Source: Promethearchaeota archaeon (lineage in GTDB: Archaea > Asgardarchaeota > Lokiarchaeia > Sigyniarchaeales > SOKP01). Taken from it: a stretch of 64,000 bases of DNA. The translations under genes and the position numbers were made by a program. Below are positions 1-64,000 of this stretch, piece after piece; positions within the stretch are counted from its first letter, which is position 1, and the number at the start of each line of letters is the position of its first letter. The notes below the pieces were generated by a model that did no database searches, was not told the origin of the DNA, and saw nothing but the letters and a program-made list of their open reading frames with translations. The stretch is from positions 9,632 through 73,631 of the forward strand of contig JBHLPW010000005.1 in the NCBI GenBank assembly GCA_048939015.1, read 5' to 3'.

Positions 1-1
1 C

Positions 2-283
2 AAAAGGGATATTCTTGGTGTTATCTCCATTTTTGGTTTGGAAAAGAATTTTCCTAATTCCTCTGGAGCGAAAGATGAAGATTTAAGAGCTTCATTTAAG
101 AAATTTGTAGAAGGTTCTAAAAACAATACCAAACTTAAAAAATACTTAAATGAAGAAGGTATTTTTGACAACGCAGTAAACTTAAAAAGAAAGAAAATTG
201 AAACTACTACAATTATTCATAATAAAACCAAGAAGTTAATGAATTTCCTTTTAGCTAAATACCTTAACCTTAAATTAGAATAA
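2..283 (+). CDS. C-terminal part of a 5'-truncated protein, possibly HEPN-like
   Basis: Frame is open from window start (KRDILGVISIFGLEK...). 'ISIFGLE' helix and 'KRKK...IIHN' loosely resemble HEPN motifs. Confidence 0.45.
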   Translation, partial: KRDILGVISIFGLEKNFPNSSGAKDEDLRASFKKFVEGSKNNTKLKKYLNEEGIFDNAVNLKRKKIETTTIIHNKTKKLMNFLLAKYLNLKLE

Positions 284-391
284 ATATTATTATACTCTCT
301 TTTTTTTCCTTTAATCTATTATAGATTTAATAATTAATAAATTCACATACTAATAAATCTTATATTATTAACTGCTATAATTAATAATAAT

Positions 392-1033
392 ATGTCAGAA
401 ATAGATTTTCATAAGTTAAAAATATCTGCTTATTGTCCTTATTGTAATCAACATACTTTAATAACTATTGTAGATAATAATTTAGAACTGTGTGGTAGGG
501 GACATACACAATGTGTTCATAAAATTAGAGGTACTAACCATCTTTGGTGGATAGGAGAATGTCATAATTGTAATAGGGTTGTTTTAGTATTGAATAATGG
601 AATTGAGATTTATCCAAGACCAAAACCAGAAGAAAGTGATAAAAGAATTCCTAATAACGTTAAAGAAGATTTCGATGAAGCAAAGATGTGTTTTAGTGTA
701 AATTGTTATCGTGCTAGTTCTGCAATGTCACGAAGAGCATTAGAAACATGTTGTATAGATAAAGGGGCTGATAAAAGTAAAAATTTACAGGGAATGATTG
801 AAGATTTATTTACTTTAGGTATAATTACAAAAGATATAAAAGATTGGGCAGATACTGTTCGATGGATTGGAAATGACGCAGTTCATGTAAGTGCTAATAA
901 AGTAGAAAGCGAAGATGCCGAAGACATACTAGATTTAGCTAAACAAATATTTCATATAGTTTATATAGCCCCTGCCATAGCTAAATCAAGACAAGCGAAA
1001 AGAAAGCAAAGTAAAACAGGAAAAACACCATAA
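392..1033 (+). CDS. DUF4145 (HEPN-like) domain protein with N-terminal Zn-ribbon
   Basis: CPYC...CHNC ribbon; 'EAKMCFSVNCYRASSAMSRRALE' and 'RWIGNDAVH' match the DUF4145 pattern. Confidence 0.8.
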   Translation: MSEIDFHKLKISAYCPYCNQHTLITIVDNNLELCGRGHTQCVHKIRGTNHLWWIGECHNCNRVVLVLNNGIEIYPRPKPEESDKRIPNNVKEDFDEAKMCFSVNCYRASSAMSRRALETCCIDKGADKSKNLQGMIEDLFTLGIITKDIKDWADTVRWIGNDAVHVSANKVESEDAEDILDLAKQIFHIVYIAPAIAKSRQAKRKQSKTGKTP

Positions 1034-1143
1034 ATACCTTACAATAGCCTATTGACCTTAATAATCAGTCATTAACTTATATCAACACACTAATGAAGTT
1101 TTGAGTAAAAATTAAATAAAAAAAAATTAAATATAAAAATAGT

Positions 1144-1824
1144 GGAGGAATAAAATTTAGGCGGTGCTTAATCGCGAAGCCATCTGTCTAAATTTATTCT
1201 TCCCAATTCTATATTTGTTTTAATTATTTTCTTAGTTTCTCGACACTCAATTATTACAATTTTATGTCGGGAAGAGTCCTGAAATGATATTTTAATATTA
1301 AACATTTCATTAGAAACGTATCTATTTGTTTAAAAAAGCTTTATTATTAATCCTTTAATCCGCCTTAAATATTGTGTAAACATTTATCATTTTTTTATCA
1401 TATTATTAAAAAATTTTATATGAAATTTCATCCTTTTTTATGTATTCCATACACCGCCTATTCAAAGCATATGAAGGAAGGTAAGCTTACATGATTTTCT
1501 TCATATGTATTCAAGGGATCTATATTAAAAGGATAATTACACATATGTCCAATATCCACACATAAGTTCAATAAAAATATGATATTTTTCAATGAATAAA
1601 GTATCATATATCAATTCTTTCATCATATTTCATTAATCTATGAATTTCTTATAATCAATATTAGATTTTCTTATCCACAAACATCCTGTCAGAAAAATAT
1701 AGTGAACTAGATGAAGATTATATATAGAAACTTCTTTATGATCTTATGATTTGTTGGTTGAAGAAACCCTTGAAGATTTCCAACCCCAATTCTTATTTCT
1801 CGCTTCTAATATATAAAGTAAGAA
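1144..1824 (+). ncRNA. Putative structured non-coding RNA (or ssDNA origin) region
   Basis: At least 6 hairpins (1144-1203, 1236-1274, 1280-1309, 1467-1508, 1577-1609, 1790-1824). Their non-Watson-Crick pairs read as G-U on the + strand. No ORF >=60 aa. Confidence 0.45.
1168..1305 (-). CDS. Possible 45-aa small protein (MFNIKISFQDSSRHKIVIIECRETKKIIKTNIELGRINLDRWLRD)
   Basis: Manually translated ORF followed by T-rich tracts; antisense to the hairpin region. Confidence 0.25.
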   Translation of the reverse strand: MFNIKISFQDSSRHKIVIIECRETKKIIKTNIELGRINLDRWLRD

Positions 1825-1839
1825 TAGAAAATGTGATCT

Positions 1840-2847
1840 CTAATTACTTTCCTTAGTGAGAACTGTTATTCTATTAGGTTTACACACTATTTTATCTCCA
1901 TCTTCAAATGGATTTATCTCTTTAATAAGAATTTTACTACTCCAAGTCGGATTTAAGAAAACAAAGAAATATGTAGATTTCTTCTTAATAGCTTTTTCAA
2001 ATTCTGGTTTAAAATCAACAGATTGATAAAATGTTAATGTTTTCTCTCTTGAAAATCGTAATTTTAAAGAATATATCTTACCATTCCATATTATATCTGG
2101 AGTGTGTTCATTATGAGCGACAATTTCATGTAAGAATTCTTTTGGAGCACCTAAATGTAAAGCATACCAATCTTCAAACATTTCACCTAATTTATATTTA
2201 TTATGTTTATGTTCTCTCATAAGTTTAGCATTTTTGTCAATAAAGGAAAAAGGAATATCGATATTTTCGTCATCAATTTGTTGATATGTTTTGCCTTTTA
2301 TTAAACTTTCAGCGATTCTTGAAAGCCTGTTATCTTTTATTGTCTTTCTCACATACTCAGGAAAAGTCAATTGCTTTGATTTATCATATTCATAATCTTT
2401 TTGGAGATCTTCTATAAAATACCCTAACAAACCTAATTGCCGATAAATATGATAACCTTGATTTAAAGCTTTATTTAAATGGTCCATAAATTTCCTTAGA
2501 AATTGATAAGAGATATCATTAGGGGATTCTATGGTTCTTTTTTTTAAATATTTCTTTATCTCATTTTTATCAATAAATTTATTGTAATAATCAATTATCT
2601 CTTTTTGTAATTCTATTTCATCTTTATTAAAAACATCGGCTATTAAAAAATCTGTATGACCTCGTTCATACCAATAATCATTTTTTACTTCTAACTTTGT
2701 ATGCTTATCCAATCCTTTATTGATTTCTTTATCTCTTTCCATACCATCTAAGACTCGTTCTTCAATTTCTTCTTCTGGAAATCCAATAATATTTCTTAAA
2801 AACACCTCATACCATTCCTTTGGTTTAAGATTTGTTGGTTTTGACAT
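1840..2847 (-). CDS. Hypothetical protein with C-terminal PD-(D/E)xK-like nuclease domain
   Basis: 'GEMFEDWY...PDIIWNGKIYSLK' fits the E..PD..(D/E/S)xK restriction-endonuclease fold pattern; helical N-terminus. Confidence 0.6.
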   Translation of the reverse strand: MSKPTNLKPKEWYEVFLRNIIGFPEEEIEERVLDGMERDKEINKGLDKHTKLEVKNDYWYERGHTDFLIADVFNKDEIELQKEIIDYYNKFIDKNEIKKYLKKRTIESPNDISYQFLRKFMDHLNKALNQGYHIYRQLGLLGYFIEDLQKDYEYDKSKQLTFPEYVRKTIKDNRLSRIAESLIKGKTYQQIDDENIDIPFSFIDKNAKLMREHKHNKYKLGEMFEDWYALHLGAPKEFLHEIVAHNEHTPDIIWNGKIYSLKLRFSREKTLTFYQSVDFKPEFEKAIKKKSTYFFVFLNPTWSSKILIKEINPFEDGDKIVCKPNRITVLTKESN

Positions 2848-2862
2848 GACTCTTCTTAGCCA

Positions 2863-3582
2863 TCATAATTTTGATTGTACATACATTTTTGTTATAATGA
2901 ATATAAAAAATTTGATAATTACATATGTGAATATCAAAGATAAGAATTCAGAATTACCAAATAGCTTATATTGTAAGATGTAAACCATTCCTGTAGTAAA
3001 TATGATTGAAGCGATTAATGTAGCTAATAAATATCTAATTCCATACCTATTTAATCCTGTTGAGTTTAATTCAAAAAAGGTTTTTGGTACAGTTCTGCGA
3101 TATAATAATTGTAATATAAAATGTGCTACTATTCTTCCTATGAAATTAGTGATAATTGACCAAATAAATATAGCTAAAATAGTTAATATGAAATCTATTG
3201 AAAACAAAAATCCTATTGAATCACCTCTAAACCTGAAAAAATCTAAGTAAATAGCAATCATGATGAATAGAAATGAACCTAGAATGGAATGTAAAATATA
3301 ATAGATTATTTGGTCTCCTTCTGATCTGCCTTGTACTTTTTGATATTTTTCTTTACTCTTTACTTTTGGTTTCTTTTTTCTCTTCCTTTTAACTCTTTTA
3401 GATTTCAAATCTTTAATAGTAGTAGTTTTAACATTATGATTAGAATTAATATTTCTTCTTTTTCTCCGTTTGATTTCTATTTTATCCCATTTCTCATATG
3501 TACTCTTTATAAGAGCTCCCATAGAATTGTTTTTATCTCCTCCGATACTAGTAAAAACACTATTTTTATTTTTTCTTGTCAT
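2863..3582 (-). CDS. Membrane protein, ~4 TM helices, highly basic N-terminal region
   Basis: K/R-rich first ~90 aa (KRRKRR, KRVKRKRKKKPK) followed by four hydrophobic segments. Confidence 0.75.
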   Translation of the reverse strand: MTRKNKNSVFTSIGGDKNNSMGALIKSTYEKWDKIEIKRRKRRNINSNHNVKTTTIKDLKSKRVKRKRKKKPKVKSKEKYQKVQGRSEGDQIIYYILHSILGSFLFIMIAIYLDFFRFRGDSIGFLFSIDFILTILAIFIWSIITNFIGRIVAHFILQLLYRRTVPKTFFELNSTGLNRYGIRYLLATLIASIIFTTGMVYILQYKLFGNSEFLSLIFTYVIIKFFIFIITKMYVQSKL

Positions 3583-3742
3583 TCTTTTGCAATTCTTTCA
3601 ATTTTTCTGGATATAAAATAAAGAAGTTAATCATAGTTCTGAATATTATAGATTTGGAAGATACTCTATTATCAAACCTAATGTTTTCTATAAAGTCTAA
3701 TTGTTCTTTGGTTAAAACAACAGAAGTAGTTTCAATTATCAT
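3566..3742 (-). CDS. Small ribbon-helix-helix DNA-binding protein (58 aa, missed by ORF track)
   Basis: MIIETTSVVLTKEQLDFIENIRFDNRVSSKSIIFRTMINFF... gives a beta strand + 2 helices with the S-K-S..IR pattern; overlaps the next gene's start. Confidence 0.7.
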   Translation of the reverse strand: MIIETTSVVLTKEQLDFIENIRFDNRVSSKSIIFRTMINFFILYPEKLKELQKNDKKK

Positions 3743-4259
3743 TAAAATAATGAACCAATAATTCTTTATTTTAAATGATCTTAACTATATATTTAAAAAT
3801 ATTTAATCTAATTCATGATATTCATAATATTCATTAAATAGGTCATAGATAATTAAAAGAAATACTTAGAAACATTTAGATTTTTGTATTGGAAAAAAAT
3901 TTTAATTTAACTTAAATTTCTTATCACTTAAAAAACATGATCTTATTTCTCCATTTAGATATTCAAATAAGATTATTACACATTTCTCAAATGGTAAATT
4001 TAGAGTCTGATTTCAATAAAATTTTAGTGAAAAAAGTCAGATTTATTGGTGTATATCCTACTCAAGCAATAGAATCAAATAATATTGCTAATTCAAAGTC
4101 AACTCTCAAATTTATTAGGAAAAAATTATTTATAATTTTTAGAAATTCAATTTACTCCAAAAAATTAATATGCTTAAGAATAACATTTAGTTATCAGAAG
4201 AGATTCTAACTAATACTTCTAATATCAAATATGAACAGGAATTAAATAAAGAAGCTGAG

Positions 4260-6188
4260 GTGCTTGAGATGAGATTGGAATTAGAAAAAATTCAAATTGA
4301 AAACTTCTACAGTTATAAAAATGTTATTTATGAAAATTTTAAGAATTATAATGTAATCATTGGGAAGAATAAATCAGGTAAATCTAATCTATTTAAACTT
4401 TTTAATCTCCTTAAGAAGAATGTTAATGCTAATGATATTAAAATAAACGATATATTTGACGAAGACATTGAATTGGACAATAAAATTACCCTAGTTTTTA
4501 GTATTAATCAAAAATTAAGAGTTAAAATTTTTTCCATTCTCTATGATGGAAACTATTTAAGCAAAATGGTTAAATATTATATAAGAAATCCTGATAAACA
4601 TAAGGATTATCAACCATATCCTGAGTGGAAGATTAAAAATGAGGTTATGGATTGGTTGTTGGGCAAAGGTCTTTTTAATAATTTATTAATAGATATTGAA
4701 TATGATAAAAAACAAAATTTTCTCAGTATAAGAAAAGTTTCAGTTTATCATAGTCTTTTTAAAACTTATCAGACTCTCTTTGAACTTCAATATAATGAGA
4801 ATAGAGAGGAAGCGTTTATTCTTAATTTAGAGGAGTTTGTTAGTACTTTCATAAGTATTGAAGGTCTTTTCAAATTGAATGAATTGAAAAAATTACCTTA
4901 TAATACAACATTTAACTTGAGAAGAACTATATACTTAGGTAGGGATAATGACCTTTTAAAACAACATATACCGATTTTAAAACCAATACTTAACTCACTT
5001 TTAGATAACTTTTTCAATGTTATTCATGTGATTCCTGCTAAGAGATTATTTGATTCTGATTCTGATAGAGATAAAATAAGTGATACAACTTTGGATTTAA
5101 ATGGTAAGAATTTAGTAAAATTTATTCATAAAAAGGCAGCTAAACAACAGTGGGAATGGTTAAATGATTGGAACTTGGATTTAAAACATTTTTTGGATGA
5201 TGTTGAGGAATTAAAGCAAGATGTAAAGGAGAATAATAGATCCACATTGATTTTAAAAGAATATGGTTTAAATATGGATATTCCCTTAGAAAGTATGGGA
5301 TCTGGTATTTTAAACATAGCACATTTCTTGGCATACATAAAAACTTTAGAAAACCCAAGTATTATCTGTATTGAAGAGCCTGAAATCCATCTTCATCCCG
5401 GTTTGGAAAGAGAACTAAGAAATGAATTCATTAGACAATCAGAAAAGCATCAGATCTTTATTACCACACATTCAAGAGAGTTCTTAGACGATAATGAAGA
5501 AAAATGTTCAATTTACTTGATTAGTAAAAGAGAAGATTGTTCAAATGTTAAAAAAATATCCAATAAAGATTATGAGGAGATTTACAGAGATTTAGAATTA
5601 ACCCTATCTCAATATGAAGAATCTAATAAAATACTTACGGATGACGAATTTTGGAAGAATTTCATTACTAAAGCAATCGAGAAAGAAAAATATGAAACCG
5701 AAATTTGGGATTTTAAAGAATTTCTTGAGATATGGAAAACAAATAACCCTCAAGTAAAGAGAAAAAAGAAAATTGACTTTTGTGGTCATATTGCATCGTT
5801 TGCAAATAATAAGGGTGGAATTCTTATACTTGGAATCTCTGATAAAATTCCTCGAGAACTTAAAGGTTTAAATGACATTGAGACAAAAATGAACCATTTG
5901 AAAGAATTAATAATTAAATTCATTGAGTATCCTAAAGATTTTACATTTATCAAATCAATTTCATTGAATGACCTTAATGGAAATGAAATAGATTGTATAT
6001 TAATTGTTATTGCTCAAACCAAAGAAGGAGTAGCAGTTAGAGATGATAATAACAATTATTCTTATTTTTTCAGGATATCTTCTGGAAAGCAGAAAAGATC
6101 ACCACAAGAAATTAAGGAATTGAAAAAAGAAACGGTCCGAGATAATTATAAGTTTCTTAATCATCTAAGAGAAGAATTCCAAATCTAA
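4260..6188 (+). CDS. ABC-type (AAA_15/AAA_21, OLD-like) ATPase fused to C-terminal Schlafen/AlbA_2 domain
   Basis: Walker A GKNKSGKS, signature ESMGSG, Walker B IEEPEIHLHP, H-loop TTHS; C-terminal 'ETEIWDFKE' and 'IASFANNKGGILILGISD'. Confidence 0.85.
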   Translation: MLEMRLELEKIQIENFYSYKNVIYENFKNYNVIIGKNKSGKSNLFKLFNLLKKNVNANDIKINDIFDEDIELDNKITLVFSINQKLRVKIFSILYDGNYLSKMVKYYIRNPDKHKDYQPYPEWKIKNEVMDWLLGKGLFNNLLIDIEYDKKQNFLSIRKVSVYHSLFKTYQTLFELQYNENREEAFILNLEEFVSTFISIEGLFKLNELKKLPYNTTFNLRRTIYLGRDNDLLKQHIPILKPILNSLLDNFFNVIHVIPAKRLFDSDSDRDKISDTTLDLNGKNLVKFIHKKAAKQQWEWLNDWNLDLKHFLDDVEELKQDVKENNRSTLILKEYGLNMDIPLESMGSGILNIAHFLAYIKTLENPSIICIEEPEIHLHPGLERELRNEFIRQSEKHQIFITTHSREFLDDNEEKCSIYLISKREDCSNVKKISNKDYEEIYRDLELTLSQYEESNKILTDDEFWKNFITKAIEKEKYETEIWDFKEFLEIWKTNNPQVKRKKKIDFCGHIASFANNKGGILILGISDKIPRELKGLNDIETKMNHLKELIIKFIEYPKDFTFIKSISLNDLNGNEIDCILIVIAQTKEGVAVRDDNNNYSYFFRISSGKQKRSPQEIKELKKETVRDNYKFLNHLREEFQI

Positions 6189-6450
6189 ATAATCTAATAA
6201 ATAATTCCCTTTTCTCATCATTTTTTCCCTCCTCTGTGGCGCTCCCTCCTAAAAAGCTGAAGATGGAAATATCTTGAGCTATCAAGTTAGAATTTCATTT
6301 AATATTTTCATATTTAGTTTTAACTTTTTATTCAATATTCGGTTTTATTTCAAATCATATACTAAAAACCTATAAAAACAATCTTAGAATAGTAAGACAT
6401 TTAAAATATGAACATAACCATATGTTTATTTCTTACAAAAAAAAAATTAA

Positions 6451-6762
6451 TTATATCCATCCTGCTTCTTTCATTTTCTTTTGTAATTCTTTATTCTGTT
6501 CTAATCCTAATTGTAAAGCAGATTCTCCAAATATCCATTCTCTATTAGGATCATCAAAATCATTATAGTAATAACAGTATCTTATTTCCAATTTACCCTT
6601 CATTAAAATCTTTTGTGCTAAATACTTGTAAACCTTGTTCTTTCTTTCCTCATACTCTATTTCAACTTCGTCTAAGATCTCTCCTTTAACAACCGTTCCA
6701 TCAGGATATTTATACTCAGGTTTTCTCTTATTAAATGGTCTTATTTCTCTATAAAGTTTTAT
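6451..6762 (-). CDS. Hypothetical 103-aa protein with probable ATA start (missed by ORF track)
   Basis: Open frame (M)KLYREIRPFNKRKPEYKYPDG...EIRYCYYYND...WIFGESA...EAGWI*; SD AGGTGA at 6772-6777; directly downstream of the integrase. Confidence 0.65.
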   Translation of the reverse strand: MKLYREIRPFNKRKPEYKYPDGTVVKGEILDEVEIEYEERKNKVYKYLAQKILMKGKLEIRYCYYYNDFDDPNREWIFGESALQLGLEQNKELQKKMKEAGWI

Positions 6763-6782
6763 TTTTCTTTCTCACCTTTTCA

Positions 6783-8057
6783 TTATTCTATTGGATAATA
6801 GTCCGTTTCAGATATTTCAATATTTTTTTCTGGAATTTCTTTAATCATCATTCGTTTAGCAAGTGAAAATAATTGTGGTGATATCTCTACTAATTTTTCT
6901 ATTCTTTGTCTTAATTCTTTTACTTCATCTTTCAGTTCTTTGTTTTCTTTTTTAATAGCTTCTATTTCATATGGTTGAGTTATTAATTTGACAGCAATTT
7001 CCTTTTCATCTCCTTCCTTAATAATATTATTACATTTCCAGCAAAAAAAATTTTCTTGAGCATTTTCAGTTCTACAGATGGGACAGATTTTAGGTTTTTT
7101 TGGCTCTTGTTTTGGAACTTCCACAGCCTCATCAGTTAAGATATTAATCACATCATCATCATTTAAGTGAAAATAGACTTTTGCCATTGTAGAACCAGCA
7201 GACCAACCAGCAAATTGACGAATTTGAGCCTCATTTAATTTCGTTCGTGCTAATTCGGTTAATCTGGAATGTCTAAATAGATGTGGATAAAGCTTTCTTC
7301 CATTCCACTGTTCAGGAAATTTGTTTGTTAATTTTTTAATGATAAATCTTAAATAATTATTTACAATCACATTTGAAGAAAAGTTAAAAAGTAAATCTTT
7401 TGACTGAAAATCGTTGATTTCAAGATATTCTTTTATATATGGAATAGATTCGATTAAAGGTACATCTCTTCGTCTTGTTTTTGATTTTACTATTTTTAAA
7501 GTAGCGTATCCACCATTAAAACGAATGTCTTTTCTTGTAATATTAAGAACCTCGTCTATTCTTAAAGCTCCTTCATACATTACCATGATTAATGTTCTAT
7601 ATTGAAGATTACATACTTTTAAGATTTGGTCCAAATCTTCTCTTGAAATTAAGTCAATTTTACTTAGTTGCTTTGTTTTTCTATTTATTCTTTTAGGAAG
7701 TAATTTTTTTAAGTCTGTTCTATCAGAAAATTTGAAATATTGCTTAAGTCGATTCGCATGCATTTTTTGGGTACCACTCTTAAGACCATTCCACCATTTG
7801 CAGTTAAGAAAGTCTTTAAGATCCTGTTCAGTAAATAGATTTATATTGTTATTTTCTAATGTAAAATCTTTTTCTTTATTTCGACAGCTTTCATTTCTCT
7901 GATTATCAGTTTCAAATAATTTGCCAATAGTTACTAAATGATTTAAAATTGTACCATCTGATTTACCTTTTAATTGGTTATAATAATATTCTTCAATATT
8001 ATTGTCCTCAGATTTTAACCGTTCCAAATACTTATTAATTAAGTTATTTAAATCCAT
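6783..8057 (-). CDS. Tyrosine recombinase/integrase with C-terminal Zn-ribbon and coiled coil (SNJ2-like architecture)
   Basis: Catalytic R (GALRIDE), K (SKT), HLFRH, AGW, Y (KVYFH); CPIC...CWKC ribbon. Confidence 0.92.
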   Translation of the reverse strand: MDLNNLINKYLERLKSEDNNIEEYYYNQLKGKSDGTILNHLVTIGKLFETDNQRNESCRNKEKDFTLENNNINLFTEQDLKDFLNCKWWNGLKSGTQKMHANRLKQYFKFSDRTDLKKLLPKRINRKTKQLSKIDLISREDLDQILKVCNLQYRTLIMVMYEGALRIDEVLNITRKDIRFNGGYATLKIVKSKTRRRDVPLIESIPYIKEYLEINDFQSKDLLFNFSSNVIVNNYLRFIIKKLTNKFPEQWNGRKLYPHLFRHSRLTELARTKLNEAQIRQFAGWSAGSTMAKVYFHLNDDDVINILTDEAVEVPKQEPKKPKICPICRTENAQENFFCWKCNNIIKEGDEKEIAVKLITQPYEIEAIKKENKELKDEVKELRQRIEKLVEISPQLFSLAKRMMIKEIPEKNIEISETDYYPIE

Positions 8058-8159
8058 AATTAATAAAATAATAAAAAATTAAATATTTAAAATTAATTAT
8101 AATTATAATTGATTTCAAATAATTATTATAAAATTATAATCATTATTGGAATTTAAAAA

Positions 8160-9086
8160 ATGCTAGAAGTAAATCTATCCGGTTTAAAATTAAAATCTCC
8201 TATTATTTTAGCCTCAGGAATTTTAGGAGTCTCATATTCTTCAATGAAACGAATTATTGATGCTGGAGCAGGCGCTGTCACTACAAAATCTATAGGACCA
8301 AGACCTAGAAAAGGATATAAGAATCCCTCTATTATTGAGATATATCCTGGAACTTTCATAAATAGTGTAGGTTTAGGTAATCCCGGAATCAAAGAATTTA
8401 TCTCAGAGATAAAAGAAATAAAAACTCATAATATTCCTTTAATAGTGAGTGTTTTTGGAAATTCTAATGAAGAATATCTAAATGTAGCAATCGAGGCTGA
8501 AAACGCTGGAGCTGACGCGATTGAAATTAATATTTCTTGTCCCCATGCTGAAGTGTCTTCTATAGGTATTGATAAAGATTTAACTTATGCTATTGTTAAA
8601 TTTCTAAAAAAGACACTATCTATTCCTCTTTTTGTAAAACTGAATCCAAATGTAACAGACATAGTAGAAATTGCTTTAGCAGCTGAGAATGGTGGTGCTG
8701 ATGGAGTTGTTGCTATAAATACATTAGCCGCAATGAAAATAGATGTATATACAAAAAGACCAATCTTATCACATGGAAGCGGTGGGCTTTCTGGGAAATC
8801 AATTAAACCTATAGCTATAAAGAAGGTTTATGATTTATTTAAAATTTTAAAAATTCCAATCATTGGATGCGGAGGGATAGATTCATGGCAAGATGTAATA
8901 GAATTTTTTTTAGCTGGAGCCTCTGCAATACAAATCGGTACTGCTTTATATAATGGAACTGAAATTATAACTGAAATTAATCATGGAATAACTCAATATC
9001 TGAAAAATAATAAATATAACTCTATTAATGAGTTAAAAGGGTTGGCTCATCAGTTTAAAACTCAGGAGGTACCGGATTATGACTGA
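8160..9086 (+). CDS. pyrD: Dihydroorotate dehydrogenase, family 1B catalytic subunit
   Basis: ASG, TTKS, NSVGLGNPG, EINISCPH, VKL, INT, GGLSG motifs. Confidence 0.95.
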   Translation: MLEVNLSGLKLKSPIILASGILGVSYSSMKRIIDAGAGAVTTKSIGPRPRKGYKNPSIIEIYPGTFINSVGLGNPGIKEFISEIKEIKTHNIPLIVSVFGNSNEEYLNVAIEAENAGADAIEINISCPHAEVSSIGIDKDLTYAIVKFLKKTLSIPLFVKLNPNVTDIVEIALAAENGGADGVVAINTLAAMKIDVYTKRPILSHGSGGLSGKSIKPIAIKKVYDLFKILKIPIIGCGGIDSWQDVIEFFLAGASAIQIGTALYNGTEIITEINHGITQYLKNNKYNSINELKGLAHQFKTQEVPDYD

Positions 9087-9933
9087 AAATACAATAATGA
9101 CAGTGGTAATTCAGGAAATTATTGATGAGTGTAAAAATGTCAAAACTCTTGTTTTTAATATGAAAACTAGTAAAGGAAATAATTATATCACCCCCAAACC
9201 AGGACAATTTGTTATGGTATGGCTACCAGGTATAGATGAGATTCCAATGTCCATATCTAACTGTGATAATAATGGAAATTGGTCTATCACAGTAAAAAAT
9301 GTTGGTGATTGTACAAAAGCTATGTATAACTTAAACATTGGAGATTATATAGGTGTAAGAGGCCCATTAGGTAATCATTTTGAGATACCTAATGATAATT
9401 CAAAAAAGATATTCTTAATTGGTGGTGGAATTGGTATGGCTCCTCTTAAATTTCTCTCAACCTACCTTACAGAAAGGAATATAAAACATATTATTATTGA
9501 AGGAGCTAAAATTCATGATGATTTAATATTTATAGAATATTTTAAAGAATCAAAAACCAATTATCGCGAAATTTTTTATTGTACTGATGATGGAAGCTAT
9601 GGAATAAAAGGGATTACAAGTGATGTTTTTAATGAAAATGTAAATCAATGTTACGAAAAAGAACTTTCAAATTTGGTTGTATATTCTTGCGGTCCAGAAA
9701 AAATGCTATATAAATTATTTCAAATATGTCAAGATTATAATTTAGAGTTTTACGCTAGTCTTGAAAGAATAATGAGGTGTGGATGTGGATTATGTGGATT
9801 ATGCGCTTTAGATCCATTAGGTTTACTGGTTTGCAAGGATGGACCAATATTTAACTCGGAAACTCTAAAAAAAATTCAAGATTTTGGAAAATACCAAAGA
9901 GATTTTACTGGTAAAAAAATATCATTAGAGTAA
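9079..9933 (+). CDS. pyrK: Dihydroorotate dehydrogenase electron transfer subunit
   Basis: PGQFVM, RGPLG, GGGIGMAP, TDDGS, CGPE, MRCGCGLCGLC...VCKDGP; overlaps pyrD. Confidence 0.93.
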   Translation: MTENTIMTVVIQEIIDECKNVKTLVFNMKTSKGNNYITPKPGQFVMVWLPGIDEIPMSISNCDNNGNWSITVKNVGDCTKAMYNLNIGDYIGVRGPLGNHFEIPNDNSKKIFLIGGGIGMAPLKFLSTYLTERNIKHIIIEGAKIHDDLIFIEYFKESKTNYREIFYCTDDGSYGIKGITSDVFNENVNQCYEKELSNLVVYSCGPEKMLYKLFQICQDYNLEFYASLERIMRCGCGLCGLCALDPLGLLVCKDGPIFNSETLKKIQDFGKYQRDFTGKKISLE

Positions 9934-10034
9934 TTTTTGAGTTTCTTTTGCACAAAATATTTACTTAATCTTTTAATATATTACTTGAGAAATATAAAAC
10001 CTTTTGGGTAAATCGAAAAGTCTTAACCTCCGAA

Positions 10035-11669
10035 ATGATGGCTCCCTCAGATATAAATAATCATGATATAATCAAAAGAATTTCACAAGAGATTATAGAT
10101 TATTTACTAAAAAATCCAGGGACAACTCGAGAAAAAATTACTAATATTAAGGGAAGAATTGGCAAGAAGTACAATTATAAGAAAGTGATAAAAAACGCGA
10201 CAATCTTAAATTATGCAACACCTGAAGAAAAGAAAAAGATACTTCAGATTCTTAAAAGGAGAAAAACAAGAACTTTATCAGGTGTATCTGTTATAGCTAT
10301 TATGACTAAACCTCTTCCGTGTCCAGGAACCTGTATATACTGCCCAGGAAATGAATCTCAGCCAGGGAAAAAAGCAGCTCAATCTTATACCGGTCAAGAA
10401 CCAGCGGCTATGAGATCTATTCATAATAATTATGATCCTTACTTACAAGTAAAAAGTAGAATTAAAGATTTAGAAGCAATAGGACACAAAGTTGATAAAA
10501 TTGAATTAATCATTATGGGAGGTACGTTTTTATCTACAGATCTCGAGTATCAACAAGAATTTGTGAAGGGGGCTTTGGAAGGTATCATAGATCAAAGAGT
10601 AAATAGTTTAGAAGAAGCAAAAAACCTCGCTGAAACTTCAAAAAGGCGTCTTATAGGAATAACGATCGAGACGAGACCTGACTATTGTAAAGAGAAAGAT
10701 GTAGATCTTATGTTAAATTATGGGACAACTCGAGTTGAATTAGGAATTCAAACAGTCTATGATGACATATTTAAACTTATTAAGAGAGGTCATACTACTC
10801 TCGAAAGTATTGATGCTATAAGAATTGCGAGAGATGCTGGTTTGAAAATTAATGCACATATAATGCCTAATCTTCCAGGTTCTGATTATTTAAAAGATAT
10901 GGATTTATTTGACGAATTGTTTTCAAATCCGGATTATCGTCCCGATATGCTTAAGATATATCCTACTTTAGTAATTGCTGGAACTGAATTATATAATTGG
11001 TGGAAGGAAGGAAAGTATTCACCTTATTCAGATGATAAATTGATTGAATTAATAGCAACGATCAAAAAGAATTTACCTCCCTATGTTAGAATTCAAAGGA
11101 TAATGAGAGATATACCAGCTACATTAATAGAAGCAGGATGTAAGAATAGTAATTTGAGGCAAATTATTCAAGAAAAATTAAAAGAAATAAATGAAACCTG
11201 CAAATGCATTAGATGTAGAGAATATGGAATAAATAAGAGAAAAGAAATTCTCGATGAAAGTGCTTTAAAGAATATTAAGCTATTTAGATTGGATTATGAT
11301 GCTTCCTTAAGTAATGAGGTCTTCTTATCATACGAGAATAAAAAAGAAAATTATTTAATAGGATATCTTCGTTTAAGAAAACCTTCTGAATATACACATA
11401 GACCAGAATTGAATGATGGTAAAACTATGATCGTAAGAGAAATAAAAGTTGTAGGAGAATTAGTCCCAACAAATACAAAACCAAGTCAATTTTCTCAAAT
11501 TCAACACCGCGGATATGGTAAATTATTAATGGAAAAAGCAGAAAAGATTGCTTTCGAAGAATTCGGTGCAAAAAAATTAGCAGTTATTAGTGGTATTGGT
11601 GCTAGGGATTGGTTTTATGAATTGGGATATAACCTGGATGGAGTCTACGTCTCTAAACTTTTTGAATAA
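10035..11669 (+). CDS. elp3: tRNA uridine(34) acetyltransferase Elp3 (radical SAM + KAT)
   Basis: RTLSGV, PCPGTCIYCP, QSYTGQEP, ETRPD, VELGIQ, KIYPT, CIRCRE, QHRGYG, VISGIG. Confidence 0.96.
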   Translation: MMAPSDINNHDIIKRISQEIIDYLLKNPGTTREKITNIKGRIGKKYNYKKVIKNATILNYATPEEKKKILQILKRRKTRTLSGVSVIAIMTKPLPCPGTCIYCPGNESQPGKKAAQSYTGQEPAAMRSIHNNYDPYLQVKSRIKDLEAIGHKVDKIELIIMGGTFLSTDLEYQQEFVKGALEGIIDQRVNSLEEAKNLAETSKRRLIGITIETRPDYCKEKDVDLMLNYGTTRVELGIQTVYDDIFKLIKRGHTTLESIDAIRIARDAGLKINAHIMPNLPGSDYLKDMDLFDELFSNPDYRPDMLKIYPTLVIAGTELYNWWKEGKYSPYSDDKLIELIATIKKNLPPYVRIQRIMRDIPATLIEAGCKNSNLRQIIQEKLKEINETCKCIRCREYGINKRKEILDESALKNIKLFRLDYDASLSNEVFLSYENKKENYLIGYLRLRKPSEYTHRPELNDGKTMIVREIKVVGELVPTNTKPSQFSQIQHRGYGKLLMEKAEKIAFEEFGAKKLAVISGIGARDWFYELGYNLDGVYVSKLFE

Positions 11670-11774
11670 CCTATAAATTAGTGTTCTCAGGTTGAAAGGT
11701 TACTTTCTTATAGTTTTAAATATATTTAATTATCTTTTTTTATAATTTTATATAGTTTAACTCTTACTATATAA

Positions 11775-12893
11775 ATGTCAAGATTTGCATATTGGTGGTA
11801 TTTTATGACTCCGGAAAGACCTTTATCAAAAAAGAAAATAGCGCAGCAAACAATCTCCATTTCACCGGCACTTAAGGATAAAATAGAGAAATATGTTTAT
11901 GAAAATAATAAACGGCATCCAAATGATAAGAGGTTCAAAAGTATTTCAAGATTTTACAACTTTGTTATGGAACGAGTAATGGAAATTTTTGAAAAAGGTA
12001 AAACTCTTGATGATTTTGAAACATTTTTAGATGGTTACCTTAGAAGCTTTTTCGATAATCTCTCTTTTAATGCGATAATTCCCTATTATGAAAATGCGAT
12101 AAAAACAAATCGGTATGAGAGCCCAACACTTGAGAAAAATACGTTTTTCTTTTTTACCCTTAGGAGATTATATACCTCCCATATTAATCCTTATGATATT
12201 AAAAGTATAAATACATTTTTCAGCAGAGTTAGAAATTACATTTTTTCAAATAAGCTTACAAAAGAATTTAGGTTAGATTTATTTACTGGAAAAGGAAGAC
12301 ATGATTTAACTGGAGTCTTTGAACAAGCAGGATTGTATAAAAACCTATCTTTTGAAACCTATAAATATACCGCCGCTTTCTTTGGATTATTGGGTAATAA
12401 AATAACAGATTTTTTATACTCTAGAAAAGATGATTATTGTAGATTTGATTTAAAAGCCACAGAATTGTTTTTCAAGAAAGATTTGGCAAAAAGAGAAAGA
12501 ATCAAACTAATGAATCATAATCTTTCTTATTTTATCAATTATAATAGAGTAATTGAGGATAAAGATTATTACCTATGGATGAAAATGGCAGTTGATAAAC
12601 AAATCTTAATCACTTTTGCCAGTGAAGAAGTTAAAGAAAAATGGGTAAATCTTATAGAAAGTGAAATTGAGAAATTTGGAGAAAAAGAAGATTACCCTCT
12701 TAACCTGCTAAGATTCTTTGAAAAATTACATTGGATTGAAATCAAAAGTGAAAAAGACCTTAGTTTTCAATTTAGATTATCAGATTCAAAATACATAGAT
12801 GAAAGAGAATTTTTATTGGAAACTCTTTCTAAAAAATTTCAAGTCTCTTGTGAAGACGAGAAATATTACTTAAAAAAAATCATGAAACTCTAA
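11775..12893 (+). CDS. Hypothetical regulator with N-terminal RHH-like domain (paralog of 13255-14328); real start may be 11805
   Basis: QQTISISPALK...RFKSISRFYNFVME gives a beta-helix-helix pattern; SD GGTGG precedes the Met at 11805. Confidence 0.7.
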   Translation: MSRFAYWWYFMTPERPLSKKKIAQQTISISPALKDKIEKYVYENNKRHPNDKRFKSISRFYNFVMERVMEIFEKGKTLDDFETFLDGYLRSFFDNLSFNAIIPYYENAIKTNRYESPTLEKNTFFFFTLRRLYTSHINPYDIKSINTFFSRVRNYIFSNKLTKEFRLDLFTGKGRHDLTGVFEQAGLYKNLSFETYKYTAAFFGLLGNKITDFLYSRKDDYCRFDLKATELFFKKDLAKRERIKLMNHNLSYFINYNRVIEDKDYYLWMKMAVDKQILITFASEEVKEKWVNLIESEIEKFGEKEDYPLNLLRFFEKLHWIEIKSEKDLSFQFRLSDSKYIDEREFLLETLSKKFQVSCEDEKYYLKKIMKL

Positions 12894-12901
12894 TTCCCAA
12901 T

Positions 12902-12930
12902 AAAAAAAAAAAGGAGAATTCGTCCTCCTT
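12902..12930 (-). terminator. Hairpin + poly-T terminator on the minus strand
   Basis: AAGGAGGA-CGAA-TTCTCCTT stem followed by a long T run. Confidence 0.55.
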
Positions 12931-13254
12931 AACCCCGCCTTTTTTCCCTCCTTTTACCTTTGTGGCAAGGGCCTCCTGTCATTCCCTTGATCTTTATCTT
13001 AAAAAATTGCCCAATTATAATTTTTTATAAGTATATTTAAAGCTTAATATTAGGTATCATTTTTGTTAAATTAAATATTAAATAACCCTAAAAAGAAGAT
13101 TCATAGAATCTAAAAAGTTTTTATGTGATTAAGAGAAAATGTATCTTGTAAAAGCTATCTAAGTTCTAACTTTCAATTATCCTTAGATATAAACTTACTT
13201 AATTAATCTTTTCAACTAAAATAGATTTAAAATCTATTTCAAATTTAAAGTAAC

Positions 13255-14328
13255 ATGACTAAGAAAAAATACCTTTCGAATAAGAAAACTGCCCAACAAA
13301 CGATTTCAATATCACCCGCACTTAAAGAATGGATCCAAAGATACGTAAATGTACAGTACAGAGAAAATCCAAAGGATGAGAGATTTAAAAGCATCTCCAG
13401 TTTTTATAATAGTGTCATGGAAAATGTTTTAAGAACATTTGATATGGGCAAAACTCTTGATGACTTTGAAAGGGTAGAAGATAAGGAAGTTAGAGATTTC
13501 TTTGAACCTTTCACCTTTAAAGCAACAATTCCTCTCTATGAAATGGTATCAGAAAGTAATCGATTTACTCCTTTTTCTTTTGAATTTACAACTAGGTTTT
13601 TACTTCGATATACAAATTGGTTACGAAAAAATTTTAAACCTGAAAATTTTAAAGGATTGAGTATTCTTTTTGAAAGGATAAGAACTCGATATGGAACTAG
13701 TAACGTTTCTACTGATATGATTTTGGAAGTCATTCCCCGTGAAAAAAACCAACCTATTCGAGGAATATTAGAATTTATAGGAAAACAAAAAAACCTTCAT
13801 TTTGAAAACTGTAAATACTTTGCTGCAATCTTTGGAATGCTAGGAGCAAAAGTAACAGAATTTATATATTCACCTAAAGATTATTATTGCAGACTTGACT
13901 TAGTTGAGACAGAGCTTCTATTTAAAAAGGAACTATTTAAAAAAGAAAGGATCCAACTTCTGAAAGAAAATGTAAGATTTATTATAAATTATGATAGAAT
14001 GCTTGATGATAAAGACAAATATCTCTGGATGAAATTGGCAGAGGATAATGATTTGTTTATAAGCTTTAAAAATGAAAGTGCTTTTATTAAATGGATTAAA
14101 ATTATCGAGGAAGATATACAAAAATTTGGTACGCCTGAAGAATTTCTTAAAAAAATCTTACTGTTTTTTGAAAAAATACATTGGATTAGAATTGAGAGTT
14201 TAAAGGATCAATTATTTCAAATCGAGCAACATATAGAAAAAAATCCTAATCAAAAGCAGTTACTAACTGATTATCTTTCTCAACATGCCCAAATCTCCCA
14301 AAAAGACAAGATTTATTCTTTACAGTGA
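13255..14328 (+). CDS. Hypothetical regulator with N-terminal RHH-like domain (paralog of 11775-12893)
   Basis: Shares QQTISISPALK, RFKSIS, GKTLDDFE, KNLxFE, DYCRxDL, YLWMK and FFEKxHWI motifs with the upstream gene. Confidence 0.75.
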   Translation: MTKKKYLSNKKTAQQTISISPALKEWIQRYVNVQYRENPKDERFKSISSFYNSVMENVLRTFDMGKTLDDFERVEDKEVRDFFEPFTFKATIPLYEMVSESNRFTPFSFEFTTRFLLRYTNWLRKNFKPENFKGLSILFERIRTRYGTSNVSTDMILEVIPREKNQPIRGILEFIGKQKNLHFENCKYFAAIFGMLGAKVTEFIYSPKDYYCRLDLVETELLFKKELFKKERIQLLKENVRFIINYDRMLDDKDKYLWMKLAEDNDLFISFKNESAFIKWIKIIEEDIQKFGTPEEFLKKILLFFEKIHWIRIESLKDQLFQIEQHIEKNPNQKQLLTDYLSQHAQISQKDKIYSLQ

Positions 14329-14425
14329 CTTTCTATATATTATATGTTTATTTAATTCTCTTTCATAAAACATATATAAAAAATGTTAAAGAGGACATTT
14401 TGTTCTAATTATCTTTAATTTAATA

Positions 14426-16822
14426 ATGATTAAAGATTTAAGTGTTTATATAAGAATTTATCTAACATATATTAATCATCTCCTTAGTTTTGGGATAAAC
14501 TTGGTAGTAAAACCGCTAAATAAAGCAATTCATGGTATTCCTCATCTTTCACTCAAAGTACCAATATATTATACTGAGGCGCTTAAAAGGAATAAAGATA
14601 AACCCATGATTATTAGACAAGCCAAAGGATTGAAGAACACATTAGAGAATTTGCCAATTATTATAAGACCTGATGAAATTATTGTAGGAACTTTTGATGA
14701 AGAAATTCCTGTAGCAATTCCTAGACTTGAAGCAAGCGGTTTTAGAATAATGAAAGAATTAGAGATTCTTGATAAAAGAGTAATAAATCCTATAAAAGTA
14801 AAAGATTCAGAGATCAAAATCCTAAGAGAACAAATCGCCCCATTTTATAACAATTTCAAGATAGATAATTTTGCTAGAGAACTTGCCCCAGATTTTGTAT
14901 TCGAAACATCATTTAGTGGATGTGCTTACGTAGCAACTGAGATAGGAGGAATTGCACATGCCGTGATTGATTATCCAAGACTTTTATCTTTAGGATTAAG
15001 AAAATATATCGAATTATCTCAAGAAAAAATAGAGGGATTGAAAGAAAATCCAAATTTGAAATTTGCTGAAAAAATTCCATTTTATGAATCAATCATTATA
15101 ATATCTGAAGCGCTTATAGCATATGCTCAAAAATATGCTAAAGTTGCTAAAGAAATGGCTTCAAAGGAGTCAAATTTATCTAGAAAAGAAGAATTAAGAA
15201 TAATTGCGAGGACTTGCAACAAAATACCAGAATATGCCCCAGATAATTTTCAAGAAGCTATCCAATTTATTTGGTTTATCCATATGGCACTTCATATTGA
15301 GAATTTTGAACATGGAATTTCTTTTGGTAGAATTGACCAATATCTATATCAATATTACCAAAAAGAATCCAAAAATGCTATTCGTCTAATAAAGAATCTT
15401 ATATTAAAAACAAATGAAATTATTGCATTATATGATTCTGTAGCAACTCAATATTTTGGCGGGATGGCTACTACACAGAACATTCTAATCGGAGGAGTCG
15501 ATAAGAATGGAACTGATAACACTAATGAATTAACATATCTTATTTTAAGAGCGATAGATGAATCATCAGTACCCAGTCCTAATTTAGTTATCAGAATCCA
15601 TAAAAAATCACCCTCTCAACTTTATCAAGAGATTGCTAAAGTTCTAGCTAAAGGAAATAATGTTATTGGACTTTATAATGATGAACTTGTTGTAAAAAGT
15701 TTAATGAAATATGGTATTCCATTAGAAGAGGCACGAGATTATGGAGTAGTAGGCTGTGTGGGATTATCTACTTCAGGAACTTCATTTGATAATACTGGAG
15801 CCATCTTTCTTAACTTTGCAAAAGCTATGGAGCTTACCTTAGGAACTGATAAAACAATTATTAGTAATCATATAAAATATAATATTGAACCAACATCCTT
15901 CCAATCAATTGAAGAAATACTAGATGGCTTAAGTTTTAACTTAAAATCTATGATGAGAATGGCTATAACAGCCGCAAATGCATATCAAGAAGCACATAAG
16001 AAATTAAAACCAACTCCGTTAATGTCTCTATGTATTAAAGACTGCTTTGAGAAGGGTGTGGATGTAAATAATGGATCTGCTAAATATAATTTCTCTGGTG
16101 TTCATGTGACCGGTTTTTCTGATGTTATTGATTCCCTAGCTGCGATAGATTGGGCAGTTTTTAAAGAAAAAAAAATATCTATGCAAGTGTTGATTGACGC
16201 ATTAAAGAAAAACTTTCGAGGTTATAAAGATCTTCATAAATATCTTTTGAATAAATGTCCTAAATATGGAAACGATGATGATCGAGTTGATGTCTATGCT
16301 ACTAAGGCTACTGAAACTCTTTTTAAGTCAGTAGAGGGATTCAGAAGCGCAAGAGGAGGAGAATATAGAGTTGGAATTCATGCAATGACTACTCATGTTG
16401 GATTTGGCATTTTTACTGGAGCTCTTCCTTCTGGTCGAAAAAAAGGCAAACCATTAGTTAAGGATGTTGCACCAGGATTTACAGCAAAGCAAGGCCTTAC
16501 TTCAACAATCAATAGTATAACAAAATCTGATCTTTCATTACTTGGAAATGGTTTAGCGTGTACTATAAATATCGATCCTGAGATTGCAAGAACTCAAGAT
16601 GGAAAGATATTAGAATCCTTGTTAAGAGCTTATGTTAAACTAAATGGATCTCATATTCAGTTTAATGCAGTATCTTTAGAGGATCTTAAAGATGCTCAAA
16701 AGTTTCCTGAAAATTACCCGAATTTTATGGTAAGGGTTTCTGGCTATAGTGCCAGATTTATAGATCTTCCTAAAGCAGTCCAAAATGAAATTATATCAAG
16801 ATATTGTTATAAAACTTTATAA
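14426..16822 (+). CDS. Glycyl radical enzyme (PFL2/dehydratase-like family), substrate unknown
   Basis: ISFGRIDQY, Cys loop VVGCVG, GRKKG, HIQFN, Gly loop MVRVSGYSARF. Confidence 0.9.
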   Translation: MIKDLSVYIRIYLTYINHLLSFGINLVVKPLNKAIHGIPHLSLKVPIYYTEALKRNKDKPMIIRQAKGLKNTLENLPIIIRPDEIIVGTFDEEIPVAIPRLEASGFRIMKELEILDKRVINPIKVKDSEIKILREQIAPFYNNFKIDNFARELAPDFVFETSFSGCAYVATEIGGIAHAVIDYPRLLSLGLRKYIELSQEKIEGLKENPNLKFAEKIPFYESIIIISEALIAYAQKYAKVAKEMASKESNLSRKEELRIIARTCNKIPEYAPDNFQEAIQFIWFIHMALHIENFEHGISFGRIDQYLYQYYQKESKNAIRLIKNLILKTNEIIALYDSVATQYFGGMATTQNILIGGVDKNGTDNTNELTYLILRAIDESSVPSPNLVIRIHKKSPSQLYQEIAKVLAKGNNVIGLYNDELVVKSLMKYGIPLEEARDYGVVGCVGLSTSGTSFDNTGAIFLNFAKAMELTLGTDKTIISNHIKYNIEPTSFQSIEEILDGLSFNLKSMMRMAITAANAYQEAHKKLKPTPLMSLCIKDCFEKGVDVNNGSAKYNFSGVHVTGFSDVIDSLAAIDWAVFKEKKISMQVLIDALKKNFRGYKDLHKYLLNKCPKYGNDDDRVDVYATKATETLFKSVEGFRSARGGEYRVGIHAMTTHVGFGIFTGALPSGRKKGKPLVKDVAPGFTAKQGLTSTINSITKSDLSLLGNGLACTINIDPEIARTQDGKILESLLRAYVKLNGSHIQFNAVSLEDLKDAQKFPENYPNFMVRVSGYSARFIDLPKAVQNEIISRYCYKTL

Positions 16823-16946
16823 AATGTATCTTTATTTGTTAGATGTTTGTTAAGTATTTAAGATAAACTGAATTAAAATAACCCAAACCTTTTTTGAAAA
16901 TAAGTATAAGATTTATTACTTTGATTTTATTAAAAAGAAAATTCGA

Positions 16947-18875
16947 TTGATTATGGAAGAACAGTTTGACTATAAAAAGTTAGGTCTTAAGTGTGGACTA
17001 GAGATCCATCAACAACTCGATACAGAAAAAAAATTATTCTGTAGATGTCCAGCTAAACTTCAAGGAACTCGAGAACCTGACTTTACAATTAATAGAAAAA
17101 TGAGACCCGTTTTAGGTGAAATGGGAACTTATGATAAAGCAATGCTAACAGAGTACGAAAAAGGAATGGGAATTACATATGAAGGATATAATGATGTTGT
17201 ATGTACGTATGAGCTTGATGATACTCCGCCATTTTCCTGCAATAATGAAGCAAGAAAAATAGCCTTACAAATTGCAATGCTTTTAGATGCTAACATAATT
17301 GAAGAAATGCATGTGTGTCGAAAAAATTATTTAGATGGAAGTGTGCCCTGTGGATTTCAACGGACCATGATACTTGGTACTGATGGTTATGTAACTTTAG
17401 AAAGTGGTAAGCAAATAGGAATAGATATTTTAAGTCTGGAGGAAGAAGCTGCAAGAAAAATTAAAACTGAAAATAAACAGAATTTTTTTCGTTTGGATCG
17501 ACTAGGAATTCCATTGGTAGAAGTAACAACCAAACCAGATATAAATACTCCTGAAGAATGTCGAGAATGTGCTGAGAGAATCGGATTGTTATTGTGGTCA
17601 ACGAAAGTAAAAAAAGTTCTCGGTTCAATAAGACAAGATGTTAATGTAAGTATTAAAGCTGGAACCAGAATTGAAATTAAAGGTGTGCAGAAATTAGGAT
17701 GGATTCCGACATTGATCAATAAAGAAATTTCACGGCAACTAAGACTCCTTGAAATTAAAGAAGAACTAAAAAGAAGGAAATTATCTCCTAAAAGCATTCC
17801 AGAAAGAGCAATAGATTTAACTGATATATTATCTAATTCTAAATCCAATTTCATATCTAAAGGTATTAAATCGGGAAAAAAAGTATTAGGGATTAATTTT
17901 TTGGGATTTAAAGGGATTTTTGGGAAAGATTTAATGGAAAATTATAGATTTGGAACTGAAGTAAGTGGAAAAGTAAAATTAATATCCGGTTTAAGAGGAG
18001 TTATTCACTCTGATGAAGATTTAACAACATATAATTTTTCAAATGAAGATGTTAAAAAGATCAAAGAAAAATTAACTTCGAAAGAAAATGATTGTTTTGT
18101 ATTAGTGTTAGGAACTAAGAAGGAAGTGAAAAAAGCAATTACTGTAATAATCAATCGAGTTAAGTTCGCTTTCAAAGGTGTTCCTCCCGAAACTAGAAAA
18201 GCACTGGAAAATGGAAATACTGAATTTTTGAGAGAACTTCATGGAGGAGCTAGATTATATCCTGACACAGATTCCGAAGCTATTTTTAATTATGAAGAAG
18301 AAATTAACGAAATTAACAAAAATCTCCCAGAATATCCATGGGAAACGATAAACAAATATTCGAAAAAATATGAAACTGAAGAAAGATTGATAAAAGATCT
18401 AATTTTTACGGGTAAACTCAATTTATTCAATGATATAATAAAATTATTTCCAGATAATCCATCATTAATCTTCACAACTCTATTAGAAACTTCAACTGCC
18501 ATCAGAAGGGATGGGAAAGATATTGAAAATATCACTGACGATGATTATATTGAAATTTTCAGCCTTTTGAAAAAAAAAGAGATTAGTAAAGAAGCAATTG
18601 AAGAATTAATGAAACTTAAAGCGGATAATCCTGAACTTTCTATTAGTGAGATTAAGAATAAACTTAAAATTGAGAGTATTTCCATAGAAGATCTCAAAAA
18701 ACTAATAACCGAGATTGTAGATAAAAATTCTAATCTTATAAAAGAAAAAGAAATGAGGGCAAAAGGTCCGTTGATGGGAGAAGTCATGAAAAAAGCTCGA
18801 GGAAAAATCGATGGTGCTATTGTTTCTAAGGAATTAGAAAATTCTATTAATTTAAAAATTAAGGAGTTGAAATAA
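16947..18875 (+). CDS. gatE: Glutamyl-tRNA(Gln) amidotransferase subunit E
   Basis: GLEIHQQL, KLFC, RKxYLDGS, GFQRT, EEEAAR, RLDRLGIPLVE, IRQDVNVSI, RLYPDTD. Confidence 0.97.
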   Translation: MIMEEQFDYKKLGLKCGLEIHQQLDTEKKLFCRCPAKLQGTREPDFTINRKMRPVLGEMGTYDKAMLTEYEKGMGITYEGYNDVVCTYELDDTPPFSCNNEARKIALQIAMLLDANIIEEMHVCRKNYLDGSVPCGFQRTMILGTDGYVTLESGKQIGIDILSLEEEAARKIKTENKQNFFRLDRLGIPLVEVTTKPDINTPEECRECAERIGLLLWSTKVKKVLGSIRQDVNVSIKAGTRIEIKGVQKLGWIPTLINKEISRQLRLLEIKEELKRRKLSPKSIPERAIDLTDILSNSKSNFISKGIKSGKKVLGINFLGFKGIFGKDLMENYRFGTEVSGKVKLISGLRGVIHSDEDLTTYNFSNEDVKKIKEKLTSKENDCFVLVLGTKKEVKKAITVIINRVKFAFKGVPPETRKALENGNTEFLRELHGGARLYPDTDSEAIFNYEEEINEINKNLPEYPWETINKYSKKYETEERLIKDLIFTGKLNLFNDIIKLFPDNPSLIFTTLLETSTAIRRDGKDIENITDDDYIEIFSLLKKKEISKEAIEELMKLKADNPELSISEIKNKLKIESISIEDLKKLITEIVDKNSNLIKEKEMRAKGPLMGEVMKKARGKIDGAIVSKELENSINLKIKELK

Positions 18876-20234
18876 ATGGACGAAAAATTAAGAGGATATC
18901 GAGGAGAAGGCAAAGATCTATTAATAAAAAATAAACTTGAAATTTGGGATATTGTTCATATTAAAACAGATAAGACTAATTATGAGGGGATAATTTTACC
19001 TAGAAATGAATATTCCGCTCCAAATTTCATTAATATTAAATTAGACAATAATTATAATGTTGGAATAAATGTTTCTGAAATACAAGAAATCAATAAAATA
19101 GGAAAAAGGGAAGCGACCTACAAAATACCAGAAAAAGAATTTCCTATAAATAAGGAACTCCCAAATATAAAATTGTTTGGAACTGGTGGTACAATTGCTT
19201 CAAGATTAGATTATACAACAGGAGCAGTTATACCTTCTTTCACACCAGGAGAATTATTTAGTGCTGTTCCAGAATTAGCAGAGATATGTAATCTTGATTG
19301 CGAAATTGTTTTTGAAATTCTTTCAGAAAATATGAAGCCTGAAAATTGGAAAAAATTAGCAGAAAGAGTTGTAGATACTGCAAATTCCGGAATGGATGGA
19401 ATTATAATAGGTCATGGAACTGATACAATGTCTTATACTAGCTCAGCACTTTCTTTTATGATAAAAGACTTATCCATTCCGGTTGTCCTCGTTGGAAGTC
19501 AGAGAAGTTCTGATAGACCTTCCTCAGATGCAGCACAAAATTTGATAAATGCTGCCATAGTAGCAAAGTCAGATATCGCTGAAGTGGTTATTACAATGCT
19601 AGGTTCACAATCTCACGACTATGGATTAATTCATAGAGGAACTCTTGTAAGGAAAATGCACTCTTCTGTTAGAAATACATTTAGAACAATAAATAATATA
19701 CCACTTGGTATGGTTCAAGATAGAGCCATTAAAATGTTTACTGAAGAATATAAAAAAAGATCTAAATCTAAAGCAACTGCAATCACTAATTTCGAAAAGA
19801 AGATCGCTTTAGTATATTCTTATCCAGGAACAGATAACGAACTAATCGATTTCTACATTGATAAAGGATATAAGGGAATTGTAATAGTAGGAACAGGATT
19901 AGGCCATGTTTCAACTACTATTTATGAATCTATAAAAAGAGCTATTCAAGAGGGGATCACTATTATAATGACTACCCAGACACTCCATGGATTTATAGGC
20001 ATGAACGTCTATTCAACTGGAAGAGAATTACTAAATATGGGAGTCATTCCAGGAAGAAACTTATTACCAGAAACAGCATATATTAAACTGGGTTGGGTAT
20101 TAGGACAAACTAACAATTCTGAAGAAGTTAAGAGGTTACTATTAGCGAACATAGCAGGTGAATATTTGGAAAGAGAAATTCCCATTGCTTTTAATTATAA
20201 TATTGATGAATTACTAAAATCTAAAAAACTCTAA
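18876..20234 (+). CDS. gatD: Glutamyl-tRNA(Gln) amidotransferase subunit D
   Basis: GTGGTIASRLDY, HGTDTM, GSQRSSDRPSSDA, GTGLGH; adjacent to gatE. Confidence 0.97.
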   Translation: MDEKLRGYRGEGKDLLIKNKLEIWDIVHIKTDKTNYEGIILPRNEYSAPNFINIKLDNNYNVGINVSEIQEINKIGKREATYKIPEKEFPINKELPNIKLFGTGGTIASRLDYTTGAVIPSFTPGELFSAVPELAEICNLDCEIVFEILSENMKPENWKKLAERVVDTANSGMDGIIIGHGTDTMSYTSSALSFMIKDLSIPVVLVGSQRSSDRPSSDAAQNLINAAIVAKSDIAEVVITMLGSQSHDYGLIHRGTLVRKMHSSVRNTFRTINNIPLGMVQDRAIKMFTEEYKKRSKSKATAITNFEKKIALVYSYPGTDNELIDFYIDKGYKGIVIVGTGLGHVSTTIYESIKRAIQEGITIIMTTQTLHGFIGMNVYSTGRELLNMGVIPGRNLLPETAYIKLGWVLGQTNNSEEVKRLLLANIAGEYLEREIPIAFNYNIDELLKSKKL

Positions 20235-20262
20235 TTCCAAATCCATTTTACGCAAAAAGATA

Positions 20263-20278
20263 AAAAATTTATAGTTTA
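20263..20278 (+). promoter_or_regulatory. BRE/TATA promoter of rpl2
   Basis: AAAAATTTATAGTTTA ~40 nt upstream of the start; identical 16-mer upstream of rpl37ae. Confidence 0.55.
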
Positions 20279-20318
20279 GATTATTTAAGTTCATAATCAG
20301 AGATTACTGTGATGTAGT

Positions 20319-21050
20319 TTGGGAAAACGAATATTGGCACAGCGGAAAGGTAGGGGTGTCCTAGGTTTTAGATCTCCTAGTCATCGGCATGCTGGACAAG
20401 TAAAATATCGTCCATTTAAAAAAGATGAGAAATTATTTAAATTTAAAGTAATTGATCTTATTCATTCTCCAGGAAGAGGAGCCCCACTAGCTCAAATTCA
20501 ATATCAAGATAATAATGAGAAAGCTTTATGGCTACCTCCAGAAGGAATCTATGTAGGACAAGAATTTATACAATCTAAAACAGGTTATGGCCAATCAGTC
20601 GAGGTTGGTAATATTTTACCCTTAAAGAAAATGCCTATAGGAACTCTTGTTTTTAATATAGAGGCAACACCTCAAGATGGAGGTAAATTCGCACGAGCTT
20701 CGGGAGTAGCTGCAATTGTGAGAAACAAATCGAAAACCCAAGTTGAATTACTTTTTCGATCCAAGAAAACAAAATGGATTAACGAAAATTGCTTAGCTAC
20801 CATCGGAGTTGTTGCTGGTGGAGGTCGTACTGACAAACCATTCCTTAAAGCTGGAAATAAGTTTTATTATGTGAAATCTAAAGCAAAAAAGTGGCCAGTA
20901 GTGCGAGGTGTCGCTATGGTAGCCGCAAGTCACCCATATGGTGGAGGTGCAAAGCAATCACCTCACAAATCTACTACAACAAGCAGAAATGCGCCACCAG
21001 GACGTAAGGTTGGCCAAATTGCTGCAAGACGAACTGGACATCAGAATTAA
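20319..21050 (+). CDS. rpl2: 50S ribosomal protein uL2 (TTG start)
   Basis: MGKRILAQRKGRG, HSPGRGAP, GGKFARASG, WPVVRGVAM, HPYGGG, PPGRKVG. Confidence 0.97.
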   Translation: MGKRILAQRKGRGVLGFRSPSHRHAGQVKYRPFKKDEKLFKFKVIDLIHSPGRGAPLAQIQYQDNNEKALWLPPEGIYVGQEFIQSKTGYGQSVEVGNILPLKKMPIGTLVFNIEATPQDGGKFARASGVAAIVRNKSKTQVELLFRSKKTKWINENCLATIGVVAGGGRTDKPFLKAGNKFYYVKSKAKKWPVVRGVAMVAASHPYGGGAKQSPHKSTTTSRNAPPGRKVGQIAARRTGHQN

Positions 21051-21176
21051 GTGGTTTATATTAAATTTATCTAGTTCTTTCTCAAAATTTAATATCTAAG
21101 TTTTTCACCAAAAGCTTATGAAATAAAGATTGCGCCCCCTCAACCCTTAACAAACAAAAAAATGGAAAAGAAAAAT

Positions 21177-22073
21177 TTAGTTTAATGATGCATTAAAATT
21201 GAAGGAGATATTTTGTAAAAATTCCTTATATCTTGAGCGAAGAGTCACTTCTGTGACCCCTATTACTCTTGATATATCCTTTTGACTTACTTTTTGATTC
21301 TTTAATTTAGATACTAAATATATCGAACCTGCACACAACCCTTTAGGATCTTTACCACATATGGAAGTGTTTTCAATAAAGTTTTTTAATACTTGTATTG
21401 CTTCTTTTTCAATATTAATATCTAATCCTAAATCTGCGCAATAACGTGGTATAAGGGATACAGGATCAATATGAGGTGATTTTAAGTTCAATTCTCTTAC
21501 TAAAATCTTATAGCATTTCTTCACAATATTATCATTTATTGAAGCTTCTTCTAAGATTTCTTGAAGAGTAATAGGAACCCTTTCTTGTTTGCATACATAA
21601 TATGCACATGCTGCAATCATACCATTTATAGATCTGCCCCTTAAGAGATTCTTTTTAAATACTTCTTTATAAAGCCGAACAGCTGACTTTTTTACTCGCT
21701 CTGGAAAATTTAAATTGCCACCAATTCTTTTTAATTCAGTTATAGCAATAAGCATATTACGTTTTTCCCATGATAAATGAGTATTCCATTTTGCTGCCCT
21801 TCTTAAATCAGGATTTTTAATTTTTGTCCTATCAATAATTGTACTTAGGCCTATATCAGGCATTAAAATTGAAATTGGACAACCAGTTCTTTCTTTTTTA
21901 TCTTTCTCTTGTTTTGAATAAGCCCTTATACCACTGTGAGTCACATCAACTGCCTTTTCGGATACAACCAAACCGCAATGTTGACAAACAATCTCCCCTC
22001 TTTGATGAATATCAATCGTAGAGCCGCCACATTCGGGACAAAAGCCTGTTTGTGTTGTAATTTCGACAACCAT
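21177..22073 (-). CDS. tfb: Transcription initiation factor IIB (TFB)
   Basis: CPECG...CQHCG Zn-ribbon, two cyclin repeats, GRSI, GKDP, VTEVTLRSRY. Confidence 0.95.
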   Translation of the reverse strand: MVVEITTQTGFCPECGGSTIDIHQRGEIVCQHCGLVVSEKAVDVTHSGIRAYSKQEKDKKERTGCPISILMPDIGLSTIIDRTKIKNPDLRRAAKWNTHLSWEKRNMLIAITELKRIGGNLNFPERVKKSAVRLYKEVFKKNLLRGRSINGMIAACAYYVCKQERVPITLQEILEEASINDNIVKKCYKILVRELNLKSPHIDPVSLIPRYCADLGLDINIEKEAIQVLKNFIENTSICGKDPKGLCAGSIYLVSKLKNQKVSQKDISRVIGVTEVTLRSRYKEFLQNISFNFNASLN

Positions 22074-22135
22074 CTATATTTACCCTTAACCTATTATCAA
22101 AAATTTATTTTTTTTTATTTTTTTACACACACATA

Positions 22136-22158
22136 ACAACAAATATAATATTTGTTGT
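22136..22158. promoter_or_regulatory. Perfect 11-bp inverted repeat, putative operator upstream of tfb
   Basis: ACAACAAATAT-A-ATATTTGTTGT; extra TTTGTTGT copies at 22171-22178 and 22288-22295. Confidence 0.55.
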
Positions 22159-22551
22159 AAAAAACTAATTTTTGTTGTTATAATAATAAATGTCGTTTGC
22201 ATATTTAAATGTTATTGTGCTAACAAACTATGTGCAAAAAAACTTGAAGATGGGTTTATTTGTATAAAAAAACATCTAGGTAAAAAATTTGTTGTAATGT
22301 ATTTTTAGCACAAATTATATCTTTTTCAATTTAAAAATGACATAATACCCTCATATATTATTTTTTTAATATTTGATACAAGAATTTGTGTACAAATTTT
22401 GAATTATTTCCTACAAAATTTTTTAACACACTTTTTTAAGAACCTTCAAAATTGATCATGACTCGGACTAATGATGTTTTCACAATAATTAAATAATAGT
22501 TCTTTTATTATGGTTGCAAGCAAAATTTAGTTAGAAATTTGTGGTGCAAAA

Positions 22552-23487
22552 ATCACCGATCCTGAGAAAAAAGAGGAAAAACCTGCTGCAAATAAGAATA
22601 ATGATGAGACTTATATGAGTGAAGAAGATAATTCAATTAAGAAAACACCAGAAATGGAGAGATATGAAAAGGAGACTCAACGATATGCGATCTGGCGAGG
22701 AACTATTACCGAAGGTTTTAGAAAGTGGCAAAAAGGAGAGAAAATTTATCAACGAGACAAAGAACGAATATCTTTATATGTTTCTGAAGAAACTAAAAAT
22801 AAATGGAAGTCTTACATTGAAAATGATGGAGACCTTACAATTTCAAAACTTATCCGAGAAGCAGTTGCAGCATTTATAGAGAGTGAGACGAATGGCTCTC
22901 AGTATAATCTTTCAAAATTAAATCCTCAAACAATTTCAAATATTTCTCACACTTTAAAAGAACCTCTTACTTCGATTAAAGGGTATTCACAGTTATTACT
23001 AGAGAACTATCAGGATAAATTAAATACTCAAGTGTTTGACACTGTAAAAAATATCTTTGAGCAAAGCCTTCTTCTTGAGAAGAAAATAATCAGTATTCTC
23101 GATAATATGAAGGTCGAATCAGAATACGATGTTTTATTAATCGAAGATGATTTGGCGACAATTCGGTTAATAACAAGTTATTTTGATAGTAAAGGGTTCA
23201 AATGTAAAGGTGTTGTCAGTGGATCAAAAGGTTTGGAGGAATTAGGAAATACAATCCCAAAATTGATTTTGTTAGATATTATTTTACCTGATTTAAGCGG
23301 ATATGATATTTGCAAAACGATAAAGTCTGATAAGGAATGGGCAAATATACCAATCTTTTTCTTGACAGCTATTGCAGGGGCAGAAGTAAAAAAGAATTTA
23401 AAAGAAACTAAGGCTGATGGATTCATTTTGAAACCATTTAATTTTTCTGATTTTGAAGTAATTTTTGATATTTTGAATAAAAACTAA
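22552..23487 (+). CDS. RHH + HisKA(DHp) + receiver domain regulator; probable ATC start at 22552 (first ATG 22615)
   Basis: RISLYVSEETK..W...TISKLIREAV (RHH); SHTLKEPLTSIKGYSQLL (DHp); IEDD, LLD, LTA, KPF (REC); no HATPase domain. Confidence 0.85.
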   Translation: MTDPEKKEEKPAANKNNDETYMSEEDNSIKKTPEMERYEKETQRYAIWRGTITEGFRKWQKGEKIYQRDKERISLYVSEETKNKWKSYIENDGDLTISKLIREAVAAFIESETNGSQYNLSKLNPQTISNISHTLKEPLTSIKGYSQLLLENYQDKLNTQVFDTVKNIFEQSLLLEKKIISILDNMKVESEYDVLLIEDDLATIRLITSYFDSKGFKCKGVVSGSKGLEELGNTIPKLILLDIILPDLSGYDICKTIKSDKEWANIPIFFLTAIAGAEVKKNLKETKADGFILKPFNFSDFEVIFDILNKN

Positions 23488-23792
23488 TTCTAATTGAATA
23501 ACTTTTAGGAACACTTTTTATTTATAATTTAATTACCATATTCAAAAATATTTGGACATAATCCAGATAACATAATAACTTTATAATAAAAAACATTTAT
23601 AAATGGATAAAAAACTATACAATATTGTAAATAATGGTAAATTCTAGAGGGTTTTTTATTAAAAAAATAGAAAGAATCAAAATACTGGAGGTTTCGTTAT
23701 CAATTTAGCTATTTATTTTTTATAACTAAAAACTCTTTAATACTATAATTTTTACAAAATACTATATATATGATAAAAAAAGGGGAACACCA

Positions 23793-24758
23793 GTGTCTAG
23801 CAATAAAAAAAATTCTGAAAAAAAGGAAAATAAAAAGAATAATGATGATAAATCTGAAAAAAGATTTATGACTGATGAAGAAATCGATAATCTTGATTTA
23901 AACAGTAAGCAAGCAGAAGACTTGATGAAACAATATGAGGATGAAACTGAAAAATATGCTAAATGGCGTGGTTCCATTACTGAAGGATTTAAGAAGTGGT
24001 TAAAAGGAGAAAAAATCTATGATAGAGATAAAGAAAGAATTTCATTATATGTGTCTGAGGAAACAAAGCAGCAATGGCAAGATTTTAAAGATTCTCATGA
24101 ATATTCAACGATTTCAGCTTTAATAAGGGATAGTGTTGACTTTTTTATAGATCAAAAATCAGATGAGATAGGAGAGAGTTTGCGTAAAATGGATGAGAAA
24201 ACGATTTCTAATATTTCTCATGCATTAAAAGAACCACTTACATCTATAAAAGGATTTAGTCAGCTCCTTCTTGAAAATTATGGAGATGAATTGAATGAAG
24301 AAATCCTGCTAACCGTTAAAAATATTTTTGATCAGAGCTTACTCCTTGAAAACAAAATAATTAACGTCTTGGATAATATTGTTTCTGAAGAACCCCACTC
24401 TCAGTATGATATTCTTCTTATTGAAGACGATTTAGCAACCATCCGATTGCTTACAAGTTATTTCGAAAGTAAAGGATATGTATGCAAAGGAGTTGTAAGT
24501 GGAACCAAGGGTTTAGAGGAATTAAGGGGAGGGATTCCAAGACTTATTCTGTTAGATATCATACTTCCTGATATCTCTGGTTATGAGATTTGCAGAATGA
24601 TTAAGAATGATAAACGATATCAGGATCTTCCTATATATTTGCTAACCGCTATACCAGGTTCTGAAGTTGAGAAGAAAATGAGTGAAACTAAAGCTGATGG
24701 TTATATTTTAAAACCATTTGATTTTTCGGATTTTGAGGTAGTTTTTCAATTTTTATAA
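23793..24758 (+). CDS. RHH + HisKA(DHp) + receiver domain regulator, paralog (GTG start)
   Basis: Same architecture: RISLYVSEETK, SHALKEPLTSIKGFSQLL, IEDD/LLD/LTA/KPF. Confidence 0.88.
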   Translation: MSSNKKNSEKKENKKNNDDKSEKRFMTDEEIDNLDLNSKQAEDLMKQYEDETEKYAKWRGSITEGFKKWLKGEKIYDRDKERISLYVSEETKQQWQDFKDSHEYSTISALIRDSVDFFIDQKSDEIGESLRKMDEKTISNISHALKEPLTSIKGFSQLLLENYGDELNEEILLTVKNIFDQSLLLENKIINVLDNIVSEEPHSQYDILLIEDDLATIRLLTSYFESKGYVCKGVVSGTKGLEELRGGIPRLILLDIILPDISGYEICRMIKNDKRYQDLPIYLLTAIPGSEVEKKMSETKADGYILKPFDFSDFEVVFQFL

Positions 24759-24760
24759 TG

Positions 24761-25618
24761 TTAAAAATTTATATTTGAACTATTTTTAATCCAAAAACCT
24801 TGAGTTGGTTTTTCAATTTTCCATCTCTTACAATAATTTATAATTGTTGTATCTGATACTCCATATAGTTTAGCTATTTTAGATATGGGTATTTCCCATA
24901 CCAATTTTTCAAGTTTTTCTTTACCAATTACTAATTTTCTTTTATTCCCATGTTTCCATGCATTTTTTCTTATTTTCTCAACTCTTTCTTCTTTCGATGA
25001 AAACTTAATTCTCTTTCTTGGCAGGCTATACTTATAATTATCCATCATTTCACTGAATAATTCACTCCCTAAATACAAATCAAATGCATGTCCGAAACCT
25101 GATTTCTCATGAATTTTTGTATGTAAATTAAAAAACTCTTTGATTTGTTGTAAGAATTTTTTACTACCTGATGTAATCTTTGAAGTCCCTTGTGTCCCAT
25201 CGCCATCAAAATATCCCAAAAGAAAAGCTAGATAAAAAGCTCTCGTATTCAATTTTGGCAATTCAATTACCTTTGATTTTCGTAAACACACACCCTTTGA
25301 AATTAAATCACTTAAAAGTTTTTTATTTCCTAGACGAATTCTAACTGTATTAGAATCTTTATGATATGATTTATATTTCTTTTCAAATCTTATAGTCTTA
25401 CAAAATGTCTCAATAAGATACTCATCTTTCTTATTAATTTCAATTTTGAACCTATATCTATCGATACCTCGCTTATCTACAGTTATTCCTCCATCTGCAT
25501 ATATAAATCCCAACCAATATGCTTTTTCTTTAGAATTTATAACTTCAAAGTAATTTTCTTTAAGATTGGGATGCAGCTTTGATCTTCTCCTATCTTTTTT
25601 AGCTTCTTCATTAATCAT
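24761..25618 (-). CDS. Free-standing double-motif LAGLIDADG homing endonuclease-like protein with C-terminal HTH
   Basis: AYWLGFIYADG and AFLLGYFDGDG; C-terminal ISKIAKLYGVSDTTIINYC; no intein splice motifs seen. Confidence 0.85.
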   Translation of the reverse strand: MINEEAKKDRRRSKLHPNLKENYFEVINSKEKAYWLGFIYADGGITVDKRGIDRYRFKIEINKKDEYLIETFCKTIRFEKKYKSYHKDSNTVRIRLGNKKLLSDLISKGVCLRKSKVIELPKLNTRAFYLAFLLGYFDGDGTQGTSKITSGSKKFLQQIKEFFNLHTKIHEKSGFGHAFDLYLGSELFSEMMDNYKYSLPRKRIKFSSKEERVEKIRKNAWKHGNKRKLVIGKEKLEKLVWEIPISKIAKLYGVSDTTIINYCKRWKIEKPTQGFWIKNSSNINF

Positions 25619-25739
25619 AAGAATTTCACATAAAAAAGTGTAAAAAGATTAAAGAAATTAAGATTAGGTTCAGTAATAATACTTTAGACCCAAAGAATTT
25701 TATGAAATGCTTTATAATGATAATTAAAAGGAAATTAAA

Positions 25740-25842
25740 CGGGCTATGAGGGAATTTCGCACTCGTCTTCTTCGAGGAATGTTTCGAACCCCCGACCTGC
25801 CGGTTAAGAGCCGGTTGCGCTACCTGCCTGCGCCAATAGCCC
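25740..25842 (-). tRNA. tRNA-Lys(CTT) with 29-nt non-canonical intron at position 59/60 (25754-25782)
   Basis: GGGCTAT/ATAGCCC acceptor stem, anticodon loop CT-CTT-AA, canonical BHB GGGGG-TTCG-AAA-CATTC / GAGTG-CGAA-ATT-CCCTC. Confidence 0.92.
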
Positions 25843-25881
25843 TTTGATTTAATTTTAATATAATCATAGAACTCTATAAAA

Positions 25882-25983
25882 CGCAGATGGAGGGACTCGA
25901 ACCCCCGAGCGCTCACGCGCACCGGCTCGCTTGAATATAGACGATTCTCAAGGCCGGCGTCTTACCAGCTAGGCTACATCTGC
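25882..25983 (-). tRNA. tRNA-Ser(TGA) with 19-nt canonical 37/38 intron
   Basis: GCAGATG/CATCTGC acceptor stem, CT-TGA-G, central helix CTTG/CAAG, long variable arm, TTCGAGT loop. Confidence 0.92.
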
Positions 25984-26160
25984 TAATTTTAGATATTATG
26001 TAATTTTTTAATATTTTATGATTATTAGCTATTAATTTAGAGTACATGCTATAAAATAAATTTTGTTCATTTTTCATTGCTTCTTAACTATTTTCATGTT
26101 GTTTATAAGGAAAACTATAAATTTTATGCTACATTGACCTCTACTTAAGTTGGTGAAGAA

Positions 26161-26649
26161 ATGAGCGGGGCAAAGGATTTTCGTTATTTAATACCGGAAA
26201 GTTTGTTCAAGGAAATTACCCAAAAAGCGGCAGAGGAGTATCCTATGATAATACATGGGTGGTTGTTTGCCGATCGTAAAGAAAATTTTGGCATCTGTAC
26301 TAAATTTATAATGAATGCAGATCTACGAAAAAGTAAAGTTCATGTTAAACCAAGAAGTTGGATGCGATACAAAAAATCAAAAATCTATAATATGCGCAAA
26401 TTTAAAGCTGAACTGGGCGTAGATATCGTCTGGATGTGGCATAGCCATCCAAGTGGTAATGAAAAACTTCATACAATTGATAAAAGGATTTTAAAATATT
26501 TATCTAACGGTGTTATGATTATAGTTGTACCACCAATACCAAATAAAACTCCTGAGCAAAAAGCGCATCTTGTTGGTTGGTATTATGATAAACGGTATAC
26601 AAAAAAGCCTATCATAGAAAAAATGGTCTTTGAGATAATATCTGAGTAA
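26161..26649 (+). CDS. JAB/MPN (JAMM-like) domain protein with atypical active site
   Basis: WMWHSHPSGNEKLHTID; N-terminal 'EEYPMIIHGWL'. Confidence 0.75.
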   Translation: MSGAKDFRYLIPESLFKEITQKAAEEYPMIIHGWLFADRKENFGICTKFIMNADLRKSKVHVKPRSWMRYKKSKIYNMRKFKAELGVDIVWMWHSHPSGNEKLHTIDKRILKYLSNGVMIIVVPPIPNKTPEQKAHLVGWYYDKRYTKKPIIEKMVFEIISE

Positions 26650-26764
26650 CCTTGATTTTAAATTGAAAAATTCTATTTATTTTATTCTTTTAATGTTTAT
26701 CATAAAATATTAAAATTTTAGATCGTTATATTGAAATTGTACCATATAAAAATTTTATTAGTGT

Positions 26765-26847
26765 GCAATCGTCGCTTAGCCTGGTAGAGCGCCGGTCTGC
26801 TAAACCGGTGTCCAACGGACTCGTGGGTTCGAATCCCACCGATTGCG
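26765..26847 (+). tRNA. tRNA-Ser(GCT)
   Basis: GCAATCG/CGATTGC stem, CCGGT-CTGCTAA-ACCGG, long variable arm, GTGGG-TTCGAAT-CCCAC. Confidence 0.95.
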
Positions 26848-26856
26848 CTCAAATAA

Positions 26857-26932
26857 GGGCCAGTGGTCTAGTGGTTATGACGTCTCGCTTACACCGAGAA
26901 GGTCGGGAGTTCAATCCTCTCCTGGCCCACCA
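26857..26932 (+). tRNA. tRNA-Val(TAC), CCA encoded
   Basis: GGGCCAG/CTGGCCC stem, TCTCG-CTTACAC-CGAGA, ends ACCA. Confidence 0.95.
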
Positions 26933-26944
26933 TTCTTTAATTAA

Positions 26945-27736
26945 TTAGAAAAGTTGTCTAATTTTTTTTGGACGTATAGCACTTAATTTACAATTTTTAA
27001 GCCTATTTCCAATATGTGCGATGATACCAGGGGCATCAGATCCCTCTTTCAATAGAACTAGGTTTTCTAAAAATCCAAATCTTTTAACTGAGATGATATC
27101 TCGGAAATGTCCTTTTTGTGTGATAATTTTTTTGAATTGACCTTTAGTTTCTCCGCTTAAAAACACACCCTCAATATTTTCAGAGATAAGTTTCTTAAAA
27201 AAATTTAGAGTATTAGGTGTCAATTCCCCTAGAAGTTTACTCTTATCGTAATTTATCTCCGTGATTTTAACATTTACAGGAAAATGATCAATAAGATCAT
27301 ATGCTTCAATTATGTCTTTTAAGGATTTTTCTTTTCCATTACATAATTGTTTTCGTAGAGTATGTAGATTAATAAGTACGTCAATTTTTGGATCCAAAAT
27401 GGCACAATCCACAAATAGACCAAATCCAACCTTTCCGACATCTACAAGATTACCTTTATATTCCTTACCAACTTTAATTTCCTTAAATTCATTTATAGAT
27501 CCTATCTCCTTTTTTAATAAGTTATAAACAAATTGTTCTTCAGGACCATTGATGAGGATCTCAAATCTTTTATCGAATTTTCTCAGCTTTTTAATAGTTA
27601 TTGAAGTATCAGGAAAACCTTTAACATGTTCTCTTAAATATTTAAGATATCTAAGAAAAATGTCTTCCTTCTTTCCTTTATCAGATACATTGTAGATCTT
27701 ATCAAACAGAACTAAATTTTGCACCATAAAAAACAC
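26945..27736 (-). CDS. DUF2110-family / S1-like OB-fold archaeal protein
   Basis: GxLVDVGKVGFGLFVD, LIDHFP, RFGFLE...CK/LKEGSDAPGIIAHIG pattern. Confidence 0.75.
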   Translation of the reverse strand: MFFMVQNLVLFDKIYNVSDKGKKEDIFLRYLKYLREHVKGFPDTSITIKKLRKFDKRFEILINGPEEQFVYNLLKKEIGSINEFKEIKVGKEYKGNLVDVGKVGFGLFVDCAILDPKIDVLINLHTLRKQLCNGKEKSLKDIIEAYDLIDHFPVNVKITEINYDKSKLLGELTPNTLNFFKKLISENIEGVFLSGETKGQFKKIITQKGHFRDIISVKRFGFLENLVLLKEGSDAPGIIAHIGNRLKNCKLSAIRPKKIRQLF

Positions 27737-27900
27737 TTATGTGGTAGTATCAATTAAAATTTAAGTATTTTAACATAATTATAGAAGATTTATTTCAAAA
27801 ATTCTAAAATTGTGAAACTACCATTCTAAAAAGATTTATATTTCAATATTTCTATCTTTCTATAAAACTAAAATCTGATTTTTATTAAAGATGAAGTAAT

Positions 27901-28272
27901 ATGGAAGAACAAAGATTTAATCATCTAGTTAATGGATTAAATGAATTTGAAGGAGTAGAGGAAGTATTTTTATTAAATAACGAAGGAGATATCATTTTTA
28001 AGTCTGGAGATTTTCCTCTAGCAAGTGAAGAAGCTAAAGGAATACTAAATGCCTGGAAAACAAAAGAATCTTCCCTCAAATTTCAGAGTTATCGATTTGC
28101 AATTTTGAAGAATGATGATATACAATTAGCTGCGAAAAATATTGGTGCTGGAAAAGGAAATATTATTGGGTCTATAACTAAGGAAGGGGATTACCTTGTA
28201 GCTCATACAAGAGATGAGGGTATGATCTTATTAGAATGGTCAATTTTTATTAATAAAGTTGCATGGTCATAG
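27901..28272 (+). CDS. Asgard profilin-like protein
   Basis: 123 aa; 'VFLLNNEGDIIFKS', 'SSLKFQSYRFAILKNDDIQLAAKNIGAGKGNII' follow the Loki profilin pattern (SLxxQGxKYxI...NIxGKG). Confidence 0.65.
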   Translation: MEEQRFNHLVNGLNEFEGVEEVFLLNNEGDIIFKSGDFPLASEEAKGILNAWKTKESSLKFQSYRFAILKNDDIQLAAKNIGAGKGNIIGSITKEGDYLVAHTRDEGMILLEWSIFINKVAWS

Positions 28273-28405
28273 AATATCAAAAAGTAGAGTTCATTTGATT
28301 GAGCCTTCTATAATCTTTTCATTCTTTCTTATTTTAAATCATTTTAAGATCTTAGTATAATTTGCCTATGATTTTGATACAAAAAAGTTCTATACTAAAC
28401 AAATG

Positions 28406-29329
28406 TTAAATATTTTTTCTATTAATCTTAGAGGAAATTAGGGTTGATAGAAATACTGAAATGAATAAAACTATACTTCCAATCAAAACCCATAAATTGT
28501 AGTTTCGACCAAATAAAAATATATCTAATGCAAAAGGAACAATGACTTGAAGAAGTAAAAGCAAAGATACTTGATTTGCACTTAATATTTTCATTGATTT
28601 AAAATACATATAAAAAGCAATAATAGTACAAAAAAATACCAGTAAAAATATCCAAATCCATGTATCTTGAGAGGGAATGATGTACTCATTTTTTATTATC
28701 ATTGTAAAGATACTAAATACTGAAATTATAACCAATGTAACATAAAACAAACTAAATGAATCTAAATTGTTGTCATGTAATTTTTGGATGTAAGAAGTGA
28801 AAGTTATGTATAATCCTAAGAAAATTGCTGAAAAAATTAATATTATTATTCCAATTAAGGAAAAAGAACTAGTACTAAGAAAAGTTAAACTTCCTTCAGA
28901 TATAATAAGAAAAATCCCTATTAAACTCATAATTACAGCAATTAAATGATATAATTTTAACTTCTGCTTTAATAAGATCCAAGAGAAGAAAGGAACCATT
29001 AAAGCATATGTTATAGTCAATAAAGTTGCTAAACCAGCTGGAATTTGAAGTTCTTGGCCTAAATATTGAAGAATTAACCCTATGCCTTCAAATATACCAA
29101 TAAGCCATACTAATTTATTTTTAAATAAGAGACCAACTTGATCCCGTTTCTTAATTAAAATTATAGGAGTTAATATTATCGTCGAAATAGCGAAACGATA
29201 AAAAAGAAATGGTACAGATGGTATTGAATTCAATCCTAGTTCCACAAAAGTGCTCGATAAACCTGAGCCAATAATTGCGATTGCAATAAAGAAATAAGCT
29301 TTATTTTTTGATTTAAAATCCTTCTCCAT
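28406..29329 (-). CDS. DMT/EamA family transporter
   Basis: 10 TM helices, two EamA repeats (FYRF, GLATLL). Confidence 0.85.
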   Translation of the reverse strand: MEKDFKSKNKAYFFIAIAIIGSGLSSTFVELGLNSIPSVPFLFYRFAISTIILTPIILIKKRDQVGLLFKNKLVWLIGIFEGIGLILQYLGQELQIPAGLATLLTITYALMVPFFSWILLKQKLKLYHLIAVIMSLIGIFLIISEGSLTFLSTSSFSLIGIIILIFSAIFLGLYITFTSYIQKLHDNNLDSFSLFYVTLVIISVFSIFTMIIKNEYIIPSQDTWIWIFLLVFFCTIIAFYMYFKSMKILSANQVSLLLLLQVIVPFALDIFLFGRNYNLWVLIGSIVLFISVFLSTLISSKINRKNI

Positions 29330-29657
29330 TGAATTAATTTATCCATTCTTTCTTTTATTTAGTGATATAAAACCTTTGTCTTTTATATTCATTTATTGGA
29401 GAATTAAAATAATTCTAGATATGATGACTTGAATTTATAACAATGATCAATTTCTATCAATAAAATTGACTGGTTATAAAAGAAAAATAAATAGAGAAGA
29501 TTGTCAGAAAAAATTTCCAATAAATTTTTATATTCTCCTATAAAATATTCGTATTTGTGCGTTTTTAAAAGAAACACTGTCATTTATCGATCATCTTTAA
29601 TTTTTATTTTTCGAAAAGGAGAACTTTATATATTAAAAATGTCACTATTCGTTCACT

Positions 29658-30035
29658 ATGGAGATTGAATGGAAGGAAAGTGCAGTTAAAGAAGTTGAGA
29701 AAGTCTATAAAAGTTTAGAATTAAGCAAAGAAGAAAGAGAAAATATTAAATTTTATGGGGATTTTGTTTCCAATTTCATTCCTTTGCCTTCAATGGTGAT
29801 ACAAGGTATCTTTAGTTTTTCTATTCGAGACTGGGAACAAGCACATCCTGGAAAAGTTTTTGCTGCTGAAGCTAGAGGACCAAATGGTGTTCAAGTAGCT
29901 GGAGAGATGAATGATTTTGTTAAGAAAAGGTTAAAATTGTTACTTAGAAATCCTGGAGATCATCAAAAAATCGAAGATGGGATTAATACAGCTTTAAAGA
30001 AGTTCGCAGAGATCGGCCCCGGTGGTGTAAAGTAA
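29658..30035 (+). CDS. Hypothetical protein
   Basis: 125-aa ORF with upstream TATA-like tract and normal composition. Confidence 0.7.
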   Translation: MEIEWKESAVKEVEKVYKSLELSKEERENIKFYGDFVSNFIPLPSMVIQGIFSFSIRDWEQAHPGKVFAAEARGPNGVQVAGEMNDFVKKRLKLLLRNPGDHQKIEDGINTALKKFAEIGPGGVK

Positions 30036-30043
30036 TAAAAATA

Positions 30044-30769
30044 TTAAGTTTTAGTTAATTCCAAATATCCTTGACCATCATCAGTAACCTTAAAATTTAA
30101 GTTAATTTTTTCAATTTTTTGTTTGAAATCACTAAAGCCAGCAGATTCTAATAACATTTTTACAAATGTCGTAAACAATGTAGATAGATTTTCTATACCT
30201 ATCCAATATAACATTTCATTTGGGTCAAAAGCAATATTAAATAAGGAGCAAATACCCTCTAAAGTCTGGTTGATATCATTCAAGTCTAAATTTATCGAAT
30301 TTGATGAGTCTCTCTTTATTTTAATTATTTCAAGCTCTTTTTTCAATTCTGCATGTTGATGTTCTAAAGCCTTTTTTAGGGTGATATCACTTAATACTGA
30401 AACGAATCCTTTTACTTCTCCACGATCATTAACATAAGATTCTGTATGGGTGGAGACCCAAGCATATTTACCATCACTCCTTCTTATTCGAAATTCAAAA
30501 TTTTCTCCTAAGTATGATTTCTTTTCTTTTATTCCTTTGGCATAAAGATTTTTCAATATTTCTATATCATCTGGGTGTATATACTTTAAAAAATTCATTC
30601 CAATGTGAAGGTCCACATTACCTAGAATATTTTTATAGAAATGAGTAAAGAATTTTATCTTGCCATCAAGTCCAACCACTAATAAAGGTAATTTAATGCG
30701 TTTGATTATGTTTTTAAATACATTTGCGTCATTAAAATTGGTGTCAATAAAAAAACTCGTCTTTTCCAT
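30044..30769 (-). CDS. Stand-alone PAS domain protein with coiled coil
   Basis: IHPDD, EFRIRRSDGKYAWV, SDITLKK (PAS/PAC); no kinase domain follows. Confidence 0.85.
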   Translation of the reverse strand: MEKTSFFIDTNFNDANVFKNIIKRIKLPLLVVGLDGKIKFFTHFYKNILGNVDLHIGMNFLKYIHPDDIEILKNLYAKGIKEKKSYLGENFEFRIRRSDGKYAWVSTHTESYVNDRGEVKGFVSVLSDITLKKALEHQHAELKKELEIIKIKRDSSNSINLDLNDINQTLEGICSLFNIAFDPNEMLYWIGIENLSTLFTTFVKMLLESAGFSDFKQKIEKINLNFKVTDDGQGYLELTKT

Positions 30770-31127
30770 TAATAAAAAATAAAAAAAATTTGATTTAAAT
30801 TTACGTTAATAGTTAATTAATTATTTTGAAAAGATTACAAAATAATGACATATTTTAATTGAAATTTGTTTTCATCGTCATAAAAGAACAATATATAGAG
30901 AAAATTGAAATGTATCAGAACTAGTTTAATTTATATAATTTCTTTTTAAAATATTTAAAAAAAATATAAATTGACTCATTTATTACTTCTTTTTAAGATA
31001 TAAAAAAAATAACCTAAAAAAGAGATAATATAAATAAGAAAAATTAAATTCTCAAAATTAGTTGTAATAACTAAAATAGAAGGGATTTTAATATTTTTAA
31101 AAAACATTAAAAGGAGGATGATTTAGT

Positions 31128-31847
31128 ATTTTTCAAGGCCAAGGTCGTGGCTATGATATGGCTATAACGCAATTCTCACCAGAAGGTCGACTTTTTCAAG
31201 TAGAATATGCTATTGAGGCCGTTCGAAGAGGCACGACTGCCATTGTTTGTAGAAATAAAAATTCTGTTGTGTTTGCGGTTGAGAAAAAAGGTTCGGAGCT
31301 TCAAGAACAAAGTACTGGATCAGAAAAAATATTCAAGATTGATGATCACATTGGGGTTGCAATTGCAGGTTTAACGGCAGATGCTCGAGTTCTTATTGAT
31401 AGAGCCAGAGTTCAAGCTCAAGTGAATATTTTAAATTATGATGAGAAAATTTCTGTTAAGGACAGTACGCTAAATATATGTGAATACAAACAAGTCTTCA
31501 CGCAGAATGCTGGTGTACGCCCTTTCGGCGTTTCTTTCTTAATCGCAGGAATAGATAATGATGGGACAACCTCCTTATATTTAACTGACCCTAGTGGAGC
31601 AATGTGGGGTTATAAAGCTTTTGCAATTGGTTCTGGAGCAACTGAAGCAAGAACATACCTTGAAGAACATTATAAAGAGGATATGAGTGATGAGGAATTA
31701 AAATTATTACCATTAAGAACTTTAAAAGAATTAATGGCAGATAATCTAAATAAAAATACATGTGATGTAGCTTTTATATTGAAGGAAGATAGAAAATTTA
31801 AATTATTAAATTTGGAAGAAAAGGAAGAGTTATTAAATAAACTGTAA
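31128..31847 (+). CDS. psmA: Proteasome subunit alpha; probable ATT start at 31128 (first ATG 31158)
   Basis: FSPEGRLFQVEYA, RPFGVS, DPSG, AIGSG. Conserved ..GYD.. N-terminus lies upstream of the first ATG; SD GGAGG at 31113. Confidence 0.96.
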   Translation: MFQGQGRGYDMAITQFSPEGRLFQVEYAIEAVRRGTTAIVCRNKNSVVFAVEKKGSELQEQSTGSEKIFKIDDHIGVAIAGLTADARVLIDRARVQAQVNILNYDEKISVKDSTLNICEYKQVFTQNAGVRPFGVSFLIAGIDNDGTTSLYLTDPSGAMWGYKAFAIGSGATEARTYLEEHYKEDMSDEELKLLPLRTLKELMADNLNKNTCDVAFILKEDRKFKLLNLEEKEELLNKL

Positions 31848-31962
31848 ATTCCTCAATAAAAAAATTATAATCAAGGTATTTCACCCTTTATATTTATCTT
31901 TTAACGGAAAGACAAAAAATAGGACTGAAATAATTCAATCATTTGAGTTGTGAATATATAAT

Positions 31963-32754
31963 ATGATTGATAGAGCAAGGATTGATTTAGGCGGGTACAT
32001 TATAGGTCGTATTGAAAACTCTGGAAGAGTTTTCGAGATGTTAATGGATCCTGAGAAAGCATGGGATGCCAAAAAAATAATCCGTGAAGAAATCAATACA
32101 AGATTAAAAGAAGGAAAAGAAAAATCTCGTCTTACTGTAGAAGAGATATTAAATGATCAAAAAATTGATCTAGAACTGATTTTTGAAAGTTTTACAGTCT
32201 TTGAAGATTTAAGAAGGGGTAAAAAAGCTACAGATGGAGATATGGAAGCTGTTTTTAATACTACAGATGGAATGAAAATAGCTGGTCAAATTTTATTAGA
32301 TGGAGATATTCATTGGACAAAGACTCAAAGAGAAGAAGAGAAACAGAAAAAATTGAAACAAATTATAACAATAATCAGTAAAAATGCAATTAATCCACAA
32401 AATAAGAAACCTCATCCATATCAACGAATAGAAAAGGCAATCGAAGAAGCAAATGTTAAAATTGATATAATGAGAAGTGCTGAAGAACAAGTTGAAGATG
32501 TTGTTAAAAGTATACGCGCTATTATTCCAATTAGAATAGAACAAGTGGAAATGGCTATAAAGATACCAACAGCTTTTACAGCAAAAGGATATAACATAGT
32601 TGCTCAATACGTGCAGATTAAGAAAGAAGAATGGCAATCTGATGGTGCGTGGGTAGCTGTTGTTAGTCTACCAGCGGGATTACAGATGGAATTAATTGAT
32701 AAACTTAACAAGTTAACGCATGGGAGAGTTCAAACAAAAATATTAAAATCCTAA
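31963..32754 (+). CDS. Ribosome maturation protein SBDS/Sdo1
   Basis: FEMLMDP, INPQ..PHP..RIEKA, EEWQSDG, PAGLQ; position in the superoperon. Confidence 0.93.
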   Translation: MIDRARIDLGGYIIGRIENSGRVFEMLMDPEKAWDAKKIIREEINTRLKEGKEKSRLTVEEILNDQKIDLELIFESFTVFEDLRRGKKATDGDMEAVFNTTDGMKIAGQILLDGDIHWTKTQREEEKQKKLKQIITIISKNAINPQNKKPHPYQRIEKAIEEANVKIDIMRSAEEQVEDVVKSIRAIIPIRIEQVEMAIKIPTAFTAKGYNIVAQYVQIKKEEWQSDGAWVAVVSLPAGLQMELIDKLNKLTHGRVQTKILKS

Positions 32755-32845
32755 CAAAAAAGAGATCATTTTATTCTTATTTATTGTTATTTTAAAGTTA
32801 TAGGTTAGGAATATAGAAAAATAATAGATGAAGGTGAGAAGTAAT

Positions 32846-33625
32846 ATGGAAGAAGAGGAAGAATCAGAAGATGAAGATTTCGAAGATTTTGAGGAAGATG
32901 ATGATTCTAGAGATGTAGTTGTACCAGGAGAAGTTTTAAGCGAAGATATTAAAAACTTTTTACCTGGGAGAGGTACTATTCTTAATAAAGAGAAGGATAA
33001 AATTATTTCTTTGAATATCGGATTAAAACAAATAAAAAAGAATTATATAAATGTAATTCCACTCAGGGGATTTTATACACCTCGCCCCGGAGATAAGGTT
33101 ATTGCATTAGTTGTCGATAAAAATCCAGTTAAATATAAATGTGATATTAATGCTAAAGATTATGGTCAACTTAAACCGAAAAATACTATTAAAAGAGGTA
33201 AATTAAGAGGATTCAGAGGTAGTGAAGGTCCTCGGGAAGAAGTAAGTACTGAAAGATTTGATATAGGAGATATTTTAATTGTGAAAGTACTTTCTGCTGA
33301 TCGTTTAAATAAACCTGAATTAACAACTGTTGGAAAATATTTAGGTAAAAAAGTTGGTGGCATTGTCATTACGATAGATCCACCTAAAATTCCAAGAGTT
33401 ATCGGAAGAAATGGTTCAATGATTAAAATGTTGAAATCTCTAACAGGATGCAATATCTTTGTTACACAGAATGGCCGTATATGGCTGAAAGGTGAAGACA
33501 TTGCTAATGAAAGACTATTAATCGAATCTATTCACAAAATTGCTTCTGAAGCCCATACAGTTGGTTTAACAGATAGAATGCAAGAATTTATAATTAATGA
33601 AAAAAAGAAGAGAGGTATTGAATGA
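32846..33625 (+). CDS. rrp4: Exosome RNA-binding subunit Rrp4 (acidic N-terminal tail)
   Basis: VVVPGE, YTPRPGDKVI, KH motif PRVIGRNGSM, QNGRIW, AHTVGLT; SD AGGTGA favours the ATG at 32846 over 32828. Confidence 0.93.
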   Translation: MEEEEESEDEDFEDFEEDDDSRDVVVPGEVLSEDIKNFLPGRGTILNKEKDKIISLNIGLKQIKKNYINVIPLRGFYTPRPGDKVIALVVDKNPVKYKCDINAKDYGQLKPKNTIKRGKLRGFRGSEGPREEVSTERFDIGDILIVKVLSADRLNKPELTTVGKYLGKKVGGIVITIDPPKIPRVIGRNGSMIKMLKSLTGCNIFVTQNGRIWLKGEDIANERLLIESIHKIASEAHTVGLTDRMQEFIINEKKKRGIE

Positions 33626-34411
33626 ATGCCGTTAATAATTAAAGATGAGTATCCTGAGAAATTATTTCGTAAAGATGGAAAAAGATTGGATGGTCGTACT
33701 GAAAAAGAATTAAGACCTATAAAAATGGAAGTAGGTGTTATACAAAATGCTGATGGATCGGCATATCTTGAATGGGGTAATAATAAGATCTATGCTGCTG
33801 TATATGGCCCTAGAGAAGTACACCCTCATCACTTAGCTAAACCAGATAGAGGAGTTTTAAGAGTTTTTTATCGGATGGCTACGTTTTCTGTTTTTGATAG
33901 AAAAAGACCCGCTCCAGGACGTCGTGAAAAAGAAATTTCAATGATCGTATCAGATTGTATTGAACCTGTACTTTTTCTTGAATTATATCCTGGTACTAGT
34001 TTTGAAGTTTTTATTGAAGTTATGGACGCAGATGGTGGAACTAGATGTGCAAGTACTACTGTAGCAGCATTAGCTTTAGCGGACGCTGGAATCCCTATGA
34101 AAAGTCTTGTAACTGCTGTTGCAGTAGGAAAAATTGACGGAAAGAAGGTTGTTGATCTCTCGGGTATTGAAGATAAGGCCGGAGAAGCAGATCTACCAAT
34201 CGCAATGACATGGTATAACGAAGAAATCTCATTATTACAATTTGATGGCGATATGGATTTAATTGAGCTAAATGAATTTTTGAATGATGCTAAAGAAGCA
34301 TTAGAAAAAATTCACCAAATTCAATTGGACGCTTTAAAAAGTAAGTATCTGAAATTACAAGAAGATAACAAAAATTTAAATGATGAAGGAGATAAAAAAG
34401 GTGATGAGTAA
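33626..34411 (+). CDS. rrp41: Exosome exonuclease Rrp41
   Basis: RLDGR, ADGSAYLEWG, YGPRE, ADGGTRCA, ALADAGIPM. Confidence 0.95.
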   Translation: MPLIIKDEYPEKLFRKDGKRLDGRTEKELRPIKMEVGVIQNADGSAYLEWGNNKIYAAVYGPREVHPHHLAKPDRGVLRVFYRMATFSVFDRKRPAPGRREKEISMIVSDCIEPVLFLELYPGTSFEVFIEVMDADGGTRCASTTVAALALADAGIPMKSLVTAVAVGKIDGKKVVDLSGIEDKAGEADLPIAMTWYNEEISLLQFDGDMDLIELNEFLNDAKEALEKIHQIQLDALKSKYLKLQEDNKNLNDEGDKKGDE

Positions 34412-34414
34412 AAT

Positions 34415-35248
34415 ATGATGGATATCAAAAGAATTATTTCGAAAATTGAAAAAGATTATATAATATCAAATTTAAAAAAGGAAGAAAGAATCGATGGCAG
34501 AGGACTTTGGGAATATCGTGAATTCCAAATCAAGAATGATCTTATCGCTTCAGCTGAAGGTTCTGCAGACGTTTCTTTGGGAGACACAAAAATTATAACC
34601 GGTTTGAAATACGAAGTTGGTGAACCCTTCCCAGATTTACCAGATGAAGGAGTATGTACTGTAATGGCAGAATTGCTACCTGTAGCATCTCCTCTATTTG
34701 AAAGAGGCCCTCCTGATGAACAATCAATCGAATTAGCCCGTGTAGTAGATCGCGGTATTAGACACGCAGATTGTGTTCAAACCAAAAAATTATGTATTAA
34801 AGAAAAGGAAGCAGTCTATATACTTTTTGTGGATATGTACGTTATAAATTATGCTGGCAATCTAATCGATGCAGGAGGTGTTAGTGCTTTAACTACATTA
34901 ATCTCTGCACATATCCCTGAAGGAGTCTGGAATGAAGATAAAAGAGAGGCAGAATGGACTGGTAAATATCTAACAGGAAAAAATATTGTAAATGAATTAC
35001 CGTTTGTAATTACATATGGAAAAATTGATGATATAGTCTTTCTAGATCCTAGTTTACCTGAAGAATTAGTATGTGATGGTAAAATATCTATATCAGTTAC
35101 AGAAGAAAAAATTACCTCAATTCAAAAAAGTGGTGCTGCTACGTTTTCCATTGACGAAATACAAAATTTAGGAGAAAAGTCATTAGAAATTGGTAAAAAA
35201 TTGAGAAAAGATCTAAATCTCTTACAATATTTAAGTAAATTTGAGTAA
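34415..35248 (+). CDS. rrp42: Exosome subunit Rrp42
   Basis: RIDGR, AEGSA, PFPDLPDEG, ELARVVDRGIR, GNLIDA, IQKSG. Confidence 0.95.
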   Translation: MMDIKRIISKIEKDYIISNLKKEERIDGRGLWEYREFQIKNDLIASAEGSADVSLGDTKIITGLKYEVGEPFPDLPDEGVCTVMAELLPVASPLFERGPPDEQSIELARVVDRGIRHADCVQTKKLCIKEKEAVYILFVDMYVINYAGNLIDAGGVSALTTLISAHIPEGVWNEDKREAEWTGKYLTGKNIVNELPFVITYGKIDDIVFLDPSLPEELVCDGKISISVTEEKITSIQKSGAATFSIDEIQNLGEKSLEIGKKLRKDLNLLQYLSKFE

Positions 35249-35546
35249 TATCTTAAATTATTTTTTTCTTATTTAATTGATCTCGAATCCGTTGGTTTTT
35301 TATTTTTTACAATGGAATTTCCTCGATTTTCTAATTCATTTGATATTTTTTGAAGATAATTGTTATTTAATTCAGCCATATGTTTCATATATAGTGTAAA
35401 CATTTGTTATTTAATTCAATTCAGAATTGATTCATAATTTTTATATTTTAACCTTTAACTTCTAAAAAATTTAAAAATTCCCTATAGATTAATAAAATCA
35501 AAATTTTTATTAGAGAAAATATAGCGATGCCATATATCAATATTAG

Positions 35547-35562
35547 AAAAATTTATAGTTTA
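35547..35562 (+). promoter_or_regulatory. BRE/TATA promoter of rpl37ae
   Basis: AAAAATTTATAGTTTA, identical to the rpl2 promoter 16-mer. Confidence 0.55.
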
Positions 35563-35612
35563 TCTTATTTTTTATAATATTATCAACTATTTAGTACTAA
35601 ATTAGATGCAAC

Positions 35613-35894
35613 ATGACAAAGAAGGTTGGTATAACAGGAAAATACGGCGCTAGATATGGAAGTACCCTGAGAAAAAGGACTCGCCTTATTTTAGAAAAGA
35701 TGAAAGGCGATATAAAATGTCCTAGATGTATCACTCAAGGTTCAATATACAGAGTATCAACTGGTATTTGGCATTGTAAAAAGTGTGACGCACGATTTAC
35801 GGGAGGGGCTTATTATATAGAAACTCCACGGGGTGCAGAATCCTTCAGAATAGCAAAACGTAAGCAACGAGAGTTAGAAATCATCGAAGAATAA
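35613..35894 (+). CDS. rpl37ae: 50S ribosomal protein L37ae (eL43)
   Basis: KKVGITGKYGARYG, CPRC, GIWHCKKC, FTGGAY. Confidence 0.96.
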   Translation: MTKKVGITGKYGARYGSTLRKRTRLILEKMKGDIKCPRCITQGSIYRVSTGIWHCKKCDARFTGGAYYIETPRGAESFRIAKRKQRELEIIEE

Positions 35895-36166
35895 TGAGTA
35901 AAAATAACTGTTTTTCAATTAAATCTACAATCGAGTTTAATTTTGAATCTTCTCGAATAAGAGATATTTCATATGAATCGTTTCTGCCAGAATTTAAAAA
36001 ACTACAAACAAAACGCTCTCAAATTTCCATAGAAAAAAAGAGTGAGAGTATTTTAGTATTTGAGATAAAAAGCAAAGATATTACGGCCTATCGCGCTTCT
36101 ATTAATGAAATTATTTCTTTTGGGAAAGTAATAGCAAATTCCTTGGAAATTGTTAATAATTCATAG
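35894..36166 (+). CDS. pcc1: KEOPS complex subunit Pcc1
   Basis: SFLPE...KRS...IKSKDITAYRASIN; conserved position before prefoldin beta. Confidence 0.8.
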   Translation: MSKNNCFSIKSTIEFNFESSRIRDISYESFLPEFKKLQTKRSQISIEKKSESILVFEIKSKDITAYRASINEIISFGKVIANSLEIVNNS

Positions 36167-36233
36167 AAAAAAATATAATATTTCCAATATACAATAAATT
36201 ATTATTTAATACCACTGAATTGATAAAAAAATT

Positions 36234-36587
36234 ATGACAATTAATCTTGAAAATTTGAATGAAGAGCAAAAAAAGAAGATAATAAATCTTAATAATTTAC
36301 AGCAATCTTTTGAATTCATTACATCTCAAAGGTTACAAATTGAGAGTACTTTAAGAGAAACGGAGTTAGCTATTGAAGAATTAGATAAAATAAATCCAAC
36401 AGACACGGTATATAAAGCTATTGGCGGTATTTTAGTAAAAAGTGAAAAAAATAAGTTAACGGATGAAAAGAAATCATTAAAAGTAACTCTAGAAATGCGA
36501 TTGAAAACTTTAAAACAAAAAGAAGAAAGAGTAAAAAGCCAAATTGAAACAATGAGAAAATCTCTTCAAGCTGATTTTGAAAAATAA
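36234..36587 (+). CDS. pfdB: Prefoldin subunit beta
   Basis: Coiled coils flanking VYKAIGGILV. Confidence 0.92.
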   Translation: MTINLENLNEEQKKKIINLNNLQQSFEFITSQRLQIESTLRETELAIEELDKINPTDTVYKAIGGILVKSEKNKLTDEKKSLKVTLEMRLKTLKQKEERVKSQIETMRKSLQADFEK

Positions 36588-36604
36588 AATTCATAGAAAT
36601 TTAT

Positions 36605-37612
36605 ATGTTGAAATCCAGATTTGATAACTTTATAACTTTTATTAAAAACAAGCGTATTTTATTATTAACTCATGATTTAGTAGATATTGATGGGTTAGCC
36701 TCTTGTTTGGCTTTAAAATATTTTTTAATTCAATACTTTAAAGAACAGATCGTTACAATTTGTTTCTCAGAATTTACTAAATCGACGAAAAACTATTTTA
36801 AAAATATCACAAAAAGATTTCCTGAATTTGACTTTTCCTTCAGTAAAACATTTGAAATTATTAATTTTGATGTTGTCTTAATATTGGACACAAATAATTT
36901 AAAACAAATAGATCTAGAAAATAATTTTAACCTCAAAGATATAGGAATTCCTCTTATATTCATAGATCATCATTATATAGGAGAAAAATCAGAAAATAAT
37001 AAAGATATAGAACCAAATTTAATATTTGAAAATTCTTCTTCAACAGCAGAAATAATCTTAAAATTATTCGAAATTTACAATATTCCTTTAACGACTCCAA
37101 TAAAAACGATTTTAATTACAGCAATAATAACTGATTCTGGCTTTTTTAAACACGGAAATAACAATACAATTCAAAATGTTGGAAAATTAATAGGTGAAGA
37201 TATAAACATTCAGGATGTTTTTTTACTCTTAAAGAATGAAACAGATATTTCAGAGAAAATTGCCAAAATAAAAGGCATGCAGAGAGTTAAAATGATTCGA
37301 GAAGGTGATTATTTGATCGGAATTACAAATGTAAGTAGTTATGGGGCGAGTGTTGCTAAAAAGTTAATAAATTTAGGATTTGATGTTGCCATTGTCCTCT
37401 CAGAGGAAGAAAAGCAGAACAGAGTTAATACACGTGCTCAAAAATTAGTTTGTATAAACACAGGATTACATTTAGGAAAAATCTTAGAAGAAATATCAAA
37501 TGAATACAAAGGGAATGGTGGCGGTCATGATGGTGCTGCCACTTTAACTAGTACAATAGACTCAGATACTGTTATTGCACTAATTATTGAAAAAATTAAA
37601 CAGTATTTTTAA
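36605..37612 (+). CDS. DHH family phosphoesterase
   Basis: THDLVDIDG, LDT, IDHH, TDSG, GGGH. Confidence 0.9.
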   Translation: MLKSRFDNFITFIKNKRILLLTHDLVDIDGLASCLALKYFLIQYFKEQIVTICFSEFTKSTKNYFKNITKRFPEFDFSFSKTFEIINFDVVLILDTNNLKQIDLENNFNLKDIGIPLIFIDHHYIGEKSENNKDIEPNLIFENSSSTAEIILKLFEIYNIPLTTPIKTILITAIITDSGFFKHGNNNTIQNVGKLIGEDINIQDVFLLLKNETDISEKIAKIKGMQRVKMIREGDYLIGITNVSSYGASVAKKLINLGFDVAIVLSEEEKQNRVNTRAQKLVCINTGLHLGKILEEISNEYKGNGGGHDGAATLTSTIDSDTVIALIIEKIKQYF

Positions 37613-37674
37613 TCTAAGTTTTAAATAATCAAAAATTATATGAGAACAAGATCTGTAATGGATTAAACCTTATT

Positions 37675-38514
37675 ATGGATTTAGTACGATTTGAGAGTTT
37701 TTATTATCGGTATAAAGGAAATGAAGAATATTCACTAAATAATATTAATTTAAGAATTAAAGAAAATAGCTCTAAATTTATTTTATTAGCTGGTGAAACA
37801 GGATCAGGGAAAACCTCACTAATTAGATGCATGAATGGTTTGATCCCACAATTTTATGCTGGTTTTTATAGAGGAAAAGTAGAAATAAGAGGAAAAAACA
37901 CAACTGAAACATCGATAGCAGATTTATCTACTGAAGTAGGAATAGTATTTCAGAATCCAGAAAATCAACTGATATCAATGAATGTTGAGCATGAAATCGC
38001 TTTTGGTTTAGAGAATTTAGGGGTTCCCACGAAAGAGATATCAAATCGAATAAAGGAGGTTACTTCATTAACTGAAATTGAGCATATATTAGACAAGGCA
38101 CCTTTTGACTTGAGTGGAGGGGAACAACAGCGTGTTGCGATAGCATCGATCCTAGTATTAGAACCTAAAGTTTTGATTCTTGATGAACCAACTGCTTTAC
38201 TTGACCCCTACATGGCAAAAAAAATTATAAATTTATTACAGGAGATAAAGCAAGAAAAAGATATTACAATCTTGATTAGTGAACATCGTCTAGATCTAAT
38301 TTTACCTTTCATAGAACAAATAATTTTAATGAAAAATGGTTTTATTTTGGAGCATGATTCTCGTGAAAAAGTCATTAATGGAGAAAATTTTCAGAAACTA
38401 CATTTGAACAAACCTATAATTTTCTCAATATTTAATAAACTCAAAAAAGAAAAACTGTTTAATAAAAATATACCTACTTCTATCCCAGAGGCAGTAAAAT
38501 CACTTAAGATTTAA
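37675..38514 (+). CDS. ECF transporter ATPase (A component)
   Basis: GETGSGKT, FQNPENQ, LSGGEQQR, LDEP, SEH. Confidence 0.92.
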   Translation: MDLVRFESFYYRYKGNEEYSLNNINLRIKENSSKFILLAGETGSGKTSLIRCMNGLIPQFYAGFYRGKVEIRGKNTTETSIADLSTEVGIVFQNPENQLISMNVEHEIAFGLENLGVPTKEISNRIKEVTSLTEIEHILDKAPFDLSGGEQQRVAIASILVLEPKVLILDEPTALLDPYMAKKIINLLQEIKQEKDITILISEHRLDLILPFIEQIILMKNGFILEHDSREKVINGENFQKLHLNKPIIFSIFNKLKKEKLFNKNIPTSIPEAVKSLKI

Positions 38515-38523
38515 TTATAAACT

Positions 38524-39408
38524 ATGGAGATAATGAAAATGATTAAAGATATACCATTGATTATGATTAGAGAAGTTGGATATCAATATCCAAACGGGAC
38601 AAGGGCTTTAAATAACATTAATCTGAATATCTTTAAAGGTGAATTAATTGGGATAATGGGAAAAAATGGAGCAGGTAAAACTAGTCTTATTAGGACCTTA
38701 AATGGTTTAATAAGGCCAATATATGGGAATATTTATATTAAAAATGAAAATATTATACGCAAAAGTATTGCAACTCTATCGAAAATAATAGGAATTATTT
38801 TTCAAAACCCTTTTCATCAACTTTTTGCAAATACTGTTGAAGAAGAAATAAAATTTTCTCTGAAAAGTCTAAATCTAAGTAAAGAAGTAATTCAGATAAA
38901 AACTGACGAAATCTTATTCAAATTTGATCTTGATAAATATAGAACACGATCCCCTCTGAATTTATCTGGAGGAGAGTCTAAAAAACTTGCAGTTGCTTCA
39001 ATAATTTGCCGAGATCCTGAAATTTTGATATTCGATGAACCGACTCTGGGCCAAGATGCAAAAGAAATCGAATTCTTTATCAACTTGATAAATGAAGAAA
39101 GAAAAAAAAGCAAGACTATAATTATTATTACTCATAATGTTGAATTTGCCTATGAATACTTACCTAGGACGATATTAATGGCTGATGGACAGATTATTGC
39201 TGATGGTCCAACTAATCAATTATTGAATAATACATTCTTAGTTGAGCAAGCTTCATTAGTATTACCACAAGTAAAACAATTATCTTTAGCAATGCAAGAG
39301 TTAAATTTACAAAATCAAAATGATATCACCTCAAAAAATGATATGATTAATTATTTAAGGAATCTTATGAAAATTAAATCATCAAAGATTCAGGAGGATA
39401 ATCTTTAA
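38524..39408 (+). CDS. ECF transporter ATPase (A' component)
   Basis: GKNGAGKT, FQNP, LSGGE, FDEPTLGQD, ITH. Confidence 0.92.
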   Translation: MEIMKMIKDIPLIMIREVGYQYPNGTRALNNINLNIFKGELIGIMGKNGAGKTSLIRTLNGLIRPIYGNIYIKNENIIRKSIATLSKIIGIIFQNPFHQLFANTVEEEIKFSLKSLNLSKEVIQIKTDEILFKFDLDKYRTRSPLNLSGGESKKLAVASIICRDPEILIFDEPTLGQDAKEIEFFINLINEERKKSKTIIIITHNVEFAYEYLPRTILMADGQIIADGPTNQLLNNTFLVEQASLVLPQVKQLSLAMQELNLQNQNDITSKNDMINYLRNLMKIKSSKIQEDNL

Positions 39409-40176
39409 ATGTCATTAGAATTTCTGAATGCTTTTAAATTTATGAAACAGAAATCTTTTGTACATAATTTAGATCCACGTGCAAAATTATTATTTTCTGT
39501 CGTTTATACGATAATTGCTCTATTATTTAACCAAATTTTACCTTTATTTTTCATTTTTTTAACTTTAGTTCCTCTAGTTCTTTTAGGGAAGATCTTTAAA
39601 CAATGGATTAAAAGCATACGTGGTCTTTCATTTTTGGTCCTCTTTATAGTTATTTTAAATACATGGTTTATGTCTTTGTCGTTTGCCTTAGCAATGATAT
39701 TAAGAATTTATATAATGGTATCCGCTTTTTCAATCTTTTTCTTAACTGTTGACCCAAATGATTTGGCACTGTCTCTAATTTCGATGAAATTACCATACGA
39801 ATTTGCATTCTCATTCTCCTTAGCGTTTAGATTCGTCCCAACTATAGCAAATGAAGCTCAAAATATTTTAGATGCTCAACAAAGCAGAGGATATGAAATG
39901 CAAAAAAAAGGGCTCATTAGCCAAGTTAAAAATCTATTTCCACTTTTGATTCCCTTGATAATTAATTCAATAAAAAGAGCATTTTATGTTGCTGAGGCTC
40001 TCGAATCGAGGGCTTTTGGCAGTAGAAAAGAACGTACATATTATTACAGTATAAAATATTCTTTAAAAGATTATTTATTTACTTTTTATTTGTTAGTGTT
40101 GTTAGCATTTATAATTTTTATAAGAGTTCAAATTAATTTGCTGCCCGATTTTCTACTTTGGAGTTTACCAGTTTGA
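39409..40176 (+). CDS. ECF transporter transmembrane T component
   Basis: LDPRAK, LAFRFVP, AQQSRG, ALESRAF. Confidence 0.92.
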   Translation: MSLEFLNAFKFMKQKSFVHNLDPRAKLLFSVVYTIIALLFNQILPLFFIFLTLVPLVLLGKIFKQWIKSIRGLSFLVLFIVILNTWFMSLSFALAMILRIYIMVSAFSIFFLTVDPNDLALSLISMKLPYEFAFSFSLAFRFVPTIANEAQNILDAQQSRGYEMQKKGLISQVKNLFPLLIPLIINSIKRAFYVAEALESRAFGSRKERTYYYSIKYSLKDYLFTFYLLVLLAFIIFIRVQINLLPDFLLWSLPV

Positions 40177-40859
40177 TTGTTAAAGAATTCAATATTGATG
40201 AATTAAATCTACACTTTTTTGTTGGGATAAATCAAATTGCAATAGACTTAGATGAATTTTTAAATTTTTATACTATTAAAAATCAAAAAGAAATTTTAGA
40301 TCAGGTTTTTAAGCTCATAGAAGAAATCCAAAATAAATTTGAATATTCAGTAGTACAATTCATAAAGGAAAAATTTATCTTGAACTCTGATCATATTTTT
40401 ATGGCATGCTACAATTTACAGAAAGCATTTCAACAAGATATTAACATTTCAAACAAAAAAAACATCGAGCTTTTTTTATATTTAGCAAGTAATAGACAAA
40501 TTAAGAAAAGTATTGAAGCTTTTGGAATTAATATTACTGATTTTAATAAGAACAGTTCTACTTATTGCATTATTTCTCCAAATGATAATATAGATACCAT
40601 AAATGATGAATTAATACAAAAGCTTAAAGCGTACGATGCTCAATTTACCCTCAATAATCAAACTATAAAGAAATTAATTACAATTAAAGAGTTTTTTAAA
40701 ATCTCCGAAGATCAAATTAATATTATCTTAAATTCTTACGGGACACAAAATATTAAAAATAAAATTAGTTTAAAGTCTAAATATTCTGCTGTTCATGATT
40801 TAATTTGTGAAAAAATGGCATTACTAAGTTTGGAACAAGTTAAAACTAAGAAATCCTAA
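40158..40859 (+). CDS. KEOPS subunit Cgi121-like protein
   Basis: HIFMACYN..KAF...NIS....IELFLYLASNRQIKKSIEAFG and C-terminal EKMALL. Confidence 0.8.
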   Translation: MEFTSLIVKEFNIDELNLHFFVGINQIAIDLDEFLNFYTIKNQKEILDQVFKLIEEIQNKFEYSVVQFIKEKFILNSDHIFMACYNLQKAFQQDINISNKKNIELFLYLASNRQIKKSIEAFGINITDFNKNSSTYCIISPNDNIDTINDELIQKLKAYDAQFTLNNQTIKKLITIKEFFKISEDQINIILNSYGTQNIKNKISLKSKYSAVHDLICEKMALLSLEQVKTKKS

Positions 40860-41380
40860 TTATATCCATTTTTTACCCTAATTACCTCACTTTCCTTTAA
40901 AAAAGATATTCCACTAATATTTCCTAAAATTTCAATTCTAATTATTTTATCTGGATGTTCAAGATCAACCTTATAATCAAGATCACTTGCTATTGTTTCA
41001 ATAAAATGTTCTCTTTCAATTTTTTCGTGATGTCTTCGTTTTAATATTATTTTAAAAGATTCCCTTTCATTAAGAAAATCTCTATGATTTTCTTGAATAA
41101 TATATTTTATTGTTTTTATGTCAGTTTCGCAAGTAAAATCGATTGGTACAATTTTTAAAATAAATTGGAAAAAGTGGGGTCTTTTTTTTTGGATTTTTTT
41201 TATTTTGGAAATAACTTGTTTTGAATTCATATTAGTCAAAGCTGTAATTAATCCCGGAAACTGAATTCCCGAGATGATTGGGTATGTATCACCACACATT
41301 AATAAAATAAACCACAATTCCGATTTTGCATTGGTTTCATTATATCGAGAAGTCGAGACCAAGAGATTGAAGTTTTTTAT
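40856..41380 (-). CDS. THUMP domain RNA-binding protein; probable ATA start at 41380 (ORF track TTG at 41362)
   Basis: FNLLVSTSR, ILKIVPID, ESFKIILKRR, KVDLEHPDKIIRIEI; SD GGAGTGAT at 41385-41392. Confidence 0.85.
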   Translation of the reverse strand: MKNFNLLVSTSRYNETNAKSELWFILLMCGDTYPIISGIQFPGLITALTNMNSKQVISKIKKIQKKRPHFFQFILKIVPIDFTCETDIKTIKYIIQENHRDFLNERESFKIILKRRHHEKIEREHFIETIASDLDYKVDLEHPDKIIRIEILGNISGISFLKESEVIRVKNGYN

Positions 41381-41394
41381 TCATATCACTCCGT

Positions 41395-42054
41395 TTATGT
41401 AGATAAAAATTCTATTATTTCTTCCTCAGAAATTTCTCCAATACGTAAAAATTTAATCTCATTAGCAGTACAATCAACAATTGTAGTAGGAACTTTCGAT
41501 TTTGATTTACCTCCATCAATAATAAAATCGATTGGACTCAATATTTTTTTTGTTACTTCTTCTCCACTAATTGAAGGATGTTCTCCAGAATAGTTAGCTG
41601 AAGTTCCTATTATTCCACCAAAATGTCCTTTTGACTTTAATTTTCTTAAAATATGTAAAATTATTTTATTTTCAGGAACTCGTAGACCTATTGTATTTTG
41701 AAATCCTGTTACTTCTGGAGGGATAATATTTGGTTCTTTTTTTTTTAATATTAAAGTTAATTGACCAGGCCAAAATCGTCCTGCAAGTTTTTTAGCAGTT
41801 TCATTGAATTCAGCAATTTTCATAGCTTCTTCACTATCCGAAACTAATAATAATAATCCTTTTGTTCTGTCTCTAAATTTAATCTCATAAATTCTGTTAA
41901 TCACATCTAAATTTTGAGGATCTCCTCCAATTCCATAAACTGAATCGGTAGGAAAAGCAATTACTTTACCTTCGATTATGTTGTCCACTGCAATATCTAG
42001 GTAAAGCTCTATTTCTTCCAATTCCTTCGCTACTAATTTAACTAAAAAACCCAT
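41395..42054 (-). CDS. L-threonylcarbamoyladenylate synthase (TsaC/YrdC-only form of Sua5)
   Basis: AFPTDSVYG, KFR, FWPGQLTLIL, IGLRVP, TSANYSG, LRIG; no SUA5 C-terminal domain. Confidence 0.92.
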   Translation of the reverse strand: MGFLVKLVAKELEEIELYLDIAVDNIIEGKVIAFPTDSVYGIGGDPQNLDVINRIYEIKFRDRTKGLLLLVSDSEEAMKIAEFNETAKKLAGRFWPGQLTLILKKKEPNIIPPEVTGFQNTIGLRVPENKIILHILRKLKSKGHFGGIIGTSANYSGEHPSISGEEVTKKILSPIDFIIDGGKSKSKVPTTIVDCTANEIKFLRIGEISEEEIIEFLST

Positions 42055-42110
42055 ATAATCTCTTCATGATTTAAAACTATAATTAAAAAAACAGGATATG
42101 AAAATTTAAA

Positions 42111-43052
42111 TTATTTTGGATATTTTTCTTGACAACTTAAATCGGCTTCAAGGCGTTTCCAGGAATGATCGAGGTAATCTTGGAGTTCGATTAAATCTTT
42201 TTCTGAAATATTTGCAAACCTTTTTTGTTTGGATAGATAATCTATTAATGGAGCTCTTTTAGAAGGATCCAATAGTGGCTTACTTGCTTTTGATAATGTC
42301 ATAATTCCGTTTTCTATTTCATAGAGAATCCATGAGCCAGTTTTTACAGCTAATCTAGAAATTTCTATTGTATCTTCAGAATTAAATCCCCATCCAGTGC
42401 AACAGGGTGCCATTATATGAATATATCTACACCCCTTAATCGATTTGGCTTTTTTAAATTTATCATATAAATCAAGTGGTTCGCTAATGGAACAAGTAGC
42501 TACGTAAGGCATATCATGGGCTGCCATTATTGCAGGAAGATTCTTCTTGAAGCGATCTTTTCCCTTTGTTGTTGTAGTTGTCCAAGCACCATGTGGCGTA
42601 CTTGAAGACCTCTGGATACCTGTGTTCATATATGCTTCATTATCATAACAAACATAAATTTGATCAGAATTTCTTTCTGCTGCTCCACTCAAACCTTGAA
42701 TACCAATGTCTGCAGTACCACCATCTCCTGCAAATGTAATTGCAGTCATCTCATCCCATCCTTTACCAGGAAACCTATATGCTTTTGCTTTGAAAGCAGC
42801 AGACATACCTGTCGCCCCTGCAGCACCCGCTGCAAATGCCATATTCGTAAAAGGGAAATTAGGTGCTGTTTTAGGCCATAGTCCTACTACAACATTTAAA
42901 CAGGATGCCGGCGTTACAAGGGCAGTTTTAGGTCCTAATGCTTTCATTGCCCATCTAAGGGCGATTTCTAAACCACATCCTGCACAACAAGAATTTCCTG
43001 GAAGGAAATATTCTTCCTGACAAGATTGTAATGCCTCTTTTAATTTTACCAT
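42111..43052 (-). CDS. porB: 2-oxoacid (pyruvate-type):ferredoxin oxidoreductase beta subunit
   Basis: CAGCG, GDGGTADIG, YDNEAYMNTGIQRS, PCCTGW; SD GGAGGT favours the start at 43052. Confidence 0.92.
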   Translation of the reverse strand: MVKLKEALQSCQEEYFLPGNSCCAGCGLEIALRWAMKALGPKTALVTPASCLNVVVGLWPKTAPNFPFTNMAFAAGAAGATGMSAAFKAKAYRFPGKGWDEMTAITFAGDGGTADIGIQGLSGAAERNSDQIYVCYDNEAYMNTGIQRSSSTPHGAWTTTTTKGKDRFKKNLPAIMAAHDMPYVATCSISEPLDLYDKFKKAKSIKGCRYIHIMAPCCTGWGFNSEDTIEISRLAVKTGSWILYEIENGIMTLSKASKPLLDPSKRAPLIDYLSKQKRFANISEKDLIELQDYLDHSWKRLEADLSCQEKYPK

Positions 43053-43056
43053 TTTC

Positions 43057-44313
43057 TTATTCGACCTCCAATAATCCATCCCAGAGAGTTCCATATATTA
43101 TATCCTTTGGAAGTTCTCCAGTTTCATTATATTTAACTAGGTTTAATATTTGATTTTTTTGCTGCTCGAGAGTGACTTCTCTTCCACCTAAACCATTAAT
43201 GATAGGTAGAACTGTTGCGGTCCCTTTAGTTTCATGGAGAGCAGCTTTAACTTCACAACTTACGGGTCCTCCAGTTTGACAACCAAATGCAGTGGCTCTA
43301 TCAACTACACCTAATACTTTCACTTTTTTAGCAACTTCTACGATATCCTCAGTTGGAAAAGGTCTGAAATGTCTTAATTTAACCATCCCAACTCTGTATC
43401 CTTTTTCTCGTAAATCATCTATAGCTTGTTCCATTTGCAAAGCTAAATCTCCATAAATAATTACACCTACATCAGCATTATCCATTTTATATTCTTGGAT
43501 TAAACCATTACCATAATTCCTTCCGAAAGTTTTCTCAAATTCTTTGGCTACAGTTTTTATTTTCTCTTTTGCTCTTATAAGAGCATCGTGAATTTTTAAT
43601 CGAAATTCATAATAAAAACTTGAAGGCATGATAAGATTACCAAACATCATTGGTCTTTTAGGGTCCATCCAAATATGTGGCCAACCCTCCTCACTTGGTA
43701 GTGGAGGTAAAAATTTATCTACAAGATCTTGATCTTCAAGGATAACGGGTTTTGATGTATGAGAAAGGATAAAACCACCATATGATACAAATTTAGGTAA
43801 GAGAATATCATGATCTTCACAAACCTTATATGACATTAAAATTTCGTCATATATTTCTTGATGTGCAGAGCAAAAACAACTTATCCAACCTGTATCCCGC
43901 TGACTTATTACATCAGTAAAATCTGCCCAAATATTCCATGGTGGAGCAGGACCTCGAGATGCTATAGCAACAACGATGGGAAGCCTTGCTCCAGCTGCCC
44001 AATGAATCATTTCATGAGCATAAAATATTCCTTGTCCAGAAGTAGCAGTAAAGGTTCTAGTACCTGCTTTACTAGCACCAACTACAGCAGCAAATACACT
44101 ATGTTCTGATTCCATTTTTATATATTGAGTTCCTGGCATTAATCCATTATCTACAAATTCAGATAATTTTTCGACTACAGTAGTTTGTGGAGTTATAGGA
44201 TAAGCACTAATAACCTGCACTCGTGCAGATTTAGCCGCATAAGCAGCAGCTACATTTCCTTTAATAATGATAGTTTCTCTCTTTTGTACAAAATCTTCTT
44301 GAGTCTCAGTCAT
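43057..44313 (-). CDS. porA: 2-oxoacid:ferredoxin oxidoreductase alpha subunit
   Basis: AYPITPQT, ESEHS, TATSGQG, FRPFP, GLGGR. Confidence 0.93.
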   Translation of the reverse strand: MTETQEDFVQKRETIIIKGNVAAAYAAKSARVQVISAYPITPQTTVVEKLSEFVDNGLMPGTQYIKMESEHSVFAAVVGASKAGTRTFTATSGQGIFYAHEMIHWAAGARLPIVVAIASRGPAPPWNIWADFTDVISQRDTGWISCFCSAHQEIYDEILMSYKVCEDHDILLPKFVSYGGFILSHTSKPVILEDQDLVDKFLPPLPSEEGWPHIWMDPKRPMMFGNLIMPSSFYYEFRLKIHDALIRAKEKIKTVAKEFEKTFGRNYGNGLIQEYKMDNADVGVIIYGDLALQMEQAIDDLREKGYRVGMVKLRHFRPFPTEDIVEVAKKVKVLGVVDRATAFGCQTGGPVSCEVKAALHETKGTATVLPIINGLGGREVTLEQQKNQILNLVKYNETGELPKDIIYGTLWDGLLEVE

Positions 44314-44653
44314 CTTTTATATCACTCTCTCTAATCATTTCTATATTATTTGTTGGACACTCTTTAGCACAGATACCACATCCTTTACAGTATCGCAAAT
44401 CAATTTCAAAACTACCATCTTCTTTTCTTTTAATAACACCCTCTGGGCAATACATCCAACATATTCCACATTTATTACATCCTTCTTTAATAACTGGTCG
44501 AAAAGTTCTCCAATCACCGGTAGTACCAATATTTCCATCAATTGGTAATGAAATCGGAATTGGGGATAATTCTTTCCAATTTTTATATTCCTGAACTTTA
44601 GGGCGTTCTTTTACAGATTTATTAATCTTTTTCCATTTTTCAGTTTCGGACAT
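44306..44653 (-). CDS. porD: 2-oxoacid:ferredoxin oxidoreductase delta subunit (2x4Fe-4S)
   Basis: TGDWRTFRP, CNKCGICWMYCP, CKGCGICAKECP. Confidence 0.93.
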   Translation of the reverse strand: MSETEKWKKINKSVKERPKVQEYKNWKELSPIPISLPIDGNIGTTGDWRTFRPVIKEGCNKCGICWMYCPEGVIKRKEDGSFEIDLRYCKGCGICAKECPTNNIEMIRESDIKDD

Positions 44654-44655
44654 TA

Positions 44656-45243
44656 TTACATCTCTCTTACTGATTCATAAGCATCTCTAGCGACGCTCAT
44701 ATTTTTCTCTAACCGGCTTTCACCAAATTCTTTTTTAATTACTTTTTCCATTGTGTCTAGATTATAATACCCAGTAATTTTCCCAAAAGCCCCTAACATA
44801 GGGATATTCAGGATTGGTCCACTTGCATGCATGAAATTCCGCTGAATACATATACCTGTAGCGTCTACAATATATATCTTTACATTATCAGGAAAATCGC
44901 TTTGATCTATTGGATCGGCGCTATTTACTATTAAATTCACACCTTCCTTTATTGAAGCTTTAATTTTCGGTATATCTAATAATGAAGTATCAAACATCAG
45001 TATATAATTTGGATTTACCACACTATCATATGTTTTTATTGCCTTATTTTTGGAAATTTTAGAAAATGCTTGTATTGGCGCCCCTCTACGCTCAGCTCCT
45101 ATTATTGGGATAGCGATGGTATCTTTGAATCCTTCTTCAAATGCCATTTCTGCTAATAATTGACTAGCTGTGATACAGGTTTGACCACCTCTACAATGCA
45201 TAGAGATTTCTACAATTTGTTCATTGTCTGTCAATTTTTTCAA
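44656..45243 (-). CDS. porG: 2-oxoacid:ferredoxin oxidoreductase gamma subunit
   Basis: RGGQ, GAERRGAP, VDAT, NIPMLGA. Confidence 0.92.
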   Translation of the reverse strand: MKKLTDNEQIVEISMHCRGGQTCITASQLLAEMAFEEGFKDTIAIPIIGAERRGAPIQAFSKISKNKAIKTYDSVVNPNYILMFDTSLLDIPKIKASIKEGVNLIVNSADPIDQSDFPDNVKIYIVDATGICIQRNFMHASGPILNIPMLGAFGKITGYYNLDTMEKVIKKEFGESRLEKNMSVARDAYESVREM

Positions 45244-45475
45244 CTAAATTATCTTAATTTGGTATAATTGCAATATGTCCAATAAAGGCACAATGAATAA
45301 AAGTTCTATTGATTTTACTTATATAACTGTAATTAGAAACAATGGTATAGAATTTATAATAATAATTGTTATAACAATTAATTTATTCTGAGAAAACTAT
45401 TAATTTACATTGATTTTGAGAGATATTATAACTTAATCATTTAAATTTAAATTAACTAAGTTTAGGAAATTTATT

Positions 45476-46045
45476 ATGGTGAATGATAAGAGAAACAGTG
45501 AAGTTATATATTCTTTTAAATGTCCATCATGTAAAGAAGGTAAAATTGATATCATCAAGAGTATTTATGATCTTCCTGACGGAGACAAAATGCTCATATT
45601 AAAATTTGAATGTAATACATGCAACTTTCACAAAAATGATATCATCCCTCTCACTACTAATATGGAACCTGGAATTATGACTTTAAAAGTTTTAGATGAG
45701 AATGACCTTAAATCTAAGATTTATCGTTCACCAACAGGTAAATTAGAGATTCCAGAGCTAGATTTAATAGTAGAACCTGGTCCAAGAGCTGATTTTTATT
45801 ATACTAATGTGCAAGGCGTTTTATTTAGATTTGAGAATGCTGTTTCAATTTATAAAAATAATCTTGATGAAAATGATCCAGAAAAAAGTGAAATTGATGA
45901 GCTTATGACTGATTTGAAACAAGCGATAGAAGGTAAATTTAACTTTACTCTACAAATTTCAGATCCACAAGGAGGAAGTTATATTATTCCTCAAGACAAA
46001 TCAAAGTATACTTTTGAAAAAATTGAGATGAATCATTTAGAATAA
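45476..46045 (+). CDS. ZPR1 zinc-finger domain protein
   Basis: CPSC...CNTC, RS..G.LEIPEL...EPGP, DPQGGS. Confidence 0.88.
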   Translation: MVNDKRNSEVIYSFKCPSCKEGKIDIIKSIYDLPDGDKMLILKFECNTCNFHKNDIIPLTTNMEPGIMTLKVLDENDLKSKIYRSPTGKLEIPELDLIVEPGPRADFYYTNVQGVLFRFENAVSIYKNNLDENDPEKSEIDELMTDLKQAIEGKFNFTLQISDPQGGSYIIPQDKSKYTFEKIEMNHLE

Positions 46046-46123
46046 ATATAAAATATGATATATACATAATTTCTAATTATAATTATTTTTTTAAACTCTA
46101 CGTAATCAGAAGTGTGAAATAAA

Positions 46124-47287
46124 ATGGGAAATCAAATTAAAAAAGTGGGAATTTTAACTGGAGGAGGCGATTGTCCTGGTTTAAATTCAGTAATCTATGG
46201 AATAATGTTAAAAGCCTATGATGCAGGAATTGAGTGTGTGGGAATACTCAAAGGTTGGAAAGGGTTTCTAGAAAATCAAACAATTTCTCTTGATATTGCA
46301 GAACATGACGACCTGCATACTGTTGGTGGAACTATTTTGTACACAAGTAGAACTAATCCATTTAAAAATGTTGACTCGAAAGAAGAAAAAGCTAAAGAAT
46401 TGAAGAATAAATTTGAAGAGTTAGGAATTGATGCCTTAATAGCAATTGGAGGAGACGACACGCTGGGAGTAGCGAATACTATGTATACTTTAGCTAATGC
46501 TAAAGTAGTAGGTTGCCCTAAAACGATAGATAATGATATAATTGGAACGCATTATACATTTGGATTTTGGAGTGCTGTACAACTAGCCTCAAATACTCTT
46601 GATAATCTTACGACAACTGCGCGTTCACATCAGAGGGTATTTGTTGTAGAAATAATGGGGAGAGATGCTGGTTTTTTAACAATGTATAGCGGGATATCTG
46701 CTGGTGCAGATATAATTTTAATTCCTGAGACTCCATTTGATTTAGAGAAAGATATTGTTGATGTTTTGAAAAATAGAGTGAATGCTGGATATAAATACCA
46801 TATTATTGCTACCTCAGAAGGAGCATATCCTAAATTAGAATCATTAAATAGAGATTTTAAAACTATATCAAAAGACACAATTGATAAATTACCTAAGGAC
46901 ACTTTTGGAAATCCATTATTAACCAAATTAGGTATGTCTAATATTATTGTTGATGAACTAAATTTAAGAGATGATTTAAAAAAAGAATTTCAAAAAAATG
47001 GTATAGATTTTGAGTGTAGAAGTGTAGTTCTTGGGCATACTATGCGTGCTGGGACTCCAAATTCATTTGATAGAATCTTAGGATTAAGATTTGGCTTAGC
47101 TGCAATGAAGCTCATTTTAGATGGAAAGTTCGGCTACATGGTGTCCCTTCAAGGGAATAAAATTAAAACCCTACCTTTATCAGAAGGAGTAGGGAAGAAA
47201 TACCTTACACAAGAAAATGATAAAATGGAACTGCGTGATTTACTTGTAAAAATAAGGTATATGTCTAAAAGACAAGACAATGAATGA
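46124..47287 (+). CDS. 6-phosphofructokinase, likely PPi-dependent
   Basis: TGGGDCPGLN, GGDDT, PKTIDND, MGRDAG, LGHTMRAG; Asp/Lys signature of PPi-PFK. Confidence 0.92.
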   Translation: MGNQIKKVGILTGGGDCPGLNSVIYGIMLKAYDAGIECVGILKGWKGFLENQTISLDIAEHDDLHTVGGTILYTSRTNPFKNVDSKEEKAKELKNKFEELGIDALIAIGGDDTLGVANTMYTLANAKVVGCPKTIDNDIIGTHYTFGFWSAVQLASNTLDNLTTTARSHQRVFVVEIMGRDAGFLTMYSGISAGADIILIPETPFDLEKDIVDVLKNRVNAGYKYHIIATSEGAYPKLESLNRDFKTISKDTIDKLPKDTFGNPLLTKLGMSNIIVDELNLRDDLKKEFQKNGIDFECRSVVLGHTMRAGTPNSFDRILGLRFGLAAMKLILDGKFGYMVSLQGNKIKTLPLSEGVGKKYLTQENDKMELRDLLVKIRYMSKRQDNE

Positions 47288-47540
47288 AATTAGAGGAATT
47301 CTTTTTGCTATAACAAAGGGAAAAGGTACACGTTCGGAAGGACCTGAATATTTCATTAAACCATTGGATGATTATAAACAAAGATGGTCTGAAGTTCTTA
47401 TTAGGAAAAAAACTCATCTTTGGCAAAAAGATCCTGTATTACATAAATTTTTAGATAAAGAAGTATTGATAATTGGAGATATAATTGAGACAAAGAGTAC
47501 AATTTCTGTTGACTATTCAGAAGTCAAAATTTTAGAATGA
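47280..47540 (+). CDS. Hypothetical small beta-rich protein
   Basis: 86-aa ORF overlapping the pfk stop; 'GKGTRSEGPEY'. Confidence 0.7.
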   Translation: MNEIRGILFAITKGKGTRSEGPEYFIKPLDDYKQRWSEVLIRKKTHLWQKDPVLHKFLDKEVLIIGDIIETKSTISVDYSEVKILE

Positions 47541-47562
47541 TCGTGAAACTCAACTTTCACGA
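47541..47562. terminator. Inverted repeat between convergent genes
   Basis: TCGTGAAA-CTCAAC-TTTCACGA directly after the stop codon. Confidence 0.45.
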
Positions 47563-47657
47563 AGAATTATTTAGTTTTCTAATTTAGTTATCTATATATT
47601 TTCTCTTTCTAATTGATTTTGGTTAGCGTTCCTGTCATTTATTTTGTTTAAAATTGT

Positions 47658-48902
47658 TTAACCATAATGTTTTTCTTGTTCAGCCCTAGCATCCAGAGCA
47701 TCTAATTCAATATCTCGACCAACCCATTTTTCACTTAATATTTCCTTGTAATATTCATGTTGGATTATTAAATTCATAATTTCCGTTGTACCTGTCCATA
47801 TTTCACCTATTCTAGCGTCTCGCAATAAGCGTTCAATAGGATAAACTGTTGTATAACCAATTCCCCCCATGATTTGCATAGAATTATTAATTACTTTCCA
47901 ACATGATTTAGTTGAGAATTTCTTTGCTTCTGAGACTAACCTTCTTTGAAGAGCAGGTGGAGCTCCAGCATCAATACTTTTTGCAGTATTGTATACAATA
48001 GCTCGAGTGGCATCTAATAAGGTAATACTATCTGCTAAAAGAAAACTAACACCTTGAAAATTTCTTATCGTTTGCCCAAAAGCTTTTCTTTTAGTGCTAT
48101 ATTTTGTAGCAATTCTTAAACAAGCTCTAGCAAGACCAATAAACCCTGAAGCTGTAGTTAAACGCTCTGGAACCATCATTTGATAAAAAATCTTTCCACC
48201 AGCACCTTCCTCAAGTATAACATTTTCTTTAGGAACAATAACATTATCAAATTTTATTCTGCCTGCACCACCGCCTCTAGTCCCAAGTATACCATAAAGA
48301 TATTCAACAGACACATTATCAGTTCGATCTACTATTAATAAACTTAAAGATTTATGAGGATCTGCTTCTGACTTTAAATCAGTTTTCGCATAAACTAAAA
48401 AGAAATCAGCACCTTCCGCTCCTACTACAAAACGTTTTTCTCCATTTAAGATATAATGGTCTTCATCTTTTATAGCTGTACATGTAGCTCCAAAGAAATC
48501 AGATCCCCCTCTAGGCTCAGTTAATGCTTCAGCAGTGAATTTTTTCCCTTCACACATTGGTTTAAGATATTTCTTTTTTTGTTCCTCTGTACCAAAGATA
48601 TTTAACGCTTCTCCACATATACTGGGTAGAGAAAATAAACATGCTAGAGAACTCCCCAATACTCCAATTTCTTCTTGAGCAATTATTTCACTTTCCCAAT
48701 TCAATCCTCGTCCACCGTATTCTTTTGGGAATCTTATTCCTATTAGATTTTCTTTAGCTAAAGCATTCAACCATTCAGTAGGATATTGAATTTCATCCCT
48801 ATCCATCTTTTTTAATAATGAAGGAGTAACTGCATTTTTTACAAAAGATCGTACTTCTTCTCTGAACAGTTTGTTTTTTTCACTTAGTAAATAATCATAC
48901 AT
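47658..48902 (-). CDS. Acyl-CoA dehydrogenase
   Basis: [46 protein letters not shown]. Confidence 0.93.
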
Positions 48903-49000
48903 TTTTGATACTCTTTTTAAGATATATTGCGATTTAGTAATGATTGATTCAATAAAAATAATAATTTGATCTAATATTTGGATTTAATAATGGGTTTTTC

Positions 49001-49047
49001 AAGTTCAAAGTTCAATCAAAGTTCAAAAATTTAAACTATATATACCT
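49001..49047 (+). promoter_or_regulatory. Three AAGTTCA direct repeats upstream of TATA-like box (MFS copy 1)
   Basis: aagttcaaagttcaatcaaagttcaaaaatttaaactatatatacc; conserved upstream of the second MFS gene. Confidence 0.5.
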
Positions 49048-49165
49048 CTCAACATTATTTTTAACACAGGATAACATTTTTACGGAATATCTTCACGATA
49101 ATTATATTTCTAAAAACTATAACTCTATACTCTTTAAAATCTAAATCTTAATTAGAGGATGTATC

Positions 49166-50437
49166 ATGTTTAAAAAAATTAAAAGCACATATAGGGAATA
49201 TCCTAACGCGTTTAAAGTGCTAATATTAGCCACTTTTATTGATCGCCTAGGAGCTTTCATTTTATTTCCTTTTTATTCTCTGTATATAACCTCGCATTTT
49301 GGAGTGGGTATGATTGAAGTGGGTATCCTATTTTCAATTTTTTCAGCTGGAAATATATTTGGTAGTACAATTGGAGGTGCTTTAGCGGATAAATATGGTC
49401 GTCGTGCTATGATCCTTTTTGGTTTAGTTGTTAGTGGTGTAGGAAGCATCTTTATGGGACTAGTCAATGATTTAACTATTTTTTATATACTCGCTATATT
49501 TTTAGGTTTGGTAGGAAATTTTGGAGGTCCTGCAAGACAAGCTATGGTAGCAGATTTGCTTCCACGGGAAAAGCAAGCAGACGGATATGGCTTTTTAAGA
49601 ATAGCGCTTAATCTTTCAGCAGTGATAGGTCCTATTCTTGGAGGATTTATAGCTACTCAATCTTATTTGTTATTATTTATTCTGGACGCTGTGAGTAGTA
49701 TAATCACTGCTTTTATTGTATATGCGGTTATTCCTGAGACAAAGCCTCAAAAACTTGATGATGAACCAGAAGAATCAGTGGTAAAAACCATGATAGGATA
49801 CAAAGAAGTGTTAAAAGATTGGAAATATATGTTATTTCTTTTAGTATCTGCGATAACAGTTCTGGTTTACATGCAAATGAATAGTACATTATCTGTATTC
49901 TTAAGGGATGTGCATGGGTTCCCAGAACAGGGTTTTGGCTGGTTGTTGAGTATGAATGCAATCATGGTGGTAATATTTCAATTTGGGATTACTAGGATGA
50001 TTTCTAAATATGCTCCAATGAAGGTAATGGCTTTTGGAAGTGTATTTCTTTTAGTTGGCTTTGGCATGTATGGTTTTATTTCAGAAGTTTACATGTTTTT
50101 TATTGCTATGGCGATAATCACAATAGGTGAAATGATTGTTTTTCCTGTTGGGCAAGTTGCTGCAGCATCATTTGCTCCTGAAGATAAAAGAGGACGATAT
50201 ATGGCGGTGTATGGTTTTCAATGGGCGATTCCAAATCTATTTGGGATTTTATTAATGGGAATAGTCATGGAAAACATTGGACCATTATGGGTATGGTATA
50301 TAGCAGCATTTTTATCTTTGATTTCAGTATTAGGCTTTTGGCTACTTAATGGAGTTACCAAGAAACGTTTTTCAAAAGAGGAAAAACCTTTGGAAGAAGA
50401 ATTGATAGAGTATAGCATCTCTTCAGTCGAAAAATAA
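49166..50437 (+). CDS. MFS transporter (DHA/YqjV-like)
   Basis: 12 TM; motif A GGALADKYGRR; GPILGG; RGRYM. Confidence 0.92.
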   Translation: MFKKIKSTYREYPNAFKVLILATFIDRLGAFILFPFYSLYITSHFGVGMIEVGILFSIFSAGNIFGSTIGGALADKYGRRAMILFGLVVSGVGSIFMGLVNDLTIFYILAIFLGLVGNFGGPARQAMVADLLPREKQADGYGFLRIALNLSAVIGPILGGFIATQSYLLLFILDAVSSIITAFIVYAVIPETKPQKLDDEPEESVVKTMIGYKEVLKDWKYMLFLLVSAITVLVYMQMNSTLSVFLRDVHGFPEQGFGWLLSMNAIMVVIFQFGITRMISKYAPMKVMAFGSVFLLVGFGMYGFISEVYMFFIAMAIITIGEMIVFPVGQVAAASFAPEDKRGRYMAVYGFQWAIPNLFGILLMGIVMENIGPLWVWYIAAFLSLISVLGFWLLNGVTKKRFSKEEKPLEEELIEYSISSVEK

Positions 50438-50473
50438 TCTACTCTTAGGAAAATTATTTAAAATTAATATTAT

Positions 50474-50520
50474 GAAGTTCATAGTTCATTTAAAGTTCAA
50501 TAAATTAAACTATATATACC
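50474..50520 (+). promoter_or_regulatory. Three AGTTCA direct repeats upstream of TATA-like box (MFS copy 2)
   Basis: gaagttcatagttcatttaaagttcaataaattaaactatatatacc. Confidence 0.5.
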
Positions 50521-50639
50521 TATAATTATTATTTTAAAATACTGTATAGCTTATTTATGGAATATTTAAAATATTTTATATTTCTAAAAACTATACCTCT
50601 ATACTCTTTTAAATTCAAATCTTAATAAGAGGATATATC

Positions 50640-51908
50640 ATGTTTACAAATATTAAAAGTACATATAGGGAATATCCAAGAGCATTTAAAGTTTTGACCC
50701 TAGCCACTTTCATAGACATGTTAGGAAGTTTCTTGTTGTATCCCTTTTTCTCACTGTATATAACTTCGCGTTTTGGCGTTGGAATGATTGAAGTAGGATT
50801 CCTGCTATCAATCAACTCAGTAGGAAATATGATTGGTGGTATGTTTGGAGGAGCATTAGCTGATAAATATGGTCGTCGAAAAATGATCCTATTTGGGCTA
50901 ATTGTAAGTGGGATTGGAAGCGTTTTGTTGGGTTTAGTTGACAACTTATATGTTTTTTATATGCTTGCAGCGTTTTTAGGCTTAGTAGGAAGTTTTGGAG
51001 GTCCTGCACGACAAGCAATGGTGGTGGATCTACTTCCTAAAGAAAAGCAAACAGAAGGGTTTGGTATCCAACGAGTTGCTTTTAACCTTTCAGCAGTGAT
51101 AGGTCCTCTCCTTGGTGGATTCTTAGCATCTCATTCCTATATGTTATTATTTATTTTAGACGCTATAAGTAGTATAATCACTGCTTTTATTGTATATGCG
51201 GTTATTCCTGAGACGAAACCTCAAAAACTGGATGATGAACCAGAAGAAACAATGGTAAAAACTCTAATAGGATATAAAGAAGTGTTAAAAGATTGGAAAT
51301 ATATGTTATTTCTTTTAGTATCTGCGATAACAGTTTTGGTTTACATGCAAATGAATAGTACCTTAGCTGTATTCTTAAGGGATTATCATGCATTTCCTGA
51401 GCAAGGTTTTGGTTTATTATTGAGCATGAATGCAGCTATGGTAGTATTTTTTCAATTTTGGATAACTAGAAAGATTTCAAAATATGCTCCAATGAAAGTA
51501 ATGGCGTTTGGAACTATATTCCTGATGATAGGCTTTGGTATGTATGGATTTATTGCGGAACCTTATCTATTTTTTGTCGCGATGGCTATCATTACTATAG
51601 GAGAAATGATTGTTTATCCTACAGGACAAAGTTCTGCAGCATCTTTCGCTTCGGAGGATAAGCGAGGTCGTTATATGGCGGTTTTTGGTTTTCAGTGGAT
51701 GATTCCGAATATGTTTGGAGTTATAGCTGCTGGAATTATAATGGAACAAATCGGTCCAAATTGGGTATGGTATTTAGCCGGAATTCTATCTTTTATATCA
51801 ACAGTAGGCTTTTGGCTGCTTCATGGAATAACCAAAGAAACTTCTTCAAAAGAATTAGATCATATGAACGAAGAATTGCTTGAATATACAAATCCTTCAA
51901 TCGAATGA
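50640..51908 (+). CDS. MFS transporter, tandem paralog
   Basis: Highly similar to 49166-50437; same motifs. Confidence 0.92.
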   Translation: MFTNIKSTYREYPRAFKVLTLATFIDMLGSFLLYPFFSLYITSRFGVGMIEVGFLLSINSVGNMIGGMFGGALADKYGRRKMILFGLIVSGIGSVLLGLVDNLYVFYMLAAFLGLVGSFGGPARQAMVVDLLPKEKQTEGFGIQRVAFNLSAVIGPLLGGFLASHSYMLLFILDAISSIITAFIVYAVIPETKPQKLDDEPEETMVKTLIGYKEVLKDWKYMLFLLVSAITVLVYMQMNSTLAVFLRDYHAFPEQGFGLLLSMNAAMVVFFQFWITRKISKYAPMKVMAFGTIFLMIGFGMYGFIAEPYLFFVAMAIITIGEMIVYPTGQSSAASFASEDKRGRYMAVFGFQWMIPNMFGVIAAGIIMEQIGPNWVWYLAGILSFISTVGFWLLHGITKETSSKELDHMNEELLEYTNPSIE

Positions 51909-51933
51909 ACAATTTTTAATTTTTATCTTATAA

Positions 51934-53085
51934 TCAATTCTCAATCTCAAATATAATCTTAAGATATTCATATTTTGAATTTAGTAATTTCAAAAGTTTT
52001 TTAGTAAAATTTCTGAGGTTCTCTGCTTGATTCTTCTTTTCGTCTATCTGTTCAAGTAAAAAATCATGTATCATATTTCTTGTATTAGGAGGTCCATTTT
52101 TTTTTAAATAATTCATCCAATGAATTGACATTCTACAAATCTTTTCCAAATCCTCATCCGAATATTCATTTACATCAAGAATTCTTTCATAATATCTGTT
52201 TATAGCATTACTCACCCTCTCCAAGTAATCAGCAGTACCTAATGAATATCTACATAAGCTAATAAGATTTGAAGTTATTCTAGAGTTTCTTGTGTTAGTT
52301 GCTGCTTCAAAAGATTCCCAAACATCATTCCATTCTGATTTTGTATCCTCTATAAGCTCTCTATTATATAACACAACATTCATAATATCACTAAGATCAA
52401 CATCATGACCTCTTTTCAACTTTTTATTGAATATCTCTTTCAAACCTGTTCCTTCAAGATAACTTCCAGCACCAAAATCAAGTAATTGATTTAAATTATT
52501 AGCTGCACAAAGAGCTTCATGTCTTACTTCACCAGTATCGGGATTAGTCCATTGAACGTGCTTTTCAAATTCACCAGTTTCTTTATTCTTAATCCACCCA
52601 CATTCTTTTAAAGCATGATCTAAAACACCTACCTGAAAGCACCAGAAATCTATATCATCTGTAAAGCGTTTCCTTCTCCAATCTCTTGAAGTAAATTTAC
52701 CTAAGTATAGCTTTAGAGTACCTCGAACTATTGCTTTCTTTCCATCCTTTAAAGCTTTCTTAGCATTCTCACAGTATGGATTACTTGAATCTTCAGAACA
52801 ATCATTAATATAGTTTAAAACTTTCCTTGCTTCACCCGCTACAATATCACAAGGAATACTCCCATCTGAAGGATAGCTTCTTGATCCTCCATCTAGATAC
52901 TTTCTAAATAACTCCAAATCATTATTAGGAATTTTGTACCATGGATTATTAAATATAGTCATAGAGAATTTATAGTGGGTAATACCATTTTCATCTTTTT
53001 TAGTTTCTTCGATTATAGGCGAGACATCTCTAAGATTATCTCCTTTGTGTACTGCATCTGCTTTAATATCCCAAACTATTGTCAT
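51934..53085 (-). CDS. Putative nucleotidyltransferase (AbiEii/Pol-beta superfamily-like)
   Basis: IVRGTLKLYL...RFTDDIDFW and KLKRGHDVDLSDI resemble the G-G...R-x-T-x-D-x-D and K...R..D..D motifs. Confidence 0.6.
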   Translation of the reverse strand: MTIVWDIKADAVHKGDNLRDVSPIIEETKKDENGITHYKFSMTIFNNPWYKIPNNDLELFRKYLDGGSRSYPSDGSIPCDIVAGEARKVLNYINDCSEDSSNPYCENAKKALKDGKKAIVRGTLKLYLGKFTSRDWRRKRFTDDIDFWCFQVGVLDHALKECGWIKNKETGEFEKHVQWTNPDTGEVRHEALCAANNLNQLLDFGAGSYLEGTGLKEIFNKKLKRGHDVDLSDIMNVVLYNRELIEDTKSEWNDVWESFEAATNTRNSRITSNLISLCRYSLGTADYLERVSNAINRYYERILDVNEYSDEDLEKICRMSIHWMNYLKKNGPPNTRNMIHDFLLEQIDEKKNQAENLRNFTKKLLKLLNSKYEYLKIIFEIEN

Positions 53086-53192
53086 ACGAGATAATATATA
53101 GAATGTAATTTTTAAAAATTGTTAATTTAAAATATAAAATTCATTTTTAAACATGGAATCTATTGATATTATATTATTAATCATAAAAGAAC

Positions 53193-53882
53193 ATGAAGCA
53201 AATGAATTTTTTCAAAGTATTTACATTAACTCCTTGGGATTCGCTTAATTCAGAAACTTTAACTGAAGTTAAACTATACTCATTAAAGAATATATTTAAC
53301 ACATTTCCCGTAATCGAACCTGAGTTTTTCGATGATTTACTCTCAAATTTATACAATTTCAAACACTATTCCTGGGTTGAGAGCATTAAGAGAATAGTTG
53401 GACCGAGTGATGAAGATTATGATATTAAACCTTGGAATTTAATGTGGGGCATGGATAATGAAAGACGAATATTCCAATTCTTATTTCAAAAAGTTAAAGA
53501 TGATTTAAAAGATTCAAAGGCAACCTTAGTAGCATTAGCTCCACCAGAATTAGGCAAATTATTTAGTCAACATAAAGAAGAAGCAATATTTCGAACTTTT
53601 TCCTTGCTTAATAATCCCAAAAAAATGAAATTCTTAATGATTTTAGCGCCTAAAGGAAAATCTCTTGCTGAAGAACAACCAATTTTCCAAATAAGTAAGG
53701 GAAGTTTAGATAAGCTTAAATTTGAAAATATGCTTAAGCAGATGCCAAATATTAAAGGACAATGGTTTCCCGAGTATTCACTTCGTTGTCCAAATTGTAA
53801 TAAATTAATCACAGAGATAAAGGGATTTAATATAGGGTTTCTTAAACTAAAATGTCCTTATTGTGGTTATCAAAAGTTATAA
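53193..53882 (+). CDS. Hypothetical protein with C-terminal Zn-ribbon
   Basis: CPNC...CPYCG at the C-terminus. Confidence 0.75.
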   Translation: MKQMNFFKVFTLTPWDSLNSETLTEVKLYSLKNIFNTFPVIEPEFFDDLLSNLYNFKHYSWVESIKRIVGPSDEDYDIKPWNLMWGMDNERRIFQFLFQKVKDDLKDSKATLVALAPPELGKLFSQHKEEAIFRTFSLLNNPKKMKFLMILAPKGKSLAEEQPIFQISKGSLDKLKFENMLKQMPNIKGQWFPEYSLRCPNCNKLITEIKGFNIGFLKLKCPYCGYQKL

Positions 53883-53984
53883 TATGCCATAATATTCTAA
53901 AAAAATGCTTTAAAATGATTTTTATTCGATCATCTGATCTATAACTTATTATCAAAATTAAAATTAGAATAAATTATTTTAAAT

Positions 53985-55508
53985 ATGTTTGTTGCAGCGT
54001 TAGATTTAGGGACAACAGGATGTCGAACATATATTTTTGATTTAGCAGGTACTATAATTGCCAGTGATTATCAAGAATGGGAAAGTTATTATCCTTCACC
54101 ATCATTTGTGGAACAAGATGCTAATATTTGGTGGGAATCTATTAAAAAGACAACAGAACAAGCAATAAAAAAGAGTGGAATTGATAAAACGGATATTGTT
54201 AGCCTTTCTGTTACTAATCAACGTGAAACAATTGTCCCTGTAGATAAAGAAGGTAACCCACTTCATAATGCCTTGGTATGGCAAGATAGAAGAACAATAG
54301 ACCAAGTGGAATTTATAAAATCAAAAATAGGGATAGACAAAATTTATGAAACTACCGGATTGACAATCGATCCTTACTTTTCTGCGACAAAGATCCTATG
54401 GTTTAAAGATAAAAAACCAGAAATATATCAAAAAGCTCATAAATTCTTACTCGTTTCGGATTTTATTATTCACAAATTAACTGGTAGATTTACTACAGAC
54501 TTTTCAAACGCTTCACGTACAATGTTATTTGATATTAATAAAATGTCATATTCAGAAGAAATTGCATCAGAATTGGGAATAGATTTAGACAAAATGCCAG
54601 AAGCTTTAGAAAGCGGTGTTGATATTGGCGAAATTGTTAATGATGAAATTTCATTCGATAAGAAAACATTAGTCGTTACAGGAGCAGGAGATCAGCAGTC
54701 TGCTGCCTTAGGTGTTGGAGTTGTAGCTCCTGGAGAAATAAAATGCACCACAGGAACGGGTAGTTTTATTTTAGCGTTTTTATCCCAACCTAAATTTGAT
54801 CCTGAGAAGCGAGTCTTATGTAGCTGCCATGCAGTTCCGGGTACTTGGGTTCAAGAAGCAAGTATTTTTACAACTGGAGCTGTACTAAGGTGGTTTAGGG
54901 ATCAAATTGGGCATGCTGAATGCACTGCTGCTCAAGAAGGTCAAGATCCTTATGATATTATTACCACAGAGGCAGAAAAATCTCCTATTGGTGCAAATGG
55001 TTTAATTCTTATTCCTCATTTCGTTGGTTCTGGAGCACCCCATTGGAATCCACTTGCAAAAGGAATAATCTTTGGATTAGCCTTGGGACATGAACGCAAG
55101 GATCTTTATAGAGCAGTACTTGAAGGTGTAGCCTTCGAAATAAGAAAAAATATAGAAGTCTTTAAAGAATTGGGAATTGAACCAAAAGAATTAATGCTAA
55201 CTGGGGGAGGTTCCCGTTCTGATTTGTGGAATCAAATTTATGCCGATGTTTTAGGTATTACATGTGTCAGAAATATTATTGAAGAATCAACATCATTAGG
55301 TGCCGCAATATTAGCGGCTTCAGGAGCGGGAATATTTCAAGATATTGCAAAAGCAGCTGAGAACTTATGCAAAGTTGATAAAAAGTGGCTTCCGAATGAT
55401 GATCGACATGAATTCTATCAGAAGTTGTATCGTCTTTCATATGAAATGTATGATAATATTAATAGTAAAAATATATATCAAAAACTCAATGATCTCATAA
55501 TAAAATAG
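53985..55508 (+). CDS. FGGY family carbohydrate kinase (xylulokinase/glycerol kinase-like)
   Basis: LDLGTTG, TNQRET, WQDRR, TDFSNASRT, GDQQSA, GTGSF, GAPHW. Confidence 0.93.
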   Translation: MFVAALDLGTTGCRTYIFDLAGTIIASDYQEWESYYPSPSFVEQDANIWWESIKKTTEQAIKKSGIDKTDIVSLSVTNQRETIVPVDKEGNPLHNALVWQDRRTIDQVEFIKSKIGIDKIYETTGLTIDPYFSATKILWFKDKKPEIYQKAHKFLLVSDFIIHKLTGRFTTDFSNASRTMLFDINKMSYSEEIASELGIDLDKMPEALESGVDIGEIVNDEISFDKKTLVVTGAGDQQSAALGVGVVAPGEIKCTTGTGSFILAFLSQPKFDPEKRVLCSCHAVPGTWVQEASIFTTGAVLRWFRDQIGHAECTAAQEGQDPYDIITTEAEKSPIGANGLILIPHFVGSGAPHWNPLAKGIIFGLALGHERKDLYRAVLEGVAFEIRKNIEVFKELGIEPKELMLTGGGSRSDLWNQIYADVLGITCVRNIIEESTSLGAAILAASGAGIFQDIAKAAENLCKVDKKWLPNDDRHEFYQKLYRLSYEMYDNINSKNIYQKLNDLIIK

Positions 55509-55659
55509 AGGATTTCATTGAGGATAGAGACATTCCTCATAATAATCAATTTTATATAGTTTAAATGTTATCTTTTCTATAATCAAAACTTCTTAGTATT
55601 ATATTAAGCATAAAATCTTATATAATACAGAAAAAAATAGAGAAGAAAAAGCATAGAGA

Positions 55660-56274
55660 GTGAAAAAAATGGAATATAATTCTTCACCTGTAGTAAAAGA
55701 ATATTCAAAGAATCAAAGAATGGTTGCTTTAATATTTTACATATTAATAGTCGGTGCGAGTATAGTTACAATAGGAGGAGTAGTATGGACATTTGCAGAC
55801 ATTTTTATCGGTACAACTGGAAAATGGGAGTTATACTTAGATCTTAATTTAGGATATCAGATCGCTATTATTGGAGGACTTTTAGCAGGTTTATTTTTCC
55901 TTTTGATTTTCTTTTTCGGATTATTTAAGAAGACCTCAAAATCATTGATAAACTTTATTTATAGAAAGAGGGAGCTTGAGCAAAAATATAAAGATCGTAT
56001 TGATGTAAAAATTGCAGCTGGTGGATTAATTATCAGTTTAATAGCTATTATAATCGGGGTTATTTTTGCCGTTGTCTTAGAATTATTAAATATTTCTGCT
56101 GGAGGATCCTCATCACTTCTAACGTTTTTAGGAAGTACAGGACCTTGGGTATTATTTATTGGAGTTGCGCTCTTTTCGATTGTTGGCGTCTCCCTGTTCA
56201 TGATCTATTTCTGGAAAAATGGATTTTATTTAATACTTAGATTAATTGGTGCGATCGAAAAGGAGCAGAAGTAA
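55660..56274 (+). CDS. Membrane protein with internal duplication (2 x 2 TM)
   Basis: Two similar halves ending G..I..IG......F......KK/KN...I..I. Confidence 0.75.
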   Translation: MKKMEYNSSPVVKEYSKNQRMVALIFYILIVGASIVTIGGVVWTFADIFIGTTGKWELYLDLNLGYQIAIIGGLLAGLFFLLIFFFGLFKKTSKSLINFIYRKRELEQKYKDRIDVKIAAGGLIISLIAIIIGVIFAVVLELLNISAGGSSSLLTFLGSTGPWVLFIGVALFSIVGVSLFMIYFWKNGFYLILRLIGAIEKEQK

Positions 56275-56397
56275 TAATATCCTTATTTTTTTTATTAAAT
56301 CAGAAATTTTATGCTCTTTTATTTTTTTTATGTCTATAATTTCTCTAATAAATTCAAATAATTATTTTAATCAATCTTATTTGACCTATTTGATAAT

Positions 56398-57921
56398 ATG
56401 TCAATAAAAGTTGGAACTGTATTTAACTACTTACAATTACCTAATGTATCAAAATTCCCTTTTGTGATTAATAAAAGACAAGATGGTATTTTTATCCAAA
56501 AAGGATTGTTTGTATACACTAAATCTAATGAAGGGTTTTTAATAGGGGTTATCGAGGAAATTGTCTTATTAAATGAATATTTTACTGACGCATTAACAAT
56601 TAAAGCTTATAATAATAATGACAATCCAAACATCATTAAAGGTCTTTTTCCAAGCAAAGATTTTGAATTTGCGATCGCCATTGTAAATTGTTTAGGATTG
56701 GTTCAGTTTAAAGATGAAAACTTAAAAGAAATTAAAAGAGTTCAACGGATGACTTATCCAGCTAGTCCTGGAGAGGGTGTTTATATTGTAGAAGATGAAA
56801 TTCTCCATAAATTTCTTGGATTTGATAATGTAGATGGTTTAAATTTAGGTTATGTAAAAGTGACTAATTCTATTGCAAAAATTAACATGAATAGATTATT
56901 AAATAAACATTTTGCAATACTTTCTATTTCAGGAGGAGGAAAAAGTTATCTCACATCAATACTAGTTGAAGAATTGTTATCTAGAAAGGAGGATTCTGGT
57001 ACACCTGCGATTATATTATTTGATGTTCACGGTGAATATGTATATTTAAAAGACATTCCTGAATTAAAAGATAAAATAAAGATCCAAGATGTCTCCTACT
57101 TTCAAATTGGCACACCTAACTTATCAGCATATGTCTTTAAGAAATATCAAGAACAAATTTCACATGTTCAAGTAAGAGAACTCTCAAAATACATGAAGAA
57201 ATTAATAAATGATAGTCAAAAAAAGATTTCGTTTACAATTCATGACATTATTGAATTGATTGAAGAAGAATCTGATGGAAATAGAAGTACAAAACAAGCA
57301 TTAGTAGGATGGTTATCAGATTTAAAAAGACTAAATCTATTTGGCCCTCAAGAAAATCCGATAATAAATAAAATAGTAGAAAGTCAGCAATTAACCATTT
57401 TTAATTTTCAGAAAGAAATCAGTATTAGAAAAAAGCAAATTATAGTAGATTATATTTGTAATAGACTATTTAATCTCAGAAGAATGAACAATATTCCTCC
57501 ATATCTATTAATAATAGAAGAAGCCCATCAATTTTGTCCTGAAGCTGCCCATGCAAAAGCAATTTCAAAACCCATCATTGAGATGATCGCTCGAGAGGGA
57601 AGAAAATTCATGGCGTGTTTATGCTTAATTAGCCAGAGACCAAAAAAATTAAGTACTACCGCGTTATCCCAATGTAATTCTAAATTAATATTAAGTCTAA
57701 AAAATCCATATGATTTAAAACATCTAATGGACAGTTCTGAAGCAATTACTAAAGAGTATGCAAATATGATTTCAAGTTTAGGTGTGGGAGAAATGATTAT
57801 AATGGGAAATGCTGTAAATTATCCTGTATTTATTGATGTTAGACAAAGAAAATTTAAATCTAAAAATGAGGAGATATCTTTAGCCCAATATTGTCTTAAC
57901 TGGCACAAAAAAGAAATATAA
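56398..57921 (+). CDS. HerA-family ATPase (DUF87/HAS-barrel)
   Basis: KHFAILSISGGGKS, FDVHGEY, IEEAHQF, AREGRKF, SQRP, SQCN. Confidence 0.92.
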   Translation: MSIKVGTVFNYLQLPNVSKFPFVINKRQDGIFIQKGLFVYTKSNEGFLIGVIEEIVLLNEYFTDALTIKAYNNNDNPNIIKGLFPSKDFEFAIAIVNCLGLVQFKDENLKEIKRVQRMTYPASPGEGVYIVEDEILHKFLGFDNVDGLNLGYVKVTNSIAKINMNRLLNKHFAILSISGGGKSYLTSILVEELLSRKEDSGTPAIILFDVHGEYVYLKDIPELKDKIKIQDVSYFQIGTPNLSAYVFKKYQEQISHVQVRELSKYMKKLINDSQKKISFTIHDIIELIEEESDGNRSTKQALVGWLSDLKRLNLFGPQENPIINKIVESQQLTIFNFQKEISIRKKQIIVDYICNRLFNLRRMNNIPPYLLIIEEAHQFCPEAAHAKAISKPIIEMIAREGRKFMACLCLISQRPKKLSTTALSQCNSKLILSLKNPYDLKHLMDSSEAITKEYANMISSLGVGEMIIMGNAVNYPVFIDVRQRKFKSKNEEISLAQYCLNWHKKEI

Positions 57922-57945
57922 TAGACAAATAATATATTCTTTGAT

Positions 57946-58215
57946 TTAAAGTTTATCGACTATTTCCTCTCTAATAGCAGTTCCTCTTTTATTCAAAACT
58001 ATCATTTTCTTATTCTTAGAGACGCGAAATACATGAATTATTGACATACTCTCTAATTTCAGAAAGATTTCTTCTAATATTAATGAATTTATAAAGGGAA
58101 ATTCCTTTTTTAGTAGTTCTTCAAGTCTTTTATCTAATATTTCTCCCTTATTTTTAATTAAAATATCTATAATTGAATTCATTACTGGTTTTTGGTTCCA
58201 ACGATGAGTTTCTAT
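57946..58215 (-). CDS. Small winged-helix protein downstream of cdc48; probable ATA start at 58215 (first ATG 58182)
   Basis: Frame extends (M)ETHRWNQKPVMNSII...; SD AGGTGG at 58222-58227; in-frame stop at 58231. Confidence 0.7.
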   Translation of the reverse strand: METHRWNQKPVMNSIIDILIKNKGEILDKRLEELLKKEFPFINSLILEEIFLKLESMSIIHVFRVSKNKKMIVLNKRGTAIREEIVDKL

Positions 58216-58293
58216 AACAATCCACCTGTTTTAAAAATAAGAAATAGAGATCTATATTAAGAAATAATTATTTTCTAATTAATTTTACGAGTT

Positions 58294-60537
58294 TTAAACA
58301 AACAATCTATCCTCTTTGGACTCCTCGATCCTTCGGCTTCTTAATTTTTCTTCAAATTTCTCGTACCATGTTAATATTTCTGTTGTTAAGGTTGGATTAA
58401 TAAATTTCCTTGCTTCCTTAAAATGGTCTAATGAAACCTTTCTTGCTCTAATATTTTCTCTTAGAGCAATCATAGCTGCCTCGCGACACCATGTTTCAAT
58501 ATCTGCTCCGGAAAAACCAATAATTAAACTATTCAAGTATTCTATATCTATATTACTAGCTAAAGGCATTTCTTTAGTAAATATCTTTAAAATTTCAAGT
58601 CTTCCTTTTTCTTCAGGAGCAGGAACAAGAAGTATTCTGTCAATTCTACCAGGTCTTATTAGTGCTGGATCTAGAATATCAGGACGATTTGTAGCAGCAA
58701 TCACTACAATATCTTTCATTACTTCTAAACCATCTAATTCGGTTAAAAATTGAGATAAAACTTTCTCTGTAACCCCAGAATCAGAAGTATGCCTACCTCG
58801 ACTTGGAGCAATTGAATCAAATTCATCAAAGAAGATGATACACGGAGATGCCATTTTGGCTTTACGAAAAACTTCTCTTATTGCTTTTTCAGATTCTCCC
58901 ACCCATTTTGATAATAGTTCAGGGCCCTTTATTGAAATAAAATTTGCTTTACTCTCAGTGGCCACTGCTCTAGCTAGTAATGTTTTTCCACAACCTGGTG
59001 GTCCATAAAGTAGAATTCCTTTTGGAGGTGTAATTCCCATACGACTAAAGATTGTAGGATGAGAGAGTGGCCATTCAACAGCTTCAATTAACTTTTGTTT
59101 CAAATCATCTAAGCCTCCAACGTTATCCCATGGAACATTCGGGACTTCTACAAACACTTCTCTTATTCCAGACGGAAGAATTTCTTTTAATGCTTCTTCA
59201 AAATCCTCCTTCGTTACTTCAATTTGTTCTAATAGTTCAGGATCAATAATTTCAGATTCTAAATCAATTTTTGGTAAGTAACGACGTAAAGCAGACATGG
59301 CAGCTTCTCGACATACTGCAGAAATATCTGCTCCTACAAAGCCATGAGTTATTTGTGAAAATTCTTTTAATGAAATATTTTTATCAAGAGGCATATTTCT
59401 AGTATGTATTTGAAATACCTCTCTCCTTCCTTTTTCATTAGGTACTTTTATCTCTATTTCACGATCAAATCTACCTGGACGCCGTAATGCTGGATCTAAA
59501 CTATTTGGTCTATTTGTCGCTCCGATAACAATAACTTTACCTCTCCCATGTAAGCCATCCATTAAAGCAAGTAACTGTGCAACAACTCTACGCTCTACTT
59601 CTCCAGTAACAGTTTCTCGTTTTGGAGCAATGGCATCAATTTCATCTATAAAAATAATTGATGGGCTTTTTTCCTCTGCTTCGATAAAAAGTTTTCGCAA
59701 TTTTTTTTCAGATTCTCCATAAAATTTGCTCATAATTTCTGGTCCATTTATAGAAATGAAGTGTGCTTCACTTTCATTAGCAACTGCTCTAGCTAATAAT
59801 GTTTTTCCACAACCTGGAGGACCTCTCAGAAGTACTCCCTTAGGTGGATCAATACCTAAGCGTTTAAATAAAGATGGATGTCTTAATGGTAACTCTACCA
59901 TCTCTCTAACACGTTGAATCTCTTTATCTAAACCTCCAACATCTTCATAAGTTATATAATGTAACCCTCTTTCGGCTTCTTCGGTAACTTTATCACTTAT
60001 ATTTAATATTGTTTCTTGCTTAATAATACAAACTCCAACTGGGCGCATACTAATAACTTTAAATGTGATCTCTCTACTGATTCCAATAGAAATAAAGATA
60101 TAGTCATCAACCGTTATTGGATAATTATTTAACTTTCTTTTTACAAAACTTTCAAATCTAGGATTATTTTTAATAGGAAAATTAGAGGGAGCTAATACCA
60201 CATTCTGAGCAATGTCAGCTTTTACTTTTCGAATTTCGACAGTGTCATCAATTCTAGTTCCAGTATTTTTCTGAAGTCTGGAATCTACGCGCACAATACC
60301 TAAACCATTATCTTGTGGATAACTTGGCCATGCAATTCCAGCACTCTCCTTCTTTCCATTAACAGATATAACATCACCAGTCTGGATCTTTAACTTTTCC
60401 ATAGTTTTTGGGTCAATTCTAATAATATTACGACCTATATCTCTCTTTTTAGCCTTTTGGACACGTAATGTTACATTAGACATTTCTTTATCGTCTTTAT
60501 CATCCTTCTCCTTATGATTATTGCCTCTTGATGACAT
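58294..60537 (-). CDS. cdc48: CDC48/VCP family AAA ATPase
   Basis: N domain + two AAA modules (GPPGCGKT x2, DEID/DEFD, RPGRFDR/RPGRIDR). Confidence 0.97.
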
Positions 60538-60633
60538 AATATTTCATTTTTATATACTTTTCTTGATCTATTATTAAGAATTATTAATTGAGTAAAAATT
60601 TTTGTGTTTATTTATTAAAAGAGATTTTTAATT

Positions 60634-61683
60634 TTATTTAATAAAGTCATCTAAGGAGACTTGAACTTTAGCATCATCTAATTTTCTTAATCTATCTAGT
60701 GCATTCTCGACTCTTTGTTTTGAAAAATTATGTTGCTCGATGAGTAAATCTTCCAATTTTTCGAAATCGATCTTTTTTTGCTTTGGAATCCTATAATCCT
60801 TTTTTACATCAGGTTTGAGAAAAATGGTTCTAATTTTAGCTACTAAATCAATATCTAAAAAAATCTCTTTCTTACTTATCATAACATTATTGTTCAGAAT
60901 ATTCTCAATAGTACCATATTTTTTAATTAAATCTAATGCTGTTTTCTGACCAATTCCTTTAATACCTGGAAAAAAATCTGTGCCAATCAATATTCCCATA
61001 TCAATTAGTTGCTCTCGGTTGATTCCAAGATTATTTAAAAATTTGGAAAATGAAACATATTCGATGTCTAAAGTAACAGTTGTATCTCTAACTTTCCTAC
61101 TTCTACTTACTGCGAAATTTCTTATCAATCTCTCTCCCCCAAATAATAAAGTATCATAATCTTGAGAAGCACATGCCCACGCATCTCCCTTCTCAACGAG
61201 ATAAGCAGATTGAGCTTCTCCTTCAGAACTGGCCTGAATTATTGGAATTCCCATATATTCAATTAATTTTTTACTTTCTTCTACCATCCCAGCGTCTAAT
61301 GTAGAAGTAAATTGTGCGAATTTTTTAGCCTCTTTAAAATCTTCATCATCTTGCGCTTTTATCATTTTTTCTTTTGCTTCTTCTTTAATTTTCTTCCTTT
61401 CTCTTACGGTTTCCAATTTTAATTCAGAGGAAATACCATCAAATACATAAATGGGTTTAATATTGTGCTCTATAAAATTAATTGTTCTATAAAATAGTCC
61501 AGAAAGATGTGATGTTACATTCCCCTGATAATCTTTTAAAGGAGTTCCATCTCTTTGCCGAATTATGGCTAAAAACTGGTAAATTGTATTAAAAGCATCT
61601 ATAGCTATACTCTTTTTAAATAGATTTTCAAATGTGATTGTTCTTTTAACTTCATTAACTAGTTCATTAATTTTTACGCCCAT
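60634..61683 (-). CDS. fen: Flap endonuclease 1
   Basis: MGV, AIDAFNTIYQFL, TSHLSG, EGEAQ, SQDYD, GTDF, PIP box QVSLDDF. Confidence 0.97.
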   Translation of the reverse strand: MGVKINELVNEVKRTITFENLFKKSIAIDAFNTIYQFLAIIRQRDGTPLKDYQGNVTSHLSGLFYRTINFIEHNIKPIYVFDGISSELKLETVRERKKIKEEAKEKMIKAQDDEDFKEAKKFAQFTSTLDAGMVEESKKLIEYMGIPIIQASSEGEAQSAYLVEKGDAWACASQDYDTLLFGGERLIRNFAVSRSRKVRDTTVTLDIEYVSFSKFLNNLGINREQLIDMGILIGTDFFPGIKGIGQKTALDLIKKYGTIENILNNNVMISKKEIFLDIDLVAKIRTIFLKPDVKKDYRIPKQKKIDFEKLEDLLIEQHNFSKQRVENALDRLRKLDDAKVQVSLDDFIK

Positions 61684-61754
61684 TTTTCCTAGTAATCCCT
61701 ATTTTCAATATTAATTTCTGGTACAACATATATAATTTCCACTAATATATTATA

Positions 61755-62291
61755 CTATTTTTTTGGTCGTCTTCTTAATTTTGATCCACAAGTTTCACAT
61801 ACTTGATTTAATTCTTCAGCATTATGAATTTTTTTGCATTGTGGGCAATAAATTTCCCATATTATCTTGGAATTAATCCCATCTTTATATAAAGGAGAAA
61901 ATGGAATATTTAATTCAGAACATACATTTTCAATGGAATAGTCATTAGAATATATTTTTACGTCTTTATTTGAGTTTTCCATCAATTCTAAAGCTAATGC
62001 AATTATTTCTTTATCTGCATTTGATAAAGCTTTGATATCTCCAGTTTTTCTTGAAATTTGATTTACTTTCTTAATATATTTAAATTCAGGTGACTTAATT
62101 GTTAATTTTTTAGTCTCAATTGATACATTTATTTTGTTTATTATATTTCGATTTTTTTCAGTATATCGGCTATCTTGCACTTCCTCAATTATTAAAGGAG
62201 ATGTATAGATTTCTGCTGCCAATACATTAAAATCAATTCCTGTAAGGAATATATTCGTATCAAAGATAAATAAAGATGTTTTTTCTTTCAT
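61755..62291 (-). CDS. nob1: NOB1 family endonuclease (PIN + Zn-ribbon)
   Basis: FDTN, TGD..LS.AD, NDYSIEN, CPQC...CETCG. Confidence 0.9.
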   Translation of the reverse strand: MKEKTSLFIFDTNIFLTGIDFNVLAAEIYTSPLIIEEVQDSRYTEKNRNIINKINVSIETKKLTIKSPEFKYIKKVNQISRKTGDIKALSNADKEIIALALELMENSNKDVKIYSNDYSIENVCSELNIPFSPLYKDGINSKIIWEIYCPQCKKIHNAEELNQVCETCGSKLRRRPKK

Positions 62292-62351
62292 ATCACTAAT
62301 CTATATTAATAAATAGTAAGAAATATTATTAATTCCAATTTTTTAAAGAGG

Positions 62352-63251
62352 TTATTCTTCAGGTGAATCATCAATTGGTACTCTTCTTACAGTACCAATG
62401 ATTTTCTTTCTTAAACGATTATAATAACTTCCTTTAAACCGAATAAATTTATTATAGGAATTTGCTTTACGAATTCTAATTCTAGTATTAGGCGCAATTC
62501 TCTCTATAATTTGTTGTCCATCAATTACTATTTTTGCATCTAATCTAGGCCTTAAAAGCTGAATCTCAATTTCAGAATCAATTGGTACTATTAGCGGTTT
62601 TAAACCAGATCCAGCAAAACTATTTAAAGGAGTTATTTGCATGGTTTTCATACTAGGATGAATTATTGCTCCCCCAGCACTGAGATTATAGGCTGTAGAG
62701 CCTGTAGGAGTTGATATGATGATCCCATCTAAATAACTTCGATTCAGAAAAACACCATCAATCCTTATAGATACTTGTAGTACTTTCGAACTTTTAGAGG
62801 AGATTATTAAAACTTCATTTAAAGCATTGCTCAACCTTATTTCACCATTATTTTTTACAATATATGCAGTTATTTTCGAACATTCTTCTAATATGTATTC
62901 GTTATTTAAGACCTTAGATAAATCATTGAAAATAATTCTTCCATTAGATTCATCCAGAAAACCTATGGAACCGACATTTACCCCCAAAATAGGAGGTGGA
63001 TTCTTCTGAGATAATCCATTAGCAACTCTTAATATCGAACCATCTCCACCTACAATTAAAATGAACTTAATATTTTCTTCATTCATTTCACTAAGATCCA
63101 TTGCATTATGTGGGAATATCTTTGGTGCAATTCTAGTCTCTAAGTAAACCACTTCACCTTTTTGTACCAAAAACTCAAATAATCTCCTTGTTAATCTAAT
63201 TGCTCGTTCTGAATCCAACCTACAAGCTAAAGCAATTGGTTTTTTTTCCAT
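62352..63251 (-). CDS. NAD kinase
   Basis: GGDGSIL, GSIGFL, ALNE, DGIIISTPTGSTAYNLSAGG, DGQ. Confidence 0.95.
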   Translation of the reverse strand: MEKKPIALACRLDSERAIRLTRRLFEFLVQKGEVVYLETRIAPKIFPHNAMDLSEMNEENIKFILIVGGDGSILRVANGLSQKNPPPILGVNVGSIGFLDESNGRIIFNDLSKVLNNEYILEECSKITAYIVKNNGEIRLSNALNEVLIISSKSSKVLQVSIRIDGVFLNRSYLDGIIISTPTGSTAYNLSAGGAIIHPSMKTMQITPLNSFAGSGLKPLIVPIDSEIEIQLLRPRLDAKIVIDGQQIIERIAPNTRIRIRKANSYNKFIRFKGSYYNRLRKKIIGTVRRVPIDDSPEE

Positions 63252-63313
63252 AACCTTCGAAATTTCTATTCAAATGTTCCAAAAAATAATGGATAATTAT
63301 GGATATTGGAAAT

Positions 63314-63742
63314 TTAGCTAGTGAATACTCTATTTATAAGTGTTCTACCTGCCAATTGCCAATATTCTACTTGAGTAGCTGAAATTTTGCTAGGATCCGC
63401 TTGGATCTCCTTTAGTTTATTTTTTAAGTTTTCATCTAGGGGCCAATCTACATCAAATGATTCATACGATTCTAAATTCATAATGTTTATTGATGTATCC
63501 TCTATGAAGTTTATTTGAGCATTCCCTTTAATGATCTCTGGAATGTCAACCATATGACCGCTTGGTATTGTGAGTGAACGTTTATTATTATCAAACATTC
63601 CAACACACACAACTCTAACTTTAGCATGACCATGTTTTCCGCTTTTAGATCGTTCAGTACTTTTAATTATACATGGTTCTTCATCCACCATTATGTATTG
63701 CCCAGTCTTTAATTTCTGAATCTCTGTTCTTCTAATAGACAA
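63314..63742 (-). CDS. eif5a: Translation elongation factor aIF-5A (TTG start)
   Basis: SKSGKHGHAK hypusine motif. Confidence 0.96.
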   Translation of the reverse strand: MSIRRTEIQKLKTGQYIMVDEEPCIIKSTERSKSGKHGHAKVRVVCVGMFDNNKRSLTIPSGHMVDIPEIIKGNAQINFIEDTSINIMNLESYESFDVDWPLDENLKNKLKEIQADPSKISATQVEYWQLAGRTLINRVFTS

Positions 63743-63895
63743 TTACTTTTACACCTTTCTTTAGTTATTTTTATCCAAAATATTTTTAATTTTGACATTT
63801 CTTTTAATTTATAATATAATATATTTTTTCAAAAAAAAATATTAGTTTTTAAGTACTTATTCAAGTACATTAATAAAATTCAAAATTGGGATATA

Positions 63896-64000
63896 ATGGT
63901 TTTAGAGAAATTAGGAAGATCATTAGATACTGCTATTAGAAGGATAAGACGTCTTCCATCAGTAGATAAAGATGCAATAAATGCCCTTATTCAAGAATTA
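63896..64000 (+). CDS. srp54: Signal recognition particle protein SRP54, N-terminal fragment (runs off window)
   Basis: MVLEKLGRSLDTAIRRIRRLPSVDKDAINALIQEL matches the SRP54 N-domain start. Confidence 0.8.
   Translation, partial: MVLEKLGRSLDTAIRRIRRLPSVDKDAINALIQEL

Follow-up and report, generated by a model that had tools for sequence, protein, structure and literature searches.

Does the hairpin-dense gap behind a defence gene of an Asgard archaeon encode one large RNA, and which part of it has been conserved? We analysed a 64,000-nt stretch of a Promethearchaeota archaeon contig (the window), in which 806 nt without a long reading frame separate two genes. Upstream lies the gene for a DUF4145/PD-T7-4-like defence protein (positions 392–1033, plus strand; Pfam PF13643, E = 1.9e-22; PADLOC PD-T7-4, E = 1.4e-15). 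It is met by a converging 335-aa gene (1840–2847, minus strand), an open reading frame that is the last in a minus-strand gene group; this gene gave no Pfam or PADLOC match, and its substitution pattern relative to the homologous locus L146 is of the coding type. A sequence-only reading of the locus had proposed that 1144–1824 is one structured RNA of about 700 nt inside a mobile element, which might be an RNA antitoxin or partner of the HEPN-like protein, a large prophage-type RNA or an origin of single-strand replication. The mobile, defence-type setting was borne out: the gap sits in an integrase-bearing defence island, with a tyrosine integrase 5.5 kb from the conserved element described below, which we call R1.

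Coding potential and folding of the gap

The gap had been taken to be non-coding, and its substitutions, which lack three-base periodicity, agree with this. By codon position they amount to 0.29/0.31/0.21 over 1221–1330 and 0.256/0.266/0.274 over 1466–1839, and coding controls behaved as expected by the same measure (0.04/0.04/0.17 and 0.36/0.12/0.17). Alignment gaps were 4 and 1 nt long in this region and 15 and 12 nt in a coding control. An intact or recently decayed protein gene was rejected because periodicity is absent, the alignment gaps are not multiples of three, and the small reading frames differ in frame and length. A 45-aa minus-strand frame (1168–1305) is 68% conserved with the homolog G064, but it crosses R1 and nucleotide conservation explains the similarity. 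A frame of 24 codons (1491–1565) loses its start codon and its phase in homologs, and the open plus-strand frame of 60–77 codons found in several homologs shows no periodicity. Searches of 1201–1860 by tblastn, and with a family profile against six-frame translations, found no decayed member of the secreted protein family introduced below, and tblastx against the whole genome returned no paralog of the gap, only marginal AT-rich matches. No similar DNA was found in phages with the whole gap as query, and 1034–1839 gave no Rfam match at gathering scores.

The six helices of the sequence-only reading are present where it had placed them, as is the perfect complementarity between TTCAAGGG (1510–1517) and CCCTTGAA (1767–1774); helices 1, 4, 5 and 6 also appear as described in the minimum-energy fold of the plus strand. 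The folding energy of 1144–1824 is lower than that of shuffled sequence (z = −3.6 on the plus strand and −1.6 on the minus strand, 20 shuffles per strand), an effect that drops without helix 1: 1225–1839 has z = −1.6 on either strand, with equally good folds in 3 of 60 shuffles. In 100-nt windows, 1109–1233 is the only part that stands out (z = −5.2 on the plus strand, about −1.0 to −1.4 on the minus strand); the structure thus exceeds chance only in part. The enrichment of hairpins in 1225–1839 is modest. Ungapped hairpins of at least 9 bp number 7 on the plus strand, against 2.7 ± 1.7 in shuffles (7 were reached in 5 of 200), and 7 on the minus strand, against 3.8 (reached in 23 of 200). A perfect 8-nt complement with at least four G/C arises in 8.4% of shuffles.

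Comparison with nine homologs located the conserved structure. It ends at about 1275–1310, comprises only R1 and helix 2, both of which favour the plus strand, and does not support one structured RNA of about 700 nt. What is special about the gap is its first 150–330 bases or so; the remainder is a weakly constrained spacer. In 1466–1839, to which only G064 (with about 55 nt deleted) and L146 (73.5% identity) could be aligned, lie helices 4 to 6 and the proposed pseudoknot, none of them conserved. The structure conservation index of this stretch is 0–0.35, with z about 0. Helix 4 (1467–1508) is due to a change found solely in the window, helix 5 (1577–1609) is deleted in G064, helix 6 (1790–1824) is not kept in homologs either, and the pseudoknot carries two uncompensated mismatches in L146. 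The earlier reading therefore stands for the helix positions and for helices 1 and 2, and falls for the single large RNA.

R1 and the conserved module in the window

R1 in the window is a long interrupted hairpin of about 96 nt (1125–1220, plus strand) that holds helix 1 (1144–1203). Its stems are GGAGGAA/TTCTTCC, TTTAGGCGG/CTGTCTAAA and an apical GCTT/AAGC, and the covariance model of the family scores this copy at 84.3 bits (E = 1e-16). R1 is 97% identical in G064, with 72–80% identity in the flanks, and its mean pairwise difference is 0.087 versus 0.27 next to it. Three G.U pairs of helix 1 are invariant on the plus strand in the nine homologs, and the alignment folds at −24.8 kcal/mol (z −6.2) on that strand versus −13.2 kcal/mol (z −2.6) on the other. 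Upstream, the block 1075–1124 (plus strand) contains a TATA-like ATATTAAATA followed by a run of nine A, which on the minus strand is a T9 directly after the hairpin. The mean pairwise difference of this block is 0.14 (6 homologs) versus 0.27–0.30 further right. From the end of ATATTAAATA to GGAGG the distance is about 26 nt, and a tRNA gene elsewhere in the window has a similar box about 23 nt upstream.

Helix 2 (TTCTCGAC ... GTCGGGAA, 1236–1274, plus strand) is a conserved feature of the window-type module alone; the counterpart of its 5' arm in the canonical R1 copies is a AGGGTTGAA box. In the nine-sequence alignment its fold has z −7.5, and one of its pairs (alignment columns 174/204) is C-G in five sequences, U-A in two and U.G in one. 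Read on the plus strand, the nine related sequences show five independent G.U changes and zero A.C; between the window and G064 the structure conservation index is 0.73 (z −5.5). The plus-strand G-U bias that had been ascribed to the whole region is thus found in helices 1 and 2 and is absent from the rest. Helix 3 (GAAATG/CATTTC, 1280–1309, plus strand) is a possible conserved helix: by eye, two of its pairs change on both sides among the aligned homologs (A-T to C-G and A-T to T-A), and the RNAalifold consensus left it out.

Further right, a near-invariant mini hairpin, GATAA-ACA-TTATC, is followed by a run of six to seven T (1378–1396, plus strand), and ATAAACA(A/T)TTATCATTTTTT is kept in 9 of 9 homologs. 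Nothing varies there, and to judge from its sequence it looks like a plus-strand termination signal. The right end of the conserved module (1397–1465, plus strand) is AT-rich, with TTTTATAT and GTATTCCACACACC and a mean pairwise difference of 0.30. BLAST homology to most other contexts stops at about 1420–1523 (1420 in L150; 1455 in L145, L148 and L151; 1503 in L149; 1523 in L152).

The window copy of R1 is therefore a diverged subtype inside a conserved non-coding module of about 1075–1465. We found this module again in G064 and in eight metagenome contigs, beside varying, partly defence-type genes. Its flanks differ, with no fewer than four contexts seen, and in one metagenome five contigs break at or near it. 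DUF4145 precedes the module in four of the eight contexts with a known left flank, and a fifth retains a remnant of its 3' end; in L146, L148, L150 and L151 the module persists with DUF4145 replaced or absent. DUF4145 is a neighbour of R1 in the window, in G064 and in three metagenome contigs and nowhere else, and R1 was not found near two distant DUF4145 homologs.

The R1 family and its neighbouring genes

A covariance model built from 8 copies gave about 120 matches in 38 of the 54 genomes of the genus. A second genus has R1 in 18 of its 35 genomes and a third in 1 of 7, and the 20 other genera of the order that we searched gave no match. On this sampling the element belongs to two to three genera within a single Promethearchaeota (Asgard) family. 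Genomes carry 1–8 copies, and the family comprises at least about 190 model matches, a few of which are one palindrome matched a second time on the opposite strand. A search of 185,579 species genomes placed the core motif exclusively in metagenome-assembled genomes labelled Promethearchaeota or Hodarchaeota, and the motif is absent from the IMG/VR viral contigs. Rfam 15 gave no match, even at E ≤ 1, on three loci with high-scoring copies. R1 is a previously undescribed family of conserved non-coding elements.

Nearly all members lie beside genes unrelated to DUF4145, and we found no specific link of R1 to DUF4145. Like the ToxI RNAs of type III toxin–antitoxin systems and the AbiF RNAs, the window locus combines structured non-coding sequence with a neighbouring defence gene and a defence-island setting; unlike them, R1 has neither a tandem repeat array nor defence-gene specificity and lies mostly at secreted-protein genes, and the consistent RNA–toxin linkage of type III systems is missing between R1 and DUF4145.

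The position of R1 is strongly biased. Of the 64 copies examined, 49 have an opposite-strand gene whose end is no more than about 80 nt from the model's 3' terminus, typically 30–70 nt away, and for most copies the model strand is antisense to the adjacent gene. That gene belongs most often to a secreted protein family without a Pfam match. Followed in the direction of the gene, R1 is a stem of roughly 22–30 bp with 7–10 T directly behind it; 58 of the 64 copies have a run of 7 or more on the gene side, and only 14 have a run of 5 or more on the other. Four to five copies have a same-strand gene or converging genes instead, such as an IMPase-like gene 29 nt away, and the occurrence of both orientations fits a two-way element. 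Within the genus, R1 is present in each of the 27 genomes that encode the secreted family, and none of the 16 genomes lacking R1 encodes it. Some genomes have tandem gene-plus-R1 units about 0.85–1.2 kb apart.

Copies are stable at orthologous loci across species, and R1 is kept across genera more strongly than the neighbouring proteins. One orthologous locus has R1 in 9 of 30 genomes and truncated copies in others. At the IMPase-like locus the absence of R1 goes with rearranged flanks or truncated, decayed copies, not with clean empty sites; the small-GTPase loci of genomes without R1, which have many paralogs and no family gene upstream, offered no usable orthologs for an empty-site comparison.

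Standard pairs fill 91% of the stem cells of the family, and the outer stem ATATAGAA/TTCTATAT is 94% paired. Covariation amounts to 5 double changes, a count matched by 36 of 500 shuffles; these figures do not prove pairing over and above a conserved inverted repeat. The model strand (plus in the window) folds better in 34 of 39 copies, by a mean of 5 kcal/mol, and the gene-strand fold reaches −14 to −28 kcal/mol. Counts of G.U versus A.C were discarded as a strand marker for the main family, in which scattered cells are balanced (20 versus 26, with one fixed G.U set aside). A TTTAAATA-like box ends 20–23 nt before GGAGG in about 18–20 of 61 copies, compared with 0–3 copies at any other offset, and the family consensus has TTTTT after CCTCC. 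A peptide running through R1 on the gene strand was rejected, several high-scoring copies having an in-frame stop at codon 5. Canonical copies also carry an SD-like GGAGA and a start codon; the reading frame behind them varies between 3 and 48 codons, in different frames, and so is not a conserved peptide. The defining motifs of a K-turn, T-loop, BHB, SECIS, C/D or H/ACA RNA, or CRISPR repeat or leader were not found by eye.

Possible roles of R1

Our tentative first choice is that R1 forms a conserved hairpin at the 3' ends of transcripts, terminator-like or insulating, a reading that we draw from sequence and position and hold with somewhat less than even confidence. We infer that R1 acts as RNA at these ends, as a module that would mark and insulate them. 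Past a stop codon, a stem followed by 7–10 T has the geometry of an intrinsic terminator or of a stem-loop that protects a 3' end, and R1 has this arrangement on the transcribed strand. With T-runs on both sides (T9 on the minus strand, TTTGTTTT on the plus strand), the window copy would end or stabilise transcripts arriving from either direction, separating the converging DUF4145 unit from the minus-strand gene group in the defence island. R1 resembles intrinsic and bidirectional terminators and archaeal U-tract terminators (aCPSF1/FttA) in its T7–10 behind a stem, in its place 30–70 nt past stops and between converging or tandem genes, and, in the window, in its T-runs on both sides. They differ in that the stem-loop of R1 is about 85–96 nt long and interrupted, and in that its loops and flanking box are conserved in sequence across two to three genera and at least about 190 model matches. 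With 1–8 copies per genome, R1 is not the general terminator of these organisms, and a simple scan for G+C-rich terminators did not call it. Two studies (PMC7515710, PMC8716108) describe archaeal termination as hairpin-independent, with U-tracts sufficing in concert with the termination factor aCPSF1; a terminator therefore accounts for neither the 96-nt stem nor the conservation of the loops across genera. Conservation of loop and flank would imply a sequence-specific partner, protein or RNA.

Several observations count against a terminator-like role. The model strand folds better, and in the window three G.U pairs are fixed on the plus strand; about a third of the copies have a TATA-like box at promoter distance from GGAGG. 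Covariation is weak, and the window copy is followed by 619 nt without any minus-strand gene end.

Nearly as likely as the terminator-like hairpin is that R1 is a small RNA gene in its own right, with the model strand as its transcript. A start at or near GGAGG would yield a GGAGG...CCUCC hairpin of about 60 nt that ends in a U-rich tail; in the window the transcript might extend past the end of helix 2 as far as the T6–T7 run (1390–1396), for about 250 nt. Such an RNA could work as a cis-antisense of the converging mRNA, at its 3' end, or else in trans via CCUCC or the loop. The strand preference of the fold (34 of 39 copies), the invariant G.U pairs and alignment energies of the window subtype and the one-sided G.U changes of helix 2 all favour this possibility, as do the TTTAAATA-like box, the window's ATATTAAATA with its likeness to the tRNA-gene box, the TTTTT after CCTCC and the conservation of 1075–1124. 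It leaves unexplained the outer stem, whose 5' arm would lie upstream of the start site, as well as the long, near-universal A-run and the 49 of 64 post-stop positions. The balance of G.U and A.C in the main family also speaks against it; moreover, TATA-like words are common at 25–30% G+C, and orthologous copies inflate the count of boxes.

We consider it unlikely that R1 is the recognition hairpin of a sequence-specific system that tags the mRNA 3' ends of mostly secreted or surface proteins. As candidate roles we see control of localisation, stability or translation by a 3'-UTR element, or regulation by a small RNA that is convergent and antisense in cis; the window subtype would then be a copy recruited into a defence-island hotspot. 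By analogy with attenuation, the short, variably terminated frame that enters the stem (SD-like GGAGA, start codon, AGGGTTGAA) could couple translation to the hairpin. Archaeal and eukaryotic SECIS elements and the histone mRNA stem-loop are 3'-UTR stem-loops with specific partners, and R1 shares with them a hairpin of conserved sequence located 3' of a particular gene set. Unlike SECIS, it has no Rfam SECIS match at E ≤ 1, and the upstream genes end in TAA and need no in-frame TGA; unlike both, it has no known binding protein.

Unlikely as well, to a slightly greater degree, is a palindromic repeat that works as DNA, either a MITE- or REP-like relic or a recombination site for cassette-like exchange of neighbours. 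REP/BIME, ERIC and Correia elements and archaeal MITEs are dispersed intergenic palindromes, imperfect and sequence-conserved, often at the 3' ends of genes. R1 shares with them the conserved arms with little covariation, the dispersal beside unrelated genes, the position at 3' ends, and the loss or truncation at some orthologous loci (9 of 30 genomes at one). The tyrosine integrase, the several flank contexts of the window-type module and the five contigs that break there also fit. In contrast to such repeats, R1 has a very low copy number (1–8), stable orthologous positions across species, a strongly biased orientation relative to genes and a tight tie to one gene family; at the loci compared, no clean empty site, target duplication or partner transposase came to light, losses have the look of decay or truncation, viral contigs are without matches, and the strand asymmetry of the fold is unexpected for duplex DNA. 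In integron attC sites a RYYYAAC at the 5' end pairs with a GTTRRRY at the 3' end, and arrays lie next to intI/attI. Like attC, R1 is an imperfect palindrome 3' of ORFs that folds asymmetrically as a single strand, with varying neighbours in the case of the window-type module. Its outer arms, however, are ATATAGAA/TTCTATAT, and its only GTT and AAC arms, in the internal GTTTAGG...TCTAAAC, are in reverse order; it also differs in lacking an adjacent IntI-type integrase or attI, in being dispersed, and in having mostly paralogs of one family as neighbours. Integron attC arrays are reported from about 8% of Asgard genomes (PMC9668308).

It is improbable that the gap is a decayed minus-strand gene which once ended about 45 nt from R1, leaving R1 as an orphaned 3' module. 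Canonical copies have a gene at exactly that spot, orphaned and truncated copies of R1 follow gene loss at the IMPase-like locus, the G+C skew is negative over 1001–2000, as in minus-strand coding regions, and the box next to R1 is recognisable in the window (TTGAGTGTCGAGAAAC versus TTGAGGGTTGAAATC). Against this, the gap shows no substitution periodicity, no paralog and no remnant of the secreted family, and R1 in the window is still strongly constrained, so it is not a dead relic. The reading of the whole 700 nt or so as one structured RNA, DUF4145 antitoxin or single-strand origin is already largely refuted and very improbable: the plus-strand z of the whole region, the mild excess of short hairpins and the DUF4145 gene or remnant in five of the eight contexts weigh little against the fall of z once helix 1 is removed, the absence of conserved structure past about 1310, the failure of helices 4 and 5 and the pseudoknot to be conserved, the module and family without DUF4145, and a locus with no pointer to an origin and no replication gene seen nearby.

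We advise against keeping the description of the gap as a large non-coding RNA that partners a HEPN defence protein. In its place, the first hairpin of the gap is a member of a family of 96-nt conserved elements without an Rfam match, tied to an uncharacterised family of secreted proteins. Asgard archaea are the archaeal group closest to eukaryotes, and to our knowledge very little is known of how their transcript 3' ends are formed or of their regulatory RNAs; the covariance model and about 190 mapped sites make R1 a concrete target in cultured strains. The window-type module marks a slot at which defence genes are exchanged (DUF4145, a DUF2721-like protein, a Septu-like HNH and ATPase pair), and it may serve as a marker of defence hotspots.

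A repeated hairpin element in a defence island

The window is drawn from contig C43 (9632-73631) of a 4.86-Mb MAG, and the stretch at issue (1144-1824) lies inside an 806-nt intergenic gap (1034-1839). To the left of the gap is a DUF4145 gene on the + strand (392-1033; Pfam E = 1.9e-22; PADLOC PD-T7-4), and to the right a converging gene (1840-2847, − strand) whose 335-aa product matches no family. The neighbourhood is a defence island, with an AriA/AAA_15 ATPase carrying a fused Schlafen AlbA_2 domain (4260-6188) and, on C43 upstream of the window, a TIR-AbiTii fusion (L013:2331-3308) and a DpnII/MboI-like nuclease (L013:4203-4988). The island starts directly after a Nop5 gene, also upstream of the window; a tyrosine integrase (6783-8057) adjoins housekeeping genes. 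This synteny is common to one other species genome, G064. Further along the window, Rfam finds a 102-nt tRNA (44 bits; 25882-25983, − strand) that ARAGORN does not. Introns are usual in archaeal tRNAs, and this one probably contains an intron.

When 60 relatives were searched at the DNA level, matches were confined to the first ~135 nt of the gap. The matches align as a unit of ~96 nt, here called R1 (1125-1220 in the window), composed in order of an A-run, ATATAGAA, GGAGGAA, GTTTAGG, the conserved apical part GGTGTGGTCATTCGAGAAGCCATTTA, TCTAAAC, TTCCTCC and TTCTATAT; the helix at 1144-1203 is one occurrence of this conserved, recurring element. The copy in the window, of a diverged subtype with the loop GGCGGTGCTTAATCGCGAAGCC, has a score of 84 bits. 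With a covariance model of 22 base pairs, 4-5 copies were found in the same genome, about 120 matches in the same genus (38/54 genomes), and copies in 18/35 genomes of a second genus and 1/7 of a third, and the remaining 20 genera of the order yielded none. Among the weakest matches, a few echo the same palindrome from the opposite strand. The core motif occurred in 36 stretches among 185,579 species genomes, all from this Asgard group (labelled Promethearchaeota, Promethearchaeia or Hodarchaeota archaeon), and in none of the IMG/VR viral contigs. R1 has no match in Rfam (three loci with strong copies gave none even at E <= 1), and a full-text literature search found no description of the family or of the larger module to which the window copy belongs; both therefore appear to be undescribed. 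Closest in kind are dispersed terminator-like intergenic palindromes. Its stem is paired at 91%, yet the sequence itself is conserved in both arms; only five cells changed on both sides, which 36/500 shuffles equalled.

Extent of conservation within the gap

Eight contigs were recovered by scanning metagenomes with the window-subtype loop, and with G064 they delimit a conserved non-coding module at about 1075-1465 that has differing flanks. Its left neighbour is a DUF4145 gene in the window, G064 and two contigs (L149, L147). In contig L146 a DUF2721-like membrane protein occupies that slot (L146:4501-5004, corresponding to window 392-1033) and the DUF4145 3' end survives as a remnant, and on L148/L151 and L150 the left-hand genes are unrelated, which argues against a specific partnership with DUF4145. 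On the right, in L152 and others, are converging minus-strand genes, including a Septu-like pair of HNH nuclease and AAA_21 ATPase (L152:1206-2416). The slot beside the module is swapped between contigs and behaves like a defence-gene exchange hotspot. Window 1503-2805 has no counterpart in contig L149 (618-818); absent there are the spacer and all of the 335-aa gene but its first codons.

Within the module, the mean pairwise difference was lowest in R1 (0.087), compared with 0.14 at 1075-1124, 0.27 at 1221-1330, 0.20 at 1331-1400 and 0.30 at 1401-1465. Three-base periodicity was absent from every segment (coding control 0.04/0.04/0.17), which speaks against a decayed minus-strand coding region. 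Across the nine sequences, the R1 alignment folds at −24.8 kcal/mol on the + strand (z −6.2) and −13.2 on the − strand (z −2.6), and three G.U pairs of the window subtype are invariant on +. The helix at 1236-1274 is also conserved (z −7.5), with one pair occurring as C-G, U-A and U.G, and with five independent G.U changes and zero A.C changes on +. The helix at 1280-1309 shows possible covariation by eye and lies outside the consensus fold, and between ~1310 and 1465 no conserved structure was found; at 1378-1396, the mini hairpin GATAA/TTATC and the T6-T7 run after it are almost invariant. A 45-aa ORF at 1168-1305 (− strand), whose Met is conserved, shares 68% identity with the corresponding ORF of G064 and crosses the helices at 1280-1309 and 1236-1274 into the R1 loop; since it lacks a Shine-Dalgarno (SD) sequence and periodicity, it is probably a side effect of conservation at the nucleotide level.

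The sequence-only reading had proposed one structured RNA of ~700 nt. Its six helices (those three, 1144-1203, 1236-1274 and 1280-1309, plus 1467-1508, 1577-1609 and 1790-1824) and an 8-nt complement (1510-1517 with 1767-1774) are present as described, with uneven statistical support. The fold z of 1144-1824 was −3.6 on + and −1.6 on − (20 shuffles). In 100-nt windows at 1109-1233 it was −5.2 on + and −1.0 to −1.4 on −, and for 1225-1839 it was −1.6 on both strands, with 3/60 shuffles equally good. Ungapped hairpins of at least 9 bp in 1225-1839 numbered 7 on + (2.7 ± 1.7 in shuffles; 5/200) and 7 on − (3.8 in shuffles; 23/200), and Rfam found nothing in 1034-1839. The + strand advantage holds for R1 and the 1236-1274 helix in nine homologs. 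Beyond the module, 1466-1839 could be aligned to G064 and L146 only. G064 has lost about 55 nt, including the helix at 1577-1609; L146 is 73.5% identical, with mismatches even over the three phases and gaps of 4 and 1 nt (adjacent gene as coding control: 0.36/0.12/0.17, gaps of 15 and 12). The 5' arm of the 1467-1508 helix differs in every homolog, and in the window it looks like a local GAAGG duplication. An 8-nt complement with at least 4 G/C arises in 8.4% of shuffles, and L146 carries two uncompensated mismatches between the partners; the suggested pseudoknot is not supported. The pairwise structure conservation index is 0-0.35 (z near 0). At most, 1466-1839 is a weakly constrained spacer, and the 700-nt RNA is not a real feature.

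Placement of R1 and its neighbour genes

Placement was counted over 64 copies. In 49/64, a gene opposite to the model strand (+ in the window) ends within ~80 nt of the model 3' end, typically at 30-70 nt. Read in the direction of that gene, R1 presents a long stem and, after it, a T-run, which is at least 7 long in 58/64; on the other side, runs of 3-4 predominate. Most of these neighbours belong to one secreted family of ~210-330 aa with a signal peptide, RPxxDW and WPxE motifs and no Pfam match (for example L016:692-1465 on contig C32 of the same genome, L008:636-1454 and L003:308-1072, each followed by R1), and these gene-R1 units are often tandem, ~0.85-1.2 kb apart. Other neighbours are NosD/beta-helix proteins and unrelated genes. 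The secreted family occurs in 27/54 genomes of the genus, all 27 with R1, and the 16 genomes without R1 also lack the family; 11 genomes have R1, usually one copy, without it. Because related genomes are not independent, these counts show a strong association but do not amount to a formal test.

R1 copies are retained at orthologous loci. In six to seven species a secreted gene is followed by R1 and a Ras-family GTPase, and conservation there is higher in R1 than in the GTPase promoter region or the ends of the adjoining coding sequences. At another locus, 9/30 genomes have R1 downstream of an IMPase-like gene, and half, truncated or decayed copies lie behind that gene at L119 (G072), L128 (G019), L120 (G006) and L137 (G005). 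Loss at this locus looks like decay and rearrangement, not clean excision, and these copies show that R1 can go piecemeal once the converging neighbour gene is lost.

Between stop codon and R1, 34/64 copies carry a further box of SD-like GGAGA, a few bases, a triplet (ATG, GTG or TTG in 19/34) and AGGGTTGAA; in the right flank of R1 copies, such as L022:1597-1650, the triplet is followed by AGGGTTGAAATCTCTAAA, and the window has a weak counterpart at 1236-1262. A conserved peptide was rejected, as the frame ranges from 3 to 48 codons and ends at differing places. This variable frame runs into the hairpin, and the box might represent translation-coupled control or a mere nucleotide motif.

Readings of R1 function

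Two readings remain close to each other. The one we tentatively favour, at somewhat short of even confidence, is that R1 is a 3'-end module. This accounts for the palindrome as a whole and the long T-run, for a position just after stop codons and between converging genes, and for the orientation bias. It leaves the conservation of the loop unexplained, since PMC7515710 and PMC8716108 describe archaeal termination as driven by U-tracts and aCPSF1; nor does it explain the better folding of the strand antisense to the gene in 34/39 copies. That strand asymmetry is explained if R1 instead encodes a small RNA on the model strand, which we regard as possible. The same reading explains the U-rich tail and a TATA-like box that, in roughly one copy in three, ends 20-23 nt ahead of GGAGG (about 26 nt in the window, where a similar box lies about 23 nt before the tRNA gene at 25983), but leaves the A-run, the placement and the outer stem unaccounted for. 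As a DNA-level repeat or a site of recombination, R1 would fit the sequence-level conservation and variable flanks; the low copy number and stable orthologous positions fit poorly and attC end motifs are missing, making this option improbable. No support was obtained for a replication origin, a 700-nt RNA or a link specific to DUF4145.

As a 3'-end module, the window copy of R1, with T-runs both ways, would stand as a divider between the DUF4145 unit and the minus-strand gene group.

Follow-up and report, generated by a model that had tools for sequence, protein, structure and literature searches.

The stretch of DNA analyzed here (the window) comprises 64,000 nucleotides of Promethearchaeota archaeon (GenBank assembly GCA_048939015.1, contig JBHLPW010000005.1, positions 9,632 to 73,631, forward strand; GTDB lineage Archaea; Asgardarchaeota; Lokiarchaeia; Sigyniarchaeales; SOKP01). 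Two tandem paralogs lie on its plus strand, as an initial annotation made from the sequence had described. The upstream paralog, par1, is an open reading frame at 22615 to 23487 (290 amino acids from an ATG at 22615) with Pfam matches to HisKA and Response_reg, and the downstream paralog, par2, is an open reading frame at 23793 to 24758 (321 amino acids from a GTG at 23793) recognized by its identity to par1, which is 65% across 285 residues (E = 8e-135). The start of par1 had been placed at 22552, but the in-frame codon there is ATC, not ATG, GTG, or TTG, and the frame, preceded by a TAG stop at 22528 to 22530, has its earliest start at ATG 22615. Each gene also has a conserved alternative start, Met14 in par1 (ATG 22654) and Met45 in par2 (ATG 23925), either of which yields a protein of 277 amino acids. 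These methionines are kept in all orthologues, the residues preceding them are not, and judging by that alignment they may be the genuine starts.

Both proteins carry, in order, an N-terminal module, a ribbon-helix-helix (RHH) domain, a HisKA (DHp) hairpin, and a receiver. The claim of a four-part architecture that lacks an ATPase domain held up, as Pfam recognized HisKA and Response_reg in both proteins and HATPase_c in neither. Moreover, the longer proteins of the family included none with a fused HATPase; they take two forms, of 533 and 798 amino acids, each with HisKA and receiver domains and without HATPase. Matches to shorter proteins, compared for a split form in which the N-terminal module and RHH domain would be free-standing, were mostly fragments at contig ends and are not evidence for a split. 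A model of the par1 monomer reached a pTM of only 0.49 and does not fix how the receiver sits with respect to the DHp hairpin.

The receiver occupies residues 172 to 288 of par1 (23128 to 23478, plus strand; Asp221 at 23275 to 23277; Pfam Response_reg, 1.5e-18) and residues 207 to 313 of par2 (24411 to 24731, plus strand; Asp255 at 24555 to 24557; 1.1e-18). Scores against Response_reg (PF00072) were 67.4 bits for par1 and 67.9 bits for par2, with a cutoff of 30.2. The receiver is intact, as had been proposed: the E/D-D acidic residues, D221 (D255 in par2), the threonine, and the K-P-F motif are all there. D178, D221, and K273 are invariant in 52 sequences, T251 is also present in par1, and over 98 clusters of the family the site is nearly invariant, the aspartate being almost never lost. 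Matches of the par1 receiver in the PDB were to RR468, DivK, and Spo0F, with Foldseek TM scores of 0.9 to RR468 and DivK. A whole-protein Foldseek search gave receiver matches only and none to the N-terminal half.

The DHp hairpin covers residues 104 to 163 of par1 (22924 to 23103, plus strand; His112 at 22948 to 22950; 33.3 bits) and residues 135 to 194 of par2 (24195 to 24374, plus strand; His143 at 24219 to 24221; 32.4 bits). Both scores exceed the Pfam HisKA (PF00512) cutoff of 26.9 bits, the par1 model draws the hairpin as helices 104 to 131 and 138 to 163, and two such hairpins are predicted to pair as a four-helix bundle, all of which marks the segment as a HisKA-type DHp domain. The H-boxes read ISHTLKEP in par1 and ISHALKEP in par2, confirming that the histidine is kept, that Thr or Ala stands at H+1, and that Glu stands at H+4. 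Kinase chemistry requires the acidic residue at H+1 (Willett and Kirby 2012, PMC3510030), and Thr or Asn at H+4 is the phosphatase residue in kinases (PMC3510030). Neither protein has the makings of a functional histidine kinase, as HATPase_c, the H+1 acid, and the H+4 Thr or Asn are all missing. Like HK853, EnvZ, and the hybrid kinases, the family has a DHp hairpin with the histidine, Lys or Arg at H+3, and Pro at H+5; unlike them, it has Glu or Gln at H+4 rather than Thr or Asn, and the window pair has Thr or Ala at H+1. Moreover, the absence of an ATPase domain from par1 and par2 means that, in contrast to HisKA kinases, they would not act as autokinases. The H+1 Thr or Ala is limited to the clade of the tandem pair, whereas the H+4 Glu is family-wide (Glu in 68, Gln in 10, Asn in 2, and Thr in 0 of 91 clusters).

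The RHH domain spans residues 48 to 92 of par1 (22756 to 22890, plus strand; strand KERISLYV, helices 58 to 68 and 76 to 92, placed by VIA-align and the dimer model) and residues 79 to 123 of par2 (24027 to 24161, plus strand), where comparison with par1 finds the same β-strand. Pfam scores for RHH families were below cutoff (RHH_1, with hits in 9 of 31 members, reached E = 0.015 at best; DUF6290 gave E = 0.021), and a PDB profile search gave six RHH chains at E values of 0.28 to 1.2. When residues 46 to 100 were compared by VIA-align with 48,161 chains, however, most of the best 40 matches were RHH proteins, including the repressors and antitoxins ParD2, PutA, NikR, Arc, omega, and SvtR. These matches had Z scores of 5.8 to 3.9 over 43 to 54 aligned residues at an rmsd of 2 to 5.7 Å; a Z score below 8 may reflect a common arrangement, and modest values are expected of a 45-residue domain. 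When an N-terminal fragment was modeled by itself as a monomer, the pLDDT was a mediocre 75 and the ribbon strand was drawn as a helix, such that this model bears on the RHH domain only via the helix-helix part and barely tests the N-terminal module within it (residues 1 to 32). The putative DNA-reading strand, KERISLYVSEETK, is common to par1 and par2, and its ERISLYV portion is conserved across the tandem clade. At the outward-facing ribbon positions, Arg51 and Tyr55 are conserved across the clade and Ser53 nearly so, which fits DNA reading.

Dimer modeling joins the two domains. The par1 homodimer model had an ipSAE of 0.44, compared with 0.00 for the best control, and passed a mark that was also reached by 20 of 30 proteins whose solved structures are pairs and by 1 of 23 whose solved structures are single chains, although prior exposure of the predictor to solved DHp and RHH dimers may account for the pass. 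Contact agreement among the dimer runs was at least 80%, and partner pLDDT was at least 74. The predicted interface consists of RHH residues 48 to 58, 60 to 67, and 76 to 92 together with DHp residues 110 to 161, and the receiver and the N-terminal module lie outside it. Residues 48 to 58 of both chains pair as N-terminal strands, as in RHH proteins. Thus, the fold comparison and the dimer model bear out the proposed RHH domain at the level of prediction, and we conclude that the assignment of residues 48 to 92 of par1 to the RHH class by predicted fold is supported. The same model pairs the DHp bundle together with the RHH ribbon, in keeping with the earlier suggestion that the hairpin is used for dimerization.

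The family was found in one lineage only. At an E value of 1e-35 or below it occurs in 63 of 68 genomes of one GTDB family and in 0 of 232 genomes elsewhere in the phylum, a tally to which we gave weight over conflicting NCBI labels of Thor-, Hod-, Hermod-, and Odinarchaeota on some matches. The source genome has 10 copies, which account for 10 of its 33 receiver domains, and Pfam found a recognizable DNA-binding domain in none of the six other multidomain receiver proteins scanned in that genome. On these two counts, the family is probably the main transcriptional output of two-component signaling in the lineage. The tandem clade is monophyletic (97/96) with short branches, and the window pair belongs to this old, slowly evolving "orphan" clade.

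The orphan status concerns kinases. In the source genome, a canonical PAS-HisKA-HATPase kinase gene lies within 3 kb of seven of the eight paralogs outside the window, and for five of the eight it is directly adjacent and convergent. One paralog, at 13660 to 14508 of contig C22, has its convergent kinase at 12299 to 13627, and the genome encodes roughly 40 kinases in all. Moreover, six of the eight abut a gene for a chemoreceptor (MCP), of which the genome has 21. Among 20 loci from 17 other genomes, a kinase lies within 4 kb in 14 (convergent, tail to tail, in 10), an MCP gene is found at 6, and a kinase and/or MCP gene is found at 18. No kinase was identified for the window pair, and the open reading frames of the window include no receiver-only protein adjoining it.

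What adjoins the pair instead is a gene for transcription factor B (tfb; 21177 to 22073, minus strand), divergent from par1; the genome has 10 TFB paralogs, this one included. The arrangement was found by tblastn synteny, and of 14 loci fetched from other genomes, 10 retain it. When five same-genus loci were aligned over the tfb/par1 intergenic region (22074 to 22614), a conserved TATA-like block emerged at approximately 22472 to 22510, upstream of par1. An element, TATTTAAAT, lies about 130 nt from tfb and is present in all 12 syntenic loci. Of 12 loci, 8 have a heptamer, TTGTTGT/ACAACAA, at 30 to 120 nt before tfb, compared with 1.5% of AT-rich control windows, and the loci that bear it are related, 6 of the 8 belonging to one genus. 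The palindrome TGTTA-N-TAACA beside TATTTAAAT was considered as a conserved operator and rejected, being kept in only two of five same-genus loci. Upstream of par2, the perfect palindrome TACAATATTGTA (23618 to 23629) is conserved only in part within the genus and is missing outside it, and could at most be suggested as an operator candidate.

We think it fairly probable that par1 and par2 are RHH transcription factors controlled by aspartate phosphorylation, with the DHp hairpin as the dimer spine. From the domains and their surroundings we infer the DNA binding, the phospho-switch, and the targets. The initial annotation had read the proteins as phosphorylation-controlled transcription factors, and that reading is supported and gains weight because other paralogs sit by canonical kinase genes. 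The dimer would be held at two levels, by the DNA-reading RHH β-ribbon and by the DHp four-helix bundle. The hairpin would have been inherited from a HisKA kinase after loss of the ATPase domain, the receiver taking that domain's place, and would serve chiefly for dimerization and coupling, its histidine being nonessential. A histidine kinase would phosphorylate the receiver aspartate (D221 or D255), and phosphorylation would alter the packing of the receiver on the DHp/RHH stalk such that operator binding or higher-order assembly changes. Most family members would answer to their own kinase gene about 3 kb away or nearer, often with an adjoining chemoreceptor gene as the likely target. The kinase of the window pair would be encoded elsewhere in the genome, and the likeliest targets of par1 and par2 would be their own promoters and the divergent tfb gene.

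Alternatively, par1 and par2 might act only jointly, as an obligate heterodimer, and be kept side by side for that reason. Few genomes of the GTDB family lack the tandem pair, and the clade of upstream copies (100/99) is nested inside the tandem clade, such that the duplication is older than most genera. Moreover, the copies have the same RHH strand, a near-identical DHp core, and a near-identical receiver helix 1, and thus mixed dimers would be sterically possible. At the self-contacting DHp positions 121, 140, 144, and 147, however, the copies do not differ in a complementary or asymmetric way (one has I/V, the other I/I/V/I), the homodimer model passes by itself, and single-gene family members exist. 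The 305-nt spacer between par1 and par2 also has its own conserved TATA-like block, which suggests separate transcription. Nothing favors heterodimers over homodimers, and we consider an obligate heterodimer doubtful.

A phosphorelay node seems to us still a little harder to accept. The DHp histidine would then be a working phosphoacceptor, and the protein either a DNA-binding transfer station like Spo0B or ChpT or a split hybrid kinase, charged by back-transfer from its own or a partner's receiver aspartate or, once DHp heterodimers had formed, in trans by a partner kinase's ATPase domain. The histidine is kept in 77 of 91 clusters (85%) and the H+3 Lys in 89 of 91. Moreover, kinase-linked clades keep Asp or Glu at H+1, whereas the orphan tandem clade has Ala, Thr, or Ser, and together with the kept histidine this hints at DHp chemistry beyond dimerization. 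DHp helix 1 is also near-identical to that of neighboring kinases (SHELKEPLTS versus SHELKTPLTS), and the near match of the H-boxes (SHELKTP in kinases versus SH[DE]LKEP in regulators) indicates that the regulator DHp derives from the same kinase stock. The histidine, however, is replaced by Tyr, Phe, Leu, or Asn in 14 of the 91 clusters, which nonetheless keep the receiver Asp, Thr/Ser, and Lys, and some of these histidine-less copies adjoin kinase genes (L072 and L074); such losses speak against an essential part for the histidine in a relay. The window pair itself lacks the H+1 acid, and no adjoining receiver-only protein is there to accept the phosphoryl group onward. Spo0B and ChpT likewise have a kinase-derived DHp-like hairpin and have lost ATP-dependent autophosphorylation, but in them a degenerate ATPase-like domain persists, the histidine is essential, and neither a receiver nor a DNA-binding domain is present. 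In about 15% of clusters of the family described here, by contrast, the histidine is dispensable. In par1 and par2, no pseudo-ATPase or other domain lies between DHp and receiver, and the par1 receiver begins 9 residues past DHp helix 2.

Finally, it is very improbable that the proteins are kinase decoys or phosphate sinks, the DHp-receiver part docking kinases or draining phosphoryl groups and the RHH domain only dimerizing rather than serving a transcription factor: the receiver is akin to single-domain regulators and the DHp is kinase-like, but ribbon residues are conserved, a second dimerization element would be redundant beside the DHp, a cis element is conserved in the adjoining intergenic region, and the window open reading frames include no toxin-like neighbor of the pair, antitoxins being the parallel for an RHH dimerizer.

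The phosphorylation-controlled transcription factor may have a further part in its N-terminal module (residues 14 to 45 of par1, 22654 to 22749; residues 45 to 76 of par2, 23925 to 24020; both plus strand, delimited by alignments and, in par1, by AlphaFold2). The N-terminal motif noted at first was borne out and its conservation is strong: 31 sequences from several genera share 14 invariant columns, and the core reads ETxxYAIWRGxITEGFxKW. It is predicted to form a helix, a β-hairpin, and a helix, with an AlphaFold2 pLDDT of about 90 at residues 11 to 40 of par1. RNA polymerase subunit A' bears the same module of about 30 residues on its C-terminal tail, and aIF2-gamma and L13e carry it in related genomes. 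A likeness to PF01693, the hybrid-binding N-terminal domain of RNase H1, came from the L13e-fused copy only (E = 5.6e-4; 20.5 bits against a cutoff of 21); PF01693 was not among the Pfam families at an E value of 1 or below for 31 regulator N-terminal segments, PDB entries 1qhk and 3bsu matched at E = 0.44 and 0.84 over just 17 to 23 residues, and an ESM Atlas look-up gave no usable match. Perhaps the module is a docking tag by which the regulators contact a partner of the polymerase, or the polymerase tail itself, and a two-component signal reprograms the basal transcription machinery. We rate this idea as unlikely; it extends to basal transcription because the pair lies head to head with tfb in a genome with ten TFB paralogs. 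As a refinement, the DHp histidine of kinase-linked paralogs might be charged in trans by the partner kinase.

The architecture is not undescribed, as had been thought: the census of Galperin, Makarova, Wolf, and Koonin (2018, J Bacteriol, PMC5847659) lists an RHH-HisKA-REC design in GC14_75, with four such genes reported in that genome. The Arc-type design in that entry has the domain order and lineage of par1 and par2, and two proteins of marine-sediment metagenome origin, with names of the form LCGC14_..., are 80 to 81% identical to par1. The census entry is one sentence and gives no structure, neighborhood, phylogeny, or function; likewise, the passages concerned make no mention of the N-terminal module, the kinase and MCP neighborhoods, the tfb linkage, or the H-box pattern. 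The census also discusses phosphoacceptor or phosphatase roles for proteins from Archaeoglobi and Methanomicrobia that have HisKA with a conserved histidine but lack HATPase (PMC5847659); as described, those proteins have N-terminal sensors, end at HisKA, and differ from par1 and par2 in having no RHH domain or receiver. Thus, the design was listed in 2018 but never characterized, and new here are the one-family distribution, the copy number, the kinase and MCP neighborhoods, the orphan clade, the H-box pattern, the dimer model, and the occurrence of the N-terminal module on the RNA polymerase A' tail.

Regulators of the OmpR/PhoB type also combine an intact receiver with a DNA-binding domain, and a cognate HisKA kinase gene adjoins most members of the family described here. 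In par1 and par2, however, the order is reversed, with the DNA-binding part N-terminal and the receiver C-terminal, and the output is RHH rather than winged helix or helix-turn-helix. Moreover, with a kinase-derived DHp between RHH and receiver, dimerization would be built in rather than driven by phosphorylation.

DNA-binding outputs are rare among archaeal response regulators, and Asgard archaea are the closest prokaryotic relatives of eukaryotes. Here a regulator re-uses a kinase dimerization hairpin whose phosphatase position is altered in a way particular to the family, which makes the family a test case for DHp domains without an ATPase. Because gene modules of chemoreceptor, regulator, and kinase recur, the chemoreceptors may be expressed under the control of signals. 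Ultimately, the conserved adjacency of tfb and the module common to RNA polymerase A' suggest a link, open to test, between this family and the basal transcription apparatus.

Two tandem genes of the window, par1 (22615-23487, 290 aa) and par2 (23793-24758, 321 aa, same strand), encode regulators that join an N-terminal module of about 30 residues (N-module), a ribbon-helix-helix (RHH) domain, a HisKA/DHp helical hairpin, and a receiver. The window has a GC content of 26-34% and comes from an Asgard MAG of 4.86 Mb and 95% completeness, the close relatives of which are labeled Promethearchaeota or Lokiarchaeia at NCBI. The two proteins are 65% identical. In both, HisKA and Response_reg scored above the curated Pfam cut-offs, HATPase_c was absent by Pfam scan, NCBIfam added receiver-level matches only, the receiver active site is complete, and the H-box reads ISHTLKEP (par1) or ISHALKEP (par2). 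Thus, the initial annotation was correct about the tandem paralogs, the HisKA hairpin, the intact receiver, and the missing ATPase domain. It began the first gene at 22552, where there is no start codon, and the first start of that frame is the ATG at 22615. Moreover, a methionine 14 residues into par1 (ATG 22654; par2 counterpart, ATG 23925) is conserved in every orthologue whereas the residues before it are not, and therefore the real proteins may be about 277 aa long. The architecture had also been called undescribed, but the RHH-HisKA-REC design was already catalogued, for Lokiarchaeum sp., by Galperin et al. (2018; PMC5847659). The accompanying interpretation, a phosphorylation-controlled RHH transcription factor with a reused hairpin, is largely sound. 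Full-text literature searches found no other paper treating the design, and par1 shares 80-81% identity with two proteins from marine-sediment metagenomes, named LCGC14_.... We conclude that par1 and par2 are best classed as an unstudied variant of response-regulator transcription factor.

An AlphaFold2 model of the par1 monomer, built on 52 homologues, had a mean pLDDT of 88 and a pTM of 0.49, such that the placement of the domains relative to one another is uncertain. The N-module (residues 12 to 39) is modeled as helix, beta-hairpin, and helix, the RHH region as an extended stretch (51-57) followed by helices 58-68 and 76-92, and the DHp as a long helical hairpin (104-131 and 138-163), with the receiver beginning only nine residues past it. 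The RHH models of Pfam scored under threshold, and a profile search of PDB sequences returned six RHH chains only at E values of 0.28 to 1.2. When the N-terminal fragment was compared structurally with 48,161 solved chains, almost all of the best matches were RHH proteins (ParD2, PrpA, TacA, MazE, TraM, PutA, CopA, NikR, omega, SvtR, AmrZ, Arc, and ORF56), a very uniform list that spans residues 46 to 100 at Z scores from 5.8 to about 4, modest values because the domain has 45 residues. The predicted fold and these matches support the earlier assignment of the N-terminal part to the RHH class. Prediction of a homodimer gave an ipSAE of 0.44 against 0.00 for the best control. Among proteins with solved structures, 20 of 30 pairs and 1 of 23 single chains attained that mark, and as RHH and DHp dimers both have solved precedents, the pass indicates likeness rather than binding. 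At least 80% of contacts agreed between runs, and the pLDDT of the partner was at least 74. The confident interface (residues 48-58, 60-67, 76-92, and 110-161) is, in the model, the RHH ribbon and helices plus a DHp four-helix bundle; the receiver and N-module lie outside it.

Conservation separates the two potential phosphorylation sites. Clustering of the family at 78% identity gave 98 clusters, 91 of them with an alignable H-box. The histidine (His112 in par1, His143 in par2) is retained in 77 of these clusters and replaced by Tyr in 8, by Phe in 4, and by Leu and Asn in 1 each. By contrast with the histidine, hardly any variation is seen at the receiver Asp, Thr/Ser, and Lys, and we read the receiver Asp as the indispensable site and the DHp His as useful yet dispensable. 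Of the 91 clusters, 89 have Lys at H+3; at H+4, 68 have Glu, 10 have Gln, 2 have Asn, and none has Thr. Kinase activity depends on the acidic residue at H+1, and phosphatase activity on H+4 (Willett and Kirby, PMC3510030). H+1 is Asp or Glu in kinase-linked clades, Ala in the orphan tandem clade, and Thr or Ser in the upstream copy of the window's genus. The one family-wide H-box change relative to kinases falls on the phosphatase-required H+4 position, and the canonical DHp phosphatase was probably lost. Neighboring kinases carry SHELKTPLTS and regulators SHELKEPLTS, a likeness indicating that the hairpin derives from local kinase stock. One clade has Tyr in place of the His (YYLKQK, SYELKQK, and YYFKQR); its members at L072 (G174:C41) and L074 (G300:C136) are still convergent to kinase-like genes, with tblastn scores lower than elsewhere.

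Within one GTDB family, the regulator was recovered from 63 of 68 genomes at E<=1e-35; at the same threshold, 232 genomes representing 29 other families in the phylum gave no match. Pattern scanning across 185,579 species genomes confirmed 158 loci, and all 80 of those listed belong to Asgard MAGs. Ten paralogs occur in the window's genome and account for 10 of the 33 receiver domains there; Pfam recognized no DNA-binding domain in six other multi-domain receiver proteins scanned from it. Nearly all genomes of the family carry the tandem pair. Maximum-likelihood analysis placed 27 proteins of the tandem pairs in one clade with short branches (support 97/96), and the upstream copies formed a clade nested within it (100/99), indicating that the duplication is older than most genera. 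A separate pair is found in one genus.

Elsewhere in the genome, a PAS-HisKA-HATPase kinase gene lies within 3 kb of seven of the eight non-window paralogs and is directly adjacent and convergent for five. At 20 further loci from 17 other genomes, a kinase lies within 4 kb at 14 (10 convergent, tail to tail), an MCP gene is found at 6, and one or both are found at 18. Such neighborhoods indicate that the family works like conventional response regulators that have cognate kinases, and par1 and par2 are the orphan branch of it. Six of the eight non-window paralogs directly adjoin an MCP gene and have a kinase nearby (L013, L014, L016, L017, L019, and L020; contigs C22, C99, C51, C101, and C112), and in four of these six modules kinase and regulator are convergent. 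That 6 of the 21 MCP genes in this genome abut such a regulator suggests signal-controlled chemoreceptor expression; a CheA/CheW locus is present elsewhere in the genome. At two loci, L089:33-1627 and L012:96-2046 (the latter on contig C46 of the window's genome), a HATPase-matching ORF is directly followed by a 275- to 281-aa ORF. The C-terminal receiver and preceding 60 or so residues of the second ORF match the regulators' DHp-REC at 29-30% identity, and the kinase and regulator may here be split or otherwise differently arranged.

Around par1 and par2, the order GatE, GatD, L2, divergent transcription factor B gene (tfb), par1, par2, and JAB-like gene is conserved in most genera, and the tfb-pair arrangement recurs in 10 of 14 fetched loci. 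Ten TFB paralogs are encoded in the genome; the adjoining one is 80-94% identical to counterparts in other genomes versus 59% to its closest paralog there. In the window, a LAGLIDADG-like ORF (24761-25618, minus strand; motifs LGFIYADGG and LLGYFDGDG) separates par2 from the JAB-like gene; 13 of 14 syntenic loci lack a counterpart, one locus has only a partial 46% match elsewhere, and the ORF is likely a recent mobile insertion. As supporting evidence, TATA-like blocks are conserved in same-genus alignments upstream of both genes, at about 100 to 140 nt in the case of par1. All 12 syntenic loci have a TATTTAAAT element at a distance of 125-170 nt from the start of tfb (within 22074-22614 in the window). 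Between it and tfb, 8 of 12 loci have TTGTTGT/ACAACAA heptamers at 30-120 nt upstream of the gene, as against 1.5% of AT-rich control windows. Because a single genus supplies six of the eight loci, this support amounts to roughly three independent observations. Together, the element and heptamers are candidates for the promoter and operator elements of tfb.

The N-module, with a core of ETGKxAIWRGxxTxxFKKW, is present in 6 of the 10 paralogs and is separable from the rest of the regulator. In the same genome, it is also found at the C terminus of RNA polymerase A' (973 aa), the N terminus of an ABC ATPase, and the C terminus of an LRR protein; copies on unrelated proteins lie at C65:9083-9163 (the A' tail), C20:11761-11859, and C35:19821-19904 and, at other loci, at L175:3575-3676, L176:3551-3655, L177:1973-2077, and L178:1374-1478. 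A sister GTDB family without the regulators carries it on the A' tail, aIF2-gamma, and an L13e extension. In a class-level sample, the module occurred in 74 of 75 and 8 of 8 genomes of the two families, 1 of 2 of a third, and 0 of 5 of two further families. One copy matched PF01693 (E 5.6e-4), and PDB entries 1qhk and 3bsu matched at E values of 0.44 and 0.84; a weak resemblance to the RNase H1 N-terminal hybrid-binding domain is, at the level of sequence, a lead only. A nucleic acid clamp or a docking tag is a candidate function.

The best-supported reading, toward which we lean modestly, is a constitutive dimer in which Asp phosphorylation controls DNA binding or assembly. The dimer would be held by the RHH ribbon and DHp bundle, with the receiver occupying the place of the kinase ATPase domain. 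A kinase, encoded for most paralogs directly alongside in convergent orientation or within a few kilobases, would phosphorylate the receiver Asp, alter receiver packing on the stalk, and so affect assembly or the binding of DNA. The adjacent MCP gene would be the obvious candidate target for most paralogs; for par1 and par2, the likeliest targets would be their own promoters and the divergent tfb. The DNA-reading strand is identical, and receiver helix 1 nearly so, between par1 and par2, which probably share their operators as well as the kinase to which they respond. The two proteins may act as homodimers or as heterodimers. Ultimately, the features of real interest are the reuse of a kinase hairpin, the association with tfb and with chemoreceptor genes, and a module held in common with RNA polymerase.

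Follow-up and report, generated by a model that had tools for sequence, protein, structure and literature searches.

The window (the whole 64,000-nucleotide stretch of DNA analyzed, G000:C43:9632-73631) comes from an archaeal MAG, G000, of 4.86 Mb and 30% G+C, with 94.9% completeness and 6.5% contamination. Its genus is a Loki-type Asgard archaeon (Promethearchaeota), uncultured and with many species sequenced. On the plus strand, the window carries psmA, encoding the proteasome alpha subunit, with a full coding sequence of 239 codons plus stop at 31128 to 31847, as supported by Pfam and structure alignment. The proposed start is an ATT (31128 to 31130), identified by codon-for-codon alignment with the ATG or GTG of orthologues. 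The sequence reads TGA(31119) TTT AGT ATT(31128) TTT CAA GGC CAA GGT CGT GGC TAT GAT ATG(31158). An in-frame TGA (31119 to 31121) thus stands two codons 5' of the ATT, and a Shine-Dalgarno (SD) core, GGAGG at 31113 to 31117 (AGGAGG from 31112), lies 10 nt ahead of it, at offset 16. The internal ATG at 31158 to 31160, which is the start in the public gene call, encodes Met11 in Tyr-Asp-Met. Direct reading confirmed what the original prediction had described here, namely, the TGA, the GGAGG 10 nt ahead of the ATT, and the Tyr-Asp codons before the first ATG. Upstream of the SD is an AT-rich spacer of about 320 nt, and the neighboring gene is on the opposite strand. Read-through of the TGA, or an alternative genetic code, was considered and discarded, given a further in-frame stop (TAA at 31098) with no ATG between the two.

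To place these starts in an evolutionary context, we compared orthologues from 40 relatives, 24 from the genus of G000 and 16 from three other families in the order. Of 30 psmA loci, 26 have ATG or GTG where G000 has the ATT. ATT itself is found in four genomes including G000, each with a stop one or two codons 5' and a GGAGG at the same distance, and one outgroup has ACG. The SD of relatives with ATG or GTG, GGAGG or AGGTG, has an identical offset. Across 80 species-representative genomes, in which the psmA start was additionally compared, the codon is ATG in 56, GTG in 14, TTG in 1, ATT in 6, and ATA in 3, and all nine orthologues with ATH (ATT, ATA, or ATC) have an in-frame stop one or two codons 5' and lack any upstream canonical codon.

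The stretch between the ATT and the first ATG behaves as coding sequence. The start codon in relatives is followed by F-Q/S-x-x-G-x-G-Y-D, and the codons for the nine residues in G000, F-Q-G-Q-G-R-G-Y-D, vary synonymously while the amino acids are conserved. The predicted ATT-started product begins (M)FQGQGRGYDMAITQF. In this protein, the Pfam family Proteasome_A_N (PF10584) covers residues 9 to 31, opening at Tyr9, two residues ahead of the first ATG, and Proteasome (PF00227) covers residues 32 to 217. Alignment with the alpha chain of PDB entry 1pma shares its register from residue 3, G-Y-D aligns with the G-Y-D-R of solved archaeal alpha subunits, and the match to one such subunit has an E value of 1.5e-62. 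The gate-forming Tyr-Asp is encoded only if translation starts at the ATT, and the public 229-amino-acid form is without it. As a side observation, the whole genus has Tyr-Asp-Met at this site (31152 to 31160 in G000), whereas the outgroup families and solved archaeal alpha subunits have Tyr-Asp-Arg; the Met codon taken as the psmA start by gene callers stands in place of the gate-cluster arginine.

Four further sites had been predicted to share this organization, and rereading their sequences showed an ATH codon with an upstream in-frame stop, as described, at each. The THUMP-domain gene (40856 to 41380, minus strand; Pfam THUMP) has an ATA start at 41380 to 41378 that abuts an in-frame TGA (41383 to 41381). 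Its SD, GGAGTGAT (41385 to 41392, minus strand), lies inside the 14-nt gap that follows the TAA of the upstream gene (41397 to 41395). At the aligned start, many genomes have a canonical codon (ATG, TTG, or GTG), four have ATA, one has ATT, and eight have ACG; in relatives, a stop codon often stands immediately 5'. The N-terminal residues K-N-F-N-L-L-V-S-T-S-R are conserved among relatives, whereas most of them have TTA or CTT in place of the downstream TTG found in G000. The relatives with ACG are L034, L036, L037, L041, L042, L044, L049, and L052; in four of the eight the ACG directly follows a TAA, and the next 15 codons contain no canonical codon.

A small wHTH-like gene of 89 codons (57946 to 58215, minus strand) starts with ATA (58215 to 58213), in the context TAA AAC AGG TGG ATT GTT ATA (58215), where the TAA at 58233 to 58231 is in frame and AGGTGG (58222 to 58227, minus strand) is the SD. 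In about 20 of 24 genus genomes, the start is ATA or ATC six bases past AGGTGA or AGGTGG, and in three genus genomes and the outgroups an ATG stands at the aligned start or at most one codon from it. The residues E-S-H-R-W-N-Q-K-P are conserved, and a public protein of 89 amino acids with over 90% identity starts M-E-T-H-R-W-N-Q. The downstream ATG (58182), from which the public call begins, is unconserved, being ATA, GTA, TTA, or CTA in relatives.

The gene at 22552 to 23487 (plus strand), named RHH-REC in the original prediction, matches Pfam HisKA and Response_reg and is therefore called HisKA-REC here. It reads TAG ... GGT GCA AAA ATC (22552), with the in-frame TAG at 22528 and a weak SD, GGTG (22543 to 22546, plus strand), 5 nt ahead of the ATC. 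Most genus genomes have ATC, ATT, or ATA behind a conserved GTGGT-NNAAAA; in L114, an outgroup genome of family f4, an ATG follows GGTG-N5 with the spacing unchanged. Charged tails differ in length among genomes and are always open and in frame. As caveats, the SD is just GGTG, and an ATG 34 codons further in is well conserved. A paralogue in the window (23730 to 24755) starts with GTG (23793) in G000, where most relatives have an aligned ATT.

The fifth candidate is a 103-amino-acid orphan (6451 to 6762, minus strand) whose candidate ATA (6762 to 6760) lies behind AGGTGA (6777 to 6772) in the sequence TGA GAA AGA AAA ATA, so that the in-frame stop is the TGA of the SD. A single partial match, without canonical start or SD, was found among the 40 relatives, and a protein collection contained no match at 56 to 181 amino acids. 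A mini-ORF, ATG AAA AGG TGA (6772 to 6783), is in frame with this gene and ends with the TGA of its SD. Elsewhere in G000, aragorn finds a tRNA-SeC gene; the 103-amino-acid gene gives no sign of Sec.

Taking these comparisons together, psmA ATT 31128, THUMP ATA 41380, wHTH ATA 58215, and HisKA-REC ATC 22552 are very probably true starts, as judged from orthologues with canonical codons (ATG, GTG, or TTG) at the equivalent positions, while the ATA of the 103-amino-acid gene is a candidate without comparative support. The claimed recurrence of ATH starts was thus supported at four of the five sites. Systematic misannotation had been anticipated as well, and the public forms of psmA (229 amino acids), wHTH (78 amino acids), and HisKA-REC (290 amino acids) from the same contig are indeed exactly the short products expected from the downstream canonical starts.

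Spacing to the SD was considered next to that of canonical starts. The 16S 3' end was searched for in the MAG and is absent, so the SD was defined empirically and scored as 5-mers of AGGAGGTGATC, which peak at offsets 13 to 16 at canonical starts genome-wide in G000. The offsets of psmA (16), THUMP (14), wHTH (15), and HisKA-REC (13) match this range, as predicted, but that of the 103-amino-acid gene (18) lies 3 nt beyond the optimum of 15.

We then examined the remainder of the window by aligning each conserved ORF with syntenic regions of 40 to 74 kb from 12 relatives. In this comparison, ATH starts account for 4 of about 52 conserved genes of G000. Besides the HisKA-REC paralogue at 23730, relatives use ATH in other genes that begin with ATG or GTG in G000: ATA opens the gene at 27895 in two relatives and, after TAG, the gene at 38521 in one, and the paralogous genes at 49145 and 50613 share one orthologue, with ATA in one genome. 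An ATC start for the ORF at 9037 to 9930 was rejected, as an aligned canonical ATG or TTG lies 10 codons further, behind AGGAGG. The ORFs at 26706 to 26945 and 25629 to 25961 were rejected as genes, being shadows of tRNAs; the three tRNA genes (25882 to 25983, 26765 to 26847, and 26857 to 26929) are Rfam RF00005 matches.

A genome-wide scan of G000 covered ORFs of at least 120 codons and the codons between the upstream stop and the first canonical start, counting those at least six codons ahead of the latter. Out-of-frame ATH and other codons served as controls in place of a reversed motif, which was uninformative because its composition differs. An SD precedes, at the appropriate distance, 3.0% of in-frame ATT codons and 0.9% of out-of-frame ones (Fisher p 8e-8); for ATA the proportions are 2.6% and 1.1% (Fisher p 5e-4). 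The in-frame SDs peak at the single offset of 15, with 27 for ATT and 21 for ATA over a baseline of about 4. In the same scan, out-of-frame ATH showed no SD peak, and AAA, AAT, TTA, TTT, and TAT showed neither an in-frame SD excess nor a peak. The SD-anchored spectrum at offset 15 comprises ATG 57, TTG 32, GTG 6, ATT 30, ATA 32, AAA 18, and AAT 5, that is, 62 for ATT plus ATA versus 95 for ATG, GTG, and TTG.

Among ORFs of at least 100 codons, an SD precedes the first canonical start in 487, and in 107 an SD with ATH lies upstream of an SD-less first canonical start, versus about 39 expected from out-of-frame rates. About a third of the 107 are expected by chance. The strict criteria recover only two of the four comparatively supported window sites, so the true number is probably above the net of about 70. 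Only about 10 to 15% of canonical starts in G000 have an SD motif, which makes SD-based counts a poor basis for extrapolation. Our estimate of the ATH habit is a few per cent of genes, roughly 2 to 8%, and perhaps 10 to 20% of those with a clear SD.

Domain boundaries agree with this signal. We ran Pfam on the 20 candidates having the longest SDs, and in 11 of them the domain begins at profile positions 1 to 10 and at residues 1 to 21 of the ATH-started protein. Starting these 11 proteins at the first canonical codon, which lies 7 to 76 codons downstream, would cost them conserved motifs (P-loops, Rossmann motifs, or HMA domains). The families concerned are Usp, DsrE, ApbA, a Gtr1/RagA-type GTPase, alpha/beta hydrolase, Rpp14/Pop5, DUF134, GFO_IDH_MocA, GNAT, an OYE-type oxidoreductase, and the HMA domain of a P-type ATPase.

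Inspection of aIF1, suggested by the original prediction, revealed that this gene itself has an ATT start. The single aIF1 (SUI1) gene of G000 (C27:8575-8895) reads TGA TAA GAC AAC ATT AAA GAC GAC GAG ATT TGT CCT ATA TGT, and its zinc knuckle (CxxC...CxC) sits 5' of the first canonical codon, a TTG. The predicted ATT-started product begins (M)KDDEICPICSFPK. The ATT is invariant in all 22 genus genomes, whereas the isoleucine codon five codons 3' of it varies among ATT, ATA, and ATC; outgroups start with ATA, GTG, or TTG and never with ATG. The invariance would fit a regulatory use of the codon. An SD-like GTGAT precedes it at offset 18, compared with the optimum of 15, and the longer spacing may add to the weakness of this start site; further upstream lies an AT-rich intergenic stretch. 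The protein is homologous to eIF1 and aligns with M. jannaschii aIF1 from residue 3, and the zinc knuckle is well established as a module in most archaeal aIF1 proteins (PMC6237735). Loop 1 reads RRKWGR where solved aIF1 has KRRFGK, retaining its basic and aromatic character, and this comparison showed no obvious loss-of-stringency change in the loop.

Only one initiator-type tRNA gene was found (C27:31233-31393, minus strand). It has an encoded CCA and two introns, one past the anticodon loop and one within the T loop. With the introns removed in silico, it adopts a tRNA-Met(CAU) fold that has A1:U72 and an anticodon stem containing three G:C pairs. Standard finders missed this gene; aragorn and Rfam recover only 13 to 20 tRNAs in G000, a low number attributable to introns in tRNA genes. 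Pattern searches for a further initiator tRNA, one whose anticodon is changed, gave only the one gene, with CAU, a weak check given the incomplete tRNA set. By themselves, the aIF1 and initiator tRNA sequences offer no explanation for the relaxation.

From the alignments and the genome-wide signal, we consider it highly likely that the ATH codons are genuine, SD-positioned translation starts in this Lokiarchaeial genus, read by ordinary Met-tRNAi. SD pairing would position the small ribosomal subunit, whose P site would then accept AUU, AUA, or AUC, and in relatives sometimes ACG, with the ordinary Met-tRNAi (anticodon CAU). With the mismatch in the third position of the codon, or in the second in the case of ACG, the protein most likely still starts with methionine. 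Start codons drift among ATG, GTG, TTG, and ATH between close relatives, and this free drift suggests that near-cognates suffice given a good, optimally spaced SD. The proposal of relaxed third-position selection is supported by the lineage-wide recurrence but was too narrow in its restriction to the third position, given the ACG of THUMP in eight relatives.

The factor aIF1 destabilizes mismatched initiation complexes. The fixed AUU at its own gene most likely serves a negative feedback of the infC/eIF1 kind, in which less aIF1 would allow more AUU initiation and hence more aIF1. The proofreading threshold may have been lowered in the lineage, which would accord with the altered aIF1/aIF2 fidelity put forward in the original prediction. 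More tentatively, Lokiarchaeia might possess a globally lowered stringency, with AUU and AUA as regular starts whose yield is set by a self-limiting aIF1 concentration, which we regard as possible but short of probable. If so, weak-start genes, the proteasome included, would form a regulon, and the system would be a prokaryotic, SD-based counterpart, possibly a forerunner, of eIF1-governed near-cognate initiation in eukaryotes.

Alternatively, translation could start at the next canonical ATG, TTG, or GTG, the upstream SD and ATH being fortuitous or vestigial, with, for example, a gate-less proteasome alpha as the outcome. Gene callers do choose these downstream starts, and all four genes have such a codon in G000, but it is unconserved at wHTH (ATG) and THUMP (TTG), and the downstream canonical codons have no preceding SD. 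Moreover, the peptides in between are conserved at the protein level, the zinc knuckle of aIF1 precedes the first canonical codon, and canonical starts would truncate the Pfam domains of many other genes, all of which renders initiation further downstream highly improbable. Errors in sequencing or assembly, pseudogenes, or programmed +1 shifting out of a stop-overlapping ATG (ATGA) could in principle mimic ATH starts, and an ATG does lie one base ahead of the frame at psmA (31118) and THUMP (41384), where an A-run also adjoins the site. We hold such an artifact to be barely conceivable, however: these ATH codons are found again in MAGs that different studies assembled independently, and the ATH-started genes are intact and under purifying selection. 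The +1 shift in particular was dismissed, as ATT-type psmA orthologues do not conserve the out-of-frame ATG, which is absent at wHTH, HisKA-REC, and aIF1 and abuts the SD with no spacer.

A third possibility, that ATH starts are used only through termination-reinitiation within operons and not de novo, draws on the ATA of THUMP, 14 nt past the stop of the upstream gene, and on the many candidates with a stop zero to two codons 5'. Reinitiation may contribute at THUMP. Yet the frequent stop two codons upstream is the TGA within the SD's own GGTGA, and both psmA and aIF1 follow long AT-rich spacers, which reinitiation cannot explain; as a general account, it is quite improbable. Dedicated decoding, in which an initiator modified at C34 (compare mitochondrial f5C34) or a second initiator-like tRNA reads AUA, AUU, and AUC, appears unlikely, if less remote. 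Mammalian mitochondria start at AUA and AUU by means of a tRNA-Met modified by NSUN3/ABH1 (PMC5048346), the bias of G000 to third-position variants (ATT and ATA far above ACG and CTG) fits a wobble expansion, and tRNA detection in this MAG is incomplete. Against this, the sole initiator-type gene found has a canonical sequence, tRNA modifications are unreadable from DNA, and the second-position mismatch of the THUMP ACG is unexplained by wobble expansion. Overall, SD-positioned initiation at ATH by the ordinary initiator is the simplest account.

SD-led near-cognate starts are known from bacteria, where E. coli infC (encoding IF3) and pcnB use AUU, AUA, or AUC, and NCBI table 11 names ATT, ATC, and ATA as possible initiators. 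The archaeal case resembles infC and pcnB in placing a near-cognate behind an SD and, most likely, in using the normal initiator tRNA, and it resembles infC further in that the gene of the proofreading factor itself, here aIF1, begins with AUU, suggesting autoregulation. It differs in extent, with a few per cent of genes, housekeeping ones included, as opposed to a handful per bacterial genome, and in that the proofreader is an eIF1 homologue unrelated to IF3, within a eukaryotic-type machinery. In E. coli, mRNAs starting with AUU or AUA are translated by the ribosomes but compete less well (PMC5499595).

In eukaryotes, near-cognate initiation is controlled by eIF1 (PMC4705826), whose own mRNA has a poor-context AUG and is autoregulated (Ivanov et al. 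2010, as cited in PMC6237735). The parallel to the archaeal genus lies in a homologous factor with a weak start on its own mRNA, whose stringency would set the yield of weak starts, and an eIF1-type feedback would apply to aIF1 as well. In contrast to cap scanning and the CUG, GUG, and ACG used in Kozak context, placement here is by the SD, and AUU and AUA are favored. Mammalian mitochondria share the same set of start codons, AUA, AUU, and AUC, in a sizeable share of their genes (PMC5048346), but they have leaderless mRNAs, read AUA as methionine, and rely on a specific tRNA modification (f5C34), whereas the archaeal starts are SD-led.

According to a 2020 review, archaeal start codons comprise only AUG, GUG, and UUG (PMC7531240), and our full-text literature search turned up no report of ATH starts in Asgard archaea. 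Textbooks likewise admit only these three codons, although archaea initiate translation with factors of the eukaryotic type. With near-cognates used at scale in a lineage near eukaryotes, and with the proofreader under AUU, the evolution of start-codon stringency becomes directly testable. There are also practical consequences, as public gene calls are the basis on which Asgard proteomes are mined for eukaryote-like proteins, modeled, and expressed. Were a few per cent of the genes to start at ATH, the calls for them would be truncated or missing; the losses here include the gate of the proteasome, P-loops, Rossmann motifs, and the zinc knuckle of aIF1. Gene finders for such genomes should therefore allow ATT, ATA, and ATC behind an SD. 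One ATA-started candidate is itself eukaryote-like: the Gtr1/RagA-type small GTPase at G000:C32:95328-96233 (L286) has its first canonical start 65 codons in, and a start there would cost the protein its P-loop.
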